Positions 1-64,000 of a DNA stretch of 64,000 nucleotides are shown here, piece by piece (positions within the stretch are counted from its first letter, which is position 1; each line of letters starts with the position of its first letter). Source of the DNA: a virus; the IMG/VR virus record IMGVR_UViG_3300050034_000403, positions 25,229 through 89,228 of that record. One strand, written 5' to 3'. The notes below the pieces were generated by a model. That model was not told the DNA's origin, searched no databases, and saw nothing but the letters and a program-made list of their open reading frames with translations. The position numbers were made by a program, and so were the translations under genes.

Positions 1-903
1 CCTGGCAGCGGCCAGCGTTCCGCTTGTAATGTTGCTGGCATTCGTCGTATCCGTCGTTGCCGAGGTTGCAAGCCCAGTTACCTGCGAGGCTGTGATAGTC
101 CCCGTGAAAATCCCAGAAAAGATAGAGCTGGAAGTTGCTGCAATGAGGTTTCCGTCGCTATCCCAGGCTACAACGACATTTGTGCCCACCGTTCCTGACA
201 CGGTGGCCAATTCGGCAGTTGAGCCAGAATAGCTGAACGGAAAATCGGACGTGGTAAGACGGCGGAAAGTAGGAATCCCTGACGTCCCGTCTGGAGAGGC
301 AAACACAAGGTTTTCTGATTCACTCGCTAATGTGACCGCGAACGTGCCCGCCGTTGTGATTGGCGAACCGGAAACAGAGAAAATGCTCGGCATCGTCAAG
401 CCAACAAAGGTCACACCGCCGCTTCCGCTTCCCGTTCCGCAAGGTGACCCGGTCGACGTGAAGTTCCCATCCACGTCGGTTCCAACGCACTCGTTGGCGA
501 CAGCGCCGGGAAAAGTAGTGGCTATGCCAGCAGAACTCGGATAAGTGCTGAGCAGCGTCACAGGAGACGGATAGGTGTTTGGAGAAACGCCTCCGCTTAA
601 CACAATATCGTATGCTTGGGAGGACAAAGCATAGAGCAACCAGGACGCATCTTCATTTGCCGTAAACGGGTTTGTGAGTGGCGTACTGGAAGAATCCGAG
701 TAAATTGTCGCCAGCGTGGTCGTCCCGGTAAGGTACACCGTTACCGTGCAGTAAGGAATCAGACCTTGCTGATAGTTTGAAGAAAGCAAACCCGACACTG
801 TAGCTTGAGACGCGCCAAGGTCGCAATATCCCGAGATGGGATCAACAGCACCCATTGCGACAGCCGGCGAGATCAATAACAATGCAAGGATAAACTTCTT
901 CAC
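1..903 (-). CDS. Exported Thr/Ser/Gly-rich fibre-like protein, runs off the window edge; paralog of 915..2372
   Basis: GTG start at 903 with AGGAG RBS. Manual translation MKKFILALLLISPAVAMGAVDPISGYCDLGA...CTVTVY...NPFTANEDASWLLYA matches the N-terminal domain of 915..2372. No stop is reached before position 1, so it is absent from the ORF track. Confidence 0.75.
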   Translation of the reverse strand, partial: MKKFILALLLISPAVAMGAVDPISGYCDLGASQATVSGLLSSNYQQGLIPYCTVTVYLTGTTTLATIYSDSSSTPLTNPFTANEDASWLLYALSSQAYDIVLSGGVSPNTYPSPVTLLSTYPSSAGIATTFPGAVANECVGTDVDGNFTSTGSPCGTGSGSGGVTFVGLTMPSIFSVSGSPITTAGTFAVTLASESENLVFASPDGTSGIPTFRRLTTSDFPFSYSGSTAELATVSGTVGTNVVVAWDSDGNLIAATSSSIFSGIFTGTITASQVTGLATSATTDTTNASNITSGTLAAAR

Positions 904-914
904 GTTCTGCTCTC

Positions 915-2372
915 CTAGTTATGATGAAGATGGCACCACACGGTAGGCGTCACTGTTGCCGATGTTGCATTGTATCGGTCTACATTTTCAGCGTAGTCAA
1001 AGCCTGTTGTCCTCACTGTGTTGACGCCTGTTGAACTTCCCCAGCCTTCGGTCGTGTAGGTCGTGCACCCAATGTAGTAATCTGTGTCAGCCTGTGTAGC
1101 AACAACCGGTGAAACCCCACTGAATAGTTGCGTTCCTTGGCAATCAACGCTATTTCCCCCCACGGTCAAGGTGCATCCAGTGAAGCTGAAGTAGTAGTCG
1201 GTTCCCCCCGGGTTTACGCACCCAGAATTAGTAACGGTGCCGGCTGTCGTTGTGCAAAGAGGGTTGGTAGAAGGACCGATAGCCGACAAAATCAACGTGC
1301 CAGACAGCGTAGTCGCACCGCTAACCGCCAAGCTGGTCAGAGTGCCTAAACTGGTCAACGAAGAATTCACCACGGAGGAATTTAGCGTCGTGCCGCTCAA
1401 TGTGCCTGCCGGCGCAATCACTGCATCGGTGCTTATCGCAGTAATCAGTCCTTTGCCATTCACGGTAATCGATGGAATTGCAGTCGAGGAACCAAAGGTA
1501 CCAACGTCTGTGTTTACCGTCGCCAAAGTCAACACCAAGCTACCTGCGGAATTGGTTACATCGCCCGTATGCGCAGGTTCTGCGGCAGCGGGTAATATCG
1601 AGGACAAACTCAAAACCCCATCCGTGTCATAAAGAAAACCGGTTACGGCAGTCAAGGTAGGCAAGGTAATGTTTTCCAGCGCAACAACTGTGGTTGCGCT
1701 TTGGGTCCCGATCACATCTCCGCTTAATACTCCAGAAAATCCTGGGCCTGCCAAATACACATCCGTAATTGTTACCGGCGAAGGATAGACATAAGGCAAG
1801 ATTCCGCCGCTCATGGAAATGTCATATCCCATATTGTCCGCAGCATAAAACAGCCAAGAAGCATCGGTATTGGCCGTAAATGGGTTGGACAATACAGTAT
1901 CGCTGGAATCCGCATAGAGCGTTGCCAACGCCGGTGTCATCGTCGCGGAAACCGATGCTGTCCCCGAGCAAGTCGCTGTCCCGCTAGAAAGCGTTGCAGT
2001 TGTCGGCGCCGTGGAATAGTCGCCACCTGAAGAAATGGTGATCGCCGCCCCGCTTCCAATCGTGTTTGTGCCCGTCAGCGTAACCGTACCGACAGCGTCT
2101 GTCGTGCCCGTCAAGAATGTAACCGTGCAAGTTTGCCCTGTGGTTCCAGTTGCTGTGCCGCCGCTTGTGTAGGAAGAGTTTTTGACGGAGTAGACGGAAT
2201 CGATATACACAGTCACCGTGCAGCTCGGCACCAGGCCTTGGAAACTATTGGAAGAATTCAAGCCAGAAGTCAGCGCCTTGGTTGCGCCAAGGTCACAGTA
2301 GCCGTTCAGCGCTGTTGTCTGCGCGAATAGCGAAGTCGTGAAAAGAAAAATCGCGAATATTGTCTTTTTCAT
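915..2372 (-). CDS. Thr/Ser/Gly-rich putative tail fibre or surface protein with Sec-type signal peptide (485 aa)
   Basis: N-terminus MKKTIFAIFLFTTSLFAQ. Internal GDVT..GS..LTLATVN...GTFGS...ITVNGKGLIT and SSLTSLGTLTSL motifs are typical of phage fibres. Lies at the distal end of the structural operon. Confidence 0.6.
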   Translation of the reverse strand: MKKTIFAIFLFTTSLFAQTTALNGYCDLGATKALTSGLNSSNSFQGLVPSCTVTVYIDSVYSVKNSSYTSGGTATGTTGQTCTVTFLTGTTDAVGTVTLTGTNTIGSGAAITISSGGDYSTAPTTATLSSGTATCSGTASVSATMTPALATLYADSSDTVLSNPFTANTDASWLFYAADNMGYDISMSGGILPYVYPSPVTITDVYLAGPGFSGVLSGDVIGTQSATTVVALENITLPTLTAVTGFLYDTDGVLSLSSILPAAAEPAHTGDVTNSAGSLVLTLATVNTDVGTFGSSTAIPSITVNGKGLITAISTDAVIAPAGTLSGTTLNSSVVNSSLTSLGTLTSLAVSGATTLSGTLILSAIGPSTNPLCTTTAGTVTNSGCVNPGGTDYYFSFTGCTLTVGGNSVDCQGTQLFSGVSPVVATQADTDYYIGCTTYTTEGWGSSTGVNTVRTTGFDYAENVDRYNATSATVTPTVWCHLHHN

Positions 2373-2378
2373 GATTCC

Positions 2379-2813
2379 TTAATAAACTCTGCGCGCTGTG
2401 AGACTTCCGTACGCCGATACCGTACCCGCCGTGAACGTTGCCTCGGCAACCAAATAAACCATCGTTGTAGACGTGATATTGATGACCTTGCGCGGAATGG
2501 TGACCGTGGCATTAAACGTAGTTGTTGCAATCGCTGCTGGCGTTGCAAAAAATGCTTCCGTTCCATCCGTAGGAAGAGTGGCCGTTGTTGTGCTAATTCC
2601 ACCTTCCCAAGCGGCGGAGATCACAAACGTAGCCGACGTAGCCATGAAGGTGATTTGTCCCGTCACATCCCAATTGCCTACGGTAAGCTCGATTGATGCA
2701 ACATCGGCTGGTGTCGCCGTAGTCAACGAAATTGCTGAATCAGAAGCGATCGATCCATCAATGGTTTTTGTTTTCACGCTTCCGTAATTTGCAACTTGGG
2801 CCAATCCGCTCAT
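2379..2813 (-). CDS. Putative virion protein (beta-rich, 144 aa)
   Basis: Tightly packed in the structural operon; composition. Confidence 0.5.
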   Translation of the reverse strand: MSGLAQVANYGSVKTKTIDGSIASDSAISLTTATPADVASIELTVGNWDVTGQITFMATSATFVISAAWEGGISTTTATLPTDGTEAFFATPAAIATTTFNATVTIPRKVINITSTTMVYLVAEATFTAGTVSAYGSLTARRVY

Positions 2814-2817
2814 GCTT

Positions 2818-3195
2818 TTACCTCGTTAACAAAACAGTGATGGCTACAGCATTGGTTAACGTAACCACTTGCACACGCACAAACTTTGCCCAGAAAGATG
2901 GCAATTCGATCCGGCCGACATAGGAAGAATTCAACCCGTCAGTCAACGTGTTGATGGTGACGTAGTGCGTATCTTCGTCCGTATCCGCAGTTTCAACGTC
3001 CACTTCAAACGTTCCTGGATCGGCGCTAAACGCAAATTCCAGCGACATGCCCCACGGATAAAATGCACCGCGTTCCCGACGAAGCTGGTAGGCAATGCTT
3101 GCGACTCCAGCCGCTACCGTTTCGTTTTGGAAGAGAAACACTTGGCGATTCTCGTAAAGAAGCTGCGCTCTTGATGTCCCTGCATAACCGGGCAT
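2818..3195 (-). CDS. Putative virion protein
   Basis: ORF 2818..3210; likely start MPGYAG at 3195, just after the upstream stop. Confidence 0.5.
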   Translation of the reverse strand: MPGYAGTSRAQLLYENRQVFLFQNETVAAGVASIAYQLRRERGAFYPWGMSLEFAFSADPGTFEVDVETADTDEDTHYVTINTLTDGLNSSYVGRIELPSFWAKFVRVQVVTLTNAVAITVLLTR

Positions 3196-3197
3196 TG

Positions 3198-4211
3198 TTA
3201 ATCCCCCCATCCGCCGACATTTAATTGGCCTTCGACGGTGCTGTACGGTTCACCAAATGCCGATGGGAACCGCTGCATTTTGGTGAAGTAAAGATCCACG
3301 AGGTTCTTGTCCATCACGCGGATAATTCTCAAGCGATCGCTATATTCAGCGCGCGCAGCCTGCGTGAGGAATTGCCAGTTTGCACCGGCGCCGCGCTCCA
3401 TCTCGTCGCCCTTTTGCGATTCCTTCCACAGGTAGAGCATCTCGTAGGCGCGCAGCTTCACCAGTTCTTCCGTCAGAGGAAATGGCAACGTGTCGGAGTT
3501 CTTGACCAGCGGCGGCCAATTCACTTGGCAACCAAAGGTGTACGGCAACTGCGAAATCGGATGTGGCCACAGTTCATAAAGCATCTGGCCCAATGTCGCC
3601 GATCCTGGCCGAGTATCTTGGGCATAAGGAACAACGTAGAGCGGCTCGTCGAAATCGGTTCGCTCCGCGTCTTCGTTGGCCAAATCGATCTGCGTCTTGC
3701 TCCACCAGTCCAACTGGTTGTTGTTGGTGGTGTCGCGGACGTTGTACCAGCGTTTAAAGCCAGCCGGTGCTGGATAGTAGGCCTGATAGGCCATGTAGGT
3801 GCCGTTGGTTTGCTTAGGTTCCATCCACGGTCGATCAATCGTCAGCACTACCGCAGAAGTATCCGTCGAATCCAACGAGATGATGGAGTAGAGCGAATAG
3901 TAAGGAACGCGGATCTGGTACTGCGTGATCAATGGAGGATTGGTGATCGTGGCCAGCCACGCGGCCGAGGCAATCGCGTCACCGGTGATCGTGTTCGTGA
4001 AAGGTGTCACCGTAATCGTTCCAGGGCTAAGAAACGTGCGCGTCGGCGCACCCAACAACGACGGCGTCAGCCATCCACCCGTCTGCAACTGGAACGACCA
4101 CACGTTTTCGTTTTGAATCGTGGCATATGATTCATTGATCTTGGTTTTGACCAAGCCGAGGTTGCAACCGGGAATCCCGAGCAACTCCTGGATCATGTTG
4201 AAAAAAGCCAC
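3198..4211 (-). CDS. Putative head-tail adaptor / tail tubular protein
   Basis: 337 aa downstream of the capsid genes; a YELWPHP-type motif and helical C-terminus resemble podovirus adaptors (inference). Confidence 0.45.
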   Translation of the reverse strand: MAFFNMIQELLGIPGCNLGLVKTKINESYATIQNENVWSFQLQTGGWLTPSLLGAPTRTFLSPGTITVTPFTNTITGDAIASAAWLATITNPPLITQYQIRVPYYSLYSIISLDSTDTSAVVLTIDRPWMEPKQTNGTYMAYQAYYPAPAGFKRWYNVRDTTNNNQLDWWSKTQIDLANEDAERTDFDEPLYVVPYAQDTRPGSATLGQMLYELWPHPISQLPYTFGCQVNWPPLVKNSDTLPFPLTEELVKLRAYEMLYLWKESQKGDEMERGAGANWQFLTQAARAEYSDRLRIIRVMDKNLVDLYFTKMQRFPSAFGEPYSTVEGQLNVGGWGD

Positions 4212-4220
4212 GTTTCACTC

Positions 4221-4508
4221 CTACTTTCTTGAAGTCCGCTTCGCCGTTCTCTTCGTTCCACGCTTGGCACGTGTTCTGTCCGGTGCCGCAAAGCTACGAA
4301 CCGTAATTTCTCTGCGGATACGGCTTTTGTTGCCTCTCGACTTGGAACGCTCTGGGCCATACAAAGCGCCAAAGCCTTTTTCTGCCTTAACGTCTTTTGT
4401 CTCCGTATAGGGACGTTTGGTGCCGGCTTCAGACAGTTGGTGATACGCGCCGCGCTTAAACCGCCGTCTGCCGTGAAGAACCAGTTCCGTATTTTTTGAT
4501 TCCGCCAT
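4221..4508 (-). CDS. Small basic Arg/Lys-rich protein
   Basis: 95 aa, AGGAGG RBS, very basic C-terminus. Confidence 0.55.
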   Translation of the reverse strand: MAESKNTELVLHGRRRFKRGAYHQLSEAGTKRPYTETKDVKAEKGFGALYGPERSKSRGNKSRIRREITVRSFAAPDRTRAKRGTKRTAKRTSRK

Positions 4509-4634
4509 TTTCCCTCCTAATCGCCAGACGACAAGTTCGCATTCTGTTTACCAAGCCAAAGTTGCAACTGAAAATAATGTCTCTGACCGTGTAAAATGGA
4601 AAGCTGCTAAGATTGATTTCCACGCAAGCGAGGC

Positions 4635-5192
4635 TTGTTTATGCAACCTTTGCGCCAAAAAGTAATTCAACCCGAGAATCAATCTATTAAATTGATTCCG
4701 CTTACTAAAAACCAAGTTGCTATCGTTGACGCGCACTGGTTCGAGGCACTTAATCGATTCAATTGGTGCGCTTCCTGGGACAAACGAGCACAGACGTTTT
4801 ACGCTTCCCGGTATGCCGTTGTGGACGGAAAAGAGACTAGTGTCCTGATGCACCGTGTTATTGCTGGAGATGATTTTCCACATGTTGATCACCGAAACCG
4901 AAACGGTTTGGACAATCGGGAAGAAAATCTTCGTAAATGCAGTTGCTCTCAAAATGGCGCAAATTGTGGAAAGCGCAAGAACAACACCACGGGCTTTAAA
5001 GGCGTGTATGCAATCAAAGGAACTGCAAAGTTTGCGGCTTCCATAAAGTTTCACGGAAAAACAAAAAGTCTTGGGAGATTCCGAAGTAAAGAACTTGCCG
5101 CACGTGCCTACGATCGTGCAGCTATTCTTTTCTTCGGCGAATTTGCATCCCCAAATTTTCCGCATTCCGATTACTCCATACCTATTACGTGA
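4635..5192 (+). CDS. HNH-AP2 homing endonuclease, inverted within the structural operon
   Basis: HNH_3 motif MHRVI...VDHRNRNGLDNREENLR plus AP2 domain (GFKGV...LGRF...AARAYDRAA..FFGEFA..NF). Confidence 0.9.
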   Translation: MFMQPLRQKVIQPENQSIKLIPLTKNQVAIVDAHWFEALNRFNWCASWDKRAQTFYASRYAVVDGKETSVLMHRVIAGDDFPHVDHRNRNGLDNREENLRKCSCSQNGANCGKRKNNTTGFKGVYAIKGTAKFAASIKFHGKTKSLGRFRSKELAARAYDRAAILFFGEFASPNFPHSDYSIPIT

Positions 5193-5196
5193 TACC

Positions 5197-5236
5197 AAAA
5201 GCGGCTCTGCAGATCGCTCCGCAAGAGCCGCTTTTG
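5197..5236. terminator. Bidirectional intrinsic terminator between convergent genes
   Basis: CAAAAGCGGCTCT...AGAGCCGCTTTTG hairpin with A and T tracts on either side. Confidence 0.7.
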
Positions 5237-5259
5237 TGCCTTCGGGAGAGAAGACCTCG

Positions 5260-6267
5260 TTAAAACTGTCCGACAAATGCGCTGAGTTGGACTGCTTCTC
5301 CGGATAAATTCTGGCCAGATACAACCTCTGTTCCAACTGAAGATGCTGCGCTAACAGTCACAGCGGTAGCTCCCGCAATGGCGACTGCGCCTGTCGTGAC
5401 AAGTGCTCTGCCATTGAGTGTGCCGCCACCAAGAGTAATTCCGCTTACTGCCAGAATGTTTCCGTTCACCGTCGAAGTCGCTACCGAAGTAAAAGCGCTT
5501 CCAGCCACAAAAACCACATTCGCGGCCTGTGCACCATTGACCAATGCAATTGTCTGTCCACTGGCAAGATTGATCGTCGATCCTGCCACAAAAACAAACA
5601 CAGCACTGGAGTTATTCTGCGCATCCAGAATGATGCCTGTAGGCATCGTCAAGCTGGTCGACCCAAAATAGTTGCCTGCCGTGTACGTCGCTGCCGTCGA
5701 ACCATTGCCACCCGTGCTTAGGTTGGTAAGTCCGGACAGGGTCGGCGTCAATCCCTGGTAGTAGATGATTGCCGCTGTCAATGCAGTCTGGGCGGCAGAC
5801 GCAGCAGCATTGTCAATCACTGCGGGAGAGGTCAGAGTGCCTGGAGGGAAACCACTAATACTCGTGGTCGGATAGCTTCCAATGTTTCCACCCGTAATGA
5901 CTGAACTTCCCACATTCGTGATGCCGGAATATGCCAGCAATGCATAGTTAGCGGCAGTGCCAAGACGTGTCGTGACAACAGAACCACCGGCGCTGGTGCT
6001 TGCAGCAAACCACCGCAAATACCATTGCTGACGGGCGCCAGTTCCCGTGGGGTCAGCATAAACCACGTAATTTTTGCTTAAACTTATTACGCCACCGATA
6101 AGCACATCGATGTAGTAGTTCGTCAGGGCCAGTGTCACCAGATCTCCCGTGCCGGCAACGTAGGACACGGGACCAGTGCCACTTCCAACAAAGAGTCCCC
6201 GCCGTCCAGCAAAGTCTGGATAGAGTGGACCGGCACCGGTACCTTTTCCAATTGCTGTGAGAATCAC
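5260..6267 (-). CDS. Head decoration protein paralog with an inserted DUF3494 ice-binding domain
   Basis: Central region LGTAANYALLAYSGITNVG...IILDAQNNSSAVFVF..GS...LVNGAQAANVVF..GS...GNILA..GITL...LNGRAL is the DUF3494 signature. Both termini are near-identical to 6289..6648. Confidence 0.85.
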   Translation of the reverse strand: MILTAIGKGTGAGPLYPDFAGRRGLFVGSGTGPVSYVAGTGDLVTLALTNYYIDVLIGGVISLSKNYVVYADPTGTGARQQWYLRWFAASTSAGGSVVTTRLGTAANYALLAYSGITNVGSSVITGGNIGSYPTTSISGFPPGTLTSPAVIDNAAASAAQTALTAAIIYYQGLTPTLSGLTNLSTGGNGSTAATYTAGNYFGSTSLTMPTGIILDAQNNSSAVFVFVAGSTINLASGQTIALVNGAQAANVVFVAGSAFTSVATSTVNGNILAVSGITLGGGTLNGRALVTTGAVAIAGATAVTVSAASSVGTEVVSGQNLSGEAVQLSAFVGQF

Positions 6268-6288
6268 GATGACTCCTTGCTTCGGTTA

Positions 6289-6648
6289 TTAAAACTGGCC
6301 GACGAATGCACCAAGCTGAACCGACTCGCCCGAAAGATTCGTTGTGCTTGTCACTTCAGCCCCAACTGTGCCAGCAGTGGCCAAAGCGACAAACCAGCGG
6401 AGATACCACTGCTGTCGCGCACCAGTTCCTGCGGGATTCGGGTAAACCACATACTTACCGCTCACGCTTGTCACGCCACCGAGAAGAGCATCGATGTAGT
6501 AGTTCGGCAGGTTCAGCGTCACCAGATCCCCTGTGCCAAGGACATAGGACGCGGGGCCAGTACCACTCCCGACAAAGGTCGCGCGTCGACCGATAAAGTC
6601 TGGATAAAGTGGACCGCCGCCGCCTTTTGTGATCGCTGTAAGAACCAT
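6289..6648 (-). CDS. Small head decoration / virion protein
   Basis: ORF 6289..6666; likely start MVLTAI after the AAGGAG RBS; two genes downstream of the major capsid gene. Confidence 0.55.
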   Translation of the reverse strand: MVLTAITKGGGGPLYPDFIGRRATFVGSGTGPASYVLGTGDLVTLNLPNYYIDALLGGVTSVSGKYVVYPNPAGTGARQQWYLRWFVALATAGTVGAEVTSTTNLSGESVQLGAFVGQF

Positions 6649-6719
6649 GATTGCTCCTTGCTGCAATGACTCGATGACAATGTGCAGGGACGAGCATTGC
6701 TGCCCGTCCCCAACCGTAA

Positions 6720-7562
6720 TTAGTCCTGAACCACCGGCACGTATTGCAACTCGACCTTGAAGAGCTGGGATGCAATCGGCGTGTCGATAGCTACGCCAAT
6801 CGTTGATCCAACGGGCGACCCAGTAGATGCCGTTGTGGCTACAGTTCCGCCGGTTGCTACGTTCACATAGCCTCCAGGGCTGTTTCCAGGTCCAATGGTC
6901 CCGTTACCCAGCACCGTCGCCGTGCCCAGTTCCTGAATGAATCCGTAGTTGCCAGGCGTAATCGAATTCAGGTACACGACTGGGCGAACTGGAATGGCTG
7001 TGCCAGCAGCAACCTGATCAAAGCTGGTCACCAAGTTCGGCGTGGTGCTCAGCTGCGCCACCACCGTGCCAACCGTGCCGCCAGTGACAAGTGTGAAGGT
7101 CGGGGGTGTCGAGTAGCCGTAGCCACCCAGCAACACCGTCGCCGAGGTCACCGTGCCGCCCGAGCCGACTGCCACCTGAATCAAAGCACCGCTTCCACCG
7201 CCACTACCCACCGTGGCTGCGACGTTATAGGTGCCTGCCGTCTGACCAGAACCCGCACCTGTAATCACGACCGACTGCACAGTAGTGCCAGCGCGCAGGT
7301 AACCGACAGTGCCGGTCTTGACGTTGGCCGCAGTTGCACCCGAGTCAACCTGCACAAGGCGGTAGCGACCGGAGAACAGAGTGCCGTTGGTCGTGTATGA
7401 CGCCTGAAACGCTTCCTGGTTGGTCGCGTCAAAGAAGTCACCAAGATTCAGGCCACCGGCAGCGAACGGTTGACCGGTACGGACGTCCGTAAGCCCGGTC
7501 GGCGAAGTGAAGTTAGCGTTGTTCCATGCCAACCATGTAGGCAAAATAGGCTGAAAAGGCAT
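6720..7562 (-). CDS. Putative capsid cement / decoration protein (280 aa)
   Basis: Directly downstream of the major capsid gene; Gly/Thr-rich beta composition; NYGFIQ..G motif. Confidence 0.55.
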   Translation of the reverse strand: MPFQPILPTWLAWNNANFTSPTGLTDVRTGQPFAAGGLNLGDFFDATNQEAFQASYTTNGTLFSGRYRLVQVDSGATAANVKTGTVGYLRAGTTVQSVVITGAGSGQTAGTYNVAATVGSGGGSGALIQVAVGSGGTVTSATVLLGGYGYSTPPTFTLVTGGTVGTVVAQLSTTPNLVTSFDQVAAGTAIPVRPVVYLNSITPGNYGFIQELGTATVLGNGTIGPGNSPGGYVNVATGGTVATTASTGSPVGSTIGVAIDTPIASQLFKVELQYVPVVQD

Positions 7563-7571
7563 TCCGTCCTC

Positions 7572-8804
7572 CTATGCCGTAAATCCAAACGCGTAATTGG
7601 AATGACGCGGCTGCACGTTGTACAGATTGATACCCAACCGCATGAACAAAGCGTCGATGCTGACGTTGTTCGGCATCGGGGCGCGACGAAGGCCAAAGTT
7701 CCAGCCCTTTTTGTTGGTCGGCCGAATCTTGAAGCTTTCCGGCTCCAAGAAGTACAAAACTTCCGAAGGCTGAATCGTGGTGAGCGAAGGCAGGCCGGAA
7801 CCAGTCGGCGAGACAGTGACGGCCGCACCGTTCTTGGTGAACTGCGGAGTTGTGAACGCCACGGTCGTGGTGCTCGATCCAACGCCATCTGCCAAGTTCG
7901 TGTTGCCAGCCGCACCGTTTGCCGGAGCCAGCTCAATGAAGTTCTGAGCCTGCGCCGAAGGAGCCAGCGGGTCAGCGTAAATATCCACGCCGTTGAAGTT
8001 CAAACCATCCCACTTGATGTCGTGGCGAGTGTTCGAAATATCGCGGCGCTGCGCATCGAGCGCAACGGCAATGGCCTTGAATCCGAAAACGTTGGTGATA
8101 CCCAGCGTCGGATTGCCGCCCGTCACCTTGCACTGCGACCACAACTGCATCAAGGCAGCAAAATCAATCTGCCCCGTGCCACCTGTCGAGGTGCCCAGGT
8201 AAAGCGGCGTCGAGTTCAGCGCGGTTCCGATGTTTCCGTTGCGCGCCTGGCCACCGTAGTTCGCGTAGATGTTGCCATACACGGACGGATCGATGCCGTT
8301 ATTCAGAGCTTCATCCAGACCATTGATGGTCTTGATGCGATTGTCCTGAATCGTCGCGGCAGAGGCTTGGCCGTGGCGGAACGAATCCATCTCCTGCATG
8401 GTGTTCATGGTCATCACCATGGCTTCCATGTAGAGCTGGTACTCGTCGACAATCTTCGACGGACCGGAGTTAATCACACCACCGGTGCCGGAACCGTCAT
8501 CCATCTCCCAGTCGTCCAGCGGATACCAAGTGGCATACGCCTTCGGCAGGAATTTGATGCCGGTGTTGATCTGCTGGCGAGTCACGGTAACAGTCTGGCC
8601 GGGATTCACCGCAGCGCCCTGAGTGCGCCCGTAGAGAATGCCTTCCATCATGCCCGCGCCGCCCAGGAATTCATCCCACACACCGGCTCGGCGGAGCTTC
8701 GCCTGGAAAGGAGTGTCCACGAACAAGTTGTTGAATACTACATTCTTGCGGACACTTTCCAAGTTAGATGCGTCAATTTCGTTATACAATGGGTCCGTAG
8801 GCAT
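7572..8804 (-). CDS. Major capsid protein (410 aa)
   Basis: Size, position after the scaffold, HK97-fold-like pattern (INGL..., FNGVDIYAD.., LYFL, C-terminal PRHS) and strong codon bias. Confidence 0.8.
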   Translation of the reverse strand: MPTDPLYNEIDASNLESVRKNVVFNNLFVDTPFQAKLRRAGVWDEFLGGAGMMEGILYGRTQGAAVNPGQTVTVTRQQINTGIKFLPKAYATWYPLDDWEMDDGSGTGGVINSGPSKIVDEYQLYMEAMVMTMNTMQEMDSFRHGQASAATIQDNRIKTINGLDEALNNGIDPSVYGNIYANYGGQARNGNIGTALNSTPLYLGTSTGGTGQIDFAALMQLWSQCKVTGGNPTLGITNVFGFKAIAVALDAQRRDISNTRHDIKWDGLNFNGVDIYADPLAPSAQAQNFIELAPANGAAGNTNLADGVGSSTTTVAFTTPQFTKNGAAVTVSPTGSGLPSLTTIQPSEVLYFLEPESFKIRPTNKKGWNFGLRRAPMPNNVSIDALFMRLGINLYNVQPRHSNYAFGFTA

Positions 8805-8870
8805 ATCTGGTTTCCTTTCAGCGACTTACGCTGCATTCTCCGTTTCGAGAACTTTCGATTGCTCAAACAA

Positions 8871-8937
8871 AAATGGCCCAAGCCATTTCTGGGCTTGAGC
8901 CATTGCTGATTCCCTCGAAAGGGGGGCATGCGTCTCG
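8871..8937 (-). promoter_or_regulatory. Conserved two-hairpin late-gene leader element, copy 1 (before the major capsid gene)
   Basis: Near-identical to 10531..10598 and 16379..16448. Confidence 0.7.
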
Positions 8938-8967
8938 ACTGATCTTCACGTCTTCAAACTGCAAAAA

Positions 8968-9993
8968 TTACGCTGCGGTAGACTCAGAAACTTCCTGCCG
9001 AATCGCCTGCGATGTTGCCTGCCGGCGCTGCGATTCATTCAAGTTCAACGGATCAGGACGCTCGTTGGCCTTCACAGCACGTGCCACATCAGCAAAGCGA
9101 GAAGGCTGCGCAATCCGCACATCCGGATTCGATCCAATCTTTTCGGCCCACTTGCGATCTGTTTCTTCAATCGCCTTCTGCCGCGCTTCTTCCGCTTCCT
9201 TCAGCTTTGCTTCAAAAGGTGCCGAAGCTTCCAGCCGAACCTTTGCGTCGTGCTCTTCCTGCGACTTGCGCTGAATCTCAGCCTGCTTGCCGGCAAAGTC
9301 GTACTTCCGTGCCACGTAATCGCGGAACGGCAACCGGGAGTTGCTGGCTTCTTCTGAGAGTTTGTCGAAGGAATCGGGAAGGAACTGTCCACCGCTCAAT
9401 CGCTGGTATTCCTGCATGGCCCAGCCGACATTGCTAATTCCGGCACCCAGGCGCTGATCGATGGCTTCCATCGTGAACGTTGGGCTACCAGGCGTTCCAC
9501 CCTGCGCACCGGCCACATAGCGGCCTTGTGCATCGCGCTGCTGGTTTGCTGCCTGTGCTTCCTGCGGCTTGTAATTCGGCGCTTCTGTCGGAACAAATCC
9601 GGCGGAGCGTGCGGCTTCATTCTGCGCACGATAGAAAGCGGCTTGCGCTTCCAAATTCGCCTTTTCGGTTCCCCAATTGTTCAATGCCGGCGCAATCTCT
9701 TTGTCGTAAAATTCTGCGTTGGAACGCTGAGCAACTTCGGCCGCTTCTTTTGCTTCTGCCGCAGCCTTTCGTTCCTGTTCAGCTTTTTCGATAGCCTGCT
9801 GTGCTGCCTGGCGCTCTTGCTCTGCCTTTGCGGCAGATTCTTGGGCCTTGGTGGCAGATTCCTGAGCAGTCTTCCGTTCCTGTTCCGCAGTAGTCAGGAC
9901 TCCGGTGAATGCAGTAATCGCCTTTGCATCGAGTGCAGCGATCTGCTCGTCGTTCAATCCGGATTGCTTCAAAATTTCGTTTACTGTCGGCAT
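8968..9993 (-). CDS. Capsid scaffolding protein (341 aa, coiled coil)
   Basis: Ala/Gln/Glu-rich heptads, immediately upstream of the major capsid gene. Confidence 0.7.
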   Translation of the reverse strand: MPTVNEILKQSGLNDEQIAALDAKAITAFTGVLTTAEQERKTAQESATKAQESAAKAEQERQAAQQAIEKAEQERKAAAEAKEAAEVAQRSNAEFYDKEIAPALNNWGTEKANLEAQAAFYRAQNEAARSAGFVPTEAPNYKPQEAQAANQQRDAQGRYVAGAQGGTPGSPTFTMEAIDQRLGAGISNVGWAMQEYQRLSGGQFLPDSFDKLSEEASNSRLPFRDYVARKYDFAGKQAEIQRKSQEEHDAKVRLEASAPFEAKLKEAEEARQKAIEETDRKWAEKIGSNPDVRIAQPSRFADVARAVKANERPDPLNLNESQRRQATSQAIRQEVSESTAA

Positions 9994-10014
9994 GTCACTT
10001 GTTCTCCCGAAGCG

Positions 10015-10332
10015 TTAGTATTGCGGTTGCTGACCCATCGGTGTTGGCTGTGGCGGACTTACCAAAGCCGTTTGCATCTCTTGAATTCCCTGCGATACCT
10101 TTTCCGCACCAGAGGCAAGACGCGGATCGGAGGCAGCCATTTGCTTGGCTGTCTGATACCAACGTGCGAGCAACATCTGCATTGGATTGGCAGGAGCTTG
10201 CGAAGGAGCACCTTGCTGCGGGGCATTTTGGTCAGGTGCGCCTTGCGGCTGAGCGCCAGCTCCTTGATCGGGAGGCGGTGTACCTGCACCTTGTCCTTGG
10301 TCCTGCGGCATTGGTTGTGCACTTGTAGCCAT
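10015..10332 (-). CDS. Pro/Gln-rich hypothetical protein
   Basis: 105 aa, AAGGAG RBS, between portal and scaffold. Confidence 0.6.
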   Translation of the reverse strand: MATSAQPMPQDQGQGAGTPPPDQGAGAQPQGAPDQNAPQQGAPSQAPANPMQMLLARWYQTAKQMAASDPRLASGAEKVSQGIQEMQTALVSPPQPTPMGQQPQY

Positions 10333-10395
10333 TACTGGAATCTCCTTGAGCGAGATTCCCCAACGGCAGCATAGCTACCGTTGGGGAAAAGGTAA

Positions 10396-10503
10396 CTACG
10401 CCTTGATGGCGCTGCGCTTGCCGCGGCCCTTGCGACCACGACTCTTGCGGCCCTTCTTCAGATGGCTTGCCTTCATTGCACTAGCCTTGCGACGTTTTGC
10501 CAT
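10396..10503 (-). CDS. Protamine-like basic peptide (35 aa)
   Basis: MAKRRKASAMKASHLKKGRKSRGRKGRGKRSAIKA with AAGGAGG RBS, followed by a hairpin terminator at about 10357-10390. Confidence 0.7.
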   Translation of the reverse strand: MAKRRKASAMKASHLKKGRKSRGRKGRGKRSAIKA

Positions 10504-10530
10504 GATGTTTTCCTCCTTGGTGTGAAATAG

Positions 10531-10598
10531 AAATGGCCCAAGGCCATTTCTGGTCTTGAGCCATTGCTGATTCCCCAAGGAGGGGGGGCATGCCGCTC
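10531..10598 (-). promoter_or_regulatory. Conserved two-hairpin late-gene leader element, copy 2
   Basis: Preceded on the minus strand by promoter-like TTGACG-N17-TATAGC (10615..10643). Confidence 0.7.
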
Positions 10599-10652
10599 AA
10601 AAGATTCTGTTAGAGCTATAAGCCGAATTCTTTTTCGCGTCAAGTGTTATTT

Positions 10653-10892
10653 TTACAAAATCGTTTCGTCTACATCCAGAATCTTACGAATCTCTTCCGC
10701 TTGTGCATCAGAAATCTTAGTGCGCTGTTCGAGATTTACTCCCTGCACAGAACCCTGGTTATACTGAACAACCATCTTTCCGGTTGTTCTTGTAGCTTGG
10801 AGTAACTCGTCGGTCTGCTGAATATCGGCAGGTAATTCGACGCTTACTTCGGTCAAATAGTAGTCTTTTTGAACCTTGATTTGGACTGCCAT
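10653..10892 (-). CDS. Hypothetical protein (79 aa)
   Basis: AAGGAG RBS, directly downstream of the portal gene. Confidence 0.6.
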   Translation of the reverse strand: MAVQIKVQKDYYLTEVSVELPADIQQTDELLQATRTTGKMVVQYNQGSVQGVNLEQRTKISDAQAEEIRKILDVDETIL

Positions 10893-10901
10893 GTCTTCTC
10901 C

Positions 10902-12977
10902 TTAGCTTTCGCTTACTACCGTGCGCGGTTCTCCACCTTGCGCGCCTTTTTGCTTGATCTTGGGCGGCTTTCCTCCGCTCGATGGCCGACCGCCACCAGC
11001 GCCCTTGCCACCGCCGCCGCCCTTACCACCGCCCTTACCACCGCCACCTTCTTCTGGTGGCTGAATTCCGAGCTGCTTCATAAACTGCTGTGCCGCAGCA
11101 GCCGCAAGAATCTTCAGCTTTTGCGATTCCAGCTCTTCGTTGAACCATTTTTCATGTTCGGTATTTCCCTGCACCTCGCCATAGTTGGGGATATCGAGGT
11201 TCTTCATCACCGTCGACCAAGAAATCGGCGCACCACCACGCTTCAGTTGCAGCATCATCAATTGACGTTGCATCTGCGTCACCTTCAACAGCGTGCTCGG
11301 CACCGATACCAACCGAATCTGCTTGGCAAACCAACGCGCACGCGTCAGCTGGTTGTAATGCGATGGATCTTCGGGAAAATTACCGCTGATCATCTCGTCG
11401 GGCATGTGGCTCGGAACCAGATCGTCTGGATTAAAGTCAAAAACCTCTCGTGCAATGCTGTCTGGTCCCACATACTCCATGATTCGTCCGACGTTGAACC
11501 ATTGCAGGATCAGGAATTTCATGCGGTAACCAACCGCCTTATTGCCTTTTTCAATGCGTGCGGCAATGCCCTTTGCAATTGGGCCAATGGACTCCAGCAT
11601 CTTGTCGGCCGTGTCATTGGCAATGTTCATCTTCATGTTCTGAAGATTGCCAAGATCCGTCAGGCCCAACTGCGACTGCTTGCACTCCTTCAAATACTTC
11701 AAAAACGTGAAATGCTCCGAGCTAACACGAACTTCTTCAGGAAGAATCGACTGAAGGATGTCTCTCGGCTTGCCGTCTACGCCGTAGCGCACGTCTTGCT
11801 CAAAGATGTCAAAATGCTCAATCTTTGCGCCGCCTGTGGCGGTGTGGTCATAACCGATCGGCGGATTCAACGTAATCGTGATTACGTCGTCTATCTTGCG
11901 CTCGATCTTGCGCGTCGTTGTTTCAATCGATGCCACATCACCTACTAAAGAACGTCCCAGAGGCTCCCAAGCCCAATCATCCACGGTGTACTGAATCACT
12001 GGAATCTTTCCATCCCAGTCAAAGCTTGGTCCGTCGTACATGGGCCGATCGAGTCCAGTGGAAGTAATGATGAGTCGCAGGTTCGGATACACGCGGCAAT
12101 CTTCTACCGTCGCCGGTCGCATGTACGCCAAGCCGTTGCGCATGCCGCCAAAAATCATTTGGCCAACATAGGGAACTTTGTAGAACCAACTGGTGCCAAC
12201 ATCTCCCATTGGCAATTCATAACCGGTATTGTTGATTCGGAGGTCGCGAATAAACGTGTAGCGAATTTCGCAATAAAGATTGCCAAAACTCCGGTTTGGG
12301 CCACCATAGCGGAAGCGCTCGGCGTAATCCATCCGTCGCGCTTGAACCTGCGTTTTGTAACTACGCGGTCCAACTGTCTGCAATTGTCCCTGGAAAAGCG
12401 GGAAACGACCGTGAGCTTCTGCGATCGGCATGTAGTCGTAGACCGTGACGGCGTAAGCATCCTGCACGTCGTTGCTTCGAGGAATCTGAACAGGAACTAC
12501 ATCCAGCAGGCCCAACGCATCGAACACCATCTTGCGTTCGCCATAGCCATATTCGTCCGCGCGCACCTTTGGCCACAGATAACCGATACCGGTAACGCTG
12601 GCATACTGCAAAACTTTCAAAATCTGGAAAGGAAAATCGGATTCCAGGTAGACGCACTTTGATACCTTGGTCAGCATCTCTGCCATTTGCTTATATGCAG
12701 GGATATCCGACCCATATCCGGCAATTTCGCGCACTTCGGAAAGAGTTTCGCAGAACTTGCGGATGTCGTATTTCAGTTCATTGGTGACAAGAATTGACCG
12801 CGACTTATCTCTGAAGATGGCATCGAAAATGCGCATATTCGTGCCCAGGTTCTTGTAGCATGTCTGCCCTTCAAGAAACCCTTCACCTTCTTCGATTTGT
12901 TCCTCGACCCATCCAGCACGCGAACTCGGCGAGGATTCAAACTTTGGGCATTGCCAGCAGGTAGTTTCTAGCTCCAT
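10902..12977 (-). CDS. Portal protein (about 690 aa)
   Basis: Size and position between terminase and scaffold/capsid; Gln/Gly-rich C-terminal tail as in podovirus-type portals. Confidence 0.7.
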   Translation of the reverse strand: MELETTCWQCPKFESSPSSRAGWVEEQIEEGEGFLEGQTCYKNLGTNMRIFDAIFRDKSRSILVTNELKYDIRKFCETLSEVREIAGYGSDIPAYKQMAEMLTKVSKCVYLESDFPFQILKVLQYASVTGIGYLWPKVRADEYGYGERKMVFDALGLLDVVPVQIPRSNDVQDAYAVTVYDYMPIAEAHGRFPLFQGQLQTVGPRSYKTQVQARRMDYAERFRYGGPNRSFGNLYCEIRYTFIRDLRINNTGYELPMGDVGTSWFYKVPYVGQMIFGGMRNGLAYMRPATVEDCRVYPNLRLIITSTGLDRPMYDGPSFDWDGKIPVIQYTVDDWAWEPLGRSLVGDVASIETTTRKIERKIDDVITITLNPPIGYDHTATGGAKIEHFDIFEQDVRYGVDGKPRDILQSILPEEVRVSSEHFTFLKYLKECKQSQLGLTDLGNLQNMKMNIANDTADKMLESIGPIAKGIAARIEKGNKAVGYRMKFLILQWFNVGRIMEYVGPDSIAREVFDFNPDDLVPSHMPDEMISGNFPEDPSHYNQLTRARWFAKQIRLVSVPSTLLKVTQMQRQLMMLQLKRGGAPISWSTVMKNLDIPNYGEVQGNTEHEKWFNEELESQKLKILAAAAAQQFMKQLGIQPPEEGGGGKGGGKGGGGGKGAGGGRPSSGGKPPKIKQKGAQGGEPRTVVSES

Positions 12978-12982
12978 TGCGG

Positions 12983-13555
12983 TCAACCCTCGATTTCATT
13001 CAGTACGGCAAAATTTCCAAACAATTTCACCGCTGCCAGGTTGTACAACACAGCAGCTTCCTCGGGACTGCTACAGATTCCGAGATGATTGTTCTTCCCG
13101 TTGTGCTCAATCTGTGCTGCGAATTTCTTTCCTTTTTTTACTACGCCCCTATATCCCGTACTGCTTTTGTACTTGCGATTAGCTGCGTTTTGACTTGACG
13201 TTGCTACGCGCATTTCGGAACAGCGACAATCCAGTCCGTTCCCGTGGATGTGATCAACCTGAACGCCTTTGCTGACCCCCATAATTACGCGGTGCAACGA
13301 AACGTGTTTTCCATACTCCTCGCGCAATTCTTCCGTCGAAAGTGCTTCTGCATAAAACTTTTTCTTGCTTGGATGTAAATGCCAAAGAAATTGTGCCGCC
13401 AATTCCTTTTTGTCTGCATCGATAAGCGCTTCATGCCCATCGCCAAAAGGAATATGAACGACACCGTCGTCGTCAGTTATCCATGTCGCAGCAAACTCGG
13501 CCCGCTTTTTGCGGAAGTATTCTTTGCGTCCGCGAATTGTTTCCGGTTGAATCAA
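12983..13555 (-). CDS. HNH-AP2 homing endonuclease
   Basis: LHRVIMG...VDHIHGNGLDCR plus AP2 (GYRGV...HLG...EEAAVLYNLAA..LFGNFAVLN). Confidence 0.9.
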   Translation of the reverse strand: MIQPETIRGRKEYFRKKRAEFAATWITDDDGVVHIPFGDGHEALIDADKKELAAQFLWHLHPSKKKFYAEALSTEELREEYGKHVSLHRVIMGVSKGVQVDHIHGNGLDCRCSEMRVATSSQNAANRKYKSSTGYRGVVKKGKKFAAQIEHNGKNNHLGICSSPEEAAVLYNLAAVKLFGNFAVLNEIEG

Positions 13556-13644
13556 GCCTTCACCTGATAACTTCTATTGCGCATAGTAGGCAAAATTTGC
13601 CTACACGTCTACGCTAATTTCACATAGCGTAAGTTATGCGTAAC

Positions 13645-14034
13645 CTATCGTCCTTTCTCATACGCTTCTGCATGCAGATAGCTTTCGCGCCGCATTTTTG
13701 TCTTGTCCGGTCGATTGCCATACGATTCCAAATGTTGGCGCAAGAAGTCACGGTTCAGGTTATTCCGTGCGTTTGCCATCTGGTGGCGCATGTAGCTGCG
13801 CAAGTTGGCGCGGATGGGTCCTTCAATCATTTCTCGCTGCTCGTCTTCCATCTGGTACTTGTAGGCTTCCCACTTACGCATCCGTTCCGACCACACTTCG
13901 GCTTCATGCATGGTGTTGCAGACAATCTTTTCGAAACCCGCTGGTGCCGGGAACTGTTCAGGAAGGCCCATACGGATTTCGCCGCGAGTTCCATCGTGCC
14001 AAAACACGATTTTGGTTGCTAACTGTGCGTTCAA
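13645..14034 (-). CDS. Hypothetical protein between terminase and portal
   Basis: ORF 13645..14070; probably starts at the TTG overlapping the terminase stop. Confidence 0.55.
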   Translation of the reverse strand: MNAQLATKIVFWHDGTRGEIRMGLPEQFPAPAGFEKIVCNTMHEAEVWSERMRKWEAYKYQMEDEQREMIEGPIRANLRSYMRHQMANARNNLNRDFLRQHLESYGNRPDKTKMRRESYLHAEAYEKGR

Positions 14035-16181
14035 TCGAGACCTCCCACAGAAACCATGTTCGAAGAACATACGGCTTTGCTCAACGGAGGTGCTTTCTCC
14101 GTTGGCAATGCATAGCGCTTTTGCGATCTATCCGCAAGAATGTCGAAATCGTGCGCAGTAAAGAAAGATTGCGCCGCAGCACGCACGCGATCATCATGCT
14201 GACCGCTGCGATGCTCCAACTTGGAAACTCTGCCAGCCGCTGCATGCCGCTCCAGCGTTTTCAACTCTTCAATTAACCATCTGGATGTCGGGCGATACCA
14301 GCCACCATTCACAGCTTCCGTAAAGCGCGTCATCAGGATTGGCACACTCCATACGTTGGAATACCAGCCCTGTTTTTTGCCAGAATCATCCTTGATCTTT
14401 TTGCTGTCGTAGCGACGTGGAACGTGATGCCAATGGAAGCCCATCAGCTTCAACTGGTGCTGGCATGTATCACCTGGTCTTCCGATCTGCTCCACGCAAA
14501 ACTTCACGCCACGTGGATCTTTTGCATTTTCGCCATACCAGGCGGCAATGCAAGCTGCAAATCCGACAACTTGTGCAGAGTTGATGCGGTTCGATACCAG
14601 CTCAGCCACCTGATAGTCATATTCATCGCCAAAACGGTTGCGCGTTACCGATACGCAGGTTCTGTCTTCATCCTCTTTGCCAAGACCATCTGCCGTGTCG
14701 ATGCCGCAACTGTAGGTGTATCCAGGGTTGGGCTCTTCATATACCAGCAGCTTGTCAAAGGTTTCCAGCTCCACATCTTCGTCAATCGGAAGGAGAGGAA
14801 CCAAAACCCAGTCATAGCGTTGTCCGCGATCCGATTTCCATGTCACGCGGATATGCGCTTTGTCGTAATCAATCAATGGCTCTGGTGGCTCAAAACCATC
14901 GTCGATGGAATCACCAGTAATGGCGTAGGCTTGCACCTGCTTCTTTCTTTCCTTGGTGTCGCCTTGCACTTCATAAATGTTGTCTTCGATCTCCTGAATC
15001 GTTTCCACATCGAACACGCTGTCATGCACACCTGTCAGCGCTTCATAGTCGTCAGCCGGCATCTGCGCAAGCCAAATCTTCTGACTGTGATTTTTGCAAG
15101 ATTTGGCGTAATTGAATTCCCAAAACCACTGCTGCTCCAGCGGCATCCGCCAATCTTTTCCAACAATCCGTGACAAAAACGGCGTATTGCGAATGTAGGA
15201 CTCGGCACGGATCACATGCTTGCGCGTTGCTTCCATGCGCTTCTTGTAAAAGTCTTCTGGAACCGGGAACTGACGAATCCATGCCTTTTCAGGGTAAAGA
15301 TCCGTCGCCATTGCCCAAGGAATAAATACAGGGCAAAGATCATGCAATCCTTTGGGGAAGTCTTCTTTCGCAGCGCGCCACGTCTCGGCCAACCAGCCGG
15401 TGTTTCCACCACCTGTGCCTTCAAACACCATGAAGAGGTTGGGAGTGGCGTGCGTGGCGCGCAACAGGCCTTCTTCAATCACCTTCTTAGGCTTGGGGAT
15501 ATCCGCCAACTCCGAAACGTGAATTAATGTGGGAGTCCAACCTTGCGCGATACCCGTTGCCTGCATACCAGATTGAATGGACAACACAGATCCGTTATCG
15601 AATGAGCCTTTGGGTCCACGGCGCGGCACCAGCCACCAGGGGCATTGGTTGTAGGCAATATCCAGGATGCGACCGATCAGCTCGGACTTATCCGACTGCA
15701 CCGAGGCCATCACAGCCTGAGTGTGCGGAATGAACAACATCCTTTGAAGAAACTTCAGAGCGGTTTTTGTGGTGATGCCCACCTGCCGCGCTTTCAAAAT
15801 CAAAAGGCGAATAGCAACTTGCTTTTCGTCGAAATCGGCGATTACGGAATCGAAAACTTCTTGCGATTTCCGGTTTTTGAATTTGAAAATCTCGCCGCCT
15901 TCGTTGCAGACGTAGGCGTAGCAATCGTCAAAGTAGTTGCTATCGAGGGCACACATCACCTGCTCGTTCTCTACCCACCGCCAAATTTCCTTTTGGCGCT
16001 TTTGCGTGATGGGACGCACAAGGGAGATATACGAGGACTTCGAGTTTGATTCGATTTTTACGATGGAATCGATGTAGTGCTTGAATTCTTCCACCTGGGC
16101 AAACGTATGAGGGGTAGGCATCCACCCCTCACGCGCGGCGAACTTGTCCAGGTTCTGTACGATAATCTTTTCGGAATACAT
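14031..16181 (-). CDS. Terminase large subunit (716 aa)
   Basis: Walker A LKARQVGITT, Walker B IHVSELA, coupling motif EGTG, RNase H-like nuclease GIDTADG...HDDRV. Confidence 0.93.
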   Translation of the reverse strand: MYSEKIIVQNLDKFAAREGWMPTPHTFAQVEEFKHYIDSIVKIESNSKSSYISLVRPITQKRQKEIWRWVENEQVMCALDSNYFDDCYAYVCNEGGEIFKFKNRKSQEVFDSVIADFDEKQVAIRLLILKARQVGITTKTALKFLQRMLFIPHTQAVMASVQSDKSELIGRILDIAYNQCPWWLVPRRGPKGSFDNGSVLSIQSGMQATGIAQGWTPTLIHVSELADIPKPKKVIEEGLLRATHATPNLFMVFEGTGGGNTGWLAETWRAAKEDFPKGLHDLCPVFIPWAMATDLYPEKAWIRQFPVPEDFYKKRMEATRKHVIRAESYIRNTPFLSRIVGKDWRMPLEQQWFWEFNYAKSCKNHSQKIWLAQMPADDYEALTGVHDSVFDVETIQEIEDNIYEVQGDTKERKKQVQAYAITGDSIDDGFEPPEPLIDYDKAHIRVTWKSDRGQRYDWVLVPLLPIDEDVELETFDKLLVYEEPNPGYTYSCGIDTADGLGKEDEDRTCVSVTRNRFGDEYDYQVAELVSNRINSAQVVGFAACIAAWYGENAKDPRGVKFCVEQIGRPGDTCQHQLKLMGFHWHHVPRRYDSKKIKDDSGKKQGWYSNVWSVPILMTRFTEAVNGGWYRPTSRWLIEELKTLERHAAAGRVSKLEHRSGQHDDRVRAAAQSFFTAHDFDILADRSQKRYALPTEKAPPLSKAVCSSNMVSVGGLD

Positions 16182-16194
16182 CAGCCCTCATGAG

Positions 16195-16305
16195 CTAGCC
16201 CTTGACGGCGATCGTCTTGCTGGCTCTCTTACCGAGCTTCTTGACACGCGGCGTCATTTTCTTCGTTTCGCACAGCTTGCTTGAAACGCGCTTTGTTTTT
16301 GCCAT
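16195..16305 (-). CDS. Basic peptide (36 aa), not in the ORF track
   Basis: Manual translation MAKTKRVSSKLCETKKMTPRVKKLGKRASKTIAVKG with AAGGAGG RBS; same context as 10396..10503. Confidence 0.65.
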   Translation of the reverse strand: MAKTKRVSSKLCETKKMTPRVKKLGKRASKTIAVKG

Positions 16306-16378
16306 GACGTTCCTCCTTGGAACTTACGATCCCGCCAACTTGGTTGTTGCGGGAGGGTTGCAATAGGCCGGAAAACAG

Positions 16379-16448
16379 AAATGGCCCAAGGCCATCTCTG
16401 GTCCTGAGCCATTGCTTGTTCCCGCTTGAGCGAGGGGCATGTGTCTCG
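16379..16448 (-). promoter_or_regulatory. Conserved two-hairpin late-gene leader element, copy 3
   Basis: Preceded on the minus strand by promoter-like TTGACG-N17-TAAATG (about 16461..16489). Confidence 0.7.
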
Positions 16449-16498
16449 GTAATTGCTTTACATTTATACCGAATTACATCTTGCGTCAAGCGTAACTT

Positions 16499-17341
16499 TT
16501 AGTTCTCCGAGCGTAACTGTCGGATCGGTACAAGCTTTTGCAATGTATCGCTGGGCGAGGGGAAGAGTTCATCAATGTCATCGTCAAGGCCAAAAACGCC
16601 CTTCTCTTCATGCTCTTCCTTTTCACTGTCACTGGCAGATCCAAACACTGCTTTCCCGATGAATGTTGGACCTTTGGGCGTGGGAAGGAAGCCAAGCGCC
16701 TGGTGGATCATCGTGCGATCCTTCTCGCCGCCGGCCAACTGGGCAAACTGGATTGTCTTTTTCATAATCATCGGATGAGAGCTGAGCGCGATCACCTTCA
16801 CCGCATTCACGGAAGAAGCCTGAAGCGCAAACAAGATGGCACCAGTCAATCGTTGCAGATCGATTTTGGCAGAATAGGCGATCGCTTCCCAGGGCAACAT
16901 CTTACGATCGCTTGTCGGGAGAGAGTCATATTTCCCCAAAAAAGCCGCAATCACTTCATCCTGAGCGCAAAAACGCATGGCGTTTAAAACAGTCGGCAAC
17001 CCACCCTCGGCATTTTTAAACAGTGGGGTGATCTCCGGCAGGGACGCCATCACTTCCGGCTTGATCTTCAGGCGCCGCAGTGCTTCGTCCCTCCGTTTCA
17101 TCCTCATCGAGAGCTTGGGCACTGGCAGCGGATCTTGGGTGGGTTTTAAGGAATTCCCGCTCGCGTTCGCCGATGTATTCTTCTTCCTCGGGGACCGTGA
17201 GCCAATCGTCAAGGGATTCGTCGCTGGCTCCCTGCTCTTCACGGATAAGGTCTTCTGTGGTGGGGACGCGAGAGTAAACAGCTTCGTGGACTTCTTTTCG
17301 TTCTGGCCATTGCTTGGCGAATTGTTTTTCTTGTGTGTCAT
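16499..17341 (-). CDS. Hypothetical protein, candidate terminase small subunit (true start probably near 17100-17120)
   Basis: Helical protein upstream of the large terminase; its 5' part overlaps ORF 17016..17411. Confidence 0.4.
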   Translation of the reverse strand: MTHKKNNSPSNGQNEKKSTKLFTLASPPQKTLSVKSREPATNPLTIGSRSPRKKNTSANASGNSLKPTQDPLPVPKLSMRMKRRDEALRRLKIKPEVMASLPEITPLFKNAEGGLPTVLNAMRFCAQDEVIAAFLGKYDSLPTSDRKMLPWEAIAYSAKIDLQRLTGAILFALQASSVNAVKVIALSSHPMIMKKTIQFAQLAGGEKDRTMIHQALGFLPTPKGPTFIGKAVFGSASDSEKEEHEEKGVFGLDDDIDELFPSPSDTLQKLVPIRQLRSEN

Positions 17342-17411
17342 GAATGCCTGTCAGTGCAGTTGCCATCTGTTCAAATGCCGCCACAAGTCGCTCTTCAAAG
17401 TCTTCTGTCAT
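17016..17411 (-). CDS. Acidic hypothetical protein
   Basis: MTEDFEERL start with GGAGG RBS, overlapping the upstream stop (ATGA). Confidence 0.5.
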   Translation of the reverse strand: MTEDFEERLVAAFEQMATALTGIHDTQEKQFAKQWPERKEVHEAVYSRVPTTEDLIREEQGASDESLDDWLTVPEEEEYIGEREREFLKTHPRSAASAQALDEDETEGRSTAAPEDQAGSDGVPAGDHPTV

Positions 17412-18026
17412 GGCTTCGGCTCCTCCACCCAATCGCCAGTTCCCTTGCCAAAGTCTGGCCGAACCAAGCGAGAACGCCATTCTCCGGTTTCTTCATCCAG
17501 GACAGACGGCAATGGTGGATCATTCAGCATCGCATCAAGCCGTGCGCGCAGGGTTGTTGGCGTTGTCCACAACCCTACTTCACTGTGCACTTCAAACAGC
17601 TGTCCATCACTGCGAAGGGCGCGAAGGAACTGAAAACGATGCGTGTCCACAGTGACTGGCTTCATCCATTCTGTCCGCAACCAACGCAGTTCGCTCATTG
17701 GTTTTCTCCTGAGGAACGTCTCCGTATTCTGGCCAAATTGGAGTCGATAGCTCTTCGATGGAGCTTGGAATGCTTGTTCCATCGAATGGAAGCTCAGGCG
17801 TCAAGTTTTGCACCAGGTGGTAGGGCTTTCCAAGCGTCGGGTTAGCGCAATTTCTGTGCTCGACCTGATCTGCCCAGAAAAGCCCTGCCTTGACGTGGCG
17901 ATACTTGTGCGCCTTCAAAATGCGCTTATGGCACAGCCAGCAAGTCCGATGATGAACGGTCTCCAGGTGGAAAATCCCGATCAAGCGTTCAAACCAGGAC
18001 TGTTTTTTCTCTCCCATTGCGCATCC

Positions 18027-18311
18027 TTACTTCTTCACCGGCAGTGCAGGCTTGGGCTGTTCCGGTTCCACGATAAAGTTCTGTGGATTCACGCGGTAGC
18101 CGGGATGGCTGGCAGCGAACTCTGTCAGGATGGTTTGTTCCTGCTGCAGCGCATCCTGCCACTGCTTCTGCACGTCCTGCTTGATCTTTTCGCAGCTCTG
18201 AAGAGCAATACGATCTGCGGTGCTCAGCTGCGGTACCTGATTCGGTTTCGGTGCCTGTTGCGCAAATGCCGGCGTCAATGCCAGCACGAAAATCGCCAAC
18301 CAACGTTTCAT
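18027..18311 (-). CDS. Small exported coiled-coil protein
   Basis: Signal peptide MKRWLAIFVLALTPAFAQ; AAGGAG RBS. Confidence 0.65.
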   Translation of the reverse strand: MKRWLAIFVLALTPAFAQQAPKPNQVPQLSTADRIALQSCEKIKQDVQKQWQDALQQEQTILTEFAASHPGYRVNPQNFIVEPEQPKPALPVKK

Positions 18312-18331
18312 TGTCTTCTCCTTTGAACTTT

Positions 18332-18433
18332 GCGCGGGCCAAAGGCAGGAATTCGAACCGACGACCCTCTCCGCAACAGGTGCGCCCACCTTTACACGGA
18401 GCCGCTCTACCACTGAGCTACTAAGGTCCGCGC
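18332..18433 (-). ncRNA. tRNA-like RNA with an expanded anticodon arm
   Basis: D-arm TAGCTCAGTGGTAGAGC and T-loop GGTTCGAAT present; the CTCCG/CGGAG stem encloses an extra hairpin instead of a 7-nt loop; no CCA. Confidence 0.6.
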
Positions 18434-18464
18434 GTTCCTCCGGGTACAAGGCCGGAGAACTTCG

Positions 18465-18872
18465 TTACGCCTGCTTCTGCTTTTTGGCGTAATGCCGTTT
18501 CTTCACGACGACGGCACCTTCCTCATTCTTGCCAAGGGTAGGCACGTCCTGGCCGCTGCGTTCGCGCACAACGTTGAGATGCGGTTCAAGCGCAATCTCA
18601 ACATCGGCATCAACTTCTGTGTTGATGATTGGAGATTCTCCGTCTACGGGAAAGTCTTCGCTCGCCGGAGCACTGACATGGACGTCAACCTTGACTTCTG
18701 CTGTGTCGAGTCCGCGCAGATTCAGATGGACCTTGACTGATCCGTCGTAACCGCCTGTGTAGGCATCCATCTCGCGCAGATTGCAATCACCGCGCAGTTT
18801 TTCAGCGACTTGATCGAGCACGTCGTTGATAATCTCTTCTCCCGTCAAACCCTCTACGTAATCGTCTTCCAC
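18465..18872 (-). CDS. Acidic hypothetical protein (135 aa)
   Basis: ORF with GGAGAGG RBS. Confidence 0.6.
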   Translation of the reverse strand: MEDDYVEGLTGEEIINDVLDQVAEKLRGDCNLREMDAYTGGYDGSVKVHLNLRGLDTAEVKVDVHVSAPASEDFPVDGESPIINTEVDADVEIALEPHLNVVRERSGQDVPTLGKNEEGAVVVKKRHYAKKQKQA

Positions 18873-18890
18873 TGAAGCACCTCTCCTGAT

Positions 18891-19133
18891 TTATTCCTTC
18901 GCGTCGCTCTTGCATCTCAAAAGAAACCAAAACTTCGCCATCTCCAGCATCCCAAGGAAGTGCGAATTTTCCAACTGGTTGGATGACCATGCCAAGTCGC
19001 CATTTTGCGTTTTGTAAATCACCACAATCTCTGTCGGCTCGTCGTTTCCAAAGTCTTCCATGCAATCGATCAGCACCTGGGTTGGGCTGCGTGGAGTTTT
19101 CTTTTCTTCTTCCACCCTATGCAGCCTCTTCAT
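18891..19133 (-). CDS. Hypothetical protein (80 aa)
   Basis: Overlaps the stop of the upstream HTH gene. Confidence 0.55.
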   Translation of the reverse strand: MKRLHRVEEEKKTPRSPTQVLIDCMEDFGNDEPTEIVVIYKTQNGDLAWSSNQLENSHFLGMLEMAKFWFLLRCKSDAKE

Positions 19134-19350
19134 TGCTGTACTTCGCCTTGAGCGCCAAAAACTTTCTTAACGTATCAGGAAACGGAATTACCTTTCCTGC
19201 TTCGATCAGCTGCACCGTGCGCCGACTCAAGCCCAGCACTTCAGCCAGCTTGACCTGCGTAAACAGATGATCGTGACGAAACTTGCGCCACTCTTTCTGG
19301 CGAGCGTCTCGTTCTTGCAAATCTTCTTCGGTTGGCTTGGGTCTTGGCAT
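19117..19350 (-). CDS. XRE/Cro-family HTH regulator
   Basis: FTQVKLAEVLGLSRRTVQLIEAG..P motif. Confidence 0.85.
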   Translation of the reverse strand: MPRPKPTEEDLQERDARQKEWRKFRHDHLFTQVKLAEVLGLSRRTVQLIEAGKVIPFPDTLRKFLALKAKYSNEEAA

Positions 19351-19832
19351 TGTTTACGCTCCCTTGAGCACCCGCATTACTTCCATCTCCATAAATTGGC
19401 GGGAAACCAATTTCGTGTCAACGGTAATTTTGTGCCTACCACACATCCTGCCGAAATTGCGCCGGCCGACGAACGCGCTTTGCCGCGCGGTATCGCTGCA
19501 TACTCTTCCGTCCCCGTCCGCCACGCATCAGATACCGCTGCAACGGAGTTTCCGCATAAAAATTGTCGCAAAGAAGCTTCAGCAACTTTGCCATTTTTGT
19601 CGGATTGGTCTTACGCAAAGCACACATAACTTCGCTTCCCCACTTTGCGCATAACCTACGCCAGTCTTGGTTTTCTGTCTACTGTGATTTTTCATTGCGC
19701 AAGGATTGCGCTCACTTAGCGAACTGTAACTGCATTCGCTAAAGCATCAGTGTAGATAAAGGCCAAAACCTTTATTTTTAAGTAGTGCGATTTTAGTGCG
19801 ATTTACGTGATAATATGCATTCAGGAGATTTT

Positions 19833-20033
19833 ATGGCACGCATGACAATTGCACTTCCCGCTGAGATTGTAAAAATCGTCAATGACACTGCCCAAAAAGA
19901 GTCGGTTCCAAAAACAGAGATCATTCGACGTATGTTCACTGTGTTGAAGGTAGCCCAGGAAGAAAAAGACAAGGGGAACTCTCTTGGAATCATCAACGGA
20001 GAGAAGGTTATTGCCCGCATTGTTGGTGTATAA
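19833..20033 (+). CDS. Ribbon-helix-helix (CopG-like) protein
   Basis: MARMTIALP...IVNDTAQKESVPKTEIIRR pattern; upstream direct repeats TAGTGCGATTT. Confidence 0.7.
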   Translation: MARMTIALPAEIVKIVNDTAQKESVPKTEIIRRMFTVLKVAQEEKDKGNSLGIINGEKVIARIVGV

Positions 20034-20038
20034 ACTTC

Positions 20039-20311
20039 ATGGAAAATGAGAACAAAGAAAAACCGATCATCGTCGATCTTGGCCAACGCGAAGACGTGCC
20101 TCGTCCTGAACTCGATCCACAAAAGCTATTGTCTTTTGCGCAGCAAATCCTGATGGTTTTAGTCTTTTTAATGTTTCTGGCTTGCGGGGTTTTATTGCGT
20201 TGGCCCGGATCAAAAGAAGCTCAAACCATCTTTGAACAAGCAAGAACGATTCTCCCGCCAATGGTGACGCTTGTTCTTGGCTTTTACTTTGGCGGTCGTC
20301 ATTCTCGATAA
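20039..20311 (+). CDS. Small two-TM membrane protein
   Basis: Two hydrophobic segments; ends LVLGFYFG. Confidence 0.65.
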   Translation: MENENKEKPIIVDLGQREDVPRPELDPQKLLSFAQQILMVLVFLMFLACGVLLRWPGSKEAQTIFEQARTILPPMVTLVLGFYFGGRHSR

Positions 20312-20324
20312 TTTTTCAGAACAG

Positions 20325-20359
20325 GAATAGCCTGTATGTCTTGTTCATGCGGGCTATTC
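20325..20359. terminator. Hairpin between the plus-strand operon and the minus-strand mini-array
   Basis: GAATAGCCTGTATG...CATGCGGGCTATTC. Confidence 0.55.
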
Positions 20360-20409
20360 TTTATCACTATTCAGAAATTTTCAGGGCAAAAAAGCTGAGC
20401 ATGGCTAAT

Positions 20410-21018
20410 GTTGCGTCTATTCGGCGCACTGTAGAAGCTGTTTGATTGTTGCGCTTATCCAGCGCACTATGACTATCTTGCAACCTTTTTATAGCCAAAA
20501 AGCCGTGATGATTCTCGTGTTGCATCTACTCGATGCACTGAAACTGCCTTGTGACTTTGTGCTATTCCTTGACGCGTTGCGCTTTCTCGGCGCACTCATA
20601 CGTCTATAAATATCCCTTGTGTATTATTGCGCTTATTCAGTGTATTGTTGCGCTTATCCAGCGCACTCCTACTTTGTCGCACATGTTGCATCTCTCCGAT
20701 GCACTTTGACTGTACACCCCTACCTATCCATGTTGCATCTGCTCGATGCACTCATACTGTGCTCCTCAACCTATCCATGTTGCGCCTATGCGGTGCACTG
20801 AAACCGCATTACTGCGAAATCCAAGGCTCACGTACGTTGCATCTTCTCGATGCACTTCAACCAGTCTGCTATACAGCAGACAAAAACGAATGCCAATGGA
20901 GGTTGCATCTGTTCGATGCACTCATACGGATTTGGTACGGGATGCTGTTGTTGCGCTTATCCAGCGCACTAGAACATCTTGTCAGCTCATTCTTCAGGTT
21001 GCGCCTGCTCGACGCACT
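20410..21018 (-). CRISPR. CRISPR array 1: degenerate mini-array (about 13 units, most reduced to the 21-26 nt hairpin handle, short spacers)
   Basis: GTTGC(A/G)nnnnnnnnn(T/C)GCACT units start at 20410, 20448, 20519, 20576, (20626), 20647, 20685, 20732, 20779, 20836, 20902, 20950 and 20998. Four of them (20448, 20519, 20779, 20836) are full 37-nt repeats of the family in arrays 2-4. Confidence 0.8.
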
Positions 21019-21029
21019 CATATGACACC

Positions 21030-21062
21030 TCAATACTTTGCGCCAAGCCCCCGCGTTGTCAA
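21030..21062 (-). promoter_or_regulatory. Putative sigma70 promoter driving mini-array 1
   Basis: Minus strand TTGACA-N16-CAAAGTATTG; the same TTGAC...GGCGCAAAGTATTG layout occurs at 34024..34056 (+). Confidence 0.5.
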
Positions 21063-21071
21063 CAAATTTCT

Positions 21072-21599
21072 TTAGCTCCGCGATGCCAGAATTTTGGTTG
21101 CCTCAGTCAATGTAATCATAAGCGTTTGTGGATTGATCGGCGAAGCGATGAAGCCGTATTTCTCGTAGAACTGTTTTGCATCCTTAGAAATTGCATTTAC
21201 CAAAACCGCACGAATGCCGGCAATCTCAGCAGCCTGCAAAGTGCGCAAAACCGCATCCCGCAAAAGATCCGCCCCAATCCCGCGATGCTGAAAGTGTTCA
21301 TCCACAGCCAGTCGTCCGATCAGCATCACGGGCACTGGATCGGGCATGTTGCGCTTGATGCGTGTGGGTGCCTCGACATGTGCCACAGCACCAGTCGCCA
21401 GCGCATAAAAACCAACGACATGACCTTCTGAGCACACCACTTTAGTACGCGATGCTCCATTCTTCTCGTTTTGAAGTGCCCGCGTCTTCAACCACAGATT
21501 GAGAGATGATTCGCCACAGCAGAATTGCGTAAGATCATGTTCCACTGTCAGCTTTTCTGGAGCGGTAATACGGATCTTGGACGCCTCTACTCCTCCCAC
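21072..21599 (-). CDS. GNAT acetyltransferase toxin (TacT/AtaT family)
   Basis: FCCGESSLNLWLK, VVGFYAL, PVMLIGRLAVD...GIGADLL..A, FYEKYGF. Confidence 0.92.
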   Translation of the reverse strand: MGGVEASKIRITAPEKLTVEHDLTQFCCGESSLNLWLKTRALQNEKNGASRTKVVCSEGHVVGFYALATGAVAHVEAPTRIKRNMPDPVPVMLIGRLAVDEHFQHRGIGADLLRDAVLRTLQAAEIAGIRAVLVNAISKDAKQFYEKYGFIASPINPQTLMITLTEATKILASRS

Positions 21600-21871
21600 G
21601 ATGGTTTCCTCGCTAGCAGCTTTGCCAGTTTTGGGTTGGACTTGGGAGGATTGTCTAGCATGTCATTGAAGCGTTGGAACTCTTCTTTCCCGAGACGGAA
21701 GTAGCAGCGATCAAGCAAAATCGCTTCCGCTTCCCTGCACGCCGCATCCAGCATGAAATCCGTGCGGTTCCTTCCCAGCACTTCTGCTGCACTATCAATT
21801 AATGTCTTTTGCCGCAGATTGGCACGCAAATTGATGTTCGTAGCCCGCAATTCAGCAACGACAGAACCCAT
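21587..21871 (-). CDS. DUF1778 RHH antitoxin (TacA/AtaR family)
   Basis: INLR....QKTLIDSAAEVLGRNRTDFML.AA..EA...F...LDNPP..N..L..LL....WE. Confidence 0.92.
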   Translation of the reverse strand: MGSVVAELRATNINLRANLRQKTLIDSAAEVLGRNRTDFMLDAACREAEAILLDRCYFRLGKEEFQRFNDMLDNPPKSNPKLAKLLARKPSWEE

Positions 21872-21933
21872 GACCCACCTCCTGAATGTATACACAATGA
21901 GCGTACAGCATCGTGCGCACAATGTAAAGCGCC

Positions 21934-22215
21934 TTAGTACAGCTTGCGGCAGTCATAACACCAGAACCCGTCAGGCCGCTGGAAACCCTTGTGCCCCTTG
22001 TCGTGTGGGCATCTGGCAAGGCCAGCAGGACTCGAATCCGCGACAGGCCGATTATGAGTCGGTTGCTCTACCGGCTGAGCTACAGTCCCGCTGTTCCACT
22101 TCCGCGTGCGACACTCGGGATTACGGCATTGCGCGGGTATCGGTTTACGAACGTCTACCGGCCAAAGATACCCACACACGTCGCATCGATATGCCTCCAT
22201 CTTAGTTTTGCCCAT
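21934..22215 (-). CDS. Small zinc-finger protein containing a tRNA-derived segment
   Basis: CDVCG...P.P..C.N..CR...WNSG is homologous to 44628..44822; C-terminal CPH...CYDC. Confidence 0.6.
   Translation of the reverse strand: MGKTKMEAYRCDVCGYLWPVDVRKPIPAQCRNPECRTRKWNSGTVAQPVEQPTHNRPVADSSPAGLARCPHDKGHKGFQRPDGFWCYDCRKLY
22014..22089 (-). tRNA. Degenerate tRNA with CAT anticodon (Met/Ile2), probably a pseudo-tRNA
   Basis: 76-nt cloverleaf GGGACTG TA GCTCAGCCGGTAGAGC A ACCGA CTCATAA TCGGC CTGTC GCGGA TTCGAGT CCTGC TGGCCTT G CCA, with mismatched acceptor and T stems. Confidence 0.65.
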
Positions 22216-22285
22216 GAGTAGATTCTACTCACCAGCCTGAGTAGAATCTACTCAGCACTACCACCATTTGAGTCGAGCCGACTCA
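22215..22285. promoter_or_regulatory. Three 17-bp palindromic operators
   Basis: TGAGTAGATTCTACTCA (22215), TGAGTAGAATCTACTCA (22238), TGAGTCGAGCCGACTCA (22269). Confidence 0.7.
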
Positions 22286-23636
22286 GCATGCCATAAACAA
22301 TGCACACCGCAGTTCGTAAGCTGGCAGCTTATATCGTGCAGCACCGCGTTACTCATCCCATGAATCTGCAAAACCAATAGCCCCATACCCGTCTATCGTA
22401 ATAATGAAAAGGTCCTGCCACCCAATGCGCGGATCACCATCCTTGCTGTACCGCCTTGCATGTATCGCATCAGGAGCAACATCGATGAAATGAGCAAGAT
22501 CCTGTGCAATATGCCGCTTCACATCATCCACACTCGCAAACGTCCGAACCGTCTCCATCGACTCTGCCAAACCACCACGATGAAACCTAAAACGTATTCC
22601 CACTTCCCCACCCCTCCTAACACCGCAGCGCATAAACTGACAACTCCTATCCTGCCACATACGCAACGCTCAAGCATATCAACTTTGCGCTTCCGTTGCG
22701 CTCTATCCACTACGCTACCTAAATTTTCATAGATTTTCCTTTGCGCTTCCGTTGCGCTTCTAGCTTCGGAATTTCTATATTTTTTCCGGGTGAGGGCTAA
22801 GGCGTCATAGACGTCGGGCCACCCCCCCAGCCCGGACAACTAAGGAAACGCGCGCGACTATAGACGCGACAATTGACTAGGATCTACCACCGCCGGCAGC
22901 ATTGCGCAGACCGGCCGGCAGGCCACCGCCGCTAAATCTGTAGAATTGGCGACAGACTACCACCCCGGACAGCCACACACCCCTGAAACTGGCCTACAGA
23001 CGGCTCTAGAGCACTGCTAGAGGCGCTAGGTGCGCTCTGTAGCGCCATTGCCGCGCCAGCCTATGCGCGCACCCGTGGCAGGCCGCACAGCGCTTGCATT
23101 GCGCCTGTTTACGCGTTTTGATAGGGGCCCATGAATCTTGGATAGGCGAGCAAAGGCTTTGTTCCTCCCATCATGTATTGCGCCTTTTGCGCCTGTTGCC
23201 CTGTACCGCCGCACACAGAGAACCGGCATTTTGCCGCTTTGCCGGTAGCGCAGAGTATCGCACCAAACCCGCATAGGCGTTAGGCTTGCGGCTCTTATGC
23301 TTGCACCACGCTGGTATACGTACGCCAACTAAATCGAAACGAATCGTCACAGCACAACGATTTATACTTGCAATGCTGTTACGTTTCGGGCATAGTAATA
23401 ACAGCACGGGAGACGACACACAATGACGGCACAGGGAATCATGCAGAACGTACGAATCTTGGAATACCTGAAGAAAGAGGTTCGCATCCTCACCAACCGC
23501 ACGTCGCGTGACCAATCACTGTATGACGCTATCCGCATTGTGAGCGGCGTTACTCGCGGAAACCTTTAACCAATGCGCCCGCTCGTGGGCATGGTACGCG
23601 AGCAAGAATCTACAAGGCACACGGGAGAGAGACACA

Positions 23637-24161
23637 ATGCTTACACCTGAACCTGATACCAAACTGACGTTGATTAACAGCAAAGGGCGCATTGTCGCCT
23701 ATGCGTTTCCGTGCCGTGTTGAGGCGTTTGCTTCCGATTTTAACTATCGGCTGGAGAATGGCGCGGGTTGCGGCTGTGACAAGGAATGTTTGTTTAAGGC
23801 GTTCGCGTATGTTTGGTTAGACGCAACGTCCTGCAATGCTTCGGGACCGCTTGCGGCGGAATGGGTCGAGTACATGAAAACCAAACTGCGCGACACTAAA
23901 CGGTTTCCGGTCGTCATTCTTGAACGGAAGGAACAGAGCGCAAACACGGAAGAGCGCAAGGTAAAAATCGTTGCGCAGTTTGGGCCGGAGTACAGCTTTG
24001 TGTCTGACAGCCAAGATACAGCGCCGATCAAGGAATCTGTACCGGACGCGAAAAACTATGATGCGTTCTTTGTGTTGTCGGGAGACGGCGAGTATACGGC
24101 AGTTTGGGGCATGGTTGGGATTGTCCCGTACCGCTCGAAGCTTGTAACGCGGCTGCTGTAA
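23637..24161 (+). CDS. Hypothetical early protein
   Basis: 174 aa, GGGAGAG RBS. Confidence 0.6.
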   Translation: MLTPEPDTKLTLINSKGRIVAYAFPCRVEAFASDFNYRLENGAGCGCDKECLFKAFAYVWLDATSCNASGPLAAEWVEYMKTKLRDTKRFPVVILERKEQSANTEERKVKIVAQFGPEYSFVSDSQDTAPIKESVPDAKNYDAFFVLSGDGEYTAVWGMVGIVPYRSKLVTRLL

Positions 24162-24236
24162 TCAACGCGCCCGCTCGCACACAGCGCAAACTATCACGCA
24201 CGACTAACAGAGGCAAAGCCTCAAGGACACAAGGCA

Positions 24237-24602
24237 ATGGCATACGAAACGGCAGAGCAACTTGCAGCGGTACAGGCATGGGCAAAGCAGCACGGGCGCA
24301 CGTGGAAAGCGGCATTGCGCGCGGCATGGGCGAGCGGAGACTATCAGGGTTTCGACGGCGCGCCGCTTTTGCAGCAACTACGAAACGCGTTTGGGCCGTC
24401 GTGGCTTTTGTCGTTTCGTTTGCCGGTTGACGCGCCCGCGCCGGTAGATCCTGCCCGCGTGAAGTGGATGGAGTCCATCTTGGCGAACGATACGCGCTCA
24501 ACAGACTATGAGCTGGGGCTGTTTTTCATCGCGCATGCCGTGCCGGAAGCCATGGCGAAAAGTTACATTGCGCATCGTACCGATTACCGCAACTCGCTCT
24601 AG
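24237..24602 (+). CDS. Hypothetical early protein
   Basis: 121 aa; WAKQHGRTWKAAL...LQQLRNAFGPSWL motif typical of small phage and plasmid proteins. Confidence 0.65.
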   Translation: MAYETAEQLAAVQAWAKQHGRTWKAALRAAWASGDYQGFDGAPLLQQLRNAFGPSWLLSFRLPVDAPAPVDPARVKWMESILANDTRSTDYELGLFFIAHAVPEAMAKSYIAHRTDYRNSL

Positions 24603-24638
24603 GGCGCATAGCAGGCCATAGGCCAAGGATTACGAATT

Positions 24639-24863
24639 ATGCCTTACACAGATGCAGAGCGGGTTATCGTACAGCGGCGCATTTTCGGCTGCACGTCTGA
24701 AGAGCTGGAAACCATCGTAGATGCGCAGCATCCGCGCTTAGAGATTGCACTCTCTGTGCTGTCGGACGCGCAAGAGCTGATACGGCGCGGGCAGGCGGAG
24801 AGCGCACGGCAAGCCATTAACAGAGCAAAATACATGATCAACGCGGCGGAGCACAGAGCATGA
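24639..24863 (+). CDS. Hypothetical early protein
   Basis: 74 aa, AAGGA RBS. Confidence 0.6.
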   Translation: MPYTDAERVIVQRRIFGCTSEELETIVDAQHPRLEIALSVLSDAQELIRRGQAESARQAINRAKYMINAAEHRA

Positions 24864-25175
24864 GCGAAACGGAAAAAGCCGTGGTTGCCTTATGGCGCAA
24901 GGGCCGCACTTCGCAAGACATTGCGCGAGAGACGGGTATCCCGCTCTATCGCGTGCGCGCCATCCTTGCCGATCTTGCAGCGATTCTTTAATCGCGCAAA
25001 AACGCTTGGCGCATAAGGTCGCGGACAAGTGGGCAAAAGAAGCGTACTAATACTCGCCGGGATACGTCCCGGCATTACTTTTGCACATAATCTGTTACGG
25101 CATTACGATTTATAGTTGCAATGCCGTAACTATCATGATAGGGTTATATCAGTTCAGGAGAGAGAGGAACACACA

Positions 25176-25376
25176 ATGAGCACGGAAAAAGGTTTGTGCG
25201 GTTACGTTTGTTTTTATCAGGGAAAGCGCGTGGAAGTCTACGCGGAATCAATGCTTGCAGCACAGAAGCTTGTGGCGGCGCAATTGCAAGTGCCTGCCAG
25301 AAAGCAGTATTTAATCTCTGTGAATCTTTGCGAGCGCGAAGACGGCTCGGACGTGATTCATACGGCAACGTTCTAA
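25176..25376 (+). CDS. Hypothetical early protein
   Basis: MSTEKGLCGYVCFYQGKRVEVYA with GAGG RBS, behind a promoter-like TTGCAA element. Confidence 0.6.
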   Translation: MSTEKGLCGYVCFYQGKRVEVYAESMLAAQKLVAAQLQVPARKQYLISVNLCEREDGSDVIHTATF

Positions 25377-25385
25377 GACGGGTTT

Positions 25386-25457
25386 TTCCCGTCTACGTGG
25401 TAATCGGTCCACGTGCTGAATGAGCGCAAGTCAGAGACTTTAAGCGCGAAACGGGAA
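25386..25457 (+). ncRNA. Type III hammerhead ribozyme
   Basis: Stem III TTCCCGT/ACGGGAA, GTC cleavage triplet (cut after C25393), stem I TACGTGG/CCACGTG, core CTGAATGA, stem II GCGC..GCGC, GAAA. Confidence 0.85.
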
Positions 25458-25486
25458 CCTAGTTCCGAGTCCTATAGGGGGACAGA

Positions 25487-26434
25487 ATGAACAACTTTGC
25501 ACACAATTTTTCTATCGGCGCGGCAATCAATCCTAGCGTAGCTCTTCGCCTGCAGAACCCACTTTCCATGGATGAATTGCGCCATTACGCGCCTAGCGCG
25601 TTCGCCACTTCCGCGCATGAATCCCGCTCTGCCCGCTATACCTATATTCCCACGTCAGACGTTATTGACGGCCTTATGAAAGAGGGTTTCCAGCCCTTCA
25701 AGGCTACGCAAGGCCGCTCGCGTGTCGCGGGCAAGGCCGAATACACAAAGCATATGATTCGCTTCCGTCACCCCGATTCTTTCTCCGCAATTCAGAAAGT
25801 CGGCGATTCCGTTCCCGAAGTCGTGCTTGTGAACAGCCACGACGGCACGAGCGCGTATAAATTGAGCGCCGGTCTTTTCCGTCTCGTTTGCTCGAATGGC
25901 CTTATGGTTTCAGATTCCACGGTTGAAATGCTCTCCATCCAGCATAAGGGCGACATTGTTCGCGATGTGATTGAAGGATCTTTTCAGATTGTCGGCCAGA
26001 GCGAAAAAGCGCTCGCGCGCGCCGATGAATGGAATCAGTTGCAACTCACGGCAGGCGAGCAAGGCGCATTCGCCGATGCGGCGCGCCAGCTTCGCTTTGC
26101 CGATGTAGAGGGCAAGATTGCAACGCCGATTACCGCCGAGCAACTTCTTCGCCCGCGTCGTGAGGCAGATGCTACCGGCCTGATCAACTGGCGCACCCCT
26201 ACCGCGCCGAAACCGGACCTCTGGCACACTCTGAACGTCGTACAGGAAAACGTTGTGCGCGGCGGCCTGCATGGCATGCAGCACGGCACAGACCCGCAGA
26301 CCGGCCGCCGCACCATGCGCCGCGTTACGACGCGCGAGGTTCGCGGCATCGATCAAGATGTACGCCTGAACAGAGCTTTGTGGCAACTGGCGGAACGCAT
26401 GGCGGAGCTGAAGGGCGCGGCTGTAGCTGCCTAG
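25487..26434 (+). CDS. DUF932 (DUF945) domain protein, leading-region family
   Basis: APSAF....HESRSARYTYIPT, TKHMIRFR, PEVVLVNSHDGTSAY.L.AGLFRLVCSNGL, LWHTLNVVQEN..RGG, IDQDVRLNRALW. Confidence 0.9.
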   Translation: MNNFAHNFSIGAAINPSVALRLQNPLSMDELRHYAPSAFATSAHESRSARYTYIPTSDVIDGLMKEGFQPFKATQGRSRVAGKAEYTKHMIRFRHPDSFSAIQKVGDSVPEVVLVNSHDGTSAYKLSAGLFRLVCSNGLMVSDSTVEMLSIQHKGDIVRDVIEGSFQIVGQSEKALARADEWNQLQLTAGEQGAFADAARQLRFADVEGKIATPITAEQLLRPRREADATGLINWRTPTAPKPDLWHTLNVVQENVVRGGLHGMQHGTDPQTGRRTMRRVTTREVRGIDQDVRLNRALWQLAERMAELKGAAVAA

Positions 26435-26511
26435 CTCGCACGTATCGGGCAGGCGCAATGCCTGCCCATTTTCTTTATCGATCACAGCCACAACATTCAA
26501 AGGATGCGCCC

Positions 26512-27318
26512 ATGTTCAGGATTGAATTCCATCTTAGCTATCAAGACGAAGTTTGCTACGACGTTTTAGGCCACGACACAATTAGGCAGATTGAGGCATA
26601 CTCCGCCCCACAGCATACGCTCGATTACATGCGCACCACGTTCAACCATAACGGGGATGCAACGGCATTCGAGCGCAACATTTTGAGCCGTCAAGGTGGC
26701 GCGGTGATTCGCGCTGTTTACGGTGACCACGAAAGTTATCCCTATCGTTGGACGCCGGAAGCGTACGCGCTTTTCGTGGGCGAGCTGTACCGCATGCGCG
26801 CCGATTATATGGCCGATTACGCGCTCAAAGTCGAAAAGTATGGTCTTGCCGACTGGGGCGAACCCGCGCCCATGCGCCCGGTTCCGCGCCCTATTTACTT
26901 TGATAGGAGCATGGAACAAAACCGCTTTCAGGTCGAGCCGTGGTTTAACTCTGCCGTCTCTGCCAGCATCAAAAACGCGATTATTCTTGCGGAACGTATG
27001 CGCGCCTATGACGCGATTCAAGGGCCGCGCGTTGGCGATTGGCTGGACACTCCCAAGGGGCAATTCAGGATTGCGTACCGTATGACGGATGCAGTCCAGC
27101 CCACCATGTACACGGCCGAAGAGAATCAAGGCTTTTACTTGGGCGGCGCTATTTCCTATAGCGGTAGCCTAGACGAGCCCGTCCAGCTCGACCGCCTGCA
27201 GCCCACGGAAGAAAAGCGCGCGGCGCTTGTTTGGTTTTTCAGCGAGAATGACGTGCGCGCGCATAACAGCGTTTATCAGAAGGCCGATTTTCGCGTCTTC
27301 CGTTTGATCGGAGAGTAA
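26512..27318 (+). CDS. Hypothetical protein with a DUF4121-like C-terminal domain
   Basis: GPRVGDW...FYLG..SYSGSL...L.PT.E......WFF....RAHN.V.....RVF. Confidence 0.6.
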   Translation: MFRIEFHLSYQDEVCYDVLGHDTIRQIEAYSAPQHTLDYMRTTFNHNGDATAFERNILSRQGGAVIRAVYGDHESYPYRWTPEAYALFVGELYRMRADYMADYALKVEKYGLADWGEPAPMRPVPRPIYFDRSMEQNRFQVEPWFNSAVSASIKNAIILAERMRAYDAIQGPRVGDWLDTPKGQFRIAYRMTDAVQPTMYTAEENQGFYLGGAISYSGSLDEPVQLDRLQPTEEKRAALVWFFSENDVRAHNSVYQKADFRVFRLIGE

Positions 27319-27323
27319 CGGCT

Positions 27324-27560
27324 ATGTACACAACTTTTGAAGATGAGCGCGCGGTATACGTTGCCGCGAACGGTGAAGCGCTGGTAACGGCAACGATCAA
27401 CGGCAAGCGCGAGTATGTTGCCGCAACGAAAGACGGCTATCGCACCGATTATCCGCTCAACTATGGTAACGGGCAAGTGGGATGGGATAACCCGGAATGG
27501 TTCACGGATGGATTCAAGAAGCATGCGCGCGCGGCGATTCTCGCCGGAAAGGGGCTCTAG
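27324..27560 (+). CDS. Hypothetical protein
   Basis: 78 aa, GGAG RBS, tightly packed. Confidence 0.55.
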   Translation: MYTTFEDERAVYVAANGEALVTATINGKREYVAATKDGYRTDYPLNYGNGQVGWDNPEWFTDGFKKHARAAILAGKGL

Positions 27561-27998
27561 ATGGGTTATTGCTACAGTCAAAGCGGCCGTTTGTTGTGCG
27601 ACTATTGCGGCGCAGAAGGCGCGAGAAAGTATCGGTGCCCGTTTGAATGGTGCCAACCCGTCGCGGCCTGTCCAGCTTGCCGCAAGAATCACGCGGAACA
27701 CTTCGGGCGCGCGGCTCACCGTGAGAACGGATGCGAAAAAAGGCATCTGCAATTTGCCGCTGAACTGGCGGAGCGCGCGGCGGCAATCGCTGCAGGCGAG
27801 TTTGTTCTTTCCGCTGGCCTGACCGCTGGAAACGATATGGTTCACGCCCTTTTTCACAGCGCCACCGGCGAAAAAGGTAAACTGATTCCACGCGCAATTT
27901 ATGCGCAACGCGAGAGTTTTTCCGGCTGCATGACCATTGGAAAGTTCGAAGAGCTGGCCGGGCATGCTTTGCCCGATGCGCCTGCGAGTTTTCACTAA
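27561..27998 (+). CDS. Cys-rich (zinc-binding) hypothetical protein
   Basis: CDYC, CPFEWC and CPAC motifs. Confidence 0.55.
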   Translation: MGYCYSQSGRLLCDYCGAEGARKYRCPFEWCQPVAACPACRKNHAEHFGRAAHRENGCEKRHLQFAAELAERAAAIAAGEFVLSAGLTAGNDMVHALFHSATGEKGKLIPRAIYAQRESFSGCMTIGKFEELAGHALPDAPASFH

Positions 27999-28605
27999 CG
28001 TGATTGTTTACGTCGATCATGTTGACGGTTTTTTCAACGGTATGGTTTGGTGCAGGCGCAAGGATGGCACGCCGATACTGCTAGAGATTGAGGATTACCA
28101 GAGTCTAGCGTCTCTAGTGGGCAAAGTTATATCTGTCGGAGTGGCGCCCGATGGCTTGAGTACGTTTGACCCTTGCGTGTTGGATACGTTGCCCGAGTGG
28201 GCGCAACGTTGGGCAGCGAGATAACCGGCCCGCCCGTGGGCATAGAGTACGCGGGCAAGGATGGCAGCATGCTGAACACTGAAACCAATACCCCGGCGAT
28301 GGAAGCGCGCATTTTGCGCGCAGTGAATACGCAATTGGTGAACCCGGCCCGCTCCTACGTGGAATTCAGCGCAGTTTTCGAGCATGGCCAGTGGTGGATT
28401 ACGCATCTACCGAGTGGCGCGCAGTGGTCTGTCTGCGATGCGTCCGGCCCGAATGGATTCGACTTCGAGCAGGTAACGCTCGGGAGCGAAGAGTAGGCGC
28501 ATAGTCCAGATTCCGGACTCGCTTATGATAGCGGTCACTTTTTTGATAGGTGCCCAAACTTTTCACCTTTAGCGGCGGCACAGCCGCAAGAATGGAGCTT
28601 TCACC

Positions 28606-28917
28606 ATGGCACAGGAACCGAAACAGATTATCGCAATTCCGGAGTTGGACAGCGCGGCAGGCGCGGCACAGATGGAAATCAGCACCGAAAAGTATGACGA
28701 CGGCCGCCTTGTTTCCGCCGCTCACCTGCATTTTGTGAAAGATGGCTCACTCACGTTTAGAGTGTACGGCGATTTTCGTAAGGTCCTTTTGCGCACCGTT
28801 GCCCGCGCAACGCAGAAGAATCTGAACACGCAACACGCCAGCGTGTTCACGCCTGCAGCCATCGACGCATTGAAAGCGGAAGCGCTCGCCTTCTACGCCG
28901 AAAAGAGGAAAAAGTGA
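28606..28917 (+). CDS. Hypothetical protein
   Basis: 103 aa after an intergenic repeat cassette. Confidence 0.6.
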   Translation: MAQEPKQIIAIPELDSAAGAAQMEISTEKYDDGRLVSAAHLHFVKDGSLTFRVYGDFRKVLLRTVARATQKNLNTQHASVFTPAAIDALKAEALAFYAEKRKK

Positions 28918-29049
28918 AAATTCAAGCTTTGCGCTTTGGCTTGCCTCTTTCCATTGCGCTGTACGCGCTAGGCTATGTCCTAGTCCGGCATTTTCTCCAG
29001 CACTAGCACCCTGCCCGCCCGTGGGCAGATACGCGGGCATAGAGGGAGC

Positions 29050-29319
29050 ATGAAAGCTCATTTTAACTACCCTGTGGAATTCCAGACACACCCCGATTAC
29101 AGGGCACATTCCGGACAAGTCGTGGAAATTGTGCGTGCACTAAGCAGATTAGAAGCAGACTTTCATGACGACCCGCAACTTGAACGCATGTTCAAAATTC
29201 GCGCGGCCGATGGATGGCAGGGCGATGCTTTTGAAAGCGAACTTTCGCGCCCGAAGAATATCACGGTGAAAGAGTTTGCAAAATTCTGCGATGGCCTTGT
29301 CAGAGACGCAGCGAAGTAA
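29050..29319 (+). CDS. Hypothetical protein (SH3-like pattern)
   Basis: GQVVEIV...MFKIRAADGWQGDAFESEL. Confidence 0.55.
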   Translation: MKAHFNYPVEFQTHPDYRAHSGQVVEIVRALSRLEADFHDDPQLERMFKIRAADGWQGDAFESELSRPKNITVKEFAKFCDGLVRDAAK

Positions 29320-29585
29320 CAGCTCCGCCCGTGGGCTAGTACGCGGGCAAGGAACGGCGATGTATAACGACACGGTTTTACTCCTTGCTCTAGGCGTTGT
29401 GGGTTTTTGGTGCTGGCGACTGGACGAGCATCTGCACACGACAAAAGAAAGCATTCTCGAACGCTTGGACGAGCTGGAAAAGCAACTCAAGGAAAGCCGG
29501 AAAGCGTAATCTAACAGAGTCCAGATTCCAGACTTTGATAGGCAACAGATTTTTAACGGCGGCACAGCCGCAAGGAGAAAAGAGT

Positions 29586-30038
29586 ATGTCTGCATTTATG
29601 GTCAGCAAAGAACACATTGACGCAATTATTGCCGTAGTGGCACAGGGTCCGGCACAGTCGGAACAAGACCGGCAGCAGTGGGAAGATTCCATGAAATACG
29701 GTATTCTCCCGGACTCTTCAGATCCGCTTGGCGAGTTGGGAAATACGCTCATCCGCGAGAATCTGGCCAGCATCAATGCGCGCTATCCCGATACGGTTAA
29801 CCACCCCGAGCGCGTACCCGGCCCGTGTGAGCCTTATTGGCTGGTCCCGTACGTCTTCCACAGCCCGAAGCGCATCCCTACCGTTGTTGAGGCATTCAAG
29901 CTGATTCATTCCTATCAGTATCAGAGCTGCGAACATAACGGTTGGGAAACCTCGCAGGCAAAGCGCACTTGTGAAAAGTTGATTAACCTCTTGATTATGG
30001 CGCTGCCCGGCTACAAAAGCGCCAAGTGGGAAATCTAG
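29586..30038 (+). CDS. Conserved-looking phage/plasmid early protein
   Basis: MSAFMVSKEHIDAII...ENLASINARYP...LIHSYQYQSCEH.GWETS.A. Confidence 0.65.
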   Translation: MSAFMVSKEHIDAIIAVVAQGPAQSEQDRQQWEDSMKYGILPDSSDPLGELGNTLIRENLASINARYPDTVNHPERVPGPCEPYWLVPYVFHSPKRIPTVVEAFKLIHSYQYQSCEHNGWETSQAKRTCEKLINLLIMALPGYKSAKWEI

Positions 30039-30106
30039 GCATATTTGATAGGCGACCAATTCACGCGTAACAGTCGGGTTTTTCCCCGGCAGAATCGAGG
30101 AGCACC

Positions 30107-30505
30107 ATGGAATTTCAATTAAAAATCGAATTAGGCAATGACGCCATGCAGACGGCTGACGACATTCGCGCAGCCGTAAAGGACGTGGCCAAGTATCTCA
30201 AGGATTGGCGCCCCGGCGAGCTGCCCGAAGCTGGGGACAATGCGCCTATCCGCGACGTAAACGGGAACACTGTGGGCGGGTGGGAGATAGTCAAGCACGC
30301 GCCCGCGTCTAATCCGCTCGAAGATCCAAGCAACCTGGCCACCGTTCTAGCTGCCTTGCGCCTGTTCCAACGCACCTATGACGGCTACGCCGCAAAGCAC
30401 ATCTATGATGCGTTCCCGGATCACTTCACGGCCGCCGACGGCAGCACTATCGAGCCGCTTAGCACCGATGACATTGACGCGCTTTGTGTGGATCTGAACG
30501 CGTAA
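30107..30505 (+). CDS. Hypothetical protein
   Basis: F.L.I.LGNDA...IRDVNGNTVG.W motif; GAGGAG RBS. Confidence 0.65.
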   Translation: MEFQLKIELGNDAMQTADDIRAAVKDVAKYLKDWRPGELPEAGDNAPIRDVNGNTVGGWEIVKHAPASNPLEDPSNLATVLAALRLFQRTYDGYAAKHIYDAFPDHFTAADGSTIEPLSTDDIDALCVDLNA

Positions 30506-30574
30506 ACTTGCCCTTTTGATAGGCGACCAACTTTTTCCAACTATCCGGAATTTCCGGAGGCATGAGGTAACACA

Positions 30575-30739
30575 ATGAAAACGAAAACCTATGTTTTTTC
30601 TGTGACTCTGAAAGGCAAAGGCGACAACCCGGACGACGCCTGGAAGGATGCAGTCGACGCATTTTCACTCGACGCCGGCATTACGCCCGACGCCTACGAA
30701 GAAGAGGACGAAGACAGCGACGACGACGAAGACAGCTAG
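30575..30739 (+). CDS. Small protein with a highly acidic tail (54 aa), not in the ORF track
   Basis: Manual translation MKTKTYVFSVTLKGKGDNPDDAWKDAVDAFSLDAGITPDAYEEEDEDSDDDEDS; GAGG RBS. Confidence 0.65.
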   Translation: MKTKTYVFSVTLKGKGDNPDDAWKDAVDAFSLDAGITPDAYEEEDEDSDDDEDS

Positions 30740-30810
30740 CGCACCCCATTTGATAGGGGACACTTTTTTCATGACAATCACGATTTTTTAGCAGGGGCTC
30801 AGCCCCAAGA

Positions 30811-31821
30811 ATGGAAGAAAACACCATGGCAACCATGACCATGCCCGCCGTCCGCACCGCCACCACCCCCACCAGCAAACTCGTTATCCGTTTCCGCACC
30901 TGGGCCGATGCCCTGCAGCCGAAGATCGAGCACGCAGGCCGACCGATGACGCAGAACCCGACGCCGAAGCGTCAACGGGAATATCAGGGCCGGATGCACG
31001 ATTGCCGCAACCTGGAGCGCACACAGCGGGCACTGCGCGCCCTGGCCGATGCGCTCGAAGCCGGAACGGTTCCGCCCGAGCTGGCCGCGCTTACCAAGAA
31101 AGCTGAAATTGAACACATGGTGCATAAGGGAATCGATTGCGGCAGGGGCGGCTATTATTCCGTGATGGAATCGGACGACTACGCCGAGACTTCGCCAGCG
31201 GCGCGGCTCCTGCAAGGCATGATCGAGGGCAATTCCGCCGAGCGCACCGAACGCGAACGGCTGCGCAAGATTGACGCGCTCGCGGCCGAAATCAAGCTCA
31301 GTAGCTACCCTGGCTATTTCCCCACGCAGAAACCCGTGATTGAAATCATGCTGCGCCGTGCGCACATTCAGCCCGGCATGAGGGTATTAGAGCCGGAAGC
31401 CGGTAGCGGAGACATTGCCGATGGCGTGAGCGCGGCGGTCCCTGGCGTCATTTTGGAAGTGATCGAGCCGGTTTTCAAGCTCCGCGAGCTGCTGGAGCTG
31501 AAGGGCTACAAGCTGGTAGGCGAGGACCTGATGCAGCTTTCACGCTCCGAGCTGGGCCAGTATGACCGCATTGTTATGAACCCGCCTTTTGAGCGGCAGC
31601 AAGACCTCGACCACATCCGCCGCGCCTACAATCTGCTCGCCCCGCGCGGTATCCTGGTCTCTGTCTTGAGTCCAAGTTTTGAATTCCGCTCAGACCGCAA
31701 GAGCACCGATTTTCGCGCGTGGCTGGATGAGGTAAGCGCCACGTGGGAAAACCTGCCCGAAGGATCTTTCAAGGCCAGCGGTACAGGCGTCAGCACGCGG
31801 CTTTTAGTCGTTGAGCGATAG
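30811..31821 (+). CDS. SAM-dependent (N6-adenine-type) methyltransferase with an N-terminal helical domain
   Basis: YFPT, VLEPEAGSG.IA (motif I), YDRIVMNPPF (motif IV). Confidence 0.85.
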   Translation: MEENTMATMTMPAVRTATTPTSKLVIRFRTWADALQPKIEHAGRPMTQNPTPKRQREYQGRMHDCRNLERTQRALRALADALEAGTVPPELAALTKKAEIEHMVHKGIDCGRGGYYSVMESDDYAETSPAARLLQGMIEGNSAERTERERLRKIDALAAEIKLSSYPGYFPTQKPVIEIMLRRAHIQPGMRVLEPEAGSGDIADGVSAAVPGVILEVIEPVFKLRELLELKGYKLVGEDLMQLSRSELGQYDRIVMNPPFERQQDLDHIRRAYNLLAPRGILVSVLSPSFEFRSDRKSTDFRAWLDEVSATWENLPEGSFKASGTGVSTRLLVVER

Positions 31822-32197
31822 GAGACTCATGGGCTACGCGCAGGCGATGAAATGGCAACGCACCCACCGCAAGGGAACTCGGCAGCCGGTTCTGATGTCC
31901 ACCGGCTCCGGGTTCTGGCCCGCTCATTCCTGGCTGGAAAGAATCTTCTGGCCATACCTCAAACGGTGCGAGGCGGCTGGTATCGAGCCGATGGAATGCC
32001 AAGCCTATTACAATGCAACGCTCAGCGGCGGCGCAGGCGACCCGCGCCTCTCTGAACAGGATTAACACCCCATTTTGATAGGGGACACTTTTTTCACGCA
32101 TAGACGCGTTTTTAACTAGGACCCAGCCCTAGCCCAAACGTATAACCAAATTTATGCTCAAATGGGTGCTATAGTTGGTTCACGGAGGAAACAAGGC

Positions 32198-32395
32198 ATG
32201 AGAGCAACCGTATCCCTTGACGACAATCTGTTACGAACAGCAGAAGAGTACAGCGGCTTGACAGAAAGGGCAGCATTGATTCGCGCCGCATTAAAGTCAC
32301 TGATTGCGAGAGAAGCCGGTCGTAGACTTTTGGCTTTGGCCGGAACCGCCCCGGACATTGAGGACGTGCGGAGATTGCGAGTAGCTGAACAGTGA
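32198..32395 (+). CDS. vapB: VapB antitoxin
   Basis: MRATVSLDDNLL..AEEYSGLTER.ALIR.AL..LI.REAGRRL..L.GT.P. Confidence 0.85.
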   Translation: MRATVSLDDNLLRTAEEYSGLTERAALIRAALKSLIAREAGRRLLALAGTAPDIEDVRRLRVAEQ

Positions 32396-32763
32396 TTCTC
32401 GCAGACACTTCAATCTGGATAGCCATGTTTCGAACTGGCGCTTACAGTGCAGAGCTGCACACATTGATTGCCAATGATCAACTCTGCACGCACCCTTTTT
32501 TGATTGCGGAGCTAGCACTCGGCACATTGCCAGAACGCAAAAAGACACTGGCGTATCTTGACCAGCTAATTTCTATTCCTCCCGTGCAATTGGAGGACAT
32601 TCGGTACATGATCGAGGCACGGGGATTTGCTTCAAAGGGAATCGGCTTAACGGATGCGCATTTAATTGCATCTTGTTTGGCAATTCCGGGAACTCTGCTT
32701 TGGACTCTTGATCGCAAACTGGGCAATGTCGCTGAATCTCTGAACATTCGCGCTACTCTCTAA
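32392..32763 (+). CDS. vapC: VapC PIN-domain toxin
   Basis: MILADTSIWI...HPFLIAELALG...GIGLTDAHLIAS...LWTLDRKL. Confidence 0.9.
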   Translation: MILADTSIWIAMFRTGAYSAELHTLIANDQLCTHPFLIAELALGTLPERKKTLAYLDQLISIPPVQLEDIRYMIEARGFASKGIGLTDAHLIASCLAIPGTLLWTLDRKLGNVAESLNIRATL

Positions 32764-32783
32764 CACCCCAAGGAGCCAACACC

Positions 32784-33335
32784 ATGAGCAAGCCTGAAGT
32801 ATCCCGACGCAACGAAGACGGAGACCGCATCGCCGTCATTCACTCATACGCGCCTGGAGACGGTAACCTGTCTTTTGTGGCCGCCGATGTCGAGCATCCT
32901 CACAGCGCCGTTTCTCCCAGTCCAACCCGCGAAGAGTGCGAGGCCGCGTGTCCCGATGGCTGGGAACTCTATCAGGAAGGGCCGTCCTGGCGCGCTCGCA
33001 GGTTCGCGACTGCCTCGCCAATTACCGCACCGATTCTGCTCCCGCTTCCGGCGCTGAAGGAAAAAGACTTTTCCATTGAAGCCGACGCACAAGGCTACCG
33101 GATCATTTACAAGGGTCACAACATCGGCGGAGCCGGTACTCTCGGCAAATTCAAAGGAGCGGGAAGACCACGCGCCGGTTTTCCAAACCGCGCAGTCGAA
33201 CAGACGGCGGATTACCACCAACAGGCGCAATCTGAAATAAAGAGTCTCCTTGCCGGTCATGGACAGGCACGCTTTCAAACCATCATCGACGAAATCGACG
33301 CTGAACCAGTCCCGGACTTCAAGCAACCCTCATAG
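32784..33335 (+). CDS. Hypothetical protein
   Basis: 183 aa, AAGGAG RBS. Confidence 0.6.
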   Translation: MSKPEVSRRNEDGDRIAVIHSYAPGDGNLSFVAADVEHPHSAVSPSPTREECEAACPDGWELYQEGPSWRARRFATASPITAPILLPLPALKEKDFSIEADAQGYRIIYKGHNIGGAGTLGKFKGAGRPRAGFPNRAVEQTADYHQQAQSEIKSLLAGHGQARFQTIIDEIDAEPVPDFKQPS

Positions 33336-33414
33336 CACGTTTTGATAGGGGACACTTTTTCAACGACAGAAACGCATTTTAACGGGGGCTCAGCCCCAGA
33401 AAGGCTTTTGCCTT

Positions 33415-33996
33415 ATGCCTCTTTTGGCTACCGTTCCTACTCCTCCCACGCCGATCAGCGCACCGGAACCAGAACGCCACAGAGGCCGACCAGCCCTCAC
33501 AGATGAAGAGCGCGAAGAGCGGCGACTTGCACGGAACAAAGCACGGCGCGAACAGCGCCAAGCCGCGCACGTTGCCGTAGAACCCCCGCCGCCTGCCGTG
33601 GAAGTCGAAGAACCCCAGCCCACTCCACCACCAGCGCCACCACACGTTTACTTTGCGCTGGGCCAACGTGCCCGCGCTTTGCTGGGCTTTGGTCTAGGGG
33701 CATTCGTGCCCCTGGCCAGCTACATGGAAATTCACTTTGAAGTGGGTCACCACCCGCAGCTCTGGTTTCTCGTGGCCGGGGCGCTTGCTTACTCCGCGAT
33801 CAGCGTCTACACCTGGGCCGTCGAGGCCTTTCATTACCAGCTCAAGGCACTCGGCTTTGTCGTGCTGCTTGAAGGCACCATGACGTTCTGCAGCATCCTC
33901 TGGCTGAGTTTGGCCGGGCTGGCAATTCTCATGATCCTGAACGCCATCACCGCCGCTGTTACGTTGCAGGCGCGCAGTCCGGATTCCGGACTCTAG
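33415..33996 (+). CDS. Membrane protein with an N-terminal GRP (AT-hook-like) basic region
   Basis: HRGRP...RRLARNKARR followed by about four hydrophobic helices. Confidence 0.6.
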   Translation: MPLLATVPTPPTPISAPEPERHRGRPALTDEEREERRLARNKARREQRQAAHVAVEPPPPAVEVEEPQPTPPPAPPHVYFALGQRARALLGFGLGAFVPLASYMEIHFEVGHHPQLWFLVAGALAYSAISVYTWAVEAFHYQLKALGFVVLLEGTMTFCSILWLSLAGLAILMILNAITAAVTLQARSPDSGL

Positions 33997-34127
33997 CAAA
34001 TCGCTCGGCGGTGCGAATACAAGTTGACGCATTGATACGACAGGCGCAAAGTATTGGATAGGCCCTATTTGATAGGGGACCAAGTTTTTTTGAATACTCC
34101 GGCAATTCAAAGAACCGAGGCGAAAGA

Positions 34128-34343
34128 ATGTATTTGTTTCCTGACATGCTCAATTTGACTGAAGTCAAGTGGCCCACAGATGCACATCGCGATGTGGCCG
34201 AAAAGGCACTGCTTGGCAATCGCAACTACAGCCGTCTTTCTGATCTGACAGAGGCGACAAGGATTATCTCCCATATTCCTGCCGACAAGATCAAAACGGT
34301 AACCGCCGTGGACCTTATGCGTCTTGGCATCATGATCGATTAA
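34128..34343 (+). CDS. Hypothetical protein
   Basis: 71 aa, GAGG RBS. Confidence 0.55.
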   Translation: MYLFPDMLNLTEVKWPTDAHRDVAEKALLGNRNYSRLSDLTEATRIISHIPADKIKTVTAVDLMRLGIMID

Positions 34344-34358
34344 CGAAAGCGAGACTCA

Positions 34359-34964
34359 ATGAGCGTTGAAAAAGTCGAAAAGATTTTCAGCAAATGCGTT
34401 TGCGAACGGCCGGATTGCCCTGGCAAGGGCAAACCCTGGTACTTCAAGGGGGGAGAGCTTCCCGACCGTTGCCACTGGTGCAAGCGCATCAAGTGGTGGG
34501 GCATCGATCTTTCTCTTGAAGAGCGTAACAAGGTGCGGCAACAGTACATCCAAGACGTTGTAAAAATCGTCAACAAATGCGTATGCGAGCACGACGATTG
34601 CCCGGGGCAGGGCAAGCCCTGGTACTCGAAGAATGAGGCGATTCCCGCTCGTTGCCACTGGTGCAATCGTACAAGCTGGAACGGCGTCGACCGCCGACTG
34701 CTCAGCCAGAAATCCATCTGGGTGCGTGTCCAACAGTGCACCGTATGCGGCGGCACGGAATGGGCCACGGATGAGGCAGGCGAATCGGTCTGCGTACACT
34801 GCACGAAATCGGCTTCGCCGCGGCTCAAGCCAAAAGAGCGAAAGATTGTGCCTGCCGCTCATGCACCTGGCTGCACCTGCGCACTGTGCCGCAAGAAGCG
34901 CGCCAAGAAACCCGCTGCAGCCATTGCGCTGCCCAAACCCAAGAGAGTGAGGAACCCGGAATGA
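34359..34964 (+). CDS. Multi-zinc-finger protein with a tandem duplicated domain
   Basis: Two copies of KCVCE..DCPG.GKPWY.K....P.RCHWC.R..W.G, plus CxxC pairs. Confidence 0.7.
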   Translation: MSVEKVEKIFSKCVCERPDCPGKGKPWYFKGGELPDRCHWCKRIKWWGIDLSLEERNKVRQQYIQDVVKIVNKCVCEHDDCPGQGKPWYSKNEAIPARCHWCNRTSWNGVDRRLLSQKSIWVRVQQCTVCGGTEWATDEAGESVCVHCTKSASPRLKPKERKIVPAAHAPGCTCALCRKKRAKKPAAAIALPKPKRVRNPE

Positions 34965-35204
34965 ACATGCAGATCATCTTGCGGCAACTCGACAGCGACG
35001 ACTTTGGAAAGATGCTGAAAGTCTGCAAAAGCTCACGCGAACGGTTTTACCTGGAAGCCGCGCGCATTAATCCAAACTTTGAATACCACATCGATCTGCC
35101 CGGCCCCGATGGCCCTACCAAACCCGTCGACATGCAAACGTGGCTTGCCGACAAAGAAAGGTTCCCCGACGACTGAGCAAAATGATGGCACAATGGGAGG
35201 TCAA

Positions 35205-35912
35205 ATGACGGAAAAAGTACACTTTCGCAAGGATCTGACAGGCAAAGTCTTTGGTCGGCTTACTGTAACGGGATACTCGCATCAAGCCGGAAAGTCATCG
35301 GTTTGGAACTGCCTTTGCGTCTGCGGAAATACGACTCAAGTTCGCCAAAGCAATCTTACGAGGGGCGGCGTTGTTTCCTGTGGTTGCCGCAGAAAAGAAA
35401 TTCAAAATCACATCAAGTTCTATTCTCCAGAATCTGCTCTTACGCATGGCTGCGCTCGCACACGGTTAGGAAAAAGGACTGCTGTCTATACGATATGGTG
35501 TGGGATGAAACGGCGTTGTTCTTCACCAAAATGCAAATGCTTTTCGTACTACGGCGGACGTGGAATCAAAGTCTGCAAACGATGGGAAAAGTTTGAAAAC
35601 TTCCTGGCGGATATGGGTAAGCCAAAACCGGGAATGACACTTGACCGCTTTCCGGATAAAGACGGCGATTATGAACCGACAAATTGCCGATGGGCTACAT
35701 GGAAAGAGCAGGCAAACAATCAACGCCCCCGTTCATTTTTCATTGACAAGCCTGAACATGCTGACATTTTGCAGAAAATCTTATCGCTGCACTCTTTGGG
35801 CAAAACTACCAGAGATATTGCAGACGTGCTGAATTCTATGAAAATTATGTCACCCCGTGGAAAATGCTGGTGGGGATCAGGCATTGATCGTATCTTGCGC
35901 AATCATCGATAG
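35205..35912 (+). CDS. HNH-type homing endonuclease fused to a recombinase-type DNA-binding domain
   Basis: DLTGKVFGRLTV, WNCLCVCG, YYGGRGIKVCKRW..FENFLADMG, TLDR...NCRWATWKEQANN; C-terminal G.T.R.IAD.LN...I....G..W.....RIL. Confidence 0.8.
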   Translation: MTEKVHFRKDLTGKVFGRLTVTGYSHQAGKSSVWNCLCVCGNTTQVRQSNLTRGGVVSCGCRRKEIQNHIKFYSPESALTHGCARTRLGKRTAVYTIWCGMKRRCSSPKCKCFSYYGGRGIKVCKRWEKFENFLADMGKPKPGMTLDRFPDKDGDYEPTNCRWATWKEQANNQRPRSFFIDKPEHADILQKILSLHSLGKTTRDIADVLNSMKIMSPRGKCWWGSGIDRILRNHR

Positions 35913-35919
35913 GAGAAAA

Positions 35920-36600
35920 ATGGAAGCTGTTTCATATATGCGGTGTTCTGGCGAAAGCCAAGTTCTCGGCGATACGTGGGAACGTCAGCGCGCAGTTATC
36001 GTTAAATATGCCGCCGCCAATGAAATTGCAATTGTCGATGAATTCCGGGATGAAGGCGTAACAGGCAAGATGGAGTTGGAAGGACGTGCCGGTCTTTCAG
36101 CCTGCATACAATTCATCCGTGAAAAGGGAATCAAGCTTGTTTTGGTTGAGTCCAGCGACAGATTGGCCCGCGACATGATCGTGGCAGAAGTTGTTGTACG
36201 CGAGTTTCAAAAGATTGGAGTTCGCGTCATTTCTGCGTCTGGCGGTATCGATCTAACCGAGGGAGACGATTCCAACCCCACGGCTAAACTAATTCGTCAG
36301 ATTCTAGCGGCCGTCGCCGAGTTTGATCGCTGCGTAATCGTACTTAAGCTACGCGGTGCGCGCCAGCGCAAAAAGGCTAGGGGAGAACGAGGAGATGGCC
36401 GGCACGCCTTTGGAGAAAAGCCTGGAGAAGCCGTGGTTCTCGCACAGATTCGTGCGTTAAAGGCCCAAGGAGAGACGATCAGGACCATTGCCGACACCTT
36501 GAACGCCGCCGCCATTCCAACGCGCATGGGGGGCACCTGGAAGGCCGGGACGGTGGCAAAGATCCTTGCTCGTGAGAAATTTCACAGCGCTTGCGCGTGA
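35920..36600 (+). CDS. Serine recombinase (resolvase catalytic domain plus short recombinase DNA-binding domain)
   Basis: YMRCS catalytic motif, DEGVTG, SDRLARD, AEFDR. Confidence 0.9.
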   Translation: MEAVSYMRCSGESQVLGDTWERQRAVIVKYAAANEIAIVDEFRDEGVTGKMELEGRAGLSACIQFIREKGIKLVLVESSDRLARDMIVAEVVVREFQKIGVRVISASGGIDLTEGDDSNPTAKLIRQILAAVAEFDRCVIVLKLRGARQRKKARGERGDGRHAFGEKPGEAVVLAQIRALKAQGETIRTIADTLNAAAIPTRMGGTWKAGTVAKILAREKFHSACA

Positions 36601-36663
36601 ATTACGCGTTTTCATCGGAATTAGGGTATTTGAAAGCAAAAAGGTAGTTGAGCTATATCAAGA

Positions 36664-45918: not shown

Positions 45919-47159
45919 GCCTCCTCTACCGCATCCTTATGCTCTTGGCAAACATAGATTCCGGGGGCGATCCGTTGAATCACGCCATCTCTATTCAAAG
46001 TCGACAACAGCGCGTACACATATTGTTTGGCATTTGCACGTTTTGCTGCTGGCAGCGCTTGGACAACCTCGGCATTGCTCCACTTGCGGCCAGGGTTTTC
46101 TTTAATCACCTTCAGCACATCCTCGCGATGGCACGCTGTTGGAGAGTTGAGGGAAGACCTGTGATATTGGCGCTTCTCTTCCCCCTCATGATGCTTATGC
46201 GCAGTGTGCGCAGGGGCCCGCAAGATGGATTCAACACTTGAGCTTTGTTCCGCCACCAGCGCACAGGCTGCAATCACTTCATCCAACTGGTGCAAATATT
46301 CGCGCTGCTGCTCACCTAAAAACTCTTCTTTGTCCAGTTTGTCTTGAAGGACGGCGAGCTGGGCTCTCAAATCAGTTTGTCGGGCGGTAGATTGGTCCAA
46401 CGTAAAAACGACGCTCGTCTTTGCCGTGCGCAATTGGTCCACCATCGAACGTAAATGACCATCGAAAGGCGTCGATTGCTCCAACCATTTGAGGCTCTGA
46501 GGTAACGCAGCAACAGATTGTGGCGTCTCTTCTTGGCCGGGGTGCTCTTCCACCACCTTTTCATTGGGATCTAAAACCAAAACCTCTGGAGTTTCTGGCG
46601 GCCGAATCGGTGTCACCGTGGCAACCAAGCTGAGTTTAGGTGCATCTACTTCAGCAGGTGCCTCGATCTCAGGAATAATAGGAATTTCGGCTACAGGTTC
46701 AGGTGCCGGGGCCTGTTGTGGCGGCGCTTCCGGCGCAACAGCAACAGGGGTTTCAACCTTCGTTTCTTCAACTTTTGGCTCTTCAATCTTTACTTCTTCG
46801 GCCTTTGGCTCTTCAATCTTTGGTTCTTCCACCTTGGGTTCTGGCAAAGGAGGTTCAGACTTTTCTACCAATTCCGGCGAAACAGGGTACACATGAACAG
46901 AAAATGCATTTTTTCTACTGGGCGGCGTCACATACCGAGGCGCGGAAGGCTCTTTTGTGAAAGGCGTACCGGCAATCGCCTGATATGGATTCTTGAAAAC
47001 AGTGGAAATAGGTTTCTTCTTTGGAGATCGTCTAGCAGACTTTATCGCAGATGCAATCAATACCTCTGTCTTTCGGTGGAGTTGATCGCTCGGGGATACT
47101 AGAACGGCTGCCAACTTGTCACGCATCAATGGATTTCTCATTCGTTTCCTCCAGGGCAT
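45915..47159 (-). CDS. Hypothetical protein (Pro/Glu low-complexity region, coiled coil, C-terminal winged HTH)
   Basis: EEPK repeats; C-terminal VY.LLSTL..DG.IQRIAPGIY. Confidence 0.6.
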   Translation of the reverse strand: MPWRKRMRNPLMRDKLAAVLVSPSDQLHRKTEVLIASAIKSARRSPKKKPISTVFKNPYQAIAGTPFTKEPSAPRYVTPPSRKNAFSVHVYPVSPELVEKSEPPLPEPKVEEPKIEEPKAEEVKIEEPKVEETKVETPVAVAPEAPPQQAPAPEPVAEIPIIPEIEAPAEVDAPKLSLVATVTPIRPPETPEVLVLDPNEKVVEEHPGQEETPQSVAALPQSLKWLEQSTPFDGHLRSMVDQLRTAKTSVVFTLDQSTARQTDLRAQLAVLQDKLDKEEFLGEQQREYLHQLDEVIAACALVAEQSSSVESILRAPAHTAHKHHEGEEKRQYHRSSLNSPTACHREDVLKVIKENPGRKWSNAEVVQALPAAKRANAKQYVYALLSTLNRDGVIQRIAPGIYVCQEHKDAVEEA

Positions 47160-47316
47160 TACAGGTCATTACTGCACAGTCCAAAAAGGGTTGTCGAAGA
47201 CACTCTATGATAAAGAGCCCCCTTTGTCCAACAAAAACCTACGCGCATCCTTTCAGTAAACAGTAAGCGGCCAACAGTTTCAACTGTCAGCTACTTACTG
47301 CTCACTGCGGGCGTGC

Positions 47317-48252
47317 TCACATCGTCGCTTCAAACTTCGGCTCGGACCACGCCTCAACGTACGCGGCGGTTTCCGGGTCCAGTTCACGCGTCAGGGTGCG
47401 CGAAAAAGTCATAAAGTCTTGCAGCGGAGTCAGCGTCACGATCAAAAAGGGATCAATTGCCAGCTGTTCCACGTAAAACATGGCTTCCGGCAGCTCGCGC
47501 TTGATCTCGATAGCCTTTTGCAGCGCAAACTCCGGCACCGGCTGGCGATAGTCCTTCAAAGGCGTAATCCGCCATGTCGGGTCGAACATCTTGCCAGAGG
47601 TGCTGTAGTGCTGAGCCATCTGCTTCTTGTACGCAGAAACGCCCTTTTCTTCGAGCACTTGAATTTCCAGCTTGGCCAGCACCCGCTTCAGCGTGCCAGG
47701 CGTACGCAGCTCCTGGCGCAGCGGGGTGTAGCCCAACAGCGCTTCCGCTTCACTCGCCAGCTTTTGCCGTGGATCGGTCAAGTCCAGATCCTGGACTTCC
47801 ACCGGTACCCGCTGCAACATATCCCGGCTCGGCTCATCCACCACTTCAAGCGCCGGAGTCATAGCATTTGCCGTATCACCCCCATTGAAACCGTATATGC
47901 CTTGGCCAACCGGGGTATAAGAACCGCTGCTATTGCTATACCAGTAGCTGTACGCACGCTGGAGTCCCGCATAGCTTACCGACGCACCGGTTCCTTGGCC
48001 ACTGCGTGAAAGGTCCGTATTCCATGGCCACTGAGCCGGAATTGCCGGGGCGTAGATCGCATTGTTCTGCCGCAGCGCTGCAAGCTCTGTCTGCAGGGTC
48101 GGCAGGGATGGCAGGGATCGAACGCCAGTCAGCCGATAGGCTTCTTCTTCCGTCGGCGCAACCATGATGTCTGTCGATGCACTAGAATGGCCCGTCAACC
48201 GATCGATGGTGCGCTGACGTGCTCCTGAAAATACAGTCGCAAAATTTGGCAT
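47317..48252 (-). CDS. Hypothetical protein
   Basis: MPNFATV start with GAGGAG RBS; C-terminal Y..PVPEFAL..A...DPFLIV...W.EP.F. Confidence 0.6.
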   Translation of the reverse strand: MPNFATVFSGARQRTIDRLTGHSSASTDIMVAPTEEEAYRLTGVRSLPSLPTLQTELAALRQNNAIYAPAIPAQWPWNTDLSRSGQGTGASVSYAGLQRAYSYWYSNSSGSYTPVGQGIYGFNGGDTANAMTPALEVVDEPSRDMLQRVPVEVQDLDLTDPRQKLASEAEALLGYTPLRQELRTPGTLKRVLAKLEIQVLEEKGVSAYKKQMAQHYSTSGKMFDPTWRITPLKDYRQPVPEFALQKAIEIKRELPEAMFYVEQLAIDPFLIVTLTPLQDFMTFSRTLTRELDPETAAYVEAWSEPKFEATM

Positions 48253-48739
48253 TATCTTCTCCTCGATGGAATTTGGTTTCCTGTGCGTTACTAAGGTGCC
48301 AATACTTCTGGTTTGGCACCAGCCATAAATCGATCCAAGAGTTTGTGCGCGCAAGCCTGCCCACACACATGCTCGGTTTCGTCTTCGTCGAGCCGGTGCT
48401 CCTGCACCGCCCTTTCCCACGTTTGCAAGTGGAAGCCGACGTGCGTCGACACAAGAACAAACCAATGGTTGGCGTCCTTGTGCTCAACCCCACAGCAGCT
48501 GCACGCGTAAACTTTTTTGAGCGTCATCCGTTACTTCCTCTTAGGTGGAACAAGCAGCGCACGAGCCAAAACAAGAGTTACCACCAACAGCAATAATTCC
48601 AATCCCATTCCCACCTAACTTCCCACTAGAGCATTTTTCCAATTGGTGTAGAGCGAAAGCAGGATGCCGAGTGGATTTTTCCTTAAGAAAAAGCCACCTT
48701 GCACGCCACTCAACACTGCACGTGTATTGGAAAAATGCT

Positions 48740-49582
48740 CTAACTCATTACATCGTTGTCAATCAATCTAGCCAGCCAATTAAGCCCTTTTCCTGTAACT
48801 AGCACCTGCGAATACAAGTGTTCAAATCCACCCTCAAAATAAGTCTTTTCCTTTACCACAAAATAGCCCAACTCGATGTAGCGCTGGTACGGCAGGTTAT
48901 CAGTAATGAAAATTTGTTTTAACCGCAAAAGGACAAACAGCCGGGTGCGTCCCGTCTGCAAAATCTTGGCGGCTTCCAGCATGGTGTGCAAACCATCGGC
49001 TGTGGCAATCCGGTCTGCAATTTGCGCTTTGGGAGCCATGATCGCCTTTTGCTTTTCAAGCGCTTCAATCTCCCGCTCGCGCTGTTGCCGCAGCTGGTAC
49101 TCGGCCGCGTACTGCCGATAGCGCTCTGCCAGCGCCAAAGCCGCAGTGCCCGGATCGGTCAAGTCAACCAACGCCGGACCGGCCAACTGTGTTTCCAACT
49201 CCTGCCACCGGTCAATGATCCTGGCGCGCAAATCCACCCGGTAGCCAGAGATCAACACCAGCGTCTCTCGCTTCGGCAACTGGATTTCAGCGATAGAACC
49301 CAGGTTATCCACGTAGACGTTAACCCCTTTGTTCTCAATAGCTCGTTTTTGAGCTATTGAATCTAAAGAGTTTGCAGCACCCTTTTCTTCAAAGCTCAAG
49401 GTCGAAGGATCGATTCCTGGCCGGGGATAAAGGTCGCACAACATCGCACGAATATCGCGCAGCACATTCCTGTGTTCTTTCCCAGTCAGCGCCGCAATCT
49501 CGCGGCTACTCATTCTCACTGGAACCTGCGGCGGAATTTGCGCATTGCGTGCGTCAGAAAACAAGCTTAAGGTTGTGCCCAC
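48740..49582 (-). CDS. Phage antirepressor (Rha N-terminal domain plus KilAC/ANT C-terminal domain)
   Basis: MSSREIAALTGKEHRNVLRDIR, GYRVDLRARIIDRWQELE, APKA...EAAKIL..GR.RLF..LR...PYQRYI..GYF.VKE...VTGKGL.WL. Confidence 0.9.
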   Translation of the reverse strand: MGTTLSLFSDARNAQIPPQVPVRMSSREIAALTGKEHRNVLRDIRAMLCDLYPRPGIDPSTLSFEEKGAANSLDSIAQKRAIENKGVNVYVDNLGSIAEIQLPKRETLVLISGYRVDLRARIIDRWQELETQLAGPALVDLTDPGTAALALAERYRQYAAEYQLRQQREREIEALEKQKAIMAPKAQIADRIATADGLHTMLEAAKILQTGRTRLFVLLRLKQIFITDNLPYQRYIELGYFVVKEKTYFEGGFEHLYSQVLVTGKGLNWLARLIDNDVMS

Positions 49583-49729
49583 GTATCACCTCCATCCAGA
49601 GATTGGAAAAGTGGGGAGATTGCTGTATAGAAGCAATCTCCCCCCCCTCAAAGCCGTCCCTGCGGATCAAACTGCAATCCGTTCCCTTCGGCAGCGGGAG
49701 ATGCAGAACGGCCAACTCGTGCGACGGCT

Positions 49730-50485
49730 TTAGCGAATCGCATCCAAATCTGCGTTCAACGCTGCCGCATCAAACCCAGAAGGAGCTTTGCCGGTCGTCA
49801 GCCAATCGGCGCCGATCAGCGCGTACGTCTCGTCGCAATACTTATCCCAAAATGCCTTGGTCATCTGCAGCGGGCCTCCCCAGGTAATGCAGGTGAAACT
49901 CCCGGCATCGTACTTTGGCACAAAGACGCAGTGGCCACCCCAACTTCCCGGTTCGGCATTTTCGCCCGTTTGGCTGGTCACATCCCATACCGTCTGGTTC
50001 TGCGCCGTCACCGGCAGGTTCAATCCGATGTACACGCCGCCAAACAAAAAAATGGCTTGCTGAATCTCGGTCAGGTTTTGGAAGTCGGCAGAGGCAAAGG
50101 CACCCAGGGCATGGCCACCCAAGCCGTACTTGCGCCACTTGGTCAGCACATCCAGTTCCACGCCGCCATTGTCCGTTGTGGAGTCTCCCGGCACATAGCC
50201 GTCCCAACTTTCGTAGGCGCTTTCAATCACCGAATCGGCAATCGTGATCATGCTGGTGGTGTTGGCAGACCACACCTGCACGGCATGGCCACAGCCGGCA
50301 ATCGTGCAATCACCCAACGTGTCGTTGAGCATCATGCCCCATTGCGCAGTGCCCTTGGTCCAGTCCGCGCTTGCGGGCGGTGTGGGCAACGCTGGAGTCA
50401 GATACTTGGCAAACTTCAGCGTGCGCGTATCTGTTTTGATCGCCTTGCGCCCAAGCCGTTTTCCAAACAACTCATGCTGTCTCAT
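49730..50485 (-). CDS. Papain-like (C1-related) cysteine peptidase
   Basis: NDTLGDCTIAG..HA (catalytic Cys), GGHCV (His), TWG...MT..FW.KYCDE. Confidence 0.7.
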   Translation of the reverse strand: MRQHELFGKRLGRKAIKTDTRTLKFAKYLTPALPTPPASADWTKGTAQWGMMLNDTLGDCTIAGCGHAVQVWSANTTSMITIADSVIESAYESWDGYVPGDSTTDNGGVELDVLTKWRKYGLGGHALGAFASADFQNLTEIQQAIFLFGGVYIGLNLPVTAQNQTVWDVTSQTGENAEPGSWGGHCVFVPKYDAGSFTCITWGGPLQMTKAFWDKYCDETYALIGADWLTTGKAPSGFDAAALNADLDAIR

Positions 50486-51279
50486 GCCGCTTCCTCGCTC
50501 GCGCTGCTTTCGCCGCAGCAAACCTTTAAAATCTCGCCCATTTCTTGGATGTGCGCCGCGAATAACGTGCGCAGCGCTTCCAGCTCTTCCACGCTGTGTG
50601 CTTCTGTGACTGCGCGCGTCAACCGTGGAATCGACTCGGCCATAAAGCCCACCAGCGTTGGCTTGTCGTGGTATTCGGCAAGCAGCAGCTCCAGCGCATA
50701 GCCGGGGTCGTCAATGCCGTGCTCGTGTTGCCATTCCTCAAGGCCGCTCTCGATGAACTCGCGTTGCGACTGTCTAACGCTCCATTTCACCGAGGTGCTT
50801 CTGTCTTTGGGCGACGTATTCTCGGCCAATGCCGCATACTTCCCCACTTCGCTTTGGAACTCTCGCGCCTGCATGGTGGCGGCTGCATTCAGCAAGGCAG
50901 GGTCAGCACGCATCGCAGAAGGGGCCTTGGCCAATTCCTCGGCGTTTTCAATCGTCATTGAAAGAAATTGCTCTTTGCTGAGCATCTGCAACTGCTCCGC
51001 CAAACCCACCATCATGTACCAGGTTGAGCGGCCAATGCCTTTGCTGGCGCGGTAGCTCTTTTCGTCGGGATAACCCAACCGTTCCCAGCCGTTGTAGCGC
51101 TTGATGAAGTAGCCCTCCCAGCCAATCAGCATTGACCGCTTGTTCAGCGCCACCCACGATTCGGTAATTGCTCGATCACTCTCGTGCAGCCGTTCATCAA
51201 GACTTTTCGCCGGAGCAATCCCACCTGTGTTCACGAGCATCAGAGCGTGCTCGTTCGCTTGAAACGCTTCTGTACCCAT
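50482..51279 (-). CDS. Hypothetical protein
   Basis: Helical protein coupled to the downstream gene (ATGA). Confidence 0.6.
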   Translation of the reverse strand: MGTEAFQANEHALMLVNTGGIAPAKSLDERLHESDRAITESWVALNKRSMLIGWEGYFIKRYNGWERLGYPDEKSYRASKGIGRSTWYMMVGLAEQLQMLSKEQFLSMTIENAEELAKAPSAMRADPALLNAAATMQAREFQSEVGKYAALAENTSPKDRSTSVKWSVRQSQREFIESGLEEWQHEHGIDDPGYALELLLAEYHDKPTLVGFMAESIPRLTRAVTEAHSVEELEALRTLFAAHIQEMGEILKVCCGESSASEEAA

Positions 51280-51499
51280 GCCGATTCTCCTCAATCCGTG
51301 TTTTCTTCCTGACCCGAATACTTGTCGAGCCAGGTGTTAAAGTGAACGGTCAACGTCTTGGCCTCATCGATCGTCAAGCCGTTGTCGCAAGAAAAACTCG
51401 TCCCATCCTTGCGCACCACCAGCACCAGCAACTTAGCAATCTGCGTGTCTTCTTCAATCAGGCGAGCGGCAATGGCCGCAGGTGTTTCCGGAAAAGTTG

Positions 51500-52840
51500 T
51501 CATCCCGCTTTCTCCTGTTTGTTGAACAACGGTGCGTCACCTTCAATGCGCCGTCGTGCCATCTCTGCATATTCCGCGTTCAGCTCAATACCGATAAAAT
51601 TGCGGCCATAGCGCAGTGCCACCACGCCCGTAGTTCCCGAGCCTGCAAACGGGTCCAGCACGGTATCGCCTTCTTTGCTTCCGGCCAGAACGCAAGGTTC
51701 CACCAGCTTTTCCGGATAAGTCGCAAAGTGTGCTTCGGGAAACGCCTGTGTGGCAATCGTCCACACGCTGCGCTTGTTGCGTGTTTCCACAAGATCTTTC
51801 ACGGCAGCGCTAAAACTCTCGTTCTGCTTGATGTGGCCTGCTTCGCGCCAGCCAGCGCCGCGACCAAATGCTGCACCGCGCGCACTGCGAACTTCGTCGG
51901 GGTCTGCTTGCGATCCTTTTTCACCCAATGGCCGCAGTTTCGGCTGGTATCCAACGAACCCATCTTCACGGCCTTCCTTGTGAAAAGATCCGTGGCCACC
52001 ATTTCCTGTGCTGGTATCCCATCCATCTGGTGTCTTCCATTTTGCTTTTGGATTCACGCCAGTACCACGCGAATGCGCATTGCCAGTAACAGGCTCGCTG
52101 ATTGCGGCCTGATCAAAGAAGTATCGCGGCGACTTCGTCAGCAAAAAAAGATACTCATGCGACTTTGTGCAACGATCATGCACACTTTCCGGCATTGGAT
52201 TTGGCTTTTCCCAGATAATGTCCTGACGCAAATACCAACCATCGGCACGCAATGCAAATGCCAGCATCCACGGCATGCCTACAAGATCTTTGGGCTTCAT
52301 TCCGCATGGAACAGAACGTGGTACTGCAACCAAATTCTCTGTTTTGGGAAGAGTGTGGTAACCCGAAGGTGAGCACGTTTGCAAAGTATTTTTAATCCCA
52401 ATTTTTGAACCGCCGATTGCCCCCGAAGCGTAGCAATCACCCATATTCATCCAGCACGTTCCGTCCTTGCGCAACACACGTCGTACTTCGCCAAACACCG
52501 CCACCATCTTGTCGACATATTCTTCAGGTGTCTTTTCCAAACCAATCTGTTGATCCACACGCACCGCACCACACTGCGCGCATACATCGCGATACTGAAT
52601 CTCGGTTACTTCGCCTTGCTTATGGCCGCCGCCACGGAACCGCTCACCCAACGCCGCCAGCCCCAAGCCAGTACGAATGGTATGAGCAACATGCTTGCAG
52701 TCAGGATCGCCGCCATCCCATGTCGCAGTGCCGTAATCCCGCAGTCCCCAGTAAGGTGGCGACGTGACGACACACTGCACACTCTCTGTCGCCAAAGTGC
52801 GGAGCACTTCCGTCACGTCACCTTCCAAGATTCGATACAC
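51500..52840 (-). CDS. DNA methyltransferase (N4-C/N6-A, beta class)
   Basis: VTSPPYWGLRDY, GWYLRQDIIWEKPNPMPES, HFATYPEKL, VLDPFAGSGTTG. Confidence 0.95.
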   Translation of the reverse strand: MYRILEGDVTEVLRTLATESVQCVVTSPPYWGLRDYGTATWDGGDPDCKHVAHTIRTGLGLAALGERFRGGGHKQGEVTEIQYRDVCAQCGAVRVDQQIGLEKTPEEYVDKMVAVFGEVRRVLRKDGTCWMNMGDCYASGAIGGSKIGIKNTLQTCSPSGYHTLPKTENLVAVPRSVPCGMKPKDLVGMPWMLAFALRADGWYLRQDIIWEKPNPMPESVHDRCTKSHEYLFLLTKSPRYFFDQAAISEPVTGNAHSRGTGVNPKAKWKTPDGWDTSTGNGGHGSFHKEGREDGFVGYQPKLRPLGEKGSQADPDEVRSARGAAFGRGAGWREAGHIKQNESFSAAVKDLVETRNKRSVWTIATQAFPEAHFATYPEKLVEPCVLAGSKEGDTVLDPFAGSGTTGVVALRYGRNFIGIELNAEYAEMARRRIEGDAPLFNKQEKAG

Positions 52841-53269
52841 GCTCGCCTCGCAGTTCTCTGTTTATGCTGCCGCTCGTTGCGTATTCTTCAACTTTGGATG
52901 GATTTTTTGCTGCTTCGAAATTCCCAACAGCAAGCGCCGCGATGCATCGTCGGCGCATCGGTCGAGCTGGTCCAAAAGGGGTGGCAACTTATCCGCCTGC
53001 TTGGTTGACAGCCCAAACCGATGCACGTATTTCAACTTGCGCATATTCATGGCAGCCTCAAGCCACTTTCCGTCTGCGCACCACCACAGACCGGTAAACA
53101 GCTTTCTTCGTTTTTTCCTCTGCATTCCAGCGCAGAACGTCAAGCGCGCAAATCCGCTGCAGCGCCCAAGTGCGATCCAGCAGATGCTCGTCGGCGGCTC
53201 TGGCCAATGCCCGCCGAAAAAGTACCAACTCAAACGGATTCATCGTCACGGTTACATCGGTTTTAGCCA

Positions 53270-55930
53270 TTAGTCATACCTCTCAATCGATGCATGAACA
53301 TTGGGATCAAACGGAATTGGTCCCCTCTCCAGCGGCACCAAAGCCAAGTTCCCGCCGCCGTGCTGAATGGTGAAGGAGATCGGCTCACGAGATTCAGCCG
53401 CCTTGGTTTCAAACTCGGCGCGACGGATCATCTTTTTCTCTCCAGCGTCTTCAATCGAGAAACCGATGGACCATTCCGTCCAGCCGTGAATCGAAGTTGC
53501 TCCGCGAATGCGCGTGAAGAAGCGACCGTTGCCAGCTTCCTTGCTCACGTGGTGAATCACGCCGATGGCACAACCGGCTTGCTGGCCCATCTGGCCAATC
53601 TTTTTCACCACCTGCGCCATCTCTGTGTTGTTGTTCTCGTCGCGGTTGTGCAGCCGGTTCAGCACGTCGAAGATGGCAAACTCCACGCCACGCTCTTTCA
53701 GGTCTTCGGCCATGTGCGTCAGCTGGTCGTCGTTGTCCACGTCAAAGTCGCCAAGCTGTTCGCGCGTGTTCACCCACAGCCAGCCTGTCGGGTCTTCCCC
53801 AGGGTCAATGCCTTTTCCGCGCAGCAACGCCTGCATGCGCACCTTGGTCAGCATCGGAGAATCCTCGCGGCTGATGTAGGCCGTGCGGATGCGGCGGGGA
53901 ATCTTGCACCCCAGCCACGGCTTGCCTGTGGCCAATGAAAGCAGCAGATCGAGCGATGCCAGGGATTTTCCAGTCTTCGGCTCGGCCGCAATCATGCCGT
54001 TGCCGCCTACCTGGATTACGCCATCCACCAGCCACTCGATTTCCGCATCGGCGGTCATGGACCATTCCACAGCGTCCACCAGCCAGTTCTCTCTCTTGGC
54101 ATCCGTTCCCACCCAGAGAGGCGATTCCACAATTCGCTTCTCCAGCTCGGCCACGGTGTGTTCTTTCAAAAAGTCGCTGACGTCGCTTTTCTCCGGCATC
54201 TCCGGGAAGGAGATCACGCGCACGGCATAGGCAAAGGGAGCAACGGAAGCCGCAACCGTCTCTGCGTAGATCTGGCCAGGCTCGTCGTGGTCGGCGAAGA
54301 TCATCACCTGCTTGCCGGTAAAGTACGGCGCGTAAGAGTCCAGCCACTTCGGCGAATGCCCCTTCTGCCATGCACCGTCGTAGGTCGTCGTCGTGGCAAT
54401 TGAAAAGGCATGCTTGGCGAAAAGATCGGCTTCCAGAAGATTGTCCGCATCCTTTTCGCCCTCGCATTGTCCACAAACCATTGACTTTCCGTTGCGGCGC
54501 ACTACGATAAAACCCGATGGAACAGTGCAGCAATAAACTTCCCCGGCATAAGGCTTCGATGTATACGCTTTGCCTTTTACGCCAATGCATTGCCGCCACA
54601 TTTTTGGCTGCAAATTGAGAATGTATTCTGTGTGACTGTTCTGTCTTTGTCTTTCCCGCACAGTCATCACACAAGAATGGCCAGTAATCGCACAGCATGC
54701 GCTGATGATCTGTGCATTATTTTCATCTGCCGTAAAATAGCGCAAGCCATTGCTTCCAATACCATCACCATCCCAATAGCGCAATTCGTCCAAAACCGCT
54801 GTACGCACCGAAACAGGCCAATTTAGCATCTCCCAGCTAAATTTTTTATCTGGAAGAAAACGCAGCATGCGAAGTTTTTGCCGATTTTCCAAGATGAACA
54901 ATGTCCATCCTGGCGTAGATTTAAACTCCATTTCTCGCCACGACAATTTGCACGCCATCAACAATGAACGCAGATGCTTTTTCTTGCGCTCCTTTTTCAA
55001 ATTCCAGGTCAGTTGATAACCACGCGGATAGATTCCGTCCGCCTGAATACTTACCAGTAGCCGCGCTTCGGCAATCGTCGGCACATCAGCGTTTTCACCT
55101 GTTGAAATGCCCGAAGTGGGCAATTGCCAACAAGAACGAACATCGTCGGCAGCAACCACCACAGGATCGCTGTAACTTTTTTGGTCCTTTTTTCGGCGTA
55201 TCAGCGTGCGATGTTCTGGAGTCACCAAAAGATCGCACCAACGTCCGTGAAAGTTAACTAAGTTTCCGTCAAAATCAAATTTCTGCACAGCGCTTGGATG
55301 TACCCACTGAATCGATTCATCTTCACGCGTATATTGCGCAATCGTATGCTGAACCGTTAATTGCGGAAGCGGAATCCAGCCAGACGGTGTAAGCACTTCG
55401 GTATCCGGCGCATAGCAGAAAAAAACGATATTTGCCTTCACCAGATGCGGCAGGTTGTAGAGCACGCGCCGCGTCCGTTCGCCTTCCTTGGCGTCGATGC
55501 CCGGCTTCCATGCACCATCCACCAGCCGGAAAACGCGGAAGGTCTTTTCGCCAATCTCTGGCTGGTAACGCCGCTTCTGGAACAGTGCCAATCCGTTCTC
55601 GTCGCGATAGTCGTAGATCGCCACGGGGGGTCCGAGCTGCATCTCACCCTCACGGCGTGCCACCGGCGCGGCTCCGGTAATTTCAGCCACGTTGGTTTCG
55701 GCTTGCTCCAGCGAGCAGTGAGAGAACCGCGCTTCGAACTGGAAGACGTTGCCCTTGGCGCCGCAGGCGTGGCAGTTGAAGCCGCCGTTCCCGTCCAGGA
55801 AGAGCGTGCAGGATGGAGTCGCTTCGTCGTGGAAGGCGCAACGCACGGCAGCCTTCTCACGCGCCGGAATGTGCTGCCCTGGGTGGCGGTGTTCGAAGTA
55901 GTGCCGAATTTGGTCGAAGCTAAGCTGCAT
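53270..55930 (-). CDS. Primase-helicase (CHC2 zinc finger, TOPRIM, AAA_25/RepA-like helicase) interrupted by an intein
   Basis: CAFH.E..PS...FNCHACG; CEGEKDAD; FADHDEPG; Walker A AEPKTGKS; Walker B IFDVL; IHH..K; RGATS. Confidence 0.9.
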   Translation of the reverse strand: MQLSFDQIRHYFEHRHPGQHIPAREKAAVRCAFHDEATPSCTLFLDGNGGFNCHACGAKGNVFQFEARFSHCSLEQAETNVAEITGAAPVARREGEMQLGPPVAIYDYRDENGLALFQKRRYQPEIGEKTFRVFRLVDGAWKPGIDAKEGERTRRVLYNLPHLVKANIVFFCYAPDTEVLTPSGWIPLPQLTVQHTIAQYTREDESIQWVHPSAVQKFDFDGNLVNFHGRWCDLLVTPEHRTLIRRKKDQKSYSDPVVVAADDVRSCWQLPTSGISTGENADVPTIAEARLLVSIQADGIYPRGYQLTWNLKKERKKKHLRSLLMACKLSWREMEFKSTPGWTLFILENRQKLRMLRFLPDKKFSWEMLNWPVSVRTAVLDELRYWDGDGIGSNGLRYFTADENNAQIISACCAITGHSCVMTVRERQRQNSHTEYILNLQPKMWRQCIGVKGKAYTSKPYAGEVYCCTVPSGFIVVRRNGKSMVCGQCEGEKDADNLLEADLFAKHAFSIATTTTYDGAWQKGHSPKWLDSYAPYFTGKQVMIFADHDEPGQIYAETVAASVAPFAYAVRVISFPEMPEKSDVSDFLKEHTVAELEKRIVESPLWVGTDAKRENWLVDAVEWSMTADAEIEWLVDGVIQVGGNGMIAAEPKTGKSLASLDLLLSLATGKPWLGCKIPRRIRTAYISREDSPMLTKVRMQALLRGKGIDPGEDPTGWLWVNTREQLGDFDVDNDDQLTHMAEDLKERGVEFAIFDVLNRLHNRDENNNTEMAQVVKKIGQMGQQAGCAIGVIHHVSKEAGNGRFFTRIRGATSIHGWTEWSIGFSIEDAGEKKMIRRAEFETKAAESREPISFTIQHGGGNLALVPLERGPIPFDPNVHASIERYD
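54467..55417 (-). mobile_element. Intein (317 aa) with LAGLIDADG-like endonuclease, C-terminal Gly-Gln
   Basis: Block A CYAPDTEVLTPSGW, block B VTPEHR, block F/G VYCCTVPSGFIVVRRNGKSMVCGQ|C; removing it restores VFF-CEGEKD. Confidence 0.9.
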
Positions 55931-56780
55931 ACGTGCCTTCGTAGGCCTTCATGCCTTTTTTCAAGCCCCACATCGAAGATGTTTTCCAAATGCCTTCGCC
56001 AAAAAACTTTTGCGCACTCATCGGAGAAGCGCGTAGCTTGCCAGCTTTGGCACAGGCAATGTACGTATGCCAAGCCCGGATCATTCCGTCGCGAATTCCA
56101 TCAAGATCGTCAGGATGATCTTTCAACTCGCATTCAGCCTGTTGCGCAATTTGATCTACAGCCCAAGGGGTGGTGATTTTAGTTCCTTCAATCACCGCTC
56201 GCGCAATCATCCAGGATTGATCGGAAATCGGAAGGGGATTTTTTAAAGAAGCGTTCGCCGCAGGCGACAAAAAAGCATTTTGTCCGCTGCGCGGGGCGCT
56301 TTTCTTTTTTTCCCCCTCGTCACTAAGCAGCGGACTTGGTGACGATAAAGATATAGGTAAAGGTAAAGGTAACGGGCATGAGCCAAGCATTGCTTGTGCA
56401 TTACTCTGAGTATTGCTTGGAGTAATGCTTAAAGCATCGTTCCAACGCGCTTTTGCGGCTTTTGACGCCTTATCTTGCGCTTTTGCCCGTTTTCGCATCC
56501 ATTTTTCTCTTTCTAGGTCACTGCGTTTTTGATGAAGTAATCCATCTTTTTCGAGTGCGAAGAATTGCATAAGCAATGCTTGGTTTATGCTCCAAGCATC
56601 CATTGAGAGCTTGGCGATGTTCGCCAGTTGCATGGGATCATTCGGCAATGGTCCCTTTCGCCAGTAGTGCATCAGCAGCAGCAAATACGCTCCGTGCTGG
56701 GTTGTGTCCAGGTGGGACGTATCTGCGAGGTAATCGCCGATTGACAGCGGCATCCAAATGTCGACCTTGGAATCCATCAA
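55920..56780 (-). CDS. DUF1376 (YdaU-like) replication initiator protein
   Basis: WMPLSIGDYLADTSHL...HGAYLLLLMHYW..GPLP.D...LA.I. Confidence 0.85.
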   Translation of the reverse strand: MMDSKVDIWMPLSIGDYLADTSHLDTTQHGAYLLLLMHYWRKGPLPNDPMQLANIAKLSMDAWSINQALLMQFFALEKDGLLHQKRSDLEREKWMRKRAKAQDKASKAAKARWNDALSITPSNTQSNAQAMLGSCPLPLPLPISLSSPSPLLSDEGEKKKSAPRSGQNAFLSPAANASLKNPLPISDQSWMIARAVIEGTKITTPWAVDQIAQQAECELKDHPDDLDGIRDGMIRAWHTYIACAKAGKLRASPMSAQKFFGEGIWKTSSMWGLKKGMKAYEGTYAA

Positions 56781-56919
56781 GTTTCATCTGCCTCGCATTG
56801 CGTCAATCTGCATCATCTTTTCCTGCGTTTCTTGAAAAAATGCGCAAAGAATCCCCGGCCGCTCAAGAAAGCAGAGTGGCAAAGTCGCATCGATTCAATG
56901 CAATTTTTAGGTGTGGGAG

Positions 56920-64000: not shown

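Follow-up and report, generated by a model that had tools for sequence, protein, structure and literature searches.

What becomes of a CRISPR array in which most repeats have been shortened to little more than their hairpin, and can such an array still be of use to the phage that carries it? This question is raised by a locus of 614 nt (20410-21023) in a 64,000-nt window of viral DNA, which corresponds to bases 25229-89228 of one 89,228-bp viral contig (unless stated otherwise, positions are those of the window). The locus, here called the mini-array, contains 12 copies of a 26-nt hairpin unit and one broken copy, all on the minus strand (Table 1). The unit is the 3' "handle" of the 37-nt repeat that makes up four regular arrays of the same phage and has the form TTGC-N11-GCAC on the plus strand.

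The first-pass annotation of the window expected the handle to be recognizable by a covariance model across related phages, and this is the case. For our model we took 83 distinct 26-nt hairpins of other arrays, which belong to cas12 loci and related phage loci. It recovered each of the 12 units (25.9-38.8 bits, E-values from 1.8e-6 to 4.8e-11) and each of the 39 regular repeats of the window (34.8-39.6 bits), every one on the minus strand, and gave no match outside the arrays better than E 0.3 in the 64 kb. The mini-array is real, far beyond what chance would produce. The broken copy was not detected by the model, an Rfam search returned no family for the mini-array, and folds of the whole array were uninformative. 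We discarded two plus-strand open reading frames across the mini-array (132 and 109 aa) as artefacts that arise from the repetition of the hairpin.

The start-to-start periods are 48, 48, 66, 57, 47, 47, 38, 71, 57, 71 and 38 nt, compared to about 71 nt in the regular arrays; the short periods of 38, 47 and 48 nt reported before are thus accompanied by others of 57, 66 and 71 nt. In minus-strand order, the gaps between hairpins measure 28, 28, 46, 37, 27, 27, 18, 51, 37, 51 and 18 nt, whereas the regular gap is 51 nt. This range of 18-51 nt contrasts with 46-56 nt in 290 regular gaps of the family. A position matrix of the repeat 5' half, derived from 174 distinct regular repeats, identified three units as full repeats (HP5, HP10, and HP11, with matrix scores of 6.8, 10.3, and 8.8), found weak 5'-half similarity in five others (HP2, HP3, HP4, HP6, and HP8; p 0.02-0.08 each, p 2e-4 for five out of eight) and none in HP7, HP9, and HP12. 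By hand comparison, 13 of the 17 positions upstream of HP3 agree with a repeat 5' half seen in a related locus (L044). The nine non-full units have lost their 5' 11 nt or keep them in degenerate form, and their spacers span 0-29 nt instead of the usual 34 nt.

The description of the units as hairpin-only stands insofar as all 12 model matches keep the 26-nt handle, but "handle-only" is overstated because several units look like decayed full repeats with true spacers of 0-13 nt. Five units may have spacers of that size by the position matrix, so neither the proposed guide length of 12-22 nt nor the term "pre-trimmed guides" fits the array, the latter being too clean. Full repeats were also said to flank 20-nt spacers: two of them do follow such a spacer, but HP11 follows one of 34 nt. 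The mini-array grew by duplication: a unit of 47 nt and another of 21 nt are duplicated, and the GCGCT hairpins of HP2, HP8, and HP11 are identical. HP6 and HP7 form the 47-nt duplicate, and the hairpin before HP6 and the one before HP7 are followed by the same 10 nt (ATGGATAGGT).

Table 1. Position of the mini-array units, of neighboring and regular-array features, and of cas12 genes in related loci.
Feature	Position	Strand	Remarks
HP1	20998..21023	-	6-nt lead ATATGA plus 20-nt hairpin; stem GCGTC/GGCGC with one G-U; 28.1 bits; first unit after putative transcription start
HP2	20950..20975	-	stem GCGCT/AGCGC; weak repeat similarity in 11 nt upstream; 28-nt gap to HP1
HP3	20902..20927	-	stem GCATC/GATGC; 28-nt gap
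HP4	20836..20861	-	preceding 46-nt gap (guide g3) has its own 7-bp hairpin
HP5	20779..20815	-	full 37-nt repeat after 20-nt spacer g4; score 6.8; A-C mismatch in RNA sense
HP6	20732..20757	-	47-nt tandem duplicate with HP7
HP7	20685..20710	-	followed by 18 nt before HP8
HP8	20647..20672	-	stem GCGCT/AGCGC
Broken copy of HP8	20626..20646	-	21-nt tandem duplication (TRF period 21); four of six stem pairs
HP9	20576..20601	-	followed by 20-nt spacer g9, identical in four phages
HP10	20519..20555	-	full repeat; score 10.3; inside the 122-nt core 20519-20640
HP11	20448..20484	-	full repeat after normal 34-nt spacer g10; score 8.8
HP12	20410..20435	-	last unit; C-A stem mismatch in RNA sense
Weak promoter-like site	21033..21062	-	TTGACA (21062-21057), 18 nt, -10 AAGTAT
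Hairpin	20323..20361	+	16 bp
tacA-tacT-like toxin-antitoxin pair	21072..21922	-	Pfam TacA1 2.9e-24, and GNAT
Regular array A2	36664-37968		
Regular array	41253-41990		
Regular array A4	63393 to contig end		contig breaks inside A4
Regular array	contig 1555-1980	opposite strand	
Conserved leader (about 50 nt), arrays A0 and A2	37969-38020	-	second copy at contig 1490-1550 (+)
Overlapping serine-recombinase ORFs	35079-36600	+	just upstream of A2
cas12 family, example	L017:8688-10925	-	
cas12 family, example	L046:10001-14207		
cas12 family, example	L048:10001-14237		
cas12 family, example	L063:548-2737		
Hairpin upstream of cas12	L063:505-547		
Hairpin upstream of cas12	L052:5966-6000		
Hairpin upstream of cas12	L056:1379-1413		
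Hairpin upstream of cas12	L080:5959-6000		
Hairpin upstream of cas12	L084:1102-1143		
Hairpin upstream of cas12	L047:2123-2184		

The phage is temperate and its host is a peat-soil bacterium. It encodes a large terminase, tail fiber, integrase, RecT with a PD-(D/E)XK nuclease, primase-helicase and endolysin. One 37-nt repeat family gives rise to its four regular arrays with a spacer of 34 nt. Arrays A0 and A2 share a conserved leader with the element TTGAYC-N19-TATAAT about 7 nt from the first repeat, directed to minus-strand RNA in the window, which the consensus promoter scan missed because its -35/-10 spacing is 19 nt. Repeats are heterogeneous in every orphan array of this phage family. 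No cas gene was recognized among the large and array-adjacent ORFs of the 89-kb contig (Pfam, PHROGs, PADLOC), which are phage structural, replication and recombination genes only. The two overlapping ORFs upstream of A2, both with serine-recombinase domains, may represent a frameshifted or duplicated recombinase gene. A short 18-nt spacer (TTACAAGGACC...) is common to A2 (36753-36788, minus strand) and a cas12-adjacent array of a related locus (L063:3468-3502), with one mismatch; it contains the motif CAAGGA, also present in g9 and in some repeat 5' halves.

The repeat is present in many IMG/VR phages, and a scan of genome contigs retrieved it from one prophage in a Terracidiphilus MAG. In a related phage a 745-aa ORF lies directly upstream of an array on the same strand. 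This protein, one of a family of 730-770 aa found in the related loci, is identified as a Cas12 and the cognate effector, with Cas12m as its closest structural relative. It has a Cas12f1-like TNB domain (Pfam, 7.7e-7) and a weak sequence match to Cas12m chains (phmmer, 1.8e-5). Its AlphaFold model (pLDDT 82.9) retrieved Cas12m2 as best Foldseek match (8hhl, E 6e-19; also 8hio and 8pm4), followed by Cas12f and then TnpB. The family comprises about 100 clusters, and the few named members are called "zinc ribbon domain-containing protein [Terracidiphilus sp.]". Its members keep an acidic RuvC triad, D/E-E-D (GL[DE][IV]GW, xxE, and QDxN in 23 out of 25 aligned members and in L063 and L077), whereas Cas12m has the non-canonical triad H-D-D (PMC10442227). 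Given this acidic triad, the binding-only gene repression proposed for the mini-array does not follow. In about one third of the family, the L017 protein among them, Glu replaces Asp in the first RuvC motif (GLEIGW), whereas Asp is present in the closest relatives of this phage.

With an effector about 150 aa longer, an acidic triad, and cas4-cas1-cas2 in some loci, the Cas12m-related family looks like a type V subtype separate from V-M. Loci L046 and L048 have the gene order cas12-cas4-cas1-cas2-array with uniform repeats. In the 6 IMG/VR and 44 JGI loci with cas12, the arrays, wherever found, are on the cas12 strand with the hairpin last and mostly downstream of the gene. The repeat family and orientation of the mini-array are the same as in these cas12-adjacent arrays, which bears out the earlier reading: a repeat RNA read on the minus strand with its hairpin at the repeat 3' end fits type V logic, and the units keep the part that corresponds to the mature Cas12 handle.

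Where the effector of this phage resides is suggested by synteny. Loci L063 and L077 match the window at 62033-63332 with 91-96% identity and carry cas12 immediately upstream of the equivalent array, so that the cas12 gene of this phage presumably lies just past array A4, beyond the contig end, or else the protein may come from a co-resident prophage. A search for the Cas12 protein in ten related records was negative, which says little as most of them are fragments, and cas1 was not found in the Terracidiphilus MAG and four viral records.

We put the odds at about one in two that the mini-array is an expressed, compacted orphan type V array, yielding crRNA-like RNAs that comprise a few usable guides and a larger set of handles occupying Cas12. 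It would be transcribed on the minus strand, either by read-through from the tacAT-like genes or from its own weak promoter, and Cas12 would bind and cut at each handle, so that short crRNA-like RNAs are released. The retention of the handles would then be due to their loading of Cas12. With at least 20 nt of spacer, four or five of the RNAs (g3, g4, g9, g10, and the terminal one) could guide normally, and the others, with a spacer too short to license cleavage, might only occupy Cas12 or bind by their seed. The net effect may resemble that of viral Racr and Cracr arrays, with guides and Cas12-occupying handles that would act in conflicts between phages that carry Cas12. Against this stand the absence of cas12 from the 89-kb contig and the consideration that decoys would also blunt the Cas12 and the arrays of the phage itself.

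The signals for transcription are less clear than first described. The TTGACA element assigned to an own promoter is present, but its -10 element agrees with the consensus at only three of six positions and our consensus promoter scan reported no promoter there (21033..21062). The hairpin beyond the other end of the mini-array (20323-20361) had been taken as its terminator; it folds more strongly on the plus strand (-24.1 vs -15.8 kcal/mol) and is not followed by a U-run on the minus strand, and is therefore better explained as the terminator of the converging plus-strand ORF 20039-20311. A tacAT-like pair lies directly upstream of the mini-array on the same strand and is a possible source of read-through transcription. 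As to a transcript, which the earlier reading implied, contigs from three peat RNA libraries match exactly or near-exactly over 20379-20941 and 20977-21232, and the second runs from the end of the tacT-like gene into the first unit; being assembled contigs, they give neither strand, ends nor levels and may derive from DNA carry-over, which limits their weight for the preferred reading. The parts of the stretch outside this cover were not used as evidence. A T6 run lies 16 nt beyond HP12 (20393-20388), and RNA-library contigs end at 20379 and 20387. Contigs of another short-gap array, of the L013 type, were found as well. Fourteen DNA runs from peat or permafrost, belonging to 10 studies, contain every sampled word of the mini-array.

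The handle consists of a 6-bp stem, a 5-nt loop, a flanking invariant G and A, which could pair as G-A, and a final invariant C. Across the family, three of the six stem pairs change on both sides (52 cells), with seven Watson-Crick variants, and imperfect stems read in the minus sense are G-U in 21 distinct hairpins vs unpaired in four. To this extent the compensatory changes claimed for the stems hold, but TGCGCC/GACGCA, one of the examples given, is not a compensated pair on the plus strand. Three of the 12 mini-array stems (HP5, HP9, and HP12) have an A-C mismatch in the RNA sense, compared to six of 246 in the regular arrays (p 0.006), and seven units, all with G-C-rich stems (GCGCT and related), score 26-31 bits vs 35-40 for regular repeats. 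The raised mismatches and lower scores argue against strict maintenance of the handle and also count against the preferred reading. They would be expected if the mini-array were a functionless relic, an orphan array without Cas1-Cas2 that decays by point changes, deletions and duplications and is transcribed incidentally. The faintly recognizable 5' halves, the internal duplications, the lack of targets and the heterogeneous repeats of all orphan arrays in this phage family point in the same direction.

Other features of the same units are at odds with simple decay. At the strongly conserved positions, agreement of the nine non-full units with the consensus is 83% in the handle vs 43% in the 5' part (p 4e-9). 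It is 74% (p 0.01) at the lead positions -6 to -1, on which detection did not rely, and positions -17 to -7 are not conserved. All nine shortenings spare the 26-nt handle, with a probability of about 4e-5 under a random-deletion model, a figure that rises somewhat if the HP6/HP7 duplicate is counted once. The contrast between handle and 5' part and the spared handles suggest that the handle was under selection or that the deletions arose by a biased process.

Comparison with related phages cuts both ways. The array as a whole is not kept: only a 122-nt core (20519-20640), in which g9 (20 nt) is accompanied by a full repeat and a hairpin with a GCGC stem, is shared with three other phages, at 94% identity in L009 and as a 91-nt part in L011 and L018. 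In locus L016, syntenic on the left flank, the site is occupied by a small array with a regular period, and the compressed state is therefore derived. Both observations support decay and count against the preferred reading. On the other side, g9 is identical in the four phages while neighboring loop and lead bases differ, and one nearly complete phage (L011, genome G207, 94% complete) has retained three handles of the core homologue only and no cas12 gene. Short gaps also occur family-wide (27 of about 320 distinct gaps, clustering at 17-20, 27-30, and 35-38 nt), in at least eight other loci including L004, L013, L021, L075, and L078. We count the G207 phage and these short-gap units in favor of use in trans. 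With RNA-library contigs covering the stretch in addition, a mere relic appears possible but doubtful.

Only tentatively would we go further in the opposite direction and regard the mini-array as a natural, compact cassette of 12 minimal Cas12 crRNA-like units, shaped by selection rather than by decay alone. Temperate Acidobacteria phages with the new Cas12m-related nuclease would in that case employ it against one another, loading a rival or their own Cas12 with a few fixed guides and many empty handles.

A dedicated regulatory array of the crlRNA, CreA/CreR or Cracr type, with seeds that pair with cas, toxin or phage promoters and Cas12 acting as repressor, should reveal itself by its targets. 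No guide had a target above chance, apart from a borderline one. In the contig of the phage itself (20-nt windows and exact seeds), this exception was g3, with a 13-nt prefix match inside a 1548-aa tail-fiber-like gene (family-wise p 0.03) and a 17/20 match between the nuclease and RecT genes; the two sites of g3 are near contig position 24440 and at window 61838-61857. Among 34 distinct cas12 upstream regions, the longest seed prefix was 9 nt, within the null, and when the array was compared by BLAST to 201 host-family genomes, the matches were no more than hairpin-sized or due to chance (the unpublished genomes G007, G178, and G030 are included for this negative result only). GenBank phages gave no match. 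BLAST of 201 spacers of the family against 520 kb of related loci returned array-to-array matches and no protospacer; exact IMG/VR scans with g9, one phage spacer and two leader-proximal spacers of L046 and L048 returned the arrays themselves only, g9 being found inside mini-arrays alone. The guide searches were PAM-independent, and the IMG/VR scans cover exact matches only. This lack of a protospacer or seed target also weighs on the preferred reading.

The best of the host-genome matches, L032:1500-1540 and L036 (genomes G094 and G031), fall in a conserved host coding region and are probably due to chance; the 35-nt stretch corresponds to part of g5 and hairpin HP6 at 86-92%. Thirty of the 201 spacers begin with TT (1 in 16 expected; p 9e-6), often with TTTG, which may be PAM carry-over and a hint of a T-rich 5' PAM.

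Regulation is nevertheless suggested by several details. True spacers of 10-13 nt have the seed-only size of CreR and Cracr RNAs (bioRxiv 10.1101/2024.10.29.618823), the duplicated g5 and g6 share their first 10 nt while the next 17 differ at seven positions, the predicted effector fold is closest to the DNA-binding Cas12m, and a toxin-antitoxin pair adjoins the array. Given the target searches, the D/E-E-D triad in place of H-D-D and two units with just 12 nt between their handles, we consider a regulatory array improbable, even allowing for the g3 match.

On the plus strand, the repeat end ATTGCGAC resembles class 1 tags, and three of the four imperfect mini-array stems would be G-U. A repeat of class 1 that is processed by Cas6 and bears an 8-nt tag, or hairpins that bind DNA or protein and are unrelated to Cas12, are nonetheless very improbable, and the class 1 version was rejected. 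Arrays in cas12 loci, wherever found, lie in the other orientation on the cas12 strand, the family favors G-U pairs over mismatches in the minus sense (21 vs 4), and the promoter of the conserved leader is directed to the minus strand. Class 1 cas genes did not turn up in the loci covered (five records searched for cas1, and the annotated cas12 loci), and the mini units lack the supposed tag.

Several known systems resemble the compacted orphan array that we prefer. Racrs are solitary repeat units that do not stand beside other repeats, with V-A examples (Camara-Wilpert et al. 2023, PMC10651486). The mini-array would share with them the principle of a phage repeat mimic binding a Cas protein without a useful guide, but its 12 clustered units in 614 nt are mixed with full repeats and normal spacers, and four further arrays are present. 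The Cracr arrays described have two to three spacers and are of type I, and a V-A mature RNA consists of a 19-nt handle and a 21-nt spacer (Liu et al., bioRxiv 10.1101/2024.10.29.618823). They are defined by a seed match of at least 9 nt, with PAM, to a cas or creT promoter (bioRxiv 10.1101/2024.10.29.618823). The mini-array is likewise phage-encoded outside a cas locus, with degenerate repeats that keep the Cas-binding handle, short spacers and stacked units. In contrast to Cracr arrays, it has 12 units, belongs to a non-V-A type V family in a phage lineage that itself possesses an effector and large regular arrays, and shows no PAM-proximal promoter match of 9-10 nt or more, the 13-nt match of g3 lying in a structural gene. 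The mini-array is thus neither a Racr nor a Cracr by their defining tests, as its units are clustered and no seed match to a promoter was found.

Virus mini-CRISPR arrays consist of one or two full spacers between full repeats, with spacers that match related viruses (PMC11656645). They are also orphans that rely on an effector elsewhere and are thought to serve inter-virus competition, and the three-unit version of G207 comes close to them; most repeats of our mini-array are truncated or degenerate, however, and no protospacer was found. Type V-M (Cas12m; PMC10442227, PMC11013384) has the closest effector fold, the same handle layout and a mobile-element setting, but the present family differs in effector length and triad and in the cas4-cas1-cas2 genes of some loci. 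In the Cas12m2 scaffold, a G-A pair closes a 6-bp stem and C(-1) is read by its base (PMC10442227), a likeness to our handle that we draw by reading the two descriptions.

If the RNAs are processed and loaded, the mini-array would be a natural compact multiplex Cas12 array with a 26-nt handle and spacers of at most 22 nt, and RNA anti-CRISPRs and crRNA-like regulators would extend to a new phage-borne Cas12 family. Should it be a selected cassette, it would be the first multi-unit array of the Racr/Cracr type in a type V system outside V-A, in which evolution has trimmed the handle at the boundary that engineers choose for minimal arrays. Even as a relic, it would show how an orphan type V array decays, with the hairpin outlasting the other parts of the repeat. 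Beyond the locus itself, Terracidiphilus phages of peat commonly encode the unannotated Cas12m-related family with its acidic triad, and the repeat family forms many orphan, highly mosaic arrays across single phage genomes.

The host crlRNA elements CreA and CreR, according to the summary in the Cracr preprint, combine a degenerate repeat with a partial spacer, lie inside cas loci and target a neighboring promoter (bioRxiv 10.1101/2024.10.29.618823). The mini-array shares with them the degenerate repeat and partial spacer, but lies about 43 kb from the expected cas12 site and has no matching target; a further likeness is a handle hairpin just upstream of cas12 in related loci. In about ten of 30 cas12 loci, such a repeat-handle hairpin precedes the start codon of cas12 by 15-45 nt, on the gene's strand. 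This places the ribosome-binding site at the guide position, and the hairpin might serve the cas12 mRNA in self-processing or autoregulation.
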